From: Bifidobacteriaceae bacterium
Lineage (GTDB): Bacteria; Actinomycetota; Actinomycetes; Actinomycetales; WQXJ01
NCBI GenBank assembly: GCA_031278675.1
Contig: JAITJY010000082.1
Location: 1-32,209 of the forward strand
Direction of reading: 5' to 3'
Length of the DNA stretch: 32,209 nucleotides
A program made the translations under genes and the position numbers. The notes under the pieces were generated by a model that worked only from the letters and a program-made list of their open reading frames with translations, did not search any database and was not told where the DNA came from. Shown here in pieces: positions 1 to 32,209 of this stretch. Position 1 is the stretch's first letter. Each line of letters starts with the position of its first letter.

Positions 1-2
1 AC

Positions 3-929
3 ATCTCGATCGACGACACCCTGGCCGGCAATCCGCTGTTCTCCGGGCGGCGGCGCGGCGGTCTGGACGCAGTGCGCCTGGCAGCCCGGCTAGCGCCCGC
101 CACCGAAGGTGTGTTCCTGGTGCCCCTGGTCCGCGTCAGCTGGGTGGAGCCGTCCACCCTCTTAGAGGCCCTGGTCAGCCTAGAGATCGCCTCCAGCGGG
201 CGGCACGGTTGGGAGTTGCAGCTCGCCGAGGACGGTTCGCCCGCCGGCCACAGCGGCGAGTTGCTGACCGCGATTGTGGATGACACGTGGTCCGATGCCG
301 ACCCCCTGACACGCCTCGCCGCCTCCGCACGCGCTTTCCGCCGCAGGAAGCTGAATGGGGCGGCCTCGGCGGGCCACGCCCGCCTGGCCCCTCGCCATCC
401 CGTCGCCGTGATGCGCGCCGACAATCCCGCCAGCGCCGCTTTGGCTGTAGAGCGCGCTGATGTCGCCCGCGTCACCGTTGGGACGCATTCCGAGGCTGCC
501 GCCAAACGCAGTTCCTTGAAGGATGCCGCTGCCAAGTCCGGCCGCGATCCGGCGCAGTTGAAGGTTCTCGTGGACCTGACCATTACCCTCGCGGATGTGC
601 CCGCGCACGCTGAGGCGCGCAAGGATCTGGCCGAAGAGATCCTGGGGCAACGGTTGGGCGGTGACGGGATCAGGTTCGTTGGGACGCCTGCCGCTCTGGC
701 TGACTCTTGTGCCGAATGGGTGGCGACCGAGGCTTGCGACGGTTTCACATTCCTGCCGACCTCATTGCCTGTTGACCTGATGATGCTGGTCAGCGGCGTG
801 ACCCCGGTCCTGGCTGCCGCCGGTCACATGCCGGGCGCCTACCGGCGCCCCTACCCCGGGGCTGGTGTCCCCCGCGCCATTCCGGTGCCCCGGCTCCGCC
901 GGGCGCCCCGCCCCGCCGGTGCGGGTTAG
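3..929 (+). CDS. LLM-class (luciferase-like, NtaA/DmoA-like) flavin-dependent oxidoreductase, 5'-truncated by window edge, divergent
   Basis: Frame is open from position 3 (ISIDDTL...GLDAVRLAARLAPAT). Family-like segments: LASLD/SGGRAGW equivalent (LVSLEIASSGRHGW), GRDP.QLKVL, FVGTPAALAD..AEW....ACDGF. Stop overlaps the convergent cimA stop (TTAG, 926-929). Confidence 0.7.
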   Translation: MSIDDTLAGNPLFSGRRRGGLDAVRLAARLAPATEGVFLVPLVRVSWVEPSTLLEALVSLEIASSGRHGWELQLAEDGSPAGHSGELLTAIVDDTWSDADPLTRLAASARAFRRRKLNGAASAGHARLAPRHPVAVMRADNPASAALAVERADVARVTVGTHSEAAAKRSSLKDAAAKSGRDPAQLKVLVDLTITLADVPAHAEARKDLAEEILGQRLGGDGIRFVGTPAALADSCAEWVATEACDGFTFLPTSLPVDLMMLVSGVTPVLAAAGHMPGAYRRPYPGAGVPRAIPVPRLRRAPRPAGAG

Positions 930-2530
930 TCAGCGCCGGTGCGCGCGGCCACGCCCGCGCGGAGCAAACCGTAGGTGAACGCGTCGGTCAAGGCCTCCCA
1001 GGAGGCCTCAATGATGTTGCTGCCCACGCCCACAGTGCGCCAGACCTCAGCGCCGTTGGTGGATTCGATCATCACCCGGGTGACCGCATCGGTGCCCCGC
1101 GCGGAATCCAAGATCCGGACCTTGTAGTCCACCAGGTCGATCTGCTCCAATTCGGGATAGATAACTGTTAGCGCTAACCGGAGGGCGGCATCCAGCGCGT
1201 TGACTGGACCGTTACCTTCGCCGGTGGCGACAAACCGGCGCTCGCCGGCCCACAGTTTGACGGTCGCCTCCGAGGCAGCTTCGCCAGCGGCCGCGCCCCG
1301 GGCGGTCTCGGAAATGGTCCGCCAGGACTCGACCCGGAAGTATTCGGGCCGCCCGCTGGGCAACTCGCCACGCAAGAGAAGCTCGAATGATGCATCGGCG
1401 GCATCGAACGTGTAACCCTGCGCCTCCAAGTCCTTGACTTTTTCGGTAATCCGGGTCAGCACCGCGTTCTGGCCGGCCAAGTCGAAACCCAACTCCTTGC
1501 CTTTGAGTTCGACGGAAGCTCGGCCCGCCATCTCCGAGACCAACATGCGCCTGTCATTCCCCACCAGAACTGGGTCAATGTGCTGGTAGAGATCAGGATC
1601 CACGCGGATCGCGGAGGCGTGCAAGCCCGCCTTGTGGGCGAAGGCGGACATCCCAACATAAGGCTGGCGGGCAAACGGAGCAATGTTGGTCACTTCACTG
1701 ATCGCATGAGCCACTGCGGTCAAATCAGCCAACTGTGCGGGGCCGACGGCACCCAAACCGTTCTTGACAACCAGGTTCGGGATGATAGCAGTCAGGTCAG
1801 CGTTGCCGGTGCGTTCACCGTAGCCGTTGATGGTGCCCTGGACGTGCATTGCGCCCGCACCGACTGCGGCCAAAGTGTTCGCGACCGCGCAACCGGTGTC
1901 GTTGTGGCAATGAATGCCATAGGCGTGGTTCACCAAGGCCTTGACTTCCGCAACAATCTGCGCAACCCACGGCGGGAGCATTCCGCCGTTCGTGTCGCAC
2001 AGCACCACCACCTCCGCGCCCGCCTCTGCGGCCGTGCGAACGCATTCGACCGTGTAGGCGGGGTCAAACCGGTAGCCGTCGAAGAAATGTTCTGCGTCCA
2101 GGAACACCCTGCGGCCTTCGGCCACCAGGAACGAGACCGTGTCCCCGATCATCGCCAGGTTCTCTTGCGCCGTGGTCCTCAGGGCACGTTCAACGTGCCG
2201 GATGTCCGACTTAGCGACCAGTGTCACCACTGGCGTCGCAGCGTCTAGCAGCGCTCTGACCTGCGGATCAGCCGCTGCTGTGGTGCCTGCCTTGCGGGTT
2301 GCCCCGAATGCTGCAAGCGTCGCATTGGTCAGGGTGACCTCTTTCGCCAGCCGTTGGAAGAACTCTGTGTCTTTCGGGATGGCGCCCGGCCAACCCCCCT
2401 CGATATAGCCGACCCCCAGCCGGTCGAGCAGTTCAGTGATTGCCAGTTTGTCCGCCACCGAGAGGTTCATGCCCTCTTGTTGGGCGCCATCGCGCAACGT
2501 GGTGTCGTAGACGTGGAATTCGGCGATCAT
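926..2530 (-). CDS. cimA: Citramalate synthase (LeuA-type DRE-TIM enzyme with C-terminal regulatory domain)
   Basis: YDTTLRDGAQQEG, FLDAEHFFDGY, GIHCHND, GTINGYGERTGNA, AFAHKAGLHASA, EGNGPVNALD, DYKVRI motifs. ATG at 2530 with RBS AAGGAA, preferred over the ORF-track start 2593. Confidence 0.92.
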   Translation of the reverse strand: MIAEFHVYDTTLRDGAQQEGMNLSVADKLAITELLDRLGVGYIEGGWPGAIPKDTEFFQRLAKEVTLTNATLAAFGATRKAGTTAAADPQVRALLDAATPVVTLVAKSDIRHVERALRTTAQENLAMIGDTVSFLVAEGRRVFLDAEHFFDGYRFDPAYTVECVRTAAEAGAEVVVLCDTNGGMLPPWVAQIVAEVKALVNHAYGIHCHNDTGCAVANTLAAVGAGAMHVQGTINGYGERTGNADLTAIIPNLVVKNGLGAVGPAQLADLTAVAHAISEVTNIAPFARQPYVGMSAFAHKAGLHASAIRVDPDLYQHIDPVLVGNDRRMLVSEMAGRASVELKGKELGFDLAGQNAVLTRITEKVKDLEAQGYTFDAADASFELLLRGELPSGRPEYFRVESWRTISETARGAAAGEAASEATVKLWAGERRFVATGEGNGPVNALDAALRLALTVIYPELEQIDLVDYKVRILDSARGTDAVTRVMIESTNGAEVWRTVGVGSNIIEASWEALTDAFTYGLLRAGVAARTGAD

Positions 2531-2605
2531 GGTTGTTTCCTTCGGTTGGGGTCGAGTCTGCCGGGTTGAGTTGCGCTGCCCGCCGGCCGCCATGGTGTGG
2601 CGGGC

Positions 2606-2639
2606 AACAAAAAACCTCCCGCCAGTGGGACGAGAGGTT
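2606..2639 (-). terminator. Intrinsic terminator of the cimA attenuator
   Basis: Minus strand reads AACCTCTCGTC-CCACT-GGCGGGAGGTT-TTTTGTT: 11-bp stem (two G-U pairs) plus U-tract, ~75 nt upstream of the cimA start. Confidence 0.85.
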
Positions 2640-2661
2640 CGCGCACCGAGCGGTCAAGCCG

Positions 2662-2700
2662 CTAGGCGCGCCCAATAATGACGATGGTGCGTGCGTTCAC
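2662..2700 (-). CDS. Attenuator leader peptide MNARTIVIIGRA (Thr-Ile-Val-Ile-Ile control codons)
   Basis: GTG AAC GCA CGC ACC ATC GTC ATT ATT GGG CGC GCC TAG, directly upstream of the terminator and of an isoleucine-pathway gene. Confidence 0.8.
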   Translation of the reverse strand: MNARTIVIIGRA

Positions 2701-2715
2701 CCTCCCATCGTGCCA
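2701..2715 (-). promoter_or_regulatory. Putative extended -10 (TG-G-CACGAT) giving a leaderless transcript that starts at the leader GTG
   Basis: Minus strand TGTGG-CACGAT-GGGAGG-GTG; 6 nt between hexamer and start codon. Confidence 0.45.
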
Positions 2716-2808
2716 CATCACGGCCCCCAGCGCGAAGTCCCTCCCCGCGCACGATGCCGTCCCCCCACACCCGGGGTTCTCCCCCTCCGGCAAGACCACC
2801 AGAACGCA

Positions 2809-3555
2809 TCAGCCGAGCAGCAGGTACAGGCCGGCTACCGCGACGAATGCCATGACCAGGCCGTCGAACAGTTTCTGGTTCAGGCGTTTGACCAGCCAGA
2901 CGCCAAGCCAGGTCCCGGCCAGGATGATCGGCGTGAAGATCAGGGCGAATAGGGCATTGGATGGCCGGATGATCCCCAAAGTGATCGAGATTGGGAGCTT
3001 GGTCGCATTGACCGCGAAGAAGAACCAGGCGGATGTGCCAAGGAACCGCATCTTGTCGAACCGGGATGCCAGCAGGTACAGGCTGAACGCCGGTCCGCCG
3101 GAGTTGGCGACCATGGTGGTGAACCCAGACAGGGAGCCGTACCCGTAGCGGACAATCCGCCGTTCGGCCTTGAGTTTGTCTGGCCGCAAACCCATAACCA
3201 GGAGAATCAGCACAATCACGCCTATGGTGCGCTTCAGCGCCAGGTCGCTGACCCAGGCCAGGAAGACTGCACCAATGGCTAGGCCCACCAGCACCGGGAG
3301 GATCAGGGAGGCGATCATTTTCCACTCGACGTGCTGGCGGTAAACCCAGATGGCAACCAAGTCCGCCACCAGATACATCACCAACACAGCGCCGGTCGAT
3401 TCTTTGGCTGGGAGCGTCGCCGCCATGGCGGCTACCGCCAGAAGCGCCACATTGCCAATCCCGGTCTTGGAGAATCCGACCAGGAAGGCGGCCACGGCGG
3501 CGAGGCCCCACCCCCACAGCGGCAGGGAAACCCAGATCTCGCTGAACTGATTCAC
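2809..3555 (-). CDS. Sulfite exporter TauE/SafE (TSUP) family membrane protein
   Basis: About 8 hydrophobic segments with motifs LVGFSKTG, STGAVL, SGFTTMVANSGGP, FLGTSAWFFFAVN..KLP. Start uncertain (GTG 3555 or 3591). Confidence 0.85.
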   Translation of the reverse strand: MNQFSEIWVSLPLWGWGLAAVAAFLVGFSKTGIGNVALLAVAAMAATLPAKESTGAVLVMYLVADLVAIWVYRQHVEWKMIASLILPVLVGLAIGAVFLAWVSDLALKRTIGVIVLILLVMGLRPDKLKAERRIVRYGYGSLSGFTTMVANSGGPAFSLYLLASRFDKMRFLGTSAWFFFAVNATKLPISITLGIIRPSNALFALIFTPIILAGTWLGVWLVKRLNQKLFDGLVMAFVAVAGLYLLLG

Positions 3556-3645
3556 TTGGTAATCATCGCGCGCCTGGGCCGCCCGGTCCACACCACTGGC
3601 GCGAAGCGCCTAGCGCGCCCCCGAAACCAACCTCGCCTGGCCGCG

Positions 3646-3742
3646 CCCGCATTGCGGACCACAATCAACCCCCGCACAGCGGACCACAATCAACCCCCGC
3701 ATTGCGCACCACAATCAACCCCCGCACAGCGGACCACAATCA
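3646..3742. repeat. Intergenic tandem repeat, 4 x 25 bp (two alternating variants give a 50-bp higher-order unit)
   Basis: CCCGC(ATT/ACA)GCG(G/C)ACCACAATCAACC starting at 3646, 3671, 3696 and 3721 (last copy diverges at its end). Confidence 0.92.
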
Positions 3743-3764
3743 GGCCCGCGCAGCGCGGCGGGCT

Positions 3765-4109
3765 TTACGCGGCGGCGGGCGAATACTCGCGCGGCATGCG
3801 CGCGCGGAGTTCTTTGTGGCGCTCGCCGCCAGCGTGGGTGGCGAGCATCCCCGGGCCAATGTGACCCGCAGTCAGTTCCACCACCAACAACGTACAGATT
3901 TGGCCTGGCTCTACGCCCTCGACGCGGTCGCCATCGACCACGATGGCCTCAATCCGGCCGTGACGTTTGGAGTGTAAGCCGTGTATATCAACGGTTTGAC
4001 CTGGGATTATGCTCCCGAGTTCGACCAGTCCCGAGATCGCGGTCCCATTGTCGACCAAGAAGACCTGCTCGATCTCGAACTGGAATTCTGAGGGCTGTGA
4101 CTCTTCCAC
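3765..4109 (-). CDS. Small stand-alone EF-Tu domain II-like beta-barrel protein
   Basis: Aligns by eye to domain II of the neighbouring EF-Tu (FQFEIEQVF..NGTAISGLVELG vs [21 protein letters not shown]; PGQICTLLV vs AGENCGLLL). GTG with RBS GAGGAG; TAGGAT -10-like hexamer at 4145-4150. Confidence 0.72.
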   Translation of the reverse strand: MEESQPSEFQFEIEQVFLVDNGTAISGLVELGSIIPGQTVDIHGLHSKRHGRIEAIVVDGDRVEGVEPGQICTLLVVELTAGHIGPGMLATHAGGERHKELRARMPREYSPAAA

Positions 4110-4375
4110 TATGCGCTCCTCTCTGAGTCTGACAGGATGCTTCCATCCTATCGGGGTTCGGGTTCGTCAGGGGTCAGACTAGCGATCGGATCTGACCGTT
4201 CCCTGAACCTGCCCGCCGCGCCGAACCGCGAGCCCCGAACTCGCCCCGCCCCAGCAAGCAGCCATCCGCCCAGGTCAGAACGTTGCACCCACCCCCTGCC
4301 CGATGCCGTCGCCCCACCCCCAGCCCCCGCCACCGCAGAACAGCAATCCAGCTACCGGCAGTGTTTCCACCGCGA

Positions 4376-5644
4376 TCAGCGACCAACCAACGCGACCAGC
4401 AGATTCACCGCCGCCGCCAGAATCAAAGTGCCGAACAGGTAGGACAGGAGTGCGTGCCGGAACACCTCGCGTCGCATGGCCTGGGTGTCTACTGGGGTGT
4501 CTGCTACCTGATAGGTCATGCCGATGGAGAACGCCACATAGGCGAAGTCCCAGTAGTTTGGGGCGTCCGCCTGATTGAAGCTCAGACCGGCGGACTTCTG
4601 ATGATAAAGCCTGGCGTAGCGCAGAGTAAACAGTGTGTGGATGAGCGCCCAAGACAGCGCCACTGAGACCACCGCCGCACCGGCGTGAGCCGTCCGGACC
4701 GGAGCGGGCAAACTGCGCGATGCGGCAAGCACGCCTACCAGGTCAATCAGGGACGCGATCGCCGCTGCGACCAACATCACGTCCATCACGGTGTGGCCCG
4801 GGTCTTCGCGCGTGGCGTGGAGCGCGGTTTCCCGCGCTCCGAGTCGCCAGATTCCCCGCCAAACCCGGATCAGGTAGGCCACGCAGATCGCGGCCCAAGC
4901 CGCCACTGGGGTGTAGATCCAGCCGAGCGCCAGGGCGGTGGCTCCGCCCACCACCAGACCAATCCCGGCGAGAATCAACGCTGACCGGCGAGCCTTGCCC
5001 CGAGGCGCCGGGTCCCCCGGCGCGACCCGTCCCTGGCATCGTCCGCCCGCCGACCGCCCCCGCCAATGCCCCGCCGCCGACGACTGTACCGAGCAGGACC
5101 CCGCCGCCGACCCTCCCGACCAAGGCTCCGCCGCAGGCTGCCCAGGCCAAGGCCCAGCAGCCGACCCTCCCGACCGAGACCCCGCCGCCGACCGCCCCGA
5201 CCAAGACCCCGCAGCCGACCCGCCCGACCGAGACTCCGCAGCCGACCGCCCCGGCCAAGGCCTCGCCGCCGACCCTCCCGACCGAGACCCCTCCGCCGAC
5301 CGCCCCGGCCAAGGCCCCGCAGCCGACCCGCCCGACCGAGACTCCGCAGCCGACCCTCCCGACCAAGGCTCCGCCGCAGGCCGCCCAGGCCAAGGCCCCG
5401 CCGCAGGATGCGGGTAGCGGTTAGGTGGCTGGGCTGGCCGAGGCTTCGCCTCGCCAACGCGCGGTGTGTTCAACGGCACCACCGTACCGCCCTGACCAGG
5501 GCGTTTGCGCTGCTCCGGCGCCGGGTCGGCGGCGTTAGGAGCCCGAGCCGCGCCCCGCCGGGCAATCCCCGACCGACCCCCACAAACACGGTACGTGCAG
5601 GTCCGCAGATAGTTCGGCGTCCCACCCTCAACTACACGCCTCAT
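4376..5644 (-). CDS. DUF1345-domain membrane protein with N-terminal repeat extension (start uncertain)
   Basis: C-terminal ~200 aa carries ATREDPG, LSW..IHTLFTLRYARLY, P.Y.DFAYVAFSIGMTYQV.DT, RHALLSYLFG. Candidate in-frame starts: ATG 5644 (CACACT 6 nt upstream, leaderless-like), GTG 5482, TTG 4978. Confidence 0.75.
   Translation of the reverse strand: MRRVVEGGTPNYLRTCTYRVCGGRSGIARRGAARAPNAADPAPEQRKRPGQGGTVVPLNTPRVGEAKPRPAQPPNRYPHPAAGPWPGRPAAEPWSGGSAAESRSGGSAAGPWPGRSAEGSRSGGSAARPWPGRSAAESRSGGSAAGSWSGRSAAGSRSGGSAAGPWPGQPAAEPWSGGSAAGSCSVQSSAAGHWRGRSAGGRCQGRVAPGDPAPRGKARRSALILAGIGLVVGGATALALGWIYTPVAAWAAICVAYLIRVWRGIWRLGARETALHATREDPGHTVMDVMLVAAAIASLIDLVGVLAASRSLPAPVRTAHAGAAVVSVALSWALIHTLFTLRYARLYHQKSAGLSFNQADAPNYWDFAYVAFSIGMTYQVADTPVDTQAMRREVFRHALLSYLFGTLILAAAVNLLVALVGR
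5024..5404. repeat. 27-bp (9-aa) tandem repeat, ~11 good plus ~3 degenerate units
   Basis: Units translate in the DUF1345 frame as AAGPWPGRP/AAEPWSGGS/AAESRSGGS/AAGPWPGRS... Confidence 0.9.
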
Positions 5645-5758
5645 GCGGCCAGTGTGCGGCGGATCGCCGACCGCCGCAGCCCACCCCCGAATCTGTCCGC
5701 ATTCTGAGCGTCCCGGCAGGAAACCGATGGGCCGGGACCGGCAAATCCGCGTCAGGCC

Positions 5759-5885
5759 ACCGGTTTGGGCAGTTTGATCACTTTTCGCAGACCCCCCAGA
5801 TTCCCCGCAACGCGCTGACCTGCGACGATGCCGCAACTCCAGCCCGCTCCCCCGGCCCCACAGTCGTCAAACTGCCCAAACCGGT
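5759..5885. repeat. 127-bp element bounded by perfect 19-bp inverted repeats (MITE/REP-like)
   Basis: ACCGGTTTGGGCAGTTTGA (5759-5777) and its exact reverse complement TCAAACTGCCCAAACCGGT (5867-5885). Confidence 0.8.
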
Positions 5886-5889
5886 CACA

Positions 5890-6075
5890 CCCCGGCCGGA
5901 AACCGAAGCGCCGGGCCGGGACGAGGGACGCGACAGGAGACCGGGACGGCGACGGGAAGGGGGCCGGGACGAGCACGCGGTAAGAAACCGGGGGCGACGG
6001 GAGACCGGGACGGCGGCGGAATGCCGGGACGGGGCAGGAGACCCGGAGGGACGAGGGGCGGCAGGAAAACGGGGA
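5890..6075. repeat. Degenerate purine-rich repeat built on CCGGGACG / GGAGACCGGG
   Basis: About five CCGGGACG cores at irregular spacing just downstream of the tuf terminator. Confidence 0.6.
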
Positions 6076-6089
6076 GTGCGGGGGATGCT

Positions 6090-6123
6090 AAAGGGGGTCG
6101 AGGCGTTGGCCTCGACCCCCTTT
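6090..6123. terminator. Intrinsic terminator after tuf (potentially bidirectional)
   Basis: AAAGGGGGTCGAGGC-GTTG-GCCTCGACCCCCTTT perfect 15-bp inverted repeat, 13 nt after the tuf stop. Confidence 0.9.
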
Positions 6124-6136
6124 GTTTAGCGCGGAG

Positions 6137-7324
6137 CTACTTCAGGATCTTGGTGACCCGGCCGGAGCCGACTGTGCGGCCGCCCTCGCGGATGGCGAAG
6201 CCTAGGCCTTCTTCCATCGCGATCGGCTGGATCAACTCAACGGTCATGGCGGTGTTGTCACCGGGCATCACCATCTCGACGTCCTCCGGGAGGGTGATGA
6301 CACCGGTCACGTCAGTGGTGCGGAAATAGAACTGCGGGCGGTAGTTCGAATAGAACGGGTTGTGCCGGCCGCCTTCGTCCTTGTTCAGCACATAGACCTG
6401 CGCCTCGAAGTTGGTGTGCGGGGTGATGGTGCCGGGCTTAGCCACGACCTGTCCCCGCTCCACCTCTTCGCGCTTGATGCCGCGCAGCAGCAGACCGCAG
6501 TTCTCACCAGCCCACGCTTCATCCATCGACTTGTGGAACATCTCGATCCCGGTGACGATGGTCTTCTGAGTGGGACGCAAGCCCAAGATCTCAACCTCAG
6601 AGTTAATCGGCAGCTTGCCCCGATCCACCTTGCCAGTCACCACGGTGCCCCGGCCGGTGATGGTGAAAACATCCTCGATCGGCATCAAGAACGGCTTGTC
6701 CATGTCACGGACTGGGTCGGGGATGTAGTCATCCACGGCATCCATCAGTTCCTTGACACCCTTGGACCATTCCGGGTCGCCTTCCAACGCCTTCAGGGCG
6801 GAAACACGGATGACCGGTGCGTCCTCATCGAAGCCCTGCGAACCGAGCAGTTCGCGTACTTCGAGTTCGACCAGTTCCAGGATTTCCTCGTCTTCTACCA
6901 TGTCCGCCTTATTCAGGGCGACCAGCAGCGACGGCACACCCACCTGGCGGGCCAGCAGAACATGCTCACGGGTCTGGGCCATGGGCCCGTCATCCGCGCC
7001 AACCACCAGGATCGCGCCGTCCATTTGGGCAGCGCCGGTGATCATGTTCTTGATGTAGTCGGCGTGACCCGGCGCGTCCACGTGCGCATAGTGCCGCTTA
7101 GCTGTCTCGTATTCGACGTGTGCGATGTTGATCGTGATGCCGCGCTGCTTCTCTTCCGGCGCCTTGTCGATCTCATCGAACGGTGTGAACGGATTCAACT
7201 CCGGGAATTCGTCATGCAGCACCCGGGTGATGGCCGCGGTCAAAGTGGTCTTGCCGTGGTCAACGTGTCCGATGGTGCCGATGTTCACGTGCGGCTTGTT
7301 CCGCTCGAACTTGGCCTTAGCCAC
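6137..7324 (-). CDS. tuf: Elongation factor Tu
   Basis: [40 protein letters not shown] with RBS AGGAGG. Confidence 0.99.
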
Positions 7325-7476
7325 TGGGTCCCTCCTAAGGACTTGAGTAGTTGCACCTGTGGGTCTGCCTTGGCCGGTCTAGGCCGGCCGGGTCCTTTGC
7401 TAAGGACCGGCTATAGGGCGACGCGCAAGTCTCCTACGGTTTTTCTTTTCTGTACTACTTTAATGGACCGCTAGAC

Positions 7477-9579
7477 TCACTCGCCCCGGGTCTTCTTTAT
7501 GATCTCCTCAGCAACGCTTCGGGGAACTTCAGCATAGCTGTCGAACTGCATCGTGTAGACCGCCCGCCCCTGGGTCTTGGAGCGGAGGTCCCCGACATAG
7601 CCGAACATGGTCGACAGAGGCACCCTGGCACGCACCACCTTGACGCCAGTCGCGTCCTCCATCGACTGAATGTGTCCCCGCCGTGAATTCAGGTCGCCGA
7701 TCACTTCACCCATGTACTTCTCTGGGGTCCGCACTTCGACGTCCATGATTGGTTCCAGCAGGGCCGGGTCGGCGCGTCTGGCGCCCTCACGGAACACCAT
7801 TGAGCCAGCCGTCTTGAAGGCCAATTCCGAAGAGTCGACATCATGATACTGCCCATCTAGCAGCGTGGCCTTCAGGCCCACGACAGGGTAGCCCGCGAGC
7901 GGGCCAGAACTCATCGCGTCCAGAATGCCGGCTTCAACCGACGGGATGTATTCCCGGGGCACACGGCCACCGACCACCTTGTTGACGAATTCGAACGTCG
8001 CTTCGCCGTCCAACGGCAACGGCTCGAACGAAACCTCAACCTTGGCGTATTGCCCGGAACCGCCGGTCTGCTTTTTGTGGGTGTAATCCACCTTGTCCAC
8101 CTTGCGGCGGATGGTTTCCCGGTAGGCCACCTGCGGCTTGCCGATGTTCGCTACCACTTTGAACTCGCGCCGCATCCGGTCAACCAGCACATCGAGATGC
8201 AACTCGCCCATCCCCGCAATGATGGTCTGGCCGGTGTCCTCATTCAGCGAGACACGGAAGGTCGGGTCTTCCTCGGCCAATTTCTGGATAGCGGTGGACA
8301 GTTTCTCTTGGTCACTGCGTGAATTCGGCTCGATGGCGACCTGGATAACCGGCTCCGGGAACGTCATGGACTCCAGGATCACCGGGTGTGTCTGGTCGCA
8401 CAGCGTGTCGCCGGTCGTGGTGTCTTTCAACCCGACCACAGCGTAAATGTGGCCCGCCGTGATGTCCGGCACTGGGTTTTCTTTGTTGGAGTGCATCTGG
8501 AACAGCTTGCCGATCCGTTCCTTGCGCGCTTTGGTGGAGTTCAGCACCTGAGCGCCCTGCGCCACGTGACCGGAGTAAACCCGCACGTAAGTCAGCTTAC
8601 CATAGAACGGATGTGCCACAACTTTGAACGCCAACCCAGCGAACGGCTCCTTAGCCGACGGCTCACGCACAATCTCGCGGGATTCATCCTTCGTATCAAA
8701 CCCGATCATTGGCGGAACCTCAAGCGGCGAAGGCAAATAGTCAATCACCGCATCCAGCATCGGCTGGACGCCCTTATTCTTGAACGCCGAACCACAAAAC
8801 ACCGGGAAGACCTCACCGGCCACGGTCATAGACCGCAAACCAGCCCTGATTTCAGCATTGCTCAAAGTCCCGGTCTCAAGGTACTTCTCCAACAACTCAT
8901 CAGAGGCCTCGGCAACCGCCTCAATCATCGCGGCGCGGTACTCCCCGGCCTGCTCCACCAAGTCTTCCGGAATGGGCTCAATCTTGTAGTCTTCGCCTTT
9001 TTGGACCTCGCCGGCCCATGTCAAAGCACGCATCTCCAACAGGTCAACCACACCACGGAAGGTATTCTCGGCGCCGATCGGCAACTGCATCACCACAGGG
9101 CGCGCACCCAAGCGGTCCACAATGGTCTTGACCGTGAAAAAGAAGTCTGCCCCGAGTTTGTCCATCTTGTTGACGAAGCAAATCCGCGGCACATTGTACT
9201 TGTCCGCCTGACGCCAGACCGTCTCCGACTGGGGCTCTACCCCCTCTTTGCCGTCGAAAACGGCAACGGCGCCATCGAGCACCCGCAGCGAACGTTCCAC
9301 CTCCACGGTGAAATCAACGTGCCCGGGCGTGTCGATGATGTTGATCTGATGATCTTTCCAAAAGCACGTGGTCGCCGCAGAAGTGATCGTAATGCCGCGT
9401 TCTTGTTCTTGCTCCATCCAATCCATGGTGGAGGCGCCATCGTGCGTTTCGCCGATCTTGTAGTTAATCCCCGTGTAGAACAAGATGCGTTCGGTCACAG
9501 TGGTCTTGCCGGCATCAATGTGCGCCATGATGCCGATATTGCGGACCTGCTTCAGGTCAGTCAGCACGTCGAGTGCCAA
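7477..9579 (-). CDS. fusA: Elongation factor G
   Basis: [43 protein letters not shown] start. Confidence 0.99.
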
Positions 9580-9645
9580 AGGAGTGTCCTTATCTCTCTC
9601 ATCTGCGTCTTTGGGCGAGCGCGCGGCACGCCCACCGCCTGGCGG

Positions 9646-10116
9646 TTACCAGCGGTAGTGGGCGAAGGCGCGGTTGGCCTCCGCCATCTTGTGGGTGTCT
9701 TCGCGGCGCTTGACGGCGGCGCCTAGGCCATTGGAGGCGTCGATGATCTCGTTCATCAGCCGCAGCGTCATGGTCTTTTCCCGCCGCGCCCGCGAATATC
9801 CCACGAGCCAGCGCAGCGACAAGGTGGTGGCCCGGCCTGGCTTGACCTCGACGGGCACCTGGTAGGTGGCGCCGCCCACCCGCCGGGATTTGACTTCCAA
9901 CGACGGCCGGATGTTATCCAACGCGCGCTTCAAAACGGTTACTGCGTCCGTGTCGGTCTTTTCTGCGGCGCCACGCAAAGCGCCGTACACAATCCCCTCA
10001 GCAATTGTTTTCTTGCCGTCCAGCAGTACCTTGTTGACTAGCTGGGTCACCAACGGACTGCCGTAGACCGGGTCTTGTACCAGTGGGCGCTTGGGCGCCG
10101 GGCCCTTCCTGGGCAT
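9646..10116 (-). CDS. rpsG: 30S ribosomal protein S7
   Basis: [10 protein letters not shown]..., [31 protein letters not shown] overlap with rpsL. Confidence 0.99.
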
Positions 10117-10490
10117 TAGCTCTTCTCCTTCTTCGCGCCGTACCGTGACCGGGCTTGCTGGCGTCCGCGGACCCCTTGGGTGTCCAACGCGCCGCGCACA
10201 ATCTTGTACCGCACGCCGGGCAGGTCCCGCACGCGGCCGCCACGCACCAGCACAATCGAGTGTTCCTGCAGGTTGTGCCCCACCCCCGGGATATACGCCG
10301 TCACCTCCGTGCCGTTCGACAGCCTGACGCGCGCCACCTTACGCAGCGCCGAGTTCGGCTTTTTCGGAGTGGTGGTGTAAACGCGCGTGCAGACACCACG
10401 GCGTTGCGGGGATCCCTTCAAAGCAGGGGTCTTCGTTTTCCCTGCCTTGGCGGTCCGTCCCTTGCGGACCAACTGCTGGATAGTGGGCAC
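10116..10490 (-). CDS. rpsL: 30S ribosomal protein S12 (Arg at position 88)
   Basis: [43 protein letters not shown]. Confidence 0.99.
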
Positions 10491-10581
10491 TGGCTCTCCA
10501 TCTTGGTTTGGTTACGGAAAAGTGGTTTGAGTGCGCGCGAGCGCGCAACGGCGACCCGCTAAGGCGGGCACACGAGCAGTT

Positions 10582-10611
10582 AGCGTACATCCCCAGTTCA
10601 CGCCACGTCAA
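10582..10611 (-). promoter_or_regulatory. Housekeeping-sigma promoter of the str operon
   Basis: TTGACG-N18-TACGCT, ~90 nt upstream of rpsL. Confidence 0.7.
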
Positions 10612-10855
10612 AGCGGGAGGTAGTACGCCCGCCGCACGATGCCGTTTCCCCCGATCCGGGACCGCCCGCCGCCCAACGCACCCCCGGATAGGCTAACCGC
10701 CCGCCGATGCCGTGCCTGCCGTGAAGGGGACCGACCGCCGCCCAGCATGTGCCGGACGGCATCGGCCCATCGCCAAGCGCTAAGTCCCGAAGGACCGGGG
10801 CGGGGTCGCCGCCGACACCGCGCCGCCCCCGGGCAGCATCAGCGGCGCTTCGCCC

Positions 10856-13800
10856 CTACTCGGCGAAGTCGTCAAAGTCGAGTGCACCCAAGTCTTCGAG
10901 CAGGATGTCGTCGGTACCCAATGTGGGGTAGTCGACAATCTCCTCATAGCCGAAGGCCGGATACAGTTCGGCTTTTGCTTCTTCTGTTGGTTCCACCACG
11001 ACCGACCGGTAGCGCGGCAAACCGGTACCAGCCGGTATCAGTTTACCTATAATCACGTTCTCTTTCAGCCCCAGCAACGGATCCTGCTTGCCAGAAATCG
11101 CTGCTTCGGTCAAAACCCTGGTGGTTTCCTGGAAGGACGCAGCGGACAGCCAGGAATCAGTCGCCAAGGACGCCTTGGTGATACCCATCAACTCGGGGCG
11201 CCCCTGGGCGCCCTGACCGCCTTCTGCCAACACGCGCCGGTTCTCATCCTCGAACCGGTCACGGGCCACCAACTCGCCTGGCAGCAGGTTCGTGTCGTTC
11301 GGCTCAAGCACGGTCACGCGGCGCAGCATCTGCCGCACAATGACCTCAATATGCTTGTCGTGGATGTCCACGCCCTGAGAGCGGTAAACCTCCTGGACCT
11401 CATGCACCAGGTGTTCCTGAGTTTTCCGCGGCCCTTGGACGCGCAGGACCTTCTTCGGGTCCACAGCGCCCTGGGTGAGGGGCTGCCCCACTTCGACATG
11501 GTCGCCATCGGCCACCCGCAAACGCTGCCGCTTCGAGACCGTGTACGGATGCTCCAAGCCGTCCTGATCAGTGATGATGATCTGACGCAAGCGATCCGAA
11601 TCATCAATCTTGATCTTGCCGGAAGCTTCCGCGATCGGGGCCTCGCCCTTCGGGGTGCGCGCCTCGAACAACTCCTGGACGCGGGGCAAACCCTGCGTGA
11701 TGTCATCCGCAGCGGCCACACCGCCGGTGTGGAAGGTGCGCATCGTCAACTGAGTGCCAGGTTCGCCGATCGACTGAGCCGCAATAATCCCGACCGCCTC
11801 ACCGATATCAACCAGTTTCCCGGTCGCCAACGAACGGCCATAGCACATGGCACAAGTCCCGACTCGCGATTCGCAGGTCAGCACCGAACGCACCTTGACC
11901 TCGGTGACGCCCGCCGCGATCAGCGCATCGATCATCACATCGCCGGCATCCATCCCGACCTCCGCCAACACCTCACCGTCCGCGTTTTCCACGTCAGTGG
12001 CGAGCGTCCGCGCAAACACAGAAGTCTCCACCTTGGGGTGGCGCCGCACCTTGCCGTCCGCACTGACCTGCGAGATCGGCAAGACCAGCCCCCGTTCCGT
12101 CCCGCAGTCTTCCTCGCGCACAATCACGTCTTGCGACACATCCACCAAGCGCCGCGTCAAATACCCCGAGTCGGCTGTCCGCAGAGCAGTGTCCGCCAGG
12201 CCCTTGCGGGCACCGTGGGTCGCAATGAAGTACTCCACCACAGACAAGCCCTCGCGGTAGTTCGACTTGATTGGCCGCGGAATGATCTCACCCTTCGGGT
12301 CCGCCACCAGCCCACGCATACCCGCGATCTGGCGAACCTGCATCCAGTTGCCGCGCGCCCCCGAAGAAACCATCCGGTAGACGGTGTTGCGTTCAGGGAA
12401 GTTGGCCCGCATCGCCTCATCGACTTCGTCGGTCGCTTTGGTCCAGATCTCGATCAGTTCATGACGGCGTTCTTCGTCAGTGATCAGGCCCTCGTCATAC
12501 TGCTCCTGGACGGATTCGGCTTGCGCCTCATACCGGTTCAAGATGTCTTGTTTCGCGGCCGGAGCCACCACATCGCTGAAGCTGATCGTCACACCAGACC
12601 GCGTGGCCCAGTGGAACCCGGCCTCCTTCAATGCGTCCAGCGCAGCCGCCACCTCCACCTTGGGATACTTCTCCGCCAGATCATTGACGATAGAACTGAG
12701 CCCACTCTTATCCACCATCTCGTTGACATACGGATAGTCCACCGGCAACGCGTCGTTGAACAGCGCCCGGCCCAAAGTGGTTTCCAGATCCACCGATTCA
12801 GGACCAATATTCGGGTCTTCGGCACCCGGTTCCGCCGGACGGATATAGTCCGCGATCCGGATCGTGACCTTGGCACCCAAAGCCAACTCGCCGGCATCGT
12901 GCGCCATAATCGCCTCCGCCGGGGAGGCAAACCGGCGGCCCTCACCGGGCGTACCGTCAAGCTGGGTGGTCAAATGGTTGATCCCGATAATCATGTCCTG
13001 GGTTGGGATGGTCACCGGGCGGCCATCCGACGGCTTCAAAATGTTGTTCGAACTCAGCATCAAGATGCGAGCCTCAGCCTGCGCTTCAGCCGAAAGCGGC
13101 AGGTGGACCGCCATCTGGTCGCCGTCGAAGTCCGCGTTGAACGCGCCACACACCAGCGGATGCAGGTGGATCGCCTTGCCCTCGACCAGTTGCGGCTCGA
13201 ACGCCTGAATACCTAACCGGTGCAGCGTGGGCGCCCGGTTGAGCAGCACCGGGTGCTCCGTGATGACCTCTTCCAGCACGTCCCACACCACCGACTGCTG
13301 GCGTTCGACCATTTTTTTCGCATTCTTGATGTTCTGCGAATGCTGGAGTTCTACCAGCCGCTTCATCACGAACGGTTTGAACAACTCCAACGCCATTGCT
13401 TTAGGCAACCCGCACTGGTGCAGTTTCAGGGTTGGCCCAACCACAATCACAGACCGGCCCGAATAGTCCACCCGCTTACCCAACAGGTTCTGACGGAACC
13501 GGCCTTGCTTGCCTTTCAGCATGTCGCTGATCGACTTCAAAGGGCGGTTACCAGGACCGGTCACCGGGCGGCCGCGCCGGCCGTTGTCGAACAACGAATC
13601 GACCGCTTCTTGGAGCATCCGCTTCTCGTTGTTGACAATGATTTCTGGCGCACCCAGGTCCAACAGCCGCTTGAGCCGGTTATTCCGGTTGATCACACGG
13701 CGGTACAGGTCATTCAGGTCGGATGTGGCGAAACGGCCGCCATCCAACTGGACCATGGGACGCAGATCCGGCGGGATCACCGGGATGCAATCCAACACCA

Positions 13801-14734
13801 TGCCCTCCGGGCGGTTGTCGGTCTGAAGAAACGCATTAACCACCCGCAGGCGCTTGAGCGCCCGAATCTTGCGCTGACCCTTACCCGTTTTGATGATCTC
13901 GCGCAGAACTTGCGACTCTGTTTCTAGATCAAAAGTTTCCAACCGGCGCTGGATCGCGCCAGCACCCATCGCGCCTTTGAAATAGTTACCGAACCGGTCT
14001 TGCATAGCCCGGTAGAGCAGCTCATCGCCTTCGAGATCAGCGACCTTCAGGTTGGCGAACCGGTCCCAGATCGCATCCAGCCGATCCGTTTCCTTCTTCG
14101 CCCGGTCACGGATCGCCGCCAATTCACGCTTCGCGGAATTATCCACCTTGCGCGCCGCCGCCGCTTTCGCCCCAGCCGCCTCAAGTTCCTTCAAGTCGGC
14201 TTGGAGTTTGTTCAGGCGGGCATCCAGCGCCAGGTCGGCTTCCGTTTGGATCTTGGACTTTTCCAACTCGATCTGATTGTGCAACGAGTCGAAGTCCTCC
14301 GCGCGGCCCTCTTCGTCCACATCAGTGATCATGTAAGCAGCGAAGTAGATGACCTTCTCCAGGTCCTTCGGCGCCAAATCCAACAAATAGCCCAGACGTG
14401 ACGGCACACCCTTGAAGTACCAGATGTGCGTCACCGGCGCAGCCAACTCAATGTGGCCCATCCGTTCCCGGCGCACCTTGGAACGAGTCACTTCCACGCC
14501 ACACCGCTCGCAGATGATCCCCTTGAACCGGACACGCTTATACTTCCCGCAAGAGCACTCCCAGTCCCTGGTCGGCCCGAAGATCTTCTCGCAGAACAAG
14601 CCTTCCTTCTCCGGCTTGAGCGTGCGGTAGTTGATTGTCTCAGGCTTCTTGACCTCGCCATGCGACCAGCTACGGATGTCATCCGCCGTGGCCAAACCGA
14701 TCTTGATTCCGTCGAAGATGTTGACGTCCAGCAA
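10856..14734 (-). CDS. rpoC: RNA polymerase beta' subunit
   Basis: Zn-finger C.CGKY...C.RC, catalytic [25 protein letters not shown] with RBS AGGAAGG. Confidence 0.99.
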
Positions 14735-14774
14735 GTCAGTCCCTTCCTTTATTAATACTTTCTAGTTTTGTGTG

Positions 14775-14796
14775 GGGGCGGCCCTAGGGCCGCCCC
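14775..14796. other. Perfect 22-bp palindrome between rpoB and rpoC (stem-loop with no U-tract on the coding strand)
   Basis: GGGGCGGCCCTAGGGCCGCCCC. Confidence 0.6.
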
Positions 14797-14871
14797 TTCA
14801 GTCCAATCAACCCTCAGTCCAACCCGGCTGAGCCCAACTAGCCCCAGCCCAGGCGACCGGAGCCTCAGGGC

Positions 14872-17800
14872 TCAGATCTCGTCAATTGAGGACGCATCCG
14901 GACGGCGGGCCAAGTCAATCCCCAGCTCTTCAGCAGCCCGGTAGACCTCATCATCCGAGTCACGCATCTCAATCACCTCGCCGTCCGCCGACAACACATC
15001 CACATTCAGGCACAGCGACTTCATCTCCTGCATCAACACCCGGAACGATTCAGGTATGCCCGGTTCGTGGACGTTTTCACCCTTGACGATCGCCTCATAG
15101 ACCTTGACCCGGCCCACCACGTCATCAGACTTGATAGTCAACAACTCTTGTAGGGCATAAGCGGCACCATAGGCCTCCAACGCCCACACCTCCATCTCGC
15201 CGAACCGCTGACCACCGAACTGGGCCTTACCGCCCAGCGGCTGCTGCGTGATCATTGAATACGGACCAGTCGACCGGGCATGAATCTTGTCATCCACCAG
15301 GTGATGCAGTTTCAAGATATACATCTCCCCGACCGCCACCGGCTCCGGGAACGGCTCGCCGCTGCGGCCATCGAACAGCATCGCCTTGCCATCCTGATCC
15401 ACCAGCCGCTGGCCATCCCGGTTCGGGATAGTCGACGCCAGCAGACCGGTCAACTCGTCTTCACGGACGCCATCGAACACCGGCGTGGCGATCGGCTGGC
15501 CGGGCGGGGCCTCCAACACCGCCGGACCCAACCGGCGAGCCCACTCAGCAGACGTGTCTTCCACCTTCCAACCGCGCGACGCAATCCACCCCATGTGGAG
15601 TTCCAGCACCTGACCCACATTCATGCGGCCTGGCACACCCAGCGGGTTCAAGATCACATCAACCGGCGTGCCATCCTCCAAGAACGGCATGTCCTCGACC
15701 GGCAGAATCTTCGAGATCACACCCTTATTGCCGTGACGGCCCGCCAGCTTGTCGCCGTCCGTGATCTTACGCCGCTGCGCAATGTGGACCCGCACCACCT
15801 GGTTGACGCCGGGGGCCAGCTCGTCGCCATCGTCCTTGGAGAACTCCCGCACCCCAATCACCGTGCCGGACTCACCGTGCGGCACCTTCAGGGACGTGTC
15901 ACGGACCTCCTTGACCTTCTCGCCGAAGATCGCGCGGAGCAACCGCTCCTCCGGAGTCAACTCCGTCTCACCCTTCGGGGTGACCTTGCCGACCAGCACA
16001 TCACCCGCCTGGACCTCCGCACCAATCCGGATAATCCCGCGTTCATCCAGGTCAGCGAGAGATTCCTCCGGGGCGTTCGGGATGTCCCGGGTGATTTCCT
16101 CAGCACCCAACTTGGTGTCGCGGGCATCTACTTCGTGTTCTTCGATATGGATTGAGCTGAGGATGTCATCTTGGACCAGACGCTGCGACAAGATGATCGC
16201 ATCCTCATAGTTGTGGCCCTCCCAACTCATGAACGCCACCAGCAAGTTGCGGCCCAACGCCAATTCGCCCTGGTCCGTCGATGGACCATCCGCCAGCACT
16301 TGGCCAGCTTTGATCTCATCGCCTTCATCCACCACAACCCGCTGGTTATAGCTGGTGCCCTGGTTGGAACGTTGGAACTTGGCGACCCGGTAGACCCGTT
16401 CGGAGCCGTCCACACCATCCACGGTGATCGCATCCGCGCTGACCTCCCGGACAATGCCGTCCTTGTCAGCGATGATCACGTCGCCCGCATCAATCGCCGC
16501 CCGCAACTCCATGCCGGTGCCCACCAGCGGCGTTTCGGAGCGGACCAGCGGCACAGCCTGGCGCTGCATGTTGGCGCCCATCAACGCGCGGTTGGCGTCA
16601 TCATGCTCCAAGAACGGAATCATGGCGGTACCCACCGACACCATTTGGCGCGGCGAAACATCCATGTAGGACACATCCGAGGCGTGCACATACTCCACTT
16701 CGCCGCCGCGGGTGCGGGCCAAGACGCGCTCCTCGACAAACGTGCCGTCCGCCTCTAGGGGGGCGTTGGCTTGCGCTATGACGTAACGGTCTTCGTCATC
16801 GGCCGTCAAGTAGCGGACTTCGTCCGTCACCCGACCCGCCGTCACCACCCGGTACGGGGTTTCGATAAACCCGTACGGGTTGATCCGCCCATACGTCGCC
16901 AGCGAACCGATCAGCCCAATGTTGGGACCCTCAGGAGTCTCAATGGGGCACATCCGGCCGTAGTGCGAGGGGTGAACGTCCCGGACTTCCATGCCGGCCC
17001 TATCCCGGCTCAGCCCGCCTGGGCCCAGCGCCGAGAGGCGCCGCTTGTGCGTCAGACCGGCCAACGGGTTGTTTTGATCCATGAACTGGGATAGCTGAGA
17101 CGTGCCGAAGAACTCTTTGATCGCGGCCACCACTGGGCGGATGTTGATCAGGGTCTGCGGTGTGATCGCCTCCACGTCCTGGGTGGTCATGCGTTCCCGC
17201 ACCACCCGCTCCATCCTGGACAACCCAGTCCTGACCTGATTTTGGATCAGTTCGCCGACCGCCCGGATGCGCCGGTTACCGAAGTGATCAATGTCATCGG
17301 TTTCCACCCGCACCGTGTTCGCTTCTCCGGCCAGTTCTTGGTCACCGGCGTGGAGCGCCGCCAGATACTTGATGGTGGCGATGATGTCTTCGACCCGCAA
17401 CGTGGATGACTTGGTGGCGGGGTCCAACCCGAGTTTGCGGTTGACCTTGTAGCGCCCCACCTTGGCCAAGTCGTACCGCTTCGAGTTCAGGTAGAACGTG
17501 TCCAGCAGGTTGCGGCCGGCTTCGACTGTGGGCGGTTCGCCCGGCCGGATCTTCCGGTAGATGTCAACCAGTGCTAGCTGCTGGATTTTCTCTTTGATCT
17601 CATCTGGGACCGTCAGGTTCTTGACCTCGTTGGATTCGGCCGAGATGTTGTCCCGCGCCAGTGTCTCCAAGACCGCTGGGAAATCCTTGAACGCGACCTT
17701 GATCTCTTCTTCCGTGACACCCAGTGCCTTGAGGAAGATGGTCACCGACTGCTTACGTTTGCGGTCGATCCGCACGCCTACCGTGTCGCGTTTGTCGATC

Positions 17801-18411
17801 TCGAACTCCAGCCAGGCTCCCCGCGATGGGATGATCTTGGCGGAAAAGACGTCCTTATCGGATGACTTGTCCTGGCTCTTCTCGAAGTAGACCCCCGGCG
17901 AACGCACCAACTGCGAGACCACCACCCGCTCGGTGCCGTTGATGATGAACGTGCCCTTGTCCGTCATCAGGGGGAAGTCCCCCATGAACACCGTCTGCGA
18001 CTTGATTTCGCCTGTCGAGTAGTTGACGAACTCCGCCGTGACGAACAGCGGCGCCGAGTACGTGAAATCTTTGTCTTTGCACTGCTCAGCCGTCCATTTG
18101 GGCGGCTCGAAGCGAGACTGCCGGAAAGACAGCGCCATGGACTGTGAGAAGTCCTCGATGGGGCTGATCTCCGTGAAGATCTCCTCCAGGCCGGCCGTTT
18201 CCGGCACTCCCCCCAGCCCTTGATCTTGGGCTTGTGCGAGCCGTGCCCGCCAGTGGTCGTTGCCGATCAGCCAGTCGAACGAGTCCCGCTGTAGCCCCAG
18301 CAAGTCCGGGACTTCCAGCGGTTCGTGGATTTTGGCGAAAGAAAGTCTTCCTGATCCGTTGATTGATGCGTTAGCGTCTATGGTTGTACGTGGGATGCGC
18401 GAGGCAGCCAA
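14872..18411 (-). CDS. rpoB: RNA polymerase beta subunit
   Basis: [55 protein letters not shown] at 18411 with RBS GGAGG, preferred over 18474. Confidence 0.99.
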
Positions 18412-18499
18412 GGTCCCTCCCGAAGTGGAAAATGCACGCGGCGCAGCACTGGGGCTCAAACATTGAGTGGGCAAGAGGCACAGGACAGCGCAAGGAGCT

Positions 18500-18528
18500 A
18501 GTCTAGTCCAAGTTTTTGCGTTTGTCCA
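18500..18528 (-). promoter_or_regulatory. Housekeeping-sigma promoter of rpoBC
   Basis: TGGACA-N17-TAGACT, ~90 nt upstream of the rpoB TTG. Confidence 0.7.
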
Positions 18529-18550
18529 CAGCCGCTCAGCGACCAGCCAG

Positions 18551-18645
18551 CACGCCCCACGCCCGATGCCGTCCCCCGCCTACCGCCGCTCCCCACCGTT
18601 TCGGTACCACCCCGCACGCCCCCACGCCCGATGCCGTCCCCCCGC
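18551..18645. repeat. Two direct copies of CACGCCCC(C)ACGCCCGATGCCGTCCCCC
   Basis: Copies near 18551 and 18615; they contain the dispersed CGATGCCGT motif. Confidence 0.75.
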
Positions 18646-18814
18646 ATCCCGTAGCTCCCCACCGCACCCCGGGGTTAGTGGTACGGCCAGCCACCAATCC
18701 CGGTCCCGCGCCTGGCAAGACCGCCGCCAACCCACCGTCCCGATGAGTTGGCCAGCAGCCCTAGTGCCCTTCGCTGCCCCAGCTACCCCATTCTGCGGCG
18801 GCCGCCCCGGGGTC

Positions 18815-18843
18815 TTGTCGCCCGCAAGGCTCGCCCGTAGCAT
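18815..18843 (+). promoter_or_regulatory. Putative promoter for the downstream membrane-protein gene
   Basis: TTGTCG-N17-TAGCAT, then RBS AGGAGG and GTG at 18892. Confidence 0.55.
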
Positions 18844-18891
18844 GGTCTTGGCGATAGCCCGCCAAACCTGTTAAGCCAGGAGGACACAACC

Positions 18892-19478
18892 GTGAGTCAG
18901 CCACCTGACGGAAGTTTTTTCGGACCGCCCGCGCCTGGCGGTTACCCGATGGGAACCGATGGCCGGCAGCCAGCCCTGGCGCCGCCATCCCCGGGGACGT
19001 GTTCGCCCACCCCCAGTTCGCCGCGCCCGCGCCGCAGCTACCGCCTCCCCTCCCGCCCAAGGCCCGCAGGCGGCGCGTCCCGATCGCGATTGCCGCCATC
19101 ATCGCAGTGGTCGCAGCGACGGTCGGTGGGTTTCTGATCTGGCGCTCGGGCAGCGGCGACCTGGTCGAGTACTGCGCCGCGCACAAGAGGGGCGTCGACC
19201 GTCCCGGTATCACCTTGTTCGATAAGCAAGCCCTTGAGGAACTCATGGCCGCCGCGCCCAGAGAACTGAGGGGAGACTTCAAGGCTTTGCGCGCGTTCGT
19301 CGAGGAAGAACCCGATTTGGTTGCCCTCATCGAGGCGGCTGACACGCTGACCGAATCCGAGAAGGCGGCCGCGAATAAACTCCTAGACGACGCCAACAAG
19401 AAATACGGCCAGACGGAAGCGATGACGCGCATCGCGTACCACATCGTCGATACCTGCAAAGACGGCAAACCGAAGTGA
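18892..19478 (+). CDS. Pro-rich single-pass membrane protein, apparently split by a 1-nt frameshift near 18989-18996
   Basis: The strong RBS serves 18892 (MSQPPDGSFFGPPAPGGYP...), but the RRRR+TM+helical domain with a Cys pair lies in the 18999-19478 frame. One extra base in CCCCGGGG fuses them. Confidence 0.6.
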
Positions 19479-19838
19479 CCCTCAGGTGCGCGCCACCTCA
19501 AGTCCCGCCGGCCAGGGCCCCCGGCCCGTCGCTCCGCACGGGACCGCCGCCCCTGGCCGAACCCGGCGAACCGGCAGACCCGGGTTCAATCTCTTCTCCG
19601 CGCAAGTCGTTGCGGCTCGCGCTGGTTGATTCCGTAGTGCCGGGAATGCCGCTCCCAGCGACTTTCAAGTCGCCATCAACTGTTTGACATCCGCAGGGGT
19701 CCACACTGTCCCGTCGTCGAACCTGAACTCCCCTTTTTCGTCACATCGACAGGGACCGTCAGCATGTGTCGCCAACGCCCCAGGGGCGCATGCTTTGACC
19801 CCCGGGAGCCCCTTGACCTGGCTCGGCCGACTGAAGGG

Positions 19839-21053
19839 TTACTCTACTGCGGTGGAGAGCTGGAAGATCGGGAAGTAGAGGCAGATCAGGATGCCGCCGA
19901 CGATCGAGCCGACAAAGACGATCAGGATCGGCTCAATGATCGAAGTGATCGAAGCGGTAGCATTCTGGACTTCGTCATCATAGAACTCGGCGACCTTTTC
20001 CAGCATGGAGTCCAAAGCGCCGGCGTCCTCACCGACGGAGACCATCCGCGAGATCATAGGGCCGAAGATCGGCTCCTCACTGATGGCCTTACCCAACGCG
20101 CTACCCCTTGTCACCTGCTGTTTCACTCGCTCAACAGCTTGGGTGACCACAATGTTGCCCGAGGTCTCACCCACAATATCGAGGGTCTGGACAATCGGGA
20201 CGCCCACCCGCGACATGGTCGCGATAGACCGCGACAAGCGCGCCAGGGAGACCTTCAACATCAAGCCGCCAACCAGGGGTATCTTCAGCTTGATCGGGTC
20301 GACCTTCTCGCGCACAGCCAGATCGTTGCGGTGGTTGGCCCACCACCAGCCACAAAAGGCCACCACAAGCGCCAGCGGCAGGCCACCGATCTTGAGGAAG
20401 TTCGACAGGCTGACCAGGATCTGGGTCGGCAAGGGCAACTCCTTGCCCAAGTCACTGAAGATCCCCTCGAAGATGGGGACAATGAACAGGAGCATGGCGA
20501 TGACAACAAAAAACGCGAAGATCAGCACCACCGCCGGGTAAACCATGGCCGCCTTGATGGCGCGCCGCAGGCGCAACTCGCCCTCTAGCTGTTCAGCCAC
20601 AGATGACAGGACCGCGTCGAGGTAACCGCCGGCCTCGCCCGCCCGGACCATCGCCAAGATGACGGGCGAAAACATCTTGGGATGCTTCGCCAAGGCATCC
20701 GCCAAGGTCCAACCAGTCTCAATATCCCCGGCCACCTCGCGGAGCACCTTTTGCAGCGCCAGAGAAGACGACTGATCAGCGATTGCCGTAATGGACTGGA
20801 GCAAGGACAGCCCGGCGTTGACCATGGTGGCCAACTGGCGAATCATCACCGCCACGTCCTTCGGCTTAGCGCGGCTGCCGCCAATGTTGATGTCCCTTTG
20901 GAGCAGACTGGTAGGGGCTTCCCGGATATCGATTGGGGTCAGCCCGGATTCGCGCAGGTGACGCGCCACGGTCTGGGCATCGGGGCCGTCAACCTTACCG
21001 CTCTGGGTAGCACCGCCGGCTATGACGGTGTATTCGAAGGTCTTGGTCGCCAC
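19839..21053 (-). CDS. pilC: Type IV pilus platform protein (GspF/PilC family)
   Basis: Two T2SSF repeats: RQLATMVNAGL, MVRAGEAGG.L, AMVYP, LPLPTQIL, MVSVGEDAGAL, IEPILIV..YFPIF. Confidence 0.93.
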   Translation of the reverse strand: MATKTFEYTVIAGGATQSGKVDGPDAQTVARHLRESGLTPIDIREAPTSLLQRDINIGGSRAKPKDVAVMIRQLATMVNAGLSLLQSITAIADQSSSLALQKVLREVAGDIETGWTLADALAKHPKMFSPVILAMVRAGEAGGYLDAVLSSVAEQLEGELRLRRAIKAAMVYPAVVLIFAFFVVIAMLLFIVPIFEGIFSDLGKELPLPTQILVSLSNFLKIGGLPLALVVAFCGWWWANHRNDLAVREKVDPIKLKIPLVGGLMLKVSLARLSRSIATMSRVGVPIVQTLDIVGETSGNIVVTQAVERVKQQVTRGSALGKAISEEPIFGPMISRMVSVGEDAGALDSMLEKVAEFYDDEVQNATASITSIIEPILIVFVGSIVGGILICLYFPIFQLSTAVE

Positions 21054-21059
21054 TGGACC

Positions 21060-22211
21060 TCACATCCTTCCAAAGGGGTTGTTCAACCCCGAAACCCCCT
21101 GCTGTACCCGCGCGGACCGGCCCAGCATGCGGGCAAACTCATCCGGCTGACGTGAGGTTTCGAGGCCTTCTTCGAAGGTGATGTCACCCTTGCGGACCAG
21201 TTCGGCCAGCGACTGGTCCAGCGTGTGCATGCCTTCTTCGCTCCCGGTGTGCAGCGCCGAATAGATCTGGTGGATCTTGTTCTCGCGGATCATGGCACGG
21301 ATGGCTGGGGTGGCCCGCATCAATTCGGTGGCCACCACCCGTCCCTTGCCATCGGCGCGGCGGCACAACGTCTGCGACAAGACGGCCTGGAGGGTGATCG
21401 CCAGTTGCGAACGAATCTGGTCTTGGTGGTTCGCGTCGAACTGATCCACCAGACGGTTGATCGATTGAGCGACACCCTGGGTATGAAGCGTGGCGAACAC
21501 CAGGTGGCCCGTCTCAGCGGCCCGCAGGGCGGTCTCCATGGTCTCCCTGTCGCGCAGCTCGCCCACCAAGATGATGTCCGGGTCTTGCCGCAAGGCGTGC
21601 TTCAAGGCTTCCGCAAACGTCAAAGTGTCGACGCCGATCTCGCGTTGCGCTACCAAGCAACGGTTCGAGTTGTGCTGGAACTCGATCGGGTCCTCAATGG
21701 TCAGCACGTGGCCAGACCGCGTCCGGTTGGCCAAGTCAATGATGGCTGCCAAGGTAGTGGACTTCCCGCTGCCGGTGGGCCCGCAGACCAGGACCAGGCC
21801 ACGCGGCAAACCCGCGAAGGTCTTGACCGCCCCCGGGATCCGGAGTTCATCAAGCGACCTGATCACGTCCGGGATCACTCGGAATGCGGCCGCAATAGAT
21901 CCGCGGTCCCAGTACAGGTTGGCGCGGAACATGCGCCCGGACGGGACCTGGCAGGAATAATCCAGTTCCAAGGTTTCGTCGAACTTCTGGCGCTGCGTGC
22001 GCGTCAGCATGCCGACGAGCTGCTCATAGAGCACCTCCTCGCCCGGCGCGGTGAAACCCGGCAACGGCGACAGTTGTCCTGACAACCGGACAATAGGCGG
22101 CAGCAGGGCCGTCAAGTGCAGGTCAGACGCCCCCAGCGCGGCTGATTCCTCTAAGGCCTGGACCAGATCCAGGGTTGTGTCTTCGCCATAGGCGTTCGGT
22201 GCAGCGCTCAT
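21060..22211 (-). CDS. pilT: Type IV pilus retraction ATPase
   Basis: GASDLHL, Walker A GPTGSGKST, TIEDPIE, ALRQDPDIILVGELRD, His box HLVFATLHT, AIRNLIRE-like AIRAMIRE. Confidence 0.93.
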   Translation of the reverse strand: MSAAPNAYGEDTTLDLVQALEESAALGASDLHLTALLPPIVRLSGQLSPLPGFTAPGEEVLYEQLVGMLTRTQRQKFDETLELDYSCQVPSGRMFRANLYWDRGSIAAAFRVIPDVIRSLDELRIPGAVKTFAGLPRGLVLVCGPTGSGKSTTLAAIIDLANRTRSGHVLTIEDPIEFQHNSNRCLVAQREIGVDTLTFAEALKHALRQDPDIILVGELRDRETMETALRAAETGHLVFATLHTQGVAQSINRLVDQFDANHQDQIRSQLAITLQAVLSQTLCRRADGKGRVVATELMRATPAIRAMIRENKIHQIYSALHTGSEEGMHTLDQSLAELVRKGDITFEEGLETSRQPDEFARMLGRSARVQQGVSGLNNPFGRM

Positions 22212-23887
22212 GCGACCACCCTCAACAGTTCTTCGATCGAGGTTTGACCTTGGGCCACTTTGGCCCAGCCATCTTGACGCAGCGTGATCATGCCTTGTTC
22301 ACGCGCTAATTCGCCTAACTCGCGGGTCGACTTCCGCAGAGCGGTCAGGTGTTCCAATTCCTTGCTTACCGTCATCACTTCGTGGACCGCCATCCGGCCC
22401 TTGAATCCGGTCTTGGCGCAAGTTGAGCAGCCAACCGGGCGGTAGAGCTGCGGCGGGGGCGGCTCACGGAAAATCCAGTCGGCCAGCATCATCTCGGTTT
22501 CGACTTCGCTCGGCGCATACGGCTCCCGGCAGCGTTCACACAGGCGCCGCGCAAGCCGCTGGGCCACCACACAGTCCAGCGCCGAGGCCACCAAGAACGG
22601 CTCGATCCCCATCTCGGTGAGGCGAGTGACGGCCGATGGCGCGTCATTCGTGTGCAGCGTCGACAAGACCAAGTGGCCGGTCAAGGCCGCTTCGACCGCG
22701 ATCTGGGCCGTTTCGCCGTCACGGATCTCGCCGACCAGGACCACGTCCGGGTCAGCCCGCAAAATGGACCGGAGCGCGGCCGCAAAAGTCAGGCCAGCCT
22801 TCGGGTTGACCTGAATCTGGTTGATCCCGCTCATGCGGTATTCCACCGGGTCCTCGATCGTAATCACGTTGACCTCAGGGCGGGCAATCTCACGGAGCGT
22901 GGCGTACAACGTAGTGGACTTGCCGCTACCAGTGGGGCCCGTCGCCAGAATCATGCCGTACGGCTTGCTATAGGACTCCTTATAGCGTTCGAAGGAAACC
23001 TCAGAGAAGGACAGTTTACGCAGGTCAACCTGCACGGCCGCAGTGTTCAAAATACGCATGACGACCTTTTCGCCCCACACCGTGGGGAGTGTCGCCACCC
23101 GCAGATCCACATCATTACCTTCCACATTGACCGAAATACGGCCATCTTGCGGTTTGCGCCGTTCCGCAATGTCGATGTCAGCCATGATCTTAATCCGCGA
23201 AATGACCTGCGACTGGATCGACTTAGGCGCAGACTGCATCTCATGCAACACGCCATCAATCCGGTAACGCACCCGGACATCTAGTTCTTCCGGCTCCAAG
23301 TGAATATCGGAGCAGCCGTCATGGATCGCCTGCGAGATCAACAAGTGAACCCACCGGACCACCGGCGAATCCTCCTGGATCACATCCGCGATCGTGACCG
23401 TCCCCTGGCGCTCCTCCTCACGGACCGACGAATCCAGCGACTGCCCAATCGAGTCGATCTCCGAATCAGACCGGATATAACGCGTGATCGACCGTTCCAA
23501 GGCACCGCGTTCGGCCACGGCCGGGATCACCTGGGCCCGCAGATAAGACCGCAGATCATCAATCGCCACAATGTTGCCCGGCTCCGCCATCGCCACCACG
23601 ACCGAGTCGCCCTCCCGCGAAACGGGCAACAGCAAGTGCCGTCGGCACACCGCACCTGGCACCGCACCGGCCACCCGCTGGTCAACCGGGAAGTCATCCA
23701 GGTCAATGAACCGCAGCCCGGCCGCTTCGGCCAGGACCGGAATCAGGTCTTCTTCGCGCAGCGCGCCGCTGGTGACAAGGGCTTGGCCCAGCGTGACACC
23801 TTCGAGTTCCTGAGTGCGGGTGGCCTCAGCCAACTGGTCATGAGAAACCAGGCCGCGCGACAGCAGGGTCTGTTCCAGAGCGGTCAT
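22208..23887 (-). CDS. pilB: Type IV pilus extension ATPase (GspE/PilB family)
   Basis: MshEN-like N-terminus, SDIHLEP, RYRIDGVL, PQDGRI, GPTGSGKST, LRADPD, tetracysteine CERC...CSTC. ATGA overlaps at both ends. Confidence 0.94.
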   Translation of the reverse strand: MTALEQTLLSRGLVSHDQLAEATRTQELEGVTLGQALVTSGALREEDLIPVLAEAAGLRFIDLDDFPVDQRVAGAVPGAVCRRHLLLPVSREGDSVVVAMAEPGNIVAIDDLRSYLRAQVIPAVAERGALERSITRYIRSDSEIDSIGQSLDSSVREEERQGTVTIADVIQEDSPVVRWVHLLISQAIHDGCSDIHLEPEELDVRVRYRIDGVLHEMQSAPKSIQSQVISRIKIMADIDIAERRKPQDGRISVNVEGNDVDLRVATLPTVWGEKVVMRILNTAAVQVDLRKLSFSEVSFERYKESYSKPYGMILATGPTGSGKSTTLYATLREIARPEVNVITIEDPVEYRMSGINQIQVNPKAGLTFAAALRSILRADPDVVLVGEIRDGETAQIAVEAALTGHLVLSTLHTNDAPSAVTRLTEMGIEPFLVASALDCVVAQRLARRLCERCREPYAPSEVETEMMLADWIFREPPPPQLYRPVGCSTCAKTGFKGRMAVHEVMTVSKELEHLTALRKSTRELGELAREQGMITLRQDGWAKVAQGQTSIEELLRVVA

Positions 23888-25305
23888 CGCACTCCCCTCG
23901 GCATGGCGAGGCCCAGAGACTTGAACACCGCCTGTGTGTGCTCGTAGTTATCACGGATCAGGTTCCTGGACGCATGGTTGATCCGGCCCAGGATCTCCTC
24001 CATGGGCACCCGGTCAAACGGACGCGCTTCCGCGATACACGCTTTAGCAAGTGAACGCAGCGCGTTCAATTCCTCATGCGACCGGTTGAGTTGCTGATCA
24101 ATCGGCCCAACCAGCGGCCCTAACTGCGCAGACACACCGAAACGCGGCACCTGAATGCGCCACGTGGTCAAGAACTTCTGGAACTGCCCCAAGTGCGCCC
24201 CTGCGGATTCGACCTGGGCGCCCACCTCGTTCAGGACACCTTGGGCCCCTTCCAACCCGGAAGCTACGGCCTCTACGTCATCGGCCAACGCGTAACACAA
24301 CAGCGGAACGTACAACAAGCCCTCCGGCGGCGCGAAACCGTCCAGGTTCTCCAGGGCAAAGTTGATCACCATGTCGTTGTGTAGCTGCGCCAACGCGATC
24401 CTAAAACGCAACTCCATGACGCCGCGCCGGACCTGGGACAAACGATCCGGGAGCGGCGTGATAACACGTTCGGCGCCGGCGCCAACCCGCGTCATCGCGT
24501 TCGCGGTGCTCGCCAGCGTGGGCGCATGGGCGGCCACCTGCTGCGACGCATTCAACGAAACCTGCGTCACCTCCGCCAATGCCGCCACCGTACCGCCAAG
24601 CTGCGCAGACCCGGCCTGCAACGCCTCGGCCAAGTGCTGCAACGAATCGAGGCGGCCCAGCAGATCGCCGATATGCTCATCCAGCGCGACCGCATTGTTC
24701 AAAATATCGGCTATATCGCCGTGCGCCTCCGGCCGGTAAGTCCGGCGCGCAGACAATACCACCCGCGTCTGGGTCTCGGCCGGCAAAGCCGTATACATGA
24801 ACTCGTCATAGGACGGGAAACCGGCCCCGGCCAGCATTTCTGCGAGTGAGGTCAGGCCCGCCGTCGCAATACCGGAGCGGTTGGCACCATGATTCTTCGC
24901 ATTATGCTCAATGGGCAGAGCCTGGCCGTAAAGGCCCGTCGCGGCGTTCCACAGCGGGTCGAACCGAGGCGAGGAACGCACCGACAAAAAGCCGCTGCCC
25001 ATCGGCGTGACAGTCGCGAAGACCTGGTAATCGAAACCGTCCTTGGCCAGATTCTTCACGTACGCGGCGAACGGTTTCCCGCCCAACAACGTGTCCCACA
25101 TGAGCTTGAAAGCGCCACCCGGCATCAATGGATTGCGGATCAGGTTGTGTGGCGCACCCATCAACTCGTCCCGAGGAAAGGCGGACAGCCGCGCAAACAC
25201 AGTGTTGGCCGCTGTGATCACGCCTTTCCGGTCGGTGCAAGAGAAGAAGAGTTCATCCACCCCGACGCGCCGTTCCTGCCCGACGCGGGTTTTGCGGTCA
25301 AGCAT
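23884..25305 (-). CDS. Aer-type PAS domain protein with helical C-terminus, no TM and no recognisable MCP hairpin
   Basis: FFS.TD.KG.IT.AN..F..LS.F...EL.G.PHN.IR.P.MP...FK.MW.TL..GK....YVKN.AKDG is the Aer/CetB PAS pattern. ATG 25305 overlaps the GTPase stop. Confidence 0.85.
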   Translation of the reverse strand: MLDRKTRVGQERRVGVDELFFSCTDRKGVITAANTVFARLSAFPRDELMGAPHNLIRNPLMPGGAFKLMWDTLLGGKPFAAYVKNLAKDGFDYQVFATVTPMGSGFLSVRSSPRFDPLWNAATGLYGQALPIEHNAKNHGANRSGIATAGLTSLAEMLAGAGFPSYDEFMYTALPAETQTRVVLSARRTYRPEAHGDIADILNNAVALDEHIGDLLGRLDSLQHLAEALQAGSAQLGGTVAALAEVTQVSLNASQQVAAHAPTLASTANAMTRVGAGAERVITPLPDRLSQVRRGVMELRFRIALAQLHNDMVINFALENLDGFAPPEGLLYVPLLCYALADDVEAVASGLEGAQGVLNEVGAQVESAGAHLGQFQKFLTTWRIQVPRFGVSAQLGPLVGPIDQQLNRSHEELNALRSLAKACIAEARPFDRVPMEEILGRINHASRNLIRDNYEHTQAVFKSLGLAMPRGVR

Positions 25306-25903
25306 TGCGCAGCCTATCCATAGCCACGCGGACAACCGCCACCAGGGCCTGTTTGGCCGCTTCTTTCGAGCGGGCATCCGAATACATGATTGGGATGTCA
25401 GACCCTACCGCCAAAGCGTCCCGCACATCTTCCAACGTGTGGCGGGCAATCCCATCGAAACAGTTGATCACAACCACGAACGGGATATTGCGTGATTCAA
25501 AGTAGTCGACCGCAGTGAAACCTTGGTCCAAGCGGTCGGTGTCCACCAGCACCACGGCGCCAATCGCCCCGCGTACCAGGTCATCCCACATGAACAAGAA
25601 CCGTTCCTGGCCGGGGGTGCCGAACAGGTAGAGCCACAAGGATTCGCCCAGGGCAATCCTGCCGAAGTCCATCGCTACGGTAGTGGTGTCTTTTTGCGCG
25701 GCCCGCCGGCCGGCATCGTCCACCCCGAGCGAATGCTCTGTCATATCGGCTTCCGTGTTCAACGGCTCAATGTCAGAGACTGCGCCGATAAACGTGGTTT
25801 TGCCCACAGCGAAGCCGCCCGCCACCACGATCTTGACGACCGTTGGCGGCTTAGGCCTTGTCACGGCGCCCCCTTGGGTCTGTTCATAGCTCGGATATTG
25901 CAT
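25298..25903 (-). CDS. cvnD: Conservon small GTPase (CvnD / MglA-related ATP/GTP-binding protein)
   Basis: KIVVAGGFAVGKTT, TTTVAMDFG, LYLFGTPGQERF.FMWD, NCFD, DAR. 20-nt overlap with the DUF742 gene. Confidence 0.92.
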   Translation of the reverse strand: MQYPSYEQTQGGAVTRPKPPTVVKIVVAGGFAVGKTTFIGAVSDIEPLNTEADMTEHSLGVDDAGRRAAQKDTTTVAMDFGRIALGESLWLYLFGTPGQERFLFMWDDLVRGAIGAVVLVDTDRLDQGFTAVDYFESRNIPFVVVINCFDGIARHTLEDVRDALAVGSDIPIMYSDARSKEAAKQALVAVVRVAMDRLRNA

Positions 25904-26816
25904 TCAGAACACTCTCCAGTAACTCCAGGGTTTGTTCGCGGCTGACGGCTCCACCGTTGTTGATACCACCAGAGCCGGCCACCGTGTCGTGGACCAACAG
26001 CACACCGGATTCGGCTAAATCCGAAACCAGGACCTTGACTACCCCAACCGGCAGTTTTAGGTGGGCGGAAACCTCCGCGACCGTCAAATAGGCCGTAGCG
26101 ATTTGCCGGACAATTGCCAATTCCTCGGGCGAGAGCCCCTTACCTTTTTCGGCCAGCCACTGCTGGTTGGCCACCTCCAAAATTGATTCCAAACGAGTGT
26201 CGGTGGTCGCCTGGGTTCGCCCCCGCGTCACCACGAACGGCCGGACCGAGGAAATGTCCTCTTCCCCGCCCGCACCGCCTTCTGCCGCCCCGTTCGGCTG
26301 CTCCGACCGGCCCGCTCCGCTGCCCCCAGCGGCGCCTCGCACCACGGGTAGGGCTCCCGACGGCGGCTGAGCCGAAGAACGAGCTACCCCTAAGCCCGAT
26401 CCCGACCCGCCAGACTGCCGGCCCCCCGACGCTAAGCCCGCTGACGTCCCGCTCGGCGCGTATGACGCCGGCCGGGAAGTTGGAGCCGGTTCGGCCTGCG
26501 CCCGGACCACCGGACCGGACCCAGAAACCGGTCTGCTTGATTCGTGTTGCGCTGCGAACGCTTCGGCAGTTGGCCCCACCAAGACCGGTTCGGGTGGTGT
26601 GTCGGCGGTGCGCACCGGTCTGCGCCGCTGGACCTGGATTGGGCGGCCGCCGCGTGGCACCACTTGCCGTTTCGCCCCTGGCGGTCCAGCCGGCTCGCCG
26701 GGCGCCGGCACATGGATGTTGGCCGGGTTGGACAGCGAGTCGAAAGACCGTTCAGGCGTGCCGGGTGGACCGGCGGGCCGGGCCCGCACCCGGTTCTGGG
26801 GGATCTCTGGGGTCAC
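25884..26816 (-). CDS. cvnC: Conservon DUF742 protein (CvnC) with long low-complexity N-terminal extension
   Basis: VRPFVVTRGRT, LSPEE..I, TVAEVSAHLKLPVGVVKVLVSDL, LLESVLNAI. GTGA overlap with the roadblock gene. Confidence 0.9.
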   Translation of the reverse strand: MTPEIPQNRVRARPAGPPGTPERSFDSLSNPANIHVPAPGEPAGPPGAKRQVVPRGGRPIQVQRRRPVRTADTPPEPVLVGPTAEAFAAQHESSRPVSGSGPVVRAQAEPAPTSRPASYAPSGTSAGLASGGRQSGGSGSGLGVARSSAQPPSGALPVVRGAAGGSGAGRSEQPNGAAEGGAGGEEDISSVRPFVVTRGRTQATTDTRLESILEVANQQWLAEKGKGLSPEELAIVRQIATAYLTVAEVSAHLKLPVGVVKVLVSDLAESGVLLVHDTVAGSGGINNGGAVSREQTLELLESVLNAISEL

Positions 26817-27268
26817 ATCCCACCTCGCACGGTGCCTGTCGTGGGCAACGAATCACGCATCTGGGCAATTAGGGCTGGCGTGAGGAAGGTTTCGGCGCGG
26901 CCCACCAGGGTCGCCATCTCGTAGCCCACCAGGCCCACATCGGAATCCGGCTCGCACAGCACAGCCAGCACCGATCCGTTCGAGATGGACATGAGCATCA
27001 CGAAGCCTTCCTCGTATTCGATCACGGACTGGCGGTCGCGCCCAATACCCAACTCTCGGCCGGCGCCCCGGGCCAAGGATGACATACCGGAGCAGATCGC
27101 TGCCATGATGTCTCCCACGGTCCTGTCAGCGCCGCCGGACATGGTCATCAGCAAGCCGTCGGCGCTGACTACCACGCCTAGACGGGCGCCTGGGGTGGAG
27201 CGGACGAACGAGTCTAGGAGCCAGGTCAGGTCCTGCCTGTTCTCCCCATGCTGGTAATTGGCGGTCAT
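26813..27268 (-). CDS. cvnB: Conservon roadblock/LC7 protein (CvnB / MglB-like)
   Basis: LTWLLDSFV..TPG, VVVSADGLLM, AAICSGMSSLA.G, DVGLVGYEMA.LV. RBS AAGGAGG. Confidence 0.93.
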   Translation of the reverse strand: MTANYQHGENRQDLTWLLDSFVRSTPGARLGVVVSADGLLMTMSGGADRTVGDIMAAICSGMSSLARGAGRELGIGRDRQSVIEYEEGFVMLMSISNGSVLAVLCEPDSDVGLVGYEMATLVGRAETFLTPALIAQMRDSLPTTGTVRGGM

Positions 27269-27333
27269 CTGAGTCCTCCTTGGATGCGTGAGCAGTGTGT
27301 CCCTTGCGGCGTTGCGGGAGTGTATTTCACGTC

Positions 27334-30300
27334 TTACCCTTTCCCAGCCGACGCGCGGGATCCGCTGCGGCCACGCCTAGTGCCGATTTGGAAGGCCGAT
27401 AGTGCGGAACGGATCTTATCCGCATCACGCGCCTTCGGCGGTGAGGTGACTGGTGGAGCGACAGCCGGAACGGACGATGCCCCCGTCTGTCTACGAGCCA
27501 AGCTCGAAGCCGGTTTGGATTCGGTCCGCTCCGGCTTGTAGGCGGCTAGCCCAGCGAGTTCCGCCAGAGCCTCTTCCTGGATTGAGGCTTTCAGCGCGAT
27601 CGCCGAACCGGCGATCGGGGATCCGAGGTCCGGTATGGCGAGCGCCGAGTTGCCGCCTCCGGGCTGCATCATGGTGCCGCCTGCCGTGAAGCTCCCGGTG
27701 TGAGGGAACGCCGGGCGGGCCGATGGCGCATCGACCCTGGACGGGGCAGCCACCTGGGTGGCGGGCCGGCCGCCGACTCCAGTCGGGGCGACCTGCCCTG
27801 GGGTCATGGTTCCCGGAGTCATAGTTCCCGGAGTCATGGTGCCAGGAGTCATGGTGCCAGGAGTCATCGCTCCCGGTGCTATGACTCCTGGAGTCATAGT
27901 CCCTGGGCTCATAGTCCCCGGGGTCATGACACCGCCAGGCGCGGCAACGGCGGGCGGCGGTTTGAATTGCACCGCGCCCTCGGTTCCACCGCCAGGGCTG
28001 AACTGGCCCGCCACGGGACCGGGTTGGGCAGGGCCACCCACGCCCGCCGGCCCGCCTGGGACCAGAACGCCCGGACCGGCTTGCACCGGACCGCCGGGGC
28101 CGCCTGGGGCCGGGACGCCTTGGAGTGGACCGCCGATGCCGCCCGGGCCACCTGGACCGCCGGGTCCGCCTGGGGCCGGGATACCTTGGGCCGGGCCTCC
28201 CGGCCGTGGTATCTGACCTGGTGGAACACTGGCCGGGCCGGGCAGTGCCCCTGGCAACGGGGCGCCCGGTCCTGGACCGGGCGGACCGGGTGGGCCAGCC
28301 GGGCTGATTGGACCAGGTATCTGGCCGGGCGCCGGCACGCCGAGCGGTGGTACCGCCAACGCCGATTGACTTGGGTCGGCCTGGTCGGGAGCGGCTTGGC
28401 CGCGCGACGGCACCTGACCAAACTGGCGCAGCGGTAGCGGGCCGGACGGTGCGCGCTCCTCGCGCGGGCCACCCGCCGCACTGACAACGGGTCCCGGGCC
28501 ACGGACCGGCGGGGCAGCGCCCCGCTGAGGCAGCCCGCCGGGCGCCTGCTTCAGGCTACCCAACGGCGGGCCAGTTGGCCCTGGACGCCCAGGCTCCGCT
28601 CCATCTGAGGCCTGCCGGGCACCTGTCTGCCCGGCAGGGCCAGGCGGCTGAGTTCGCGCGCCTCCTGGCCCAGTTGGGCCACTTGGCCCCGGACGGCCGC
28701 CCCCGCCACCAGGTGGGCCGCTCGGGCCAGATGGGCCGGGCGCGCCCGGCCGTCCGGCTTGAGGCCCAGTTGAGCCGCTGGGACCGCCTGCCCCGGGCCG
28801 CGCAGCGTCCGGTCCACCCGGACCAGTTGGCGCTACTCGTCCAGCCCCAGGTCCGGTGGGACCACTGGTTCCTGGCCGCACTGCACCGCTGCTCGGTCCA
28901 CGCGAGCCATCAACGCCAGCCCCAGCGGGCGCCGACTCACCGGTGGCCTTGCCGGGCGCCACAGGACCGGGCGCTGCCGCGCCGGAACCTTCCGGGGCCT
29001 GCTTAGCCGCACCAGTCGGCGGGATCAGGCCGGGCGGAGCGGTGGCGCTGGGAGATGGCATGGCGCCGGGGGAACCCGGTACGGGCGGGAACGATTCGGC
29101 CCCGCCGCGTTTGATGGACGCCGGACGGCGCCGCACGGGCATCCGCGCGGGCTGCTCGCCGGTGGCGAGGGCTTCCGAGAAAGCAGGCAGATCGCCGGAC
29201 GATCCCGCCGTCCTGCCTGCCCGGGGAGCCGCCCCGGCACCGCGCGCGGCTGCGGCGTCTGCGAGTGGGCCCTGCCCCGCGCTCGGCGGACCGCCGGGCG
29301 CGGTGGCCCCTCTCGCTGGTGTCCCGCCGCGAGGAGTCCCACCAGGGACTGCCCCACCCACGGGGACCCCACCAGAAGCGCTCCCACCAGCAGGAACACT
29401 ACCAGGAGCACTGCCAGGAACACTGCCAGGAACACCGTCCGGGCCAGCCCCGGCGCCGCCGGTCACGGGCCGTTCAAGCACTGTGTGGCCGTCGGCCGAA
29501 TGCCGCGGCAAGGCCGCCGCAGGGTTAGCCCCTTCACCAAGCGGCGAGAACCGGGCACCCAACGGCACAAATCCGCTGGTGCGGTCCGGCCGCGCGGGAG
29601 CGGCCGCATGGGTGGTGGCAGCGGGGATGATGCCGGCGGGGGCCGAGACCGGCACATCCGTTCGGGGCCGAGCAGGCGGCGGCGCGCTCCGAGGCGGCAC
29701 ACCACTGCTTGGCGCCTGCGCCGGCTCACCGCGTTTCGGCAGATCACCAGGCGCGCTAGCGAGCTGCACCGGCCGGAAGGTCTCAGCCGTGGGCGGCGCT
29801 GCGGTCACCACGGAGGGTTCCAGGTTCGGCTGAGGCGGCAACACCAAGGCTTCCGGACCAAGCGCCGGGTGCGGCCCCGAAGCGGGCCTGTCATCCACAA
29901 GCTTCGACGGAATCCGCAAAATAGCGGTAGTGCCACGCCCCTCTTCGTTTTGACCAGGCGCGAAGCTGACCGCAGCGCCGAGGCGCGCTGCCAACCGGGC
30001 GACCACCACCACACCAAGGCGGCCGTGAGCCAGGTCTTCCGGGCCGGCCCCTTCGCGAGCGATCCGGTTGAGAGTCGCCAACTCGGCGGGGGACATCCCG
30101 ACGCCGGTGTCGGAAATGCTGACGACGACATCGCCGTGGTGGTTTGTCGCACCCACCTCGACGGCTGCCCCCTCGGGGCTGAACGCAGTCGCGTTTTCGA
30201 GCAGTTCGGCCACCAGGTGCGCCAACGGCACCACAGCATAGGACCGGATCATCGGGTCCCAATCCATGGAGATCCTGATCCGCTCGTAGTGTTCGATCTG

Positions 30301-31089
30301 CGACGATGCCGTCCGCACCACATCGGAGACCGACAACGGATCGCGGATGGCCCGCTCCGGGTCCCGCCCGGCCAGGATCATCTGCGTTTCGGAACCGCGC
30401 CGCATCCGCGCCATCAGGTTGTCCAACGCGAACAACGCGAACAGTTTGTCGGGGTCGGTTTCCGACTGCTCCAATTCGTCGAGAATCTTCAGGGCACGTC
30501 CCACCAGCGAGATCTCGCGGCGCGCCGCAGTGTTGATCGCCTGCGGAATGGCTTCTTCGAGGACCCCGGCCGCTTGGCGCGGTGGTGGGGCTTCCGGTAG
30601 CTGGTAAGCCGACTCTGCCGGCGGCTCCGACGGCGTAACAACCTGGACCTGTTGCAACTCGGCGGCGGGGCGCCGGGCAGGCAGTGCGGCCGCAGGCACA
30701 ACCGCAGGCACAACCGCAGCGGACGGCTCAGCGATGATTGAACCGAAGGGTGCGCCGGCTTCGCCACCTGGCGGGGCTTGAACCGCTACCACCTCGCTCG
30801 CAACCCCGAGCGAGCCCGCCGGCAACTGTGCCACCGGGCCCTGCGGGACGCCCTGTTGAGCGACGGGGGGCAACAGTGCCACCCCACCTCCGCCACTAGG
30901 CATGTGTCCCAAGACAGAAGCGACCTCGGAGCGGAGGTCCTTAACCCCCCGCAACATGGACACCAGGACCACCAGTGCCACAATCGCCAGGAGCGTCAGG
31001 ATCGCTCCAATTTGGACCAAATTGGGGAAGCTGGCCAAGTCGAAGAGCTGATCCAGCCCCGTCTCGGCCAGAACTTGGATAGTTCGCAT
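27334..31089 (-). CDS. cvnA: Conservon sensor-kinase-like membrane ATPase (CvnA) with very long Pro/Gly-rich tail
   Basis: One N-terminal TM; RR..SLV.R.L..LDELE..E.DPD.L..LF.LD.L..RMRR; HATPase boxes LAHLVAELLENA, ISDTGVGM, LGVVVVARLA, GTTA; family C-terminal RD....R..LS.FQ.G.RRGR. ATG 31089 by TGATG coupling. Confidence 0.9.
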   Translation of the reverse strand: MRTIQVLAETGLDQLFDLASFPNLVQIGAILTLLAIVALVVLVSMLRGVKDLRSEVASVLGHMPSGGGGVALLPPVAQQGVPQGPVAQLPAGSLGVASEVVAVQAPPGGEAGAPFGSIIAEPSAAVVPAVVPAAALPARRPAAELQQVQVVTPSEPPAESAYQLPEAPPPRQAAGVLEEAIPQAINTAARREISLVGRALKILDELEQSETDPDKLFALFALDNLMARMRRGSETQMILAGRDPERAIRDPLSVSDVVRTASSQIEHYERIRISMDWDPMIRSYAVVPLAHLVAELLENATAFSPEGAAVEVGATNHHGDVVVSISDTGVGMSPAELATLNRIAREGAGPEDLAHGRLGVVVVARLAARLGAAVSFAPGQNEEGRGTTAILRIPSKLVDDRPASGPHPALGPEALVLPPQPNLEPSVVTAAPPTAETFRPVQLASAPGDLPKRGEPAQAPSSGVPPRSAPPPARPRTDVPVSAPAGIIPAATTHAAAPARPDRTSGFVPLGARFSPLGEGANPAAALPRHSADGHTVLERPVTGGAGAGPDGVPGSVPGSAPGSVPAGGSASGGVPVGGAVPGGTPRGGTPARGATAPGGPPSAGQGPLADAAAARGAGAAPRAGRTAGSSGDLPAFSEALATGEQPARMPVRRRPASIKRGGAESFPPVPGSPGAMPSPSATAPPGLIPPTGAAKQAPEGSGAAAPGPVAPGKATGESAPAGAGVDGSRGPSSGAVRPGTSGPTGPGAGRVAPTGPGGPDAARPGAGGPSGSTGPQAGRPGAPGPSGPSGPPGGGGGRPGPSGPTGPGGARTQPPGPAGQTGARQASDGAEPGRPGPTGPPLGSLKQAPGGLPQRGAAPPVRGPGPVVSAAGGPREERAPSGPLPLRQFGQVPSRGQAAPDQADPSQSALAVPPLGVPAPGQIPGPISPAGPPGPPGPGPGAPLPGALPGPASVPPGQIPRPGGPAQGIPAPGGPGGPGGPGGIGGPLQGVPAPGGPGGPVQAGPGVLVPGGPAGVGGPAQPGPVAGQFSPGGGTEGAVQFKPPPAVAAPGGVMTPGTMSPGTMTPGVIAPGAMTPGTMTPGTMTPGTMTPGTMTPGQVAPTGVGGRPATQVAAPSRVDAPSARPAFPHTGSFTAGGTMMQPGGGNSALAIPDLGSPIAGSAIALKASIQEEALAELAGLAAYKPERTESKPASSLARRQTGASSVPAVAPPVTSPPKARDADKIRSALSAFQIGTRRGRSGSRASAGKG
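27796..27930 (-). repeat. 9 x 15-bp coding repeat (TMTPG pentapeptide) in cvnA
   Basis: VMTPG TMSPG TMTPG VIAPG AMTPG TMTPG TMTPG TMTPG TMTPG. Confidence 0.92.
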
Positions 31090-32207
31090 CAGGTGCAGAG
31101 TCCTTTCCGGCCGTCCCACGGGTAGCCCGTCTCACCGTTGGGTCCCTTGGTGGGCCACACGAAGTCTACGTAATCTTCGCACTGCTGGAGGGAAAACTGG
31201 TACTGCTTTTCGCGCGCCGGCCCGGTTACTCCGTCCCAGGGGTCCAGCAAGCGGTGGCAGCTATCGTTTGTCCTGTTCATCGCAGAGTTGGTGCAACTAC
31301 GGAACTCCCAGCCAGCAAACCAGATCTTGTGCCTGTCGCCATAGTCCCCGTCCTCCATTGAGGCTTTATGTCCCACCGCACCGCGTGGGTTATAGCCTTG
31401 GCCCCACCATTGGCCGTCCATCTTACGCCACAACACGTAGCCTTGCCCAGTCTGGACGTGCTCCACATTAACATCAAGCCGTTCGATGGGGTAGTGGTCG
31501 ATATGTTCATAGCTGGTGGTCACGCCCCAGCCGTACAAAGCGCCAGTACTCGACAGAGCCGTCATGGCCGTCAAGGCCGAAGTCATCCGGACAAACTTGA
31601 CACCAGCGGGCTGGTCCAAGTAGCCGGGGTTGCGCGCTTGCTCGCTGCTGCAATCGGACGTCGAGGTCCCGCCGCAAGCCCGGCCAATCGCCTGGATACC
31701 AGACGAACCCCAGGTCAGGACGCGGCCCGTGGAAAGCAACGCAGCCCCAAAATAAATGCCGGAGTGGACTTGGATGATGTATTCGTCGGGGTTGTTCGCG
31801 CGGAACCAGGGAGAGAGCGCTTCGGTCCGGACCGGCACTACTTTCCGCGAGCTGTCTGGAGTAACTCCCCCGGAATAAATCAGCCCGGGGCCACCTTGCG
31901 CCCCCGGCACCTCAAAGTTATCCGAGCCGCCCAGGTGCCACACTTCGCCGTTCTCCATCATGATCCAGGTTGTTTGGTAGCCCGATTCAACCTGGGTGGG
32001 CATGTAGCCCTCAATGGTCGGCGACGGCAGGCCAACGCCATCGGTCGCCAGATAAGCCACCTGGGTCGCTCCGACGCTCCAGCCACGTCCACCGTAGAAG
32101 GACCGTCCCCAGGAATAGATCCAACCTTGCTTGTCCACGGCCACGCCGCCGTAGTGCGCGGTCGAGATCATTTGGATGTTGCACAGTTCCGGCTTGGATG
32201 AGTTCCA
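31089..32207 (-). CDS. RCC1/BLIP-II-like beta-propeller repeat protein, N-terminus beyond window edge
   Basis: Frame open to the edge (WNSSKPELCNIQMIS...). Five repeats of the type I.QV.SG..F..AL...G.V..WG; several Cys pairs suggest an extracytoplasmic location. Confidence 0.75.
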   Translation of the reverse strand, partial: WNSSKPELCNIQMISTAHYGGVAVDKQGWIYSWGRSFYGGRGWSVGATQVAYLATDGVGLPSPTIEGYMPTQVESGYQTTWIMMENGEVWHLGGSDNFEVPGAQGGPGLIYSGGVTPDSSRKVVPVRTEALSPWFRANNPDEYIIQVHSGIYFGAALLSTGRVLTWGSSGIQAIGRACGGTSTSDCSSEQARNPGYLDQPAGVKFVRMTSALTAMTALSSTGALYGWGVTTSYEHIDHYPIERLDVNVEHVQTGQGYVLWRKMDGQWWGQGYNPRGAVGHKASMEDGDYGDRHKIWFAGWEFRSCTNSAMNRTNDSCHRLLDPWDGVTGPAREKQYQFSLQQCEDYVDFVWPTKGPNGETGYPWDGRKGLCT

Positions 32208-32209
32208 AG

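Follow-up and report, generated by a model that had tools for sequence, protein, structure and literature searches.

A conservon-type G-protein module and an Aer-like PAS protein within a type IV pilus gene cluster of a Bifidobacteriaceae bacterium

Introduction

What does a small-GTPase switch act on when its genes run directly into those of a type IV pilus motor? The question is raised by a 32,209-nt stretch of DNA from a Bifidobacteriaceae bacterium (the window), in which a conservon and a gene for a PAS protein directly precede pilB, pilT and pilC. Many Actinomycetota carry conservons, pathogens and antibiotic producers among them, and little is understood of the inputs, effectors and outputs of these systems. 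With a conservon embedded among pilus genes, the output could be scored easily, as piliation and twitching, and the input could be recognised in the flavin PAS domain. The original prediction for this DNA knew of no description of such an arrangement, and we likewise found none in the literature for a conservon and PAS gene inside a type IV pilus cluster.

Results

The minus strand of the window carries nine co-oriented genes, encoding an RCC1-like protein, a CvnA-like protein, a Roadblock protein, a DUF742 protein, a small GTPase, a PAS protein, PilB, PilT and PilC. The features are as follows.

31089..32209, minus strand: C-terminal 372 aa of an RCC1-like beta-propeller (Pfam RCC1_2, 33.7 bits; cut-off 22)
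27334..31089 (or 31119), minus strand: cvnA-like, histidine-kinase-like (HATPase_c, 47.2 bits, residues 298-405)
27269..27333, minus strand: 65-nt spacer before cvnB, with an AAGGAGG Shine-Dalgarno sequence 7 nt before the cvnB start (read off the sequence)
26813..27268, minus strand: cvnB, Roadblock/LC7, MglB-type (Pfam Robl_LC7, 62.5 bits)
25884..26816, minus strand: cvnC, DUF742 at residues 188-304 (Pfam DUF742, 80.4 bits)
25298..25903, minus strand: cvnD, small Ras-like GTPase (Pfam ATP_bind_1, 91.9 bits; TIGR00231 small_GTP below cut-off)
23884..25305, minus strand: accessory protein with a PAS domain of Aer (flavin) type at about residues 10-111 and an all-helical domain of 350 aa (AF2, Foldseek, phmmer)
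22208..23887, minus strand: pilB, type IV pilus extension ATPase with an MshEN-type N-terminal domain (T2SSE, 463 bits; MshEN, 67.9 bits)
21060..22211, minus strand: pilT, retraction ATPase (TIGR01420 pilT_fam, 441.1 bits; cut-off 319.1)
19839..21053, minus strand: pilC, platform protein with two T2SSF domains (T2SSF, 204.9 bits, 2 stretches)

The coordinates and junctions originally predicted for these nine genes match the DNA exactly, and the gene identities were right, with Pfam and NCBIfam confirming the family of every gene except the PAS protein. From the RCC1-like gene to pilC, the junctions are a 1-nt overlap, a 65-nt gap, overlaps of 4, 20, 8, 4 and 4 nt, and a 6-nt gap; the overlap between the cvnD stop and the PAS-gene start, as read off the sequence, lies within ATGCTTGA. 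These overlapping junctions support the tight gene coupling that had been proposed. A scan with an E. coli-type consensus, which is weak for an actinobacterium, found no minus-strand terminator-like match in the intergenic gaps, the 65-nt cvnA-cvnB spacer included. With the same weak consensus, 12 terminator-like matches were counted versus 10.6 ± 3.5 in shuffles, and the sole minus-strand promoter-like match lies upstream of rpoB.

The window holds the complete type IVa motor set, consisting of the PilB extension and PilT retraction ATPases and the PilC platform; PilB scores 616.7 bits with TIGR02538, under the cut-off of 675.65, and PilC is likewise under the strict cut-off of its equivalog model. 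In L002, a same-genus relative whose PAS protein is 89% identical, genes for PilD and PilM (both above cut-off), a PilN/O-like protein (assigned by position, topology and weak matches only) and the RCC1-like protein lie directly upstream of cvnA, and rpoB comes after pilC. The conservon thus sits within a pilus cluster that exceeds the window and is ordered pilD-pilM-pilN/O-like-RCC1-like-cvnABCD-PAS-pilB-pilT-pilC, and the unit from pilD to pilC is probably co-transcribed and translationally coupled. In the bacterium's own genome, contig C104, with genes for three pilins, PilM and a PilN/O-like protein, ends where the RCC1-like gene of the window would start; the genome has PilM and eight N_methyl matches, three of these on the PilM contig. 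Domain searches of the window and L002 identified no DNA-binding protein encoded in the cluster, and neither a PilZ nor a GGDEF/EAL protein is present in it.

The RCC1-like gene, with an open reading frame at 31089-32207, is truncated at its 5' end by the contig end, and its product matches WD40_RLD with E=3.4e-17. In L002 the orthologue is full-length, a 617-aa protein that starts with a membrane anchor, continues through a Pro/Ala linker and ends in a Cys-rich C-terminus, a layout that points to an extracytoplasmic location. Its membrane anchoring and extracytoplasmic placement rule it out as a cytoplasmic GEF.

The four genes that follow form a conservon, with HATPase_c, Robl_LC7, DUF742 and ATP_bind_1 each scoring above cut-off and following one another in this order on one strand. 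There is one DUF742 match per same-genus genome, making this the sole conservon type in the genome. CvnB is 99% identical in a second copy and in L002, and CvnC has a disordered N-terminal extension of ~180 aa before DUF742. CvnD retains intact motifs (P-loop GGFAVGKTT, GTPGQ and NCFD), and its gene context places it in the conservon, or Group 2 MglA, class. It is 72% identical to the GTPase of an unlinked generic conservon versus 66-78% to other pilus-linked ones, and at the sequence level the linked GTPase is not specialised.

The CvnA protein of the window has one N-terminal TM helix and a Pro/Gly-rich disordered tail of ~700 aa. Pfam found no NIT, HAMP or other domain besides HATPase_c in the CvnAs of the window, L002 and L007, and alignment showed that the linked CvnAs L128 and L129 also lack the NIT/HAMP N-terminal region; L122, one of two generic CvnAs compared, has a NIT+HAMP+HATPase architecture by Pfam. 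The motif LDNL occurs in all five linked CvnAs (window, L002, L007, L128 and L129) versus LDHL in both generic ones (L122 and L125), which places Asn at the position of the DHp histidine. The generic histidine is probably the counterpart of H183, the autophosphorylation site of CvnA8, shown to be essential there, a correspondence drawn with the CvnA8 sequence outside the alignment, and a histidine-less CvnA may be unable to signal the way CvnA8 does. As judged from these shared derived features of CvnA, sensor-less and with Asn for His, the pilus-linked conservons are a distinct subtype. A C-terminal LPxR-type block (L..AL.ELS..S.YRP...L.RR.P) aligns in the CvnAs L007, L128, L129 and L122; a similar block at the C-terminus of the window CvnA was recognised by eye only, outside that alignment.

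For the gene between cvnD and pilB, the Aer-type PAS call of the original prediction holds by both fold and sequence. The AF2 model (pLDDT 88, pTM 0.87) has the Aer PAS structure 8dik as its best Foldseek match (38-41% identity, TM 0.79-0.83 on target), and phmmer matches the PAS domain to the E. coli Aer PAS in the PDB with E=2.1e-18. In Pfam nothing is over cut-off (PAS_4, E=0.031); PF08447 PAS_3 is present in most relatives of the protein. Residues H53, R57, M69, W70, N85 and R110 (Aer R115) correspond to Aer FAD contacts in the list given in a passage of PMC9668731, and the Aer contact T27 has no mapped counterpart. From these conserved residues we infer that the PAS domain binds flavin and reports redox or energy state. 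The C-terminal helical domain has 0 PDB matches at E<=0.001, and no transmembrane segment, HAMP or MCP signalling domain was found in the protein, for which Pfam gave weak PAS matches only. Nor did we find MCPsignal or CheW in the bacterium's own genome (90% complete), which fits the earlier idea of a Che-independent system; with no Che proteins detected, the proposed pathway from energy state to pilus activity would be Che-independent.

The neighbourhood of these genes is conserved at some depth. The PAS gene adjoins pilB in 10/10 same-genus genomes, in 9/10 of which DUF742 is also adjacent, and the order Robl-DUF742-GTPase-PAS-PilB recurs in 3/121 sampled genomes of a second family, that of Cellulomonas sp. 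ACRRI; the linkage is thus not the single-genome peculiarity that would have undone the original prediction. In the second family the module heads a differently ordered cluster (pilBTC-pilins-pilM), and its presence in two pilus-cluster layouts implies that the cvn-PAS-pilB junction survived rearrangement. The linkage was found in 0/382 other genomes sampled from the order and in 0/400 genomes of a class sample. Most PilB-bearing families of the order have pilBTC without the conservon-PAS module, and the family genomes without PilB (G013, G014, G015 and G017) are also without DUF742 and the PAS protein. Generic conservons adjoin unrelated genes; that of L122, for instance, has cysK/cysE-like neighbours. 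The PAS family itself is distributed widely: 74/80 of its loci, spread over many orders, have neither a conservon nor PilBTC within 10 kb. In the order sample, 24/37 PAS carriers outside the family lack any PilB match at E<=1e-150, and PAS-PilB adjacency occurs in 0/13 non-family genomes having both.

A sister genus, g3, still has decayed CvnA-like and PAS genes beside pilB, having lost CvnB, CvnC and CvnD and kept the pilus genes. Together with the many families that carry pilBTC alone, this indicates that the module is dispensable for pilus biogenesis. The genomes form a decay series that begins with the full module, goes on to a changed PAS motif around R57 and ends where the GTPase set is lost. 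Of all the adjacencies, PAS-PilB is the best conserved, with a 4-nt overlap in both the window and g3, and is kept in 3/3 g3 genomes. The g3 PAS protein retains its helical C-terminal domain, including a WR-Q-PR block, and its PAS pocket is decayed.

Discussion

Our results suggest a type IV pilus cluster with a built-in specialised conservon, in which a redox-sensing G-protein switch would control the pilus motor, a reading to which we give about an even chance. Because the linkage is kept across the genus and is seen in a second family, the pilus motor is the most likely target of the switch. In the mechanism that we propose, the PAS domain, with its conserved Aer FAD-contact residues, would bind flavin and report redox or energy state, and the helical domain of the same protein would modulate the membrane-anchored CvnA, which is sensor-less and without the conserved histidine, by analogy with CvnF8 and CvnA8. 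CvnA would in turn bias the Roadblock GAP CvnB and the DUF742 GEF CvnC, as in the mycobacterial Mfp system, and the balance between the two would set the GTP state of CvnD. By analogy with Myxococcus MglA, CvnD-GTP would then act on PilB/PilT/PilC to favour extension, retraction or positioning. What we observe is the gene content and its coupling, a linkage that is conserved, a CvnA with derived features and a PAS pocket like that of Aer; every protein-protein step built on them is one that we infer. A more specific version, in which the flavin PAS acts through a His-less CvnA and the GAP/GEF pair so that the GTPase in its GTP-bound form directly switches the activity or polarity of PilB/PilT in Che-independent pilus energy-taxis, is more doubtful, and we hold it only tentatively. 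If true, no actinobacterial G-protein system before it would have had its input, effector and cellular output all defined, and it would be a second independent recruitment of the MglA family to type IV pili, hard-wired into the pilus operon.

The original prediction allowed the PAS protein to be either input or adaptor. According to passages of PMC13343842, an accessory protein follows cvnD where CvnA is without an extracytoplasmic sensor, and CvnF8 binds CvnA8 and stimulates it; this rule makes a role as CvnA input at least as likely as one as PilB adaptor. In the adaptor scheme, which we consider unlikely, CvnD-GTP would bind the PAS protein, whose helical domain would dock on and gate PilB/PilT, with the flavin PAS bringing redox state to the motor as a second input and the signal to CvnA coming otherwise. 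The persistence of the PAS-PilB adjacency in g3 (3/3) after loss of CvnB/C/D, with the helical domain and its WR-Q-PR block kept as the PAS pocket decays, argues for it, as does a precedent in part of PMC4316618, where MfpA, whose gene directly follows the mycobacterial conservon, binds the conservon GTPase in the GTP form. However, the decayed CvnA-like gene of g3 also adjoins the PAS gene, so g3 fails to separate the models, and the occurrence of the PAS family in many PilB-less genomes implies that the helical domain is no dedicated PilB binder.

It is similarly improbable, in our view, that a housekeeping conservon and a stand-alone redox sensor simply moved beside the pilus genes and are co-transcribed with them, with no action on the pilus and a real target elsewhere, for instance in gene expression or the physiology of the cell envelope, as is the case in Streptomyces and Mycobacterium. 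The rarity of the linkage (0/382 in the order, 0/400 in the class), pilus clusters that work without the module in most families, generic conservons beside unrelated genes such as those in L122 and a GTPase as close to an unlinked conservon (72% identity) as to linked ones speak for such a scenario. Against it, pilus genes flank the module on either side and stop codons overlap start codons, the cvn-PAS-pilB junction recurs in a second family with another pilus layout, the linked CvnAs share derived features (sensor-less, Asn for His in 5/5), and the PilB-less family genomes are also without DUF742 and the PAS protein. Least probable of all is control of pilus-gene expression or assembly timing, for example via a transcription factor, rather than of the motor directly. 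Effects of Cvn8, Cvn9 and Mfp on gene expression or translation have been described (PMC13343842; PMC11343762), but the cluster encodes no DNA-binding protein, and the MglA-type systems of Myxococcus and Bdellovibrio act on protein complexes and not on transcription, as part of PMC13343842 relates.

The motor-control reading that we favour can be set against systems already described. Like the conservons Cvn8 and Cvn9 of Streptomyces and Mfp of mycobacteria, the window has the cvnA-D order, a HATPase CvnA with a long disordered tail, Roadblock and DUF742 proteins and a GTPase whose P-loop, PGQ and NxxD motifs are intact, as well as an extra gene after cvnD comparable to CvnE, CvnF or MfpA; its sensor-less CvnA fits the published accessory-protein subclass. 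It differs in that the accessory protein is an Aer-type PAS with a helical bundle, rather than a GAF protein or P450 (both in Streptomyces) or a pentapeptide-repeat protein, that CvnA has Asn where generic CvnAs have a conserved histidine, and that the operon lies in a type IV pilus cluster, whereas others lie beside metabolic or biosynthetic genes.

The MglA/MglB systems (with SgmX and SofG in Myxococcus xanthus, and MglA in Bdellovibrio and Thermus) share with the window a Ras-like GTPase, a Roadblock GAP and PilB/PilT pili. Group 1 MglA pairs with MglB alone, is regulated by RomR/RomX and acts through SgmX; by contrast, the window GTPase is of Group 2, with a kinase-like partner and DUF742, and is encoded inside the pilus cluster, and no FrzS or Frz/Che system was found. 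According to PMC4316618, mglA is not encoded near its partners. The PAS domain of E. coli Aer is the closest solved structure and the FAD contacts named above are conserved here, whereas the window protein is without TM, HAMP and MCP domains, and the genome yielded no CheA/CheW partners. Regulation of PilB through its N-terminal domain is known from FimX-PilZ-PilB. As in MshE-type regulation by c-di-GMP binding, the window PilB has an MshEN N-terminus and a regulator gene directly upstream, but the upstream protein is PAS-helical and the cluster is without PilZ and GGDEF/EAL proteins.

Control of the motor by this switch would add monoderm actinobacteria to Myxococcota, Bdellovibrionota and Thermus as organisms in which a small GTPase regulates type IV pili, and it suggests a way for non-flagellated, Che-less gut actinobacteria to steer pili along redox gradients. 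The module is on record in isolate genomes, that of Cellulomonas sp. ACRRI among them, which makes the CvnA/B/C/D signal path directly testable, and the decay series provides a comparative handle on which parts function together.

Gene order and limits of the pilus-conservon unit

The window is one entire contig of a MAG of 3.1 Mb in 448 contigs (90% complete, 6.3% contamination), and the sole sequencing run listed with it is one DNA run labelled termite gut metagenome. The original prediction had placed nine co-oriented genes at 19839–32209; nine minus-strand ORFs were recovered there, and every junction it had described was reproduced exactly. Searches against Pfam and NCBIfam gave the following assignments.

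19839–32209 (−), nine-gene unit, in order:
RCC1-like protein: RCC1-like repeats (Pfam/NCBIfam)
CvnA-like protein, 1251 aa: HATPase_c, the sole domain found (Pfam/NCBIfam)
CvnB: Robl_LC7 (Pfam/NCBIfam)
CvnC: DUF742 (Pfam/NCBIfam)
CvnD: ATP_bind_1 / small GTPase (Pfam/NCBIfam)
PAS protein: no Pfam family cut-off reached
PilB: T2SSE and MshEN (Pfam/NCBIfam)
PilT: TIGR01420, 441 bits against a cut-off of 319 (NCBIfam)
PilC: two T2SSF domains (Pfam/NCBIfam)
18999–19478 (+): convergent 159-aa ORF between pilC and rpoB; one predicted membrane helix; no Pfam family

The convergent ORF forms the 3' boundary of the pilus unit, and beyond it lie rpoB, rpoC, rpsL, rpsG, fusA and tuf. Read directly from the sequence, the stop codon of cvnD overlaps the start of the PAS gene inside ATGCTTGA. 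The only real gap in the unit is the 65 nt between cvnA and cvnB, where AAGGAGG stands 7 nt 5' of the cvnB start codon. A promoter and terminator consensus scan within the unit, of a kind poorly suited to actinobacteria, gave no signal over shuffled background. The 5' part of cvnC (26270–26816) encodes a disordered N-terminal extension of ~180 residues, rich in Pro, Gly, Ala and Ser, and the DUF742 protein is 310 aa long in the window versus about 125–135 aa in generic conservons.

Both ingredients of this arrangement, the conservon (or AGPS) and small-GTPase control of type IV pili, are already known, and their combination is not a new category. The view that the arrangement itself was undescribed held up in a full-text literature search limited to main texts, which returned no account of conservons associated with pili. 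In the two papers that name both conservons and type IV pili (PMC13343842 and PMC4316618), pili appear only as Myxococcus/Bdellovibrio background; pilus-linked conservons may nonetheless be included in their supplementary lists of gene neighbourhoods. A survey of pilus clusters in Gram-positive bacteria, dating from 2011, makes no mention of a GTPase, PAS, histidine kinase or Cellulomonas.

The conservon lies within a larger pilus cluster

A locus from the same genus (L002), whose PAS protein is 89% identical to that of the window, has the order PilD, PilM, two single-pass proteins at the PilN/PilO positions, RCC1-like, CvnA, CvnB, CvnC, CvnD, PAS, PilB, PilT, PilC, rpoB. Contig C104 of the window's own genome has three pilin genes together with PilM and PilN/O-like genes, and it stops at the point where the RCC1-like gene that is truncated in the window should begin; synteny suggests that the two contigs join here. 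The L002 order and the content of C104 therefore place the conservon after the genes of the alignment complex and ahead of those of the motor. Judging by its full-length orthologue, the RCC1-like protein is anchored in the membrane at its N-terminus and has a Cys-rich extracytoplasmic body; on these grounds it is a surface component, and a role as cytoplasmic GEF for CvnD, on the analogy of RCC1 and Ran, was rejected.

A second copy of cvnA(3' end)-cvnB-cvnC-cvnD-PAS-pilB-pilT-pilC, with 79% DNA identity and 75–99% protein identity to the window, and a second partial pilin/PilM contig are present in the same assembly, at contigs C148 (1–9007, locus L001) and C340. This copy probably belongs to a co-binned related species rather than being a true duplication, given that only a single copy is found elsewhere in the genus and that contamination of the bin is 6.3%.

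Conservation of the linkage

A neighbourhood survey, as the original prediction had proposed, found that the linkage is not confined to the window's genome but recurs in the same genus and in a second family. The genome samples held 121–401 genomes each, with one genome per species. Within the genus, PAS directly adjoins PilB in 10/10 genomes, and DUF742 lies beside this pair in nine of the ten, the remaining genome being 77% complete. Each has one DUF742 match, so the linked conservon is their only conservon. In the second family, which includes Cellulomonas sp. ACRRI, a full-length PAS-family gene is present in 13/121 sampled genomes and Robl-DUF742-GTPase-PAS-PilB in 3/121 (G041, G080 and G149). 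At the Cellulomonas locus (L007) the module comes first in a cluster with another gene order, PilBTC-pilin-pilin-PilM-..., and the PAS domain exceeds the PAS_3 cut-off; a second, separate DUF742 is present in this genome.

The three sampled genomes of g3, another genus of the window's family, all keep the PAS-PilB adjacency (G012/L112, G016/L113 and G018/L114), and no Roadblock, DUF742 or GTPase was found in them. The order in G012 is PilD-PilM-x-x-RCC1-(651-aa protein)-PAS-PilB-PilT-PilC. The 651-aa protein is a decayed CvnA: within the kinase core it matches CvnA at 26% identity (E=2e-17), and no HATPase can be detected in it. The g3 PAS protein has lost the flavin-pocket residues and kept the helical domain. 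Taken as a natural decay series, these genomes retain an RCC1-like gene, a degenerate CvnA-like gene and a pocket-less PAS gene by pilB. Four family members without PilB (G013, G014, G015 and G017) are also without DUF742 and the PAS protein. In G011, of genus g2, the gene overlapping pilB upstream was ruled out as a PAS-family member (hhalign E=0.57).

Across the order (401 genomes; thresholds E<=1e-60 for the PAS family and E<=1e-150 for PilB), the PAS family was found in 48 genomes and PilB in 123. Outside the window's family there are 37 PAS carriers, 13 of which also have PilB, and adjacency was seen in 0/13: five have both genes on one contig, 114–300 kb apart, and eight have them on separate contigs. 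In four genomes of family f12 (G193, G246, G262 and G326) the PAS gene and pilB share a contig at a near-constant spacing of 270–300 kb, which is conserved chromosome synteny without adjacency. In other families of the order the cluster starts at pilB and continues with pilT, pilC and pilins, and no comparable genes lie upstream of it. The class sample (401 genomes) held the PAS family in only one other genome at E<=1e-60, and that genome had no PilB match. Among 80 loci fetched with the PAS-family profile, linkage was present in five (four Bifidobacteriaceae MAGs and the Cellulomonas locus), and one more Bifidobacteriaceae locus was an unlinked PAS paralogue. For 53 of the 80 loci, no neighbour was common to more than seven, as judged by a greedy ORF caller, which missed the PAS gene in 25 loci, and BLAST clustering.

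Pilus-linked conservons as a subtype

The pilus-linked conservons form a distinct subtype. Their CvnAs contain a single TM helix and lack a sensor domain; at the generic, unlinked locus L122, CvnA consists of NIT, HAMP and HATPase domains, and CysK/CysE-like genes come after the conservon. The DHp-like segment reads LDNL in 5/5 linked CvnAs examined (the window, L002, L007 and the further linked loci L128 and L129), LDHL in both generic CvnAs (L122 and L125) and LDRA in the decayed g3 copy. According to PMC13343842 (mBio 2026), a highly conserved H183 is required for autophosphorylation and ATPase activity of CvnA8, and the LDHL histidine would correspond to this residue. The same paper describes accessory proteins (the GAF protein CvnF and the P450 CvnE) encoded after cvnD where CvnA lacks an extracytoplasmic sensor, and reports that CvnF8 binds and stimulates CvnA8.

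Sequence specialisation of the linked GTPase was rejected, as the window GTPase shares 72% identity with a generic, unlinked GTPase, 62% with another generic one and 66–78% with linked ones; the P-loop, PGQ and NxxD motifs are all preserved in it. The 3' two-thirds of the window's cvnA (27400–29900, especially ~27780–27950; GC 0.74–0.77) encodes ~700 low-complexity residues rich in Pro, Gly and Ala, located between the kinase core and a conserved C-terminal block and containing tandem five-residue PGTMT-like repeats. Generic CvnAs have long disordered tails too.

The PAS protein resembles the flavin-binding domain of Aer

The PAS protein is a member of a large, well-conserved family whose proteins are about 450 aa long and mostly contain PF08447 PAS_3. 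An AlphaFold2 model from 18 family members (pLDDT 88, pTM 0.87) predicts a PAS fold at residues 10–111, followed by a long-helix bundle at 116–463. Among solved structures, the FAD-binding PAS domain from E. coli Aer comes closest (8dik; 38–41% identity, TM 0.79–0.83 on target), ahead of NifL, MmoS and LOV flavin PAS domains, and the window PAS matches Aer by sequence at E=2.1e-18. The crystal-structure paper on Aer (PMC9668731) names H53, R57, M69, W70, N85, R115 and T27 as FAD contacts of Aer. In an ungapped alignment the window protein is identical to Aer at the first five of these, and its R110 aligns with R115; T27 has no mapped counterpart. The C-terminal helical domain, modelled separately (pLDDT 86), gave 0 Foldseek PDB matches at E<=0.001 and no usable match in the ESM Atlas; its best TM, about 0.33 to helical membrane proteins, was discarded as unrelated and meaningless.

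Residues 57–62 (25120–25140) read RNPLMP in the same-genus pilus-linked copies and RHP(D/E/Q)MP in almost every other member of the family, among them the copies linked to pili in the second family; R57, which in Aer contacts the FAD phosphate, is retained in the RNPLMP copies. Older Aer mutant work would suggest that H58N and D60L in the window PAS abolish flavin binding; a literature search for such work returned nothing. Loss of flavin binding through these two substitutions was set aside for the window protein, as the contacts named in PMC9668731 are others and all mapped ones are kept. Several same-genus genomes also carry a PAS paralogue (G010:C149:27763–29112, G003:C27:37557–38873 and G006:C190:31568–32581) that is 56–58% identical, has the consensus RHP motif intact and lies ~12–13 kb downstream of the pilus-linked copy. 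Judged by this distance, its site is just past rpoC, where the window has no paralogue.

A proposed model for pilus regulation

We favour, at about even odds, a reading in which the module regulates the pilus, its redox or energy input being the PAS protein and its output CvnD-GTP. The PAS protein would report redox or energy state to a non-phosphorylating CvnA; CvnB would act as GAP and CvnC as GEF, roles taken over from the Mfp system, where they are reported for MfpD and MfpC; and CvnD-GTP would deliver the output to the pilus motor, by analogy with MglA. Against regulation we count that the linkage is rare, that the PAS family mostly occurs without pili or conservons, and that the module appears dispensable for the pilus genes, judging by g3 and most families. 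The PAS protein might instead serve as an adaptor placed between CvnD-GTP and PilB, an arrangement for which MfpA offers a precedent and with which the survival of PAS-PilB adjacency in g3 agrees, but which we consider improbable. Sequence comparison lacks the power to tell the input role from the adaptor role, and complex prediction of CvnD, GTP and PilB residues 1–170 with the PAS protein, run without controls, scored 0.00 and 0.15, where the mark is 0.32, and counts neither for nor against either role.

No MCP signalling domain and no CheW were detectable in the window's own genome (90% complete); if these pili are under sensory control, it would therefore be Che-independent. PilB residues 6–54 (23725–23887) score 36.1 bits against NF053729, the MshE-related c-di-GMP-binding motif of NCBIfam (cut-off 38), and c-di-GMP may be an additional input to PilB.
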